Part shown: piece after piece, positions 1 to 3,455 of the stretch
Numbering within the stretch: the stretch's first letter is position 1
Layout: each line of letters opens with the position of its first letter
NCBI GenBank assembly: GCA_036351155.1
Contig: JAZBOO010000085.1
Location: 1 to 3,455 of the forward strand
Source of the DNA: Candidatus Krumholzibacteriia bacterium
GTDB taxonomy: Bacteria > Krumholzibacteriota > Krumholzibacteriia > LZORAL124-64-63
DNA: 3,455 nucleotides
Direction: 5' to 3'
Position numbers and translations under genes: made by a program
Notes under the pieces: generated by a model
Seen by the model: only the letters and a program-made list of their open reading frames with translations
Told to the model about the DNA's origin: nothing
Database searches by the model: none

Positions 1-568
1 CCACGGGCACCTTCAGATCAGTGGGAGCAAAATTGAAGATCCCGATAACGCCAGCTGCCACCAGCCGATCGGTGACGGCCTGGGCGTGCGCCGAGGGCAC
101 CGTCAGGATGGCGATCTTTATTTTTTCCCGCGTGATGGCCTCTTCCATTTCATCCATGTCCTGAACCGTCCGGCCCCGGAAATCCAGGCCGATCAGCTTG
201 GGGTTCACGTCAAAAATGCCCCGCACGGGAAAGCCCTGCAGTTCCAGGTTCTGGTAGTTGGCCAGGGCCTGACCCAGGTGACCCGCCCCCACGATGGCCG
301 TGGGCACCGGTTCGGCGATGCCGATGATCTTTTCCAGGGCCGGGACCAGTTTATCGACCTGGTAGGGACGGCCAGGACGGCTGAAGCCGCCAAAATAATG
401 GAAATCGTGCCGCAACTGGCTGGCCTTGATGTCCAGGGATTCGGCGAGCTGGCGGGAGGAAACGTCCTCCACCCCGATGGCCTGCAACAACTTCAACTTT
501 TCCAGATACAGGGGAAGCCTGAGGATCGTGGCGTCGGGGACATCGTGACATTTGCGAATTTTCTTCAC
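1..568 (-). CDS. rex: Redox-sensing transcriptional repressor Rex (3' end truncated by window edge)
   Basis: Manual translation from GTG at 568-566, open to the edge: MKKIRKCHDVPDATILRLPLYLEKLKLLQAIGVEDVSSRQLAESLDIKASQLRHDFHYFGGFSRPGRPYQVDKLVPALEKIIGIAEPVPTAIVGAGHLGQALANYQNLELQGFPVRGIFDVNPKLIGLDFRGRTVQDMDEMEEAITREKIKIAILTVPSAHAQAVTDRLVAAGVIGIFNFAPTDLKVPV. Rex hallmarks: N-terminal P-x-AT-x-x-RLP-x-Y, SS-x-x-LA, winged helix R-x-D-x-x-YFG, Rossmann GAGxLG-x-AL-x-x-Y, FD-x-x-P, IAILTVP...AQ and GI-x-NFAP. GAGGAG RBS 6 nt upstream. Confidence 0.95.
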   Translation of the reverse strand, partial: MKKIRKCHDVPDATILRLPLYLEKLKLLQAIGVEDVSSRQLAESLDIKASQLRHDFHYFGGFSRPGRPYQVDKLVPALEKIIGIAEPVPTAIVGAGHLGQALANYQNLELQGFPVRGIFDVNPKLIGLDFRGRTVQDMDEMEEAITREKIKIAILTVPSAHAQAVTDRLVAAGVIGIFNFAPTDLKVPV

Positions 569-574
569 CTGAGG

Positions 575-580
575 CTCCTC
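575..580 (-). promoter_or_regulatory. Shine-Dalgarno site of rex
   Basis: ctcctc on + reads GAGGAG on -, 6 nt before the GTG at 568. Confidence 0.85.
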
Positions 581-583
581 TTG

Positions 584-601
584 CTGTTATTTCAATAACA
601 A
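584..601. promoter_or_regulatory. Putative Rex operator (box 1)
   Basis: CTGTTATTTCAATAACAA contains the perfect inverted repeat TGTTATT-TC-AATAACA (585-600). The 18-bp geometry matches the Rex consensus TTGTGAA-N4-TTCACAA, with TGTTA/TAACA in place of TGTGA/TCACA. It lies just upstream of the rex RBS. Confidence 0.65.
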
Positions 602-624
602 TATTTCAATTCAAGGGGCAAATC

Positions 625-642
625 TTGTTAGTTTTTTACCAG
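625..642. promoter_or_regulatory. Putative Rex operator (box 2)
   Basis: TTGTTAGTTTTTTACCAG (minus strand CTGGTA-AAAAAC-TAACAA) has the same 6-N6-6 geometry as box 1 with one arm mismatch to it. It overlaps the predicted rex transcription start near 640. Confidence 0.5.
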
Positions 643-646
643 CTTC

Positions 647-675
647 AGATTAGTGGCACCTGTTAATTTCGTCAA
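647..675 (-). promoter_or_regulatory. sigma70-type promoter driving rex
   Basis: Minus strand: -35 TTGACG (675-670), 17-nt spacer, -10 TAATCT (652-647, conserved T-A...T positions). Confidence 0.6.
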
Positions 676-794
676 GGGTCCTTGTCGGGTATTTCTGGAG
701 GTTTGCCCCGCTGAAAACTATTTTTCGGCGGTGCCCTCTTCACCAGATCGTCGCACCGGATCCCGGCTTGCCGGAAAACCCGAGAGATACCGAC

Positions 795-2720
795 ATGGAC
801 AATGCCTTCACGCTCAAGGATCCCTGGCTTCTGCAACCACTCCCGATGTTCGGCGACCTGGACGACGCCGGCTACGCCGAACTGGGCTTCATGGTGGGCC
901 TGGAAGTTCATCAGCAGCTCCTGACCAGGCGCAAGCTGTTCTGCCGCTGTCCGGCCGGCCAGTACAACAAAGAGGATCACCAGGCGGAGGTGCTGCGCCA
1001 CATGCGGCCCACCCTGTCGGAAATGGGCGAGTACGACGGCACGGCTTTGATGGAATTCAAGACTCGTAAAAACATTATCTATCTTCTGAACAACCAGACC
1101 GTGTGCACCTACGAGATGGACGATGCGCCCCCCTTCGAGATCGACGATGAGGCCCTGGACCGCAGCATTGCCGTGACCATGATGCTGGGCTGCAACGTGG
1201 TGGGCGAGGTGCACATCACCCGCAAGCAGTACCTGGACGGCAGCATCCCCACGGGATTCCAGCGCACCGCCATCATCGGCACCGACGGGGATATTCCCTA
1301 CCGCGACCGGCAGATCCATATCAGGCAAGTCAGCATCGAGGAGGACTCGTGCCGCGAGGTCAGCGACGAGGGGCACGTGCGCACCTACCTGACCGACCGG
1401 CTGGGCATGCCCCTGATCGAGACGGTGACCGATCCCGATATGAAAACCCCGCTCGAGGCCATGGAAGTGGGGCAGGTCATCCGCCATCTGGCCCGCAGCA
1501 GCGGACTGGTGCGGACCGGCAGCGGCGCCGGCCGGCAGGATGTCAACGTGTCGGTCACCGGCGGCACCCGCATCGAGATCAAGGGCGTCAACAGCCTGCG
1601 CGCCATTCCCCGTCTGGTGCACAACGAGGCCCTGCGCCAGCGCACCCTGGTGGGCATTCAGGGTGAGTTGAAAAGGCGCGGCATCACCCCGGAAACCATT
1701 GCCGACAAGGGATTCGATGTGACCTCCATTGTGCGGGGCACCGAGTGCCGGTTCATCGCCAAGGCCCTGGAAAAAGGAGCCACCGCTCTGGCCATTCCCC
1801 TGCCCGGCTTCCAGGGATTGCTGCAGCTGCAAACCCAGCCGCGCACCAGTTTCCTCAAGGAGTTCAGCGACCGCATCCGGGTCATCGCCTGTATCGACTA
1901 CCTGCCCAACCTGGCGCTGTCCACCCAGGACGTGCCCACCCTCAGCAGCGGCGAATGGGACCGCGTGATCAGGACCTGTGGGGTGGCGGCGGATGTGCCG
2001 GTCATCGTGGTCTGGGGGCGGCAGCTGGACGTGGAAACCGCCGTTCGCGAGGTGGCCATCCGAGCCCGCGAGGCCTGTGAAGGTGTGCCCCAGGAAACGC
2101 GACAGGCGCTCGAGGACGGAACCAACGGATTCGAGCGCATCCTCCCCGGAGCCGACCGCATGTACCCGGACACCGACCTGCCCCCCATCGCCCTGGACGA
2201 TGAACGGGTGGAGGGCATCCGCAGCACGTTGCCGCCCGCTCCCTGGGTACGACGTGACCGGGCCCTCGAAATGGGCGTGGGCCCGGACCTGGCCGAGCGT
2301 CTGGGCCGCCATCGCGCCTGGGATCTTTTTCAGCATCTGGCGCCGAAGCTGGAACCGGATGCACATCTCACAGCTCATCAGCTGGCCAGTTTGCTGCTGG
2401 ATCGCTCGGCCCCTCGGCCTGCCAGCTTGAAAGTGGCGGGCTCATGGTGGGAAGATGCCATGACCCGCCTGGTCCGGGGCGAAATCCTGCCGGAGTCGGT
2501 GTGGCTGAGCGAAGACGAGTTGCTGCCCCGGCTGGACGAAGAGACCGCCCGCCGCCTGGTGGACAAGGCCCTGGCTGTGCTGCCCGAGGGGCTGCCACGG
2601 GACCCGCAGAAAAGAATCAACTGCCTGATGCCGCTGGCCATGATCGAAATCAGAGGCCGATTTGCCGGCCGAACCGTGCGCACCTGGCTGGAAGCCCGGG
2701 TCGAGGAGGAGCAATCGTGA
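795..2720 (+). CDS. gatE: Glutamyl-tRNA(Gln) amidotransferase subunit E
   Basis: ORF 768..2720; the ATG at 795, preceded by GAGAGA (782-787), is preferred over TTG 768 and gives 641 aa. GatE-type motifs: YAELGFMVGLEVHQQL, KLFCRCP, RPTLSEMGEYD, DGSIPTGFQRT, IEEDSCR, DRLGMPLIE-x-x-T-x-PD, RQDVNVS, RIEIKGV, the AspRS-like insertion (DVT...LAIPLPGFQGLL...QP), GVPQETR, PGADRMYPDTDLPP and a C-terminal LM-x-x-AM-x-x-IRGR-x-x-G tail. The insertion domain and the adjacent gatD distinguish it from GatB. Confidence 0.95.
   Translation: MDNAFTLKDPWLLQPLPMFGDLDDAGYAELGFMVGLEVHQQLLTRRKLFCRCPAGQYNKEDHQAEVLRHMRPTLSEMGEYDGTALMEFKTRKNIIYLLNNQTVCTYEMDDAPPFEIDDEALDRSIAVTMMLGCNVVGEVHITRKQYLDGSIPTGFQRTAIIGTDGDIPYRDRQIHIRQVSIEEDSCREVSDEGHVRTYLTDRLGMPLIETVTDPDMKTPLEAMEVGQVIRHLARSSGLVRTGSGAGRQDVNVSVTGGTRIEIKGVNSLRAIPRLVHNEALRQRTLVGIQGELKRRGITPETIADKGFDVTSIVRGTECRFIAKALEKGATALAIPLPGFQGLLQLQTQPRTSFLKEFSDRIRVIACIDYLPNLALSTQDVPTLSSGEWDRVIRTCGVAADVPVIVVWGRQLDVETAVREVAIRAREACEGVPQETRQALEDGTNGFERILPGADRMYPDTDLPPIALDDERVEGIRSTLPPAPWVRRDRALEMGVGPDLAERLGRHRAWDLFQHLAPKLEPDAHLTAHQLASLLLDRSAPRPASLKVAGSWWEDAMTRLVRGEILPESVWLSEDELLPRLDEETARRLVDKALAVLPEGLPRDPQKRINCLMPLAMIEIRGRFAGRTVRTWLEARVEEEQS
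2703..2711 (+). promoter_or_regulatory. Shine-Dalgarno site of gatD, inside the gatE 3' end
   Basis: GAGGAGGAG ends 5 nt before GTG 2717. The gatD start overlaps the gatE stop (GTGA, 2717-2720). Confidence 0.85.
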
Positions 2721-3455
2721 GCGCCCCCAACGAAGACTTCAAGGGCTACCGCACGCCCACGCTGGAACTCTTGCAAAGGGAAGAGTCTCCGGTCTGGAGC
2801 CAGGTCACCCTGCACACCACCCGCGGCGAATTTTCCGGCCTGATCCTGCCCCGCAGCGAGACCGCCGACGCCCTGCACATCGTCCTGAAGCTGGACACCG
2901 GCTACAACATCGGCATTCGCCACGACACGGTCGAGCGCATCAGCGTGCACGGCCGCAAGGTGGCCAACTACCAGATCCCCGAGAAGGCCTTTCCCTTCGA
3001 TCCGGTCAAACCCCGGGTCAAGCTGTTCGGCACCGGGGGGACCATCGCCAGCCGTCTGGATTACCGGACCGGTGCGGTGATTCCCGCCTTCAGCCCCGGC
3101 GAGCTCTATGGATCTGTGCCCGAGCTGGCCGACATCTGCAACATGGAAACCGAGAAGCTTTACGGCGTGTTCAGCGAGAACATGGGCCCCGAACAGTGGA
3201 TGGGTACGGCGCGCGCCATCGCCGCCGAGATCGAGAAGGGTGTGGCCGGCATCGTGGTCGGGCACGGAACCGACACCATGCACCACACCGCGGCCGCCCT
3301 GAGCTTCATGGTGCAGGATTCCCCCGTGCCCATCGTCATGGTGGGCAGCCAGCGCAGCAGCGACCGCCCCAGCAGCGACGCGGCCATCAACCTGATCAAC
3401 TCGACCCGCACCGCGGCGACCAGCGATATCGCCGAGGTCATGGTCTGCATGTTCG
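2717..3455 (+). CDS. gatD: Glutamyl-tRNA(Gln) amidotransferase subunit D (3' end truncated by window edge)
   Basis: Manual translation, open to the edge: MSAPNEDFKGYRTPTLELLQREESPVWSQVTLHTTRGEFSGLILPRSETADALHIVLKLDTGYNIGIRHDTVERISVHGRKVANYQIPEKAFPFDPVKPRVKLFGTGGTIASRLDYRTGAVIPAFSPGELYGSVPELADICNMETEKLYGVFSENMGPEQWMGTARAIAAEIEKGVAGIVVGHGTDTMHHTAAALSFMVQDSPVPIVMVGSQRSSDRPSSDAAINLINSTRTAATSDIAEVMVCMF. It has the GatD N-terminal domain (G-x-I-L-P-R...IVLKLDTGYNIG), asparaginase catalytic motifs TGGTIAS and HGTDTM, and the GatD signatures SRLDYRTGAV, SENM and GSQRSSDRPSSDA. Confidence 0.96.
   Translation, partial: MSAPNEDFKGYRTPTLELLQREESPVWSQVTLHTTRGEFSGLILPRSETADALHIVLKLDTGYNIGIRHDTVERISVHGRKVANYQIPEKAFPFDPVKPRVKLFGTGGTIASRLDYRTGAVIPAFSPGELYGSVPELADICNMETEKLYGVFSENMGPEQWMGTARAIAAEIEKGVAGIVVGHGTDTMHHTAAALSFMVQDSPVPIVMVGSQRSSDRPSSDAAINLINSTRTAATSDIAEVMVCMF

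Follow-up and report, generated by a model that had tools for sequence, protein, structure and literature searches.

A gatE-gatD operon in an uncultured Krumholzibacteriota bacterium and its possible accessory role beside GlnRS

Why would a bacterium that has GlnRS keep GatDE, an amidotransferase regarded as archaeal? Reviews up to 2022, to the extent of the excerpts consulted, restrict GatDE to archaea and base early-evolution scenarios on that restriction (PMC9499178; PMC8007984; PMC2330236). No biochemical characterisation of a bacterial GatDE was found in the literature searched. The locus that raises the question fills the window, by which we mean the whole stretch of DNA analysed: a 3455-base contig (C85) of an uncultured Krumholzibacteriota genome (FCB group). 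Here, we argue that the locus is, on balance, probably a native bacterial gatE-gatD operon encoding a working but accessory GatDE-type Glu-tRNAGln amidotransferase. The genes are intact, keep their catalytic residues, are coupled as an operon, have been retained vertically, and are under purifying selection.

The initial annotation had placed an archaeal-type enzyme in a bacterial genomic context, and the context is borne out: the contig is bacterial and not chimeric. The arrangement of rex divergent from gatE-gatD recurs in 18 of 80 related loci, several of them on long contigs (280 kb to 2.8 Mb), and the gene pair is also present in a congener assembled into five contigs (G003). The rex/gatE junction, including positions 568-795, whose continuity had been singled out for checking, is bridged by an independent metagenome contig of 4638 bases from another study, which spans window positions 1-1644 unbroken. 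Additionally, the GC content of the contig (63.0%) agrees with the genome mean (62.1 +/- 2.0%), and the window's closest relatives all carry bacterial labels. At 3455 bases the contig is short, and its source is a MAG of 405 contigs with 2.87% contamination, as one might expect of an archaeal or chimeric contig that had been wrongly binned; against the evidence just given, such an artefact is refuted for practical purposes, and we give it next to no credence.

The gatE gene is one uninterrupted frame, as had been claimed, and its product is a true GatE rather than GatB. The whole protein exceeds the cut-offs of the GatE models NF003107 (478.7 bits; cut-off 456) and TIGR00134 (407 bits; cut-off 319.55), whereas the GatB models all stay far under theirs (best 144.1 bits versus 338). 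Residues H39, E182, and E209 align ungapped with His15, Glu157, and Glu184 of the Methanothermobacter (M. thermautotrophicus) enzyme, which the consulted part of PMC2330236 gives as the Mg2+ ligands of the kinase site, and they are invariant in 36/36 aligned bacterial GatE. The PF02934 match covers residues 33-472 against a 277-position profile, and the alignment with 1ZQ1_C is unbroken over 6-510; judging from these alignments, the insertion domain within the cradle domain is retained. The C-terminal tail is the least conserved part of the protein (34-56% versus 70-87%). No PF02637 (GatB_Yqey) match was found in residues 480-641 even at E <= 1, and two Ignavibacteria-type bacterial GatE tails score 34.7 and 30.2 bits with that profile. 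The NF003107 alignment reaches profile position 625 of 630, and M616 and G621 do not vary in alignment A2, where both fall within LMGxVMxxLRGR, the end motif of the consensus. In archaeal GatE, this tail is the D-loop reader, and its divergence here was counted against an accessory amidotransferase.

The start of gatD overlaps the gatE stop, and the gene runs to the contig end (Table 1). Its first half scores 265.5 bits (profile positions 8-220) and about 260.4-260.8 bits (positions 2-208) with GatD models and 186.6 bits with asparaginase models, and contains both PF18195 (GatD_N; 46.6 bits) and PF00710 (162.2 bits), so that the assignment to GatD rather than to a plain asparaginase holds. Disruption of gatD downstream of the window had been feared; the remainder lies at positions 2-700 of another contig of the same genome (C34), with 247.1 bits over profile positions 196-403 and the C-terminal asparaginase domain PF17763 at 113.1 bits. 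The ends of the two contigs have 28 identical bases in common, with mismatches immediately before. Each half alone falls below the GatD cut-off of 324, the gene being split over two contigs, and full-length gatD of 28 relatives scores 400-523 bits. The catalytic motifs reported earlier for the first half are present, T109 and T185-D186 aligning with positions 101 and 177-178 of 2D6F_A, and the catalytic Lys occurs in the motif VRKMH on C34; GatD is described as having a Thr nucleophile and a Thr-Lys-Asp triad (PMC2330236, in the part consulted). Among the 80 related loci, gatD follows gatE in 70, on the same strand in 69.

Table 1. Features of the 3455-base window (coordinates in window positions)
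Feature	Position	Strand	Evidence
rex (redox-sensing repressor), 189 codons, truncated at its 3' end by the contig end	2..568	-	NF003995 205.9 bits (cut-off 126); Pfam Put_DNA-bind_N + CoA_binding
Rex-box-like palindrome TGTTATTTCAATAACA, rex 5' leader	585..600		exact TGTKA-N6-TMACA match; position conserved in relatives
Rex-box-like site 2 (TGTTAGTTTTTTACCA; 1 mismatch), shortly downstream of the rex -10-like hexamer	626..641		columns TGTTAC..TTGACA nearly invariant, 10 loci
-35/-10-like pair for rex: TTGACG (675->670), 17 nt, TAATCT (652->647)	647..675	-	by eye; below scan threshold
Two conserved blocks 5' of gatE: CTGGAGGTTTG (695-705), CTATTTTTCGG (718-728)	695..728	+	alignment A1, 10 loci
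gatE, complete, 641 aa, kinase/amidotransferase subunit	795..2720	+	single open frame, ATG 795 to TGA 2720, profile matches
Shine-Dalgarno-like GAGGAGGAG (2703-2711) + GTGA stop/start overlap coupling gatD to gatE	2703..2720	+	sequence
gatD, first 246 codons from GTG 2717: GatD_N + N-terminal asparaginase domain (T109, T185, D186); continues on C34:2-700	2717..3455	+	profile matches

The genes are long resident in the lineage, as the initial annotation had supposed in preference to a recent transfer; the GC match, retention across family and class, conserved synteny, and purifying selection all argue for this. Of the 24 other genomes in the window's family, 22 have GatD and/or GatE, and so do 32 of the 41 in its class (its own counted). 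Overall dN/dS is 0.05-0.22 for the two genes, with values of 0.10-0.22 for gatE in three of four pairs, the fourth being saturated, and of about 0.06-0.11 for gatD (three pairs). GatDE was not found in two relatives (G018 and G023), and neither was an amidotransferase of any other kind; that these two seemingly manage without one was counted against the accessory reading. Their lack of the genes, the weak conservation of the GatE tail, and redundancy with GlnRS are what would be expected if GlnRS had made GatDE superfluous and the genes were decaying, but the reading frames are unbroken both here and in relatives (no inner stops in full GatD/GatE matches), dN/dS is low, and GatD remains 70-93% identical across phyla. 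Decay is therefore disfavoured and seems to us very improbable.

Bacterial relatives are abundant. Database matches number at least 8000 proteins, and relatives are present in more than 572 species genomes. Identity to the closest 120 proteins is 64-100%; those that carry a name are annotated as Glu-tRNA(Gln) amidotransferase subunit GatE, from Krumholzibacteria or other bacteria. The earlier remark that similar annotations may exist in bacterial bins was thus right in kind but understated in extent, since public sources already name bacterial GatE. The window belongs, as one unremarkable case, to a bacterial GatDE group (NF003107/NF003217) that is very large and already annotated; it differs from that group in nothing essential, and the single locus is therefore not a discovery. 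Its family differs from other bacterial GatDE in having rex divergently upstream (18 loci) and a more diverged tail, and GatCAB seems to have been lost in the window's species.

In the trees, the window's GatE falls in starred clades of Krumholzibacteriota-labelled rows. The archaeal root is a single GatE, from a 987-kb replicon of Natrinema thermotolerans, which is frameshifted and of which a 476-residue frame was used as is. FastTree has it branching outside all 39 bacterial rows (support 68, with a long-branch warning), and the IQ-TREE mixture model places it beside a Krumholzibacteria-like clade on an end branch of 5.15; with this single frameshifted archaeal sequence, an AU test does not reject bacterial monophyly of GatE (p = 0.50). 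A plasmid search found no GatE on bacterial plasmids, its matches being GatB and the Natrinema record.

The inventory of glnS, gatCAB, gltX, and asnS that the initial annotation had called for bears on what the enzyme is needed for. The genome encodes GlnRS (707.8 bits; cut-off 425.8), AsnRS (653.6 bits), and one GluRS of bacterial type; GatCAB was not found in it. The locus had been proposed to provide a third route to Gln-tRNAGln; with GlnRS present and GatCAB not found, it is instead one of two routes, GlnRS being the other, and is not a required one. Among the 32 GatDE-bearing genomes of the class, 31 have GlnRS and the remaining one has GatB, so that GatDE is never the sole route there. 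In 50 GatDE-bearing genomes of other phyla, GlnRS is present in 46, GatB in 25, and neither in one. Across these 82 bacterial genomes, GatDE is thus the sole detectable route in at most one and nearly always accompanies GlnRS, in the window's lineage together with a discriminating-looking GluRS. The presence of GlnRS and AsnRS in the genome itself, and the near-universality of GlnRS in GatDE-bearing genomes, were counted for an accessory role; family assignment, residues, operon order, retention, selection, tree placement, and the insertion domain were counted for a working enzyme in that role.

The proposed mechanism follows that of archaeal GatDE (PMC2330236, in the part consulted). By homology, a GatD dimer with an asparaginase fold would free ammonia from Gln or Asn, and GatE would bind tRNAGln at its acceptor arm and D-loop. 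With ATP/Mg2+, GatE would then phosphorylate the tRNA-bound Glu at its gamma-carboxyl and amidate the activated Glu to give Gln-tRNAGln. We infer Glu-tRNAGln as the substrate and an accessory or back-up role; in this lineage, GatDE would be a route beside GlnRS and not the only source of Gln-tRNAGln. It would have to read bacterial-type tRNAGln: both tRNAGln genes of the genome have U1-A72, as does tRNAAsn, whereas archaeal GatDE reads A1-U72 of tRNAGln, according to the excerpts of PMC2330236 and PMC9499178. This difference was counted against the accessory reading, as was the result that no source of Glu-tRNAGln is evident in the genome: its lone GluRS has a discriminating-type Arg at the site of Thermus thermophilus Arg358, as does the GluRS of G018 and G023, and 7/7 GlnRS-less genomes checked (closed or >= 86% complete) have a GluRS with another residue there.

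The want of such a source lends some weight to the alternative that, with GlnRS and a discriminating GluRS present, GatDE no longer supplies translation and has a different acyl-tRNA or carboxylate as its substrate, or serves only in trans as a corrector of rare toxic Glu-tRNAGln. The window's genome and genus combine GlnRS with a single Arg-type GluRS, and the other phyla are mostly alike (37/50 with one GluRS match, 46/50 with GlnRS); strong purifying selection despite redundancy, the diverged tRNA-reading tail, and the two relatives without any amidotransferase also fit. Every kinase and glutaminase catalytic residue and the full domain order are kept, however, and nothing, neighbouring genes included, points to a new substrate. 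The GluRS marker, moreover, is a single residue and lineage-dependent (PMC3927822). Other bacteria, too, are known to keep a redundant GatCAB alongside GlnRS and AsnRS (PMC4206432, in the part consulted). We therefore regard a repurposed amidotransferase as unlikely, if worth keeping in view. The wider proposition, that the many FCB-group and other bacteria with GlnRS and only a discriminating-type GluRS keep GatDE under selection not to supply Gln-tRNAGln but for some other task, be it clean-up of rare Glu-tRNAGln, Asn-fuelled amidation when Gln is scarce, or a new substrate, is a tentative one that we would not expect to hold, although it is conceivable enough.

Takeover of tRNA-dependent Asn synthesis, with GatDE acting on Asp-tRNAAsn where GatCAB was lost, would suit a genome in which GatCAB was not found when six of seven congeners have GatB, in which tRNAAsn and tRNAGln have U1-A72 in common, and from which asnA is absent and asnB known as contig-end fragments only. 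One of those fragments, however, scores 171 bits, and AsnRS is present here and in 40/41 class genomes. GatDE and GatB occur together in 21/32 GatDE-bearing class genomes and are thus not complementary; AspRS marker residues are the same in GatCAB-bearing and amidotransferase-less relatives, and the predicted GatE insertion domain is one that clashes with AspRS in published modelling (PMC2330236, in the part consulted). We consider this reading distinctly unlikely. As discrimination markers, the AspRS residues (Leu/Met) were tried and set aside: being alike in the window's genome and in both groups of relatives, they are uninformative.

Among the closest known systems is archaeal GatDE (M. thermautotrophicus, PDB 2D6F; Pyrococcus abyssi (P. 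abyssi), PDB 1ZQ1), with which the window's enzyme shares two subunits and gatE/gatD pairing, GatD_N and asparaginase domains with Thr/Thr-Asp/Lys, and a GatE with cradle domain, His/Glu/Glu Mg2+ ligands, insertion domain, and C-terminal tail. Unlike archaeal GatDE, it has a bacterial host, a cognate tRNAGln with U1-A72, a bacterial-type GluRS partner carrying the discriminating-type Arg, and a GatE tail that Pfam does not recognise; identity to the sole archaeal sequence compared, Natrinema GatE, is ~36-41%. GlnRS stands alongside it, whereas archaea are without GlnRS in the consulted part of PMC9499178. Bacterial GatCAB performs the same three-step chemistry, GatB being a GatE paralogue, recognises bacterial tRNAGln and tRNAAsn by U1-A72 and the size of the D-loop (PMC2330236, in the part consulted), and is likewise kept by some bacteria beside GlnRS and AsnRS (PMC4206432, again in part). 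Its glutaminase, however, is an amidase (GatA + GatC) rather than the asparaginase-fold GatD, and GatB, whose models stay under cut-off on the window's GatE, is without the insertion domain. Type I L-asparaginase (AnsA) matches GatD in fold and catalytic residues; GatD differs in its extra N-terminal GatD_N, its higher scores with GatD models, and its translational coupling to gatE.

The comparison of the 82 GatDE-bearing genomes has wider reach than the locus itself and turns 'why keep the indirect pathway?' into a concrete, testable question; were GatDE indeed to have another task, an 'archaeal signature' enzyme would have a second, uncharacterised role in thousands of bacteria. Gene neighbourhoods give few pointers: PhoH/PIN, FabH-like, SSF transporter, and hexapeptide transferase genes lie near gatE and gatD, and neighbour-gene clustering of the 80 loci, which spurious high-GC frames make noisy, revealed no partner shared across phyla beyond gatD. 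A tRNA-Gln gene was found within 6 kb of gatE in none of the 80 loci, which was counted against the accessory reading.

The rex gene next to gatE, as described in the initial annotation, is well supported by its profile score (Table 1). The accompanying sigma70-like promoter was not reproduced: a consensus scan of 540-830 found no sigma-70-type promoter and no terminator, and the by-eye TTGACG/TAATCT pair lies on the minus strand and would thus serve rex rather than gatE. Across 10 aligned loci, its CGTCAA is invariant, and the second hexamer is TATTGT in relatives. No Rfam family matched, the one hit, inside gatE, being at chance level (E = 0.19). The motif TGTKA-N6-TMACA, which we take to be the Rex-box consensus, is matched twice in the window against 0.10 expected. 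The two blocks conserved 5' of gatE are a candidate gatE promoter or leader.

The window is a complete contig (C85, 3455 bases); it carries three genes (rex, gatE and gatD) and belongs to a Krumholzibacteriota genome of 4.19 Mb in 405 contigs (97.6% complete, 2.9% contaminated). The initial annotation took gatE and gatD to encode an archaeal-type GatDE, the Glu-tRNAGln amidotransferase of GatE and GatD, in a bacterial context. Profile searches uphold that identity: GatE scores 478.7 bits with NF003107 (cut-off 456) and 407 with TIGR00134 (cut-off 319.55), and the half-length GatD piece 265.5 and 260.4 bits with the NCBIfam GatD models. GatB and asparaginase were rejected as identities because their NCBIfam models score far below these values. 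Rex reaches 205.9 bits (NCBIfam cut-off 126); Pfam agrees with all three calls and finds a GatD_N domain. The gatE stop codon overlaps the GTG start of gatD in GTGA, preceded by the Shine-Dalgarno-like stretch GAGGAGGAG (2703-2711), and the two genes are a predicted translationally coupled pair.

Features of the contig and of the region between rex and gatE
Feature	Position	Strand	Remarks
rex	2-568	minus	3' end cut by contig end
gatE	795-2720		complete
gatD	from 2717		first 246 codons, to contig end
Rex-box-like inverted repeat 1	585-600		TGTTATTTCAATAACA
Rex-box-like inverted repeat 2	626-641		TGTTA-N6-TAACA type, as site 1
Conserved blocks	695-705, 718-728		CTGGAGGTTTG and CTATTTTTCGG; relatives: CTATCTTTG

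Beyond the window gatD continues, its missing half (profile positions 196-403) being found at the start of C34, another contig of the same genome. The two contig ends have 28 identical bases in common, with a few mismatches just before them (window 3409-3455; C34 1-47), and the break is probably an assembly split by strain variation. In the likely source sample, the region is represented solely by short contigs (150-500 bases, depth 2-5). Genes for an M1 peptidase, hexapeptide transferase and PLP enzyme come after gatD on C34; an M1 peptidase lies downstream of gatD in six related loci, and locus L026 also has a hexapeptide-repeat gene farther on.

GatE residues H39, E182 and E209 match, without gaps, His15, Glu157 and Glu184 of the Methanothermobacter thermautotrophicus enzyme and are invariant in 36/36 aligned bacterial GatE; a 2008 review describes these as Mg2+ ligands whose mutation abolishes kinase and transamidase activity (PMC2330236). 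GatD T109 and T185-D186, which align with positions 101 and 177-178 of 2D6F_A, together with the Lys of the VRKMH motif encoded on C34, supply the nucleophilic Thr and the Thr-Lys-Asp triad that the review describes for GatD (PMC2330236). The insertion domain of GatE aligns continuously with Pyrococcus abyssi GatE. The last 160 residues are the least conserved in the lineage (mean identity 34-56% vs 70-87% in the core), and GatB_Yqey has no match in this tail even at E <= 1; it is found in the tails of two Ignavibacteria-type GatE (34.7 and 30.2 bits). The bacterial GatE alignment nevertheless has a C-terminal consensus motif, LMGxVMxxLRGR, in which M616 and G621 never vary.

Divergent rex lies upstream of gatE in 18 of 80 related loci, all Krumholzibacteria-like and several on contigs of 0.28-2.8 Mb, and an unrelated wastewater metagenome contains a 4638-base contig that spans window positions 1-1644 unbroken at ~93% identity. 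These observations rule out a rex/gatE chimera and confirm the bacterial context; together with the GC match (contig 63.0%, genome 62.1 +/- 2.0%), they make an artefact contig extremely improbable. Long residence, guessed at in the initial annotation, follows from that match, from retention of GatD and/or GatE in 22 of the 24 other genomes of the window's family (including one 5-contig congener) and in 32 of 41 genomes of its class, the window's own included, and from low pairwise dN/dS, with dS near saturation (gatE 0.10-0.22, one pair unusable; gatD 0.06-0.11; both near the values for rex, 0.05-0.07). Purifying selection of this strength on gatE and gatD leaves very little room for the alternative that GatDE is decaying here.

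The species-genome scan confirmed at least 572 stretches from 600 candidates. Among the matches listed, the closest relatives (62-86% identity) carry Krumholzibacteriia/Krumholzibacteriota labels, followed at 43-60% by Latescibacterota, KSB1, Ignavibacteriota, Aminicenantes, Phycisphaerae, Bacteroidota, Cloacimonadota and Myxococcota. Phylum labels cluster far above chance on a rapidly built tree of 69 GatE proteins from bacteria (17 changes vs a shuffled mean of 28.4, equalled in 0/200 shuffles), in which the window falls in starred clades with Krumholzibacteriota-labelled rows. A side observation concerns a 987-kb replicon of the haloarchaeon Natrinema thermotolerans (CP031304.1, 2902-4853): its gatE, which the gene table omits, is split between two frames by a shift after 476 residues and must be a pseudogene or contain a sequencing error.

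Bacterial GatDE is not very unusual as a locus. The surmise that similar bacterial annotations exist was correct: a protein search gave at least 8000 matches with E <= 1e-20, the best 120 of which are 64-100% identical, with named sources giving 'Glu-tRNA(Gln) amidotransferase subunit GatE' (Krumholzibacteria, Planctomycetota, 'bacterium'). GatE clusters in the ESM Atlas are both bacterial and archaeal. Reviews of 2021 and 2008 contain the phrases 'only in archaea' (PMC8007984) and 'an archaeal signature protein' (PMC2330236), respectively, and PMC9499178 likewise restricts GatDE to archaea. A literature search for GatDE with Ignavibacteri* found no paper, and among the matches listed for the word GatDE none since 2013 has bacterial GatDE as its topic by title or abstract. 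The literature is behind the databases on this enzyme.

The initial annotation also proposed a third route to Gln-tRNAGln, which the inventory of the genome does not bear out: GlnRS is present (707.8 bits), the only GatB matches are gatE itself, and the best GatA match is an amidase (173 bits vs cut-off 481). AsnRS (653.6 bits), one GluRS, one bacterial AspRS and one LysRS are encoded; asnA was not found in the genome, and asnB occurs as fragments at contig ends. GlnRS accompanies GatDE in 31 of 32 class genomes, the remaining one (G036) having GatB; GatB occurs in 21 of the 32, and the 11 without it all have GlnRS and AsnRS. In other phyla, 50 of 58 GatDE-bearing genomes were sampled (8 loci left out), with GlnRS in 46, GatB in 25 and neither in one, the completeness of all 50 not being known. 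These counts are descriptive, not statistical, because related genomes are not independent samples; they show that bacterial GatDE is practically never the sole route. Archaea are described as lacking GlnRS (PMC9499178), whereas the opposite holds in the GatDE-bearing bacteria examined. In several Ignavibacteriota-type GatDE genomes (G085:C22, G090:C1, G077:C1, G083:C62 and others), glnS and gltX adjoin within less than 2.3 kb. The window's genome also encodes a 329-residue class II synthetase core paralogue (C171; L010:1165-2154) ~3 kb from asnS, scoring far under the cut-offs for AsnRS (86 bits) and archaeal-type asparagine synthetase A (75.6).

GatDE requires Glu-tRNAGln as substrate. The genome's GluRS has Arg at the Thermus thermophilus Arg358 site (NRF vs PRF), a residue described as specific to discriminating GluRS but behaving differently in Helicobacter pylori (PMC3927822). 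Two genomes of the window's family with GlnRS and no amidotransferase found (G018, G023) have GluRS with the same LG(N/G)RFSSL motif, 62-68% identical to this one. All seven GlnRS-less genomes that are closed or at least 86% complete (G027, G032, G036, G037, G040, G066, G074) have at least one non-Arg GluRS, some with an extra Arg-type copy. This internal control supports the Arg marker within the group. G064 and G084, of unknown completeness and one just 1.9 Mb, have only Arg-type GluRS and no GlnRS detected. A single GluRS match is found in 20/24 other family genomes and 37/50 in other phyla; some GatDE-bearing class members have two GluRS genes (G036:C10, G038), and in GlnRS-less G036 one is Arg-type, on the gatED contig 45 kb off, and one is not.

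The tRNAs are of bacterial type: both tRNAGln genes and the tRNAAsn have U1-A72, and the tRNAGlu genes start with G1, in both opposite U72, and have longer D-loops. Archaeal GatDE, in contrast to this U1-A72 tRNAGln, is described as recognising A1-U72 and the D-loop (PMC9499178, PMC2330236). On another contig (C191:9128-12988), gltX is followed by tRNAGln(CUG) and tRNAGlu(CUC) within 2.3 kb.

GatDE thus looks fully functional and under selection, while its usual substrate supplier is not evident. That combination lends some weight to a repurposed GatDE, a serious rival that we nevertheless consider rather unlikely. We regard a working, accessory Glu-tRNAGln amidotransferase as the most likely reading, with modest confidence. 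To our knowledge, no GluRS discriminates absolutely, and the Arg marker is weak; any Glu-tRNAGln formed would then be converted to the correct product by the resident amidotransferase. The AspRS marker residue, with presumed Pseudomonas aeruginosa residues as reference, is Leu or Met alike in this genome, in GatCAB-bearing relatives and in relatives lacking any amidotransferase. A role as Asp-tRNAAsn amidotransferase is improbable, given that AsnRS is almost universal in the class (40 of 41 genomes) and that GatDE and GatCAB, its bacterial counterpart, co-occur without mutual replacement. The retained GatE insertion domain, described as clashing with AspRS (PMC2330236), also speaks against it.

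The sigma70-like -35/-10 promoter reported initially was not reproduced, a scan of 540-830 finding no sigma-70-type promoter. A ten-locus alignment reveals conserved blocks between rex and gatE. Two Rex-box-like sites, assigned by what we take to be the Rex-box consensus, occur in the window against 0.10 expected and are kept in place in related loci. Both are located downstream of a -35/-10-like pair on the minus strand (TTGACG - 17 nt - TAATCT; second hexamer TATTGT in relatives), the second site closely following the pair, a layout that likely fits rex autoregulation. The remaining two blocks, 70-100 bases ahead of the gatE start, with the Rex-box-like sites ~55 bases upstream, match no Rfam family; the one nearer gatE resembles what is presumably a Bacteroidota-type TAnnTTTG box. 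They are the better candidates for the gatE promoter or leader, and Rex control of gatED is therefore no more than possible. In a ~90% identical 47.7-kb estuary-metagenome contig (run X6), which matches window positions 4-679 and 688-3455, an insertion of 11,585 other letters separates rex from gatE; therefore, the rex-gatE linkage is not obligatory.
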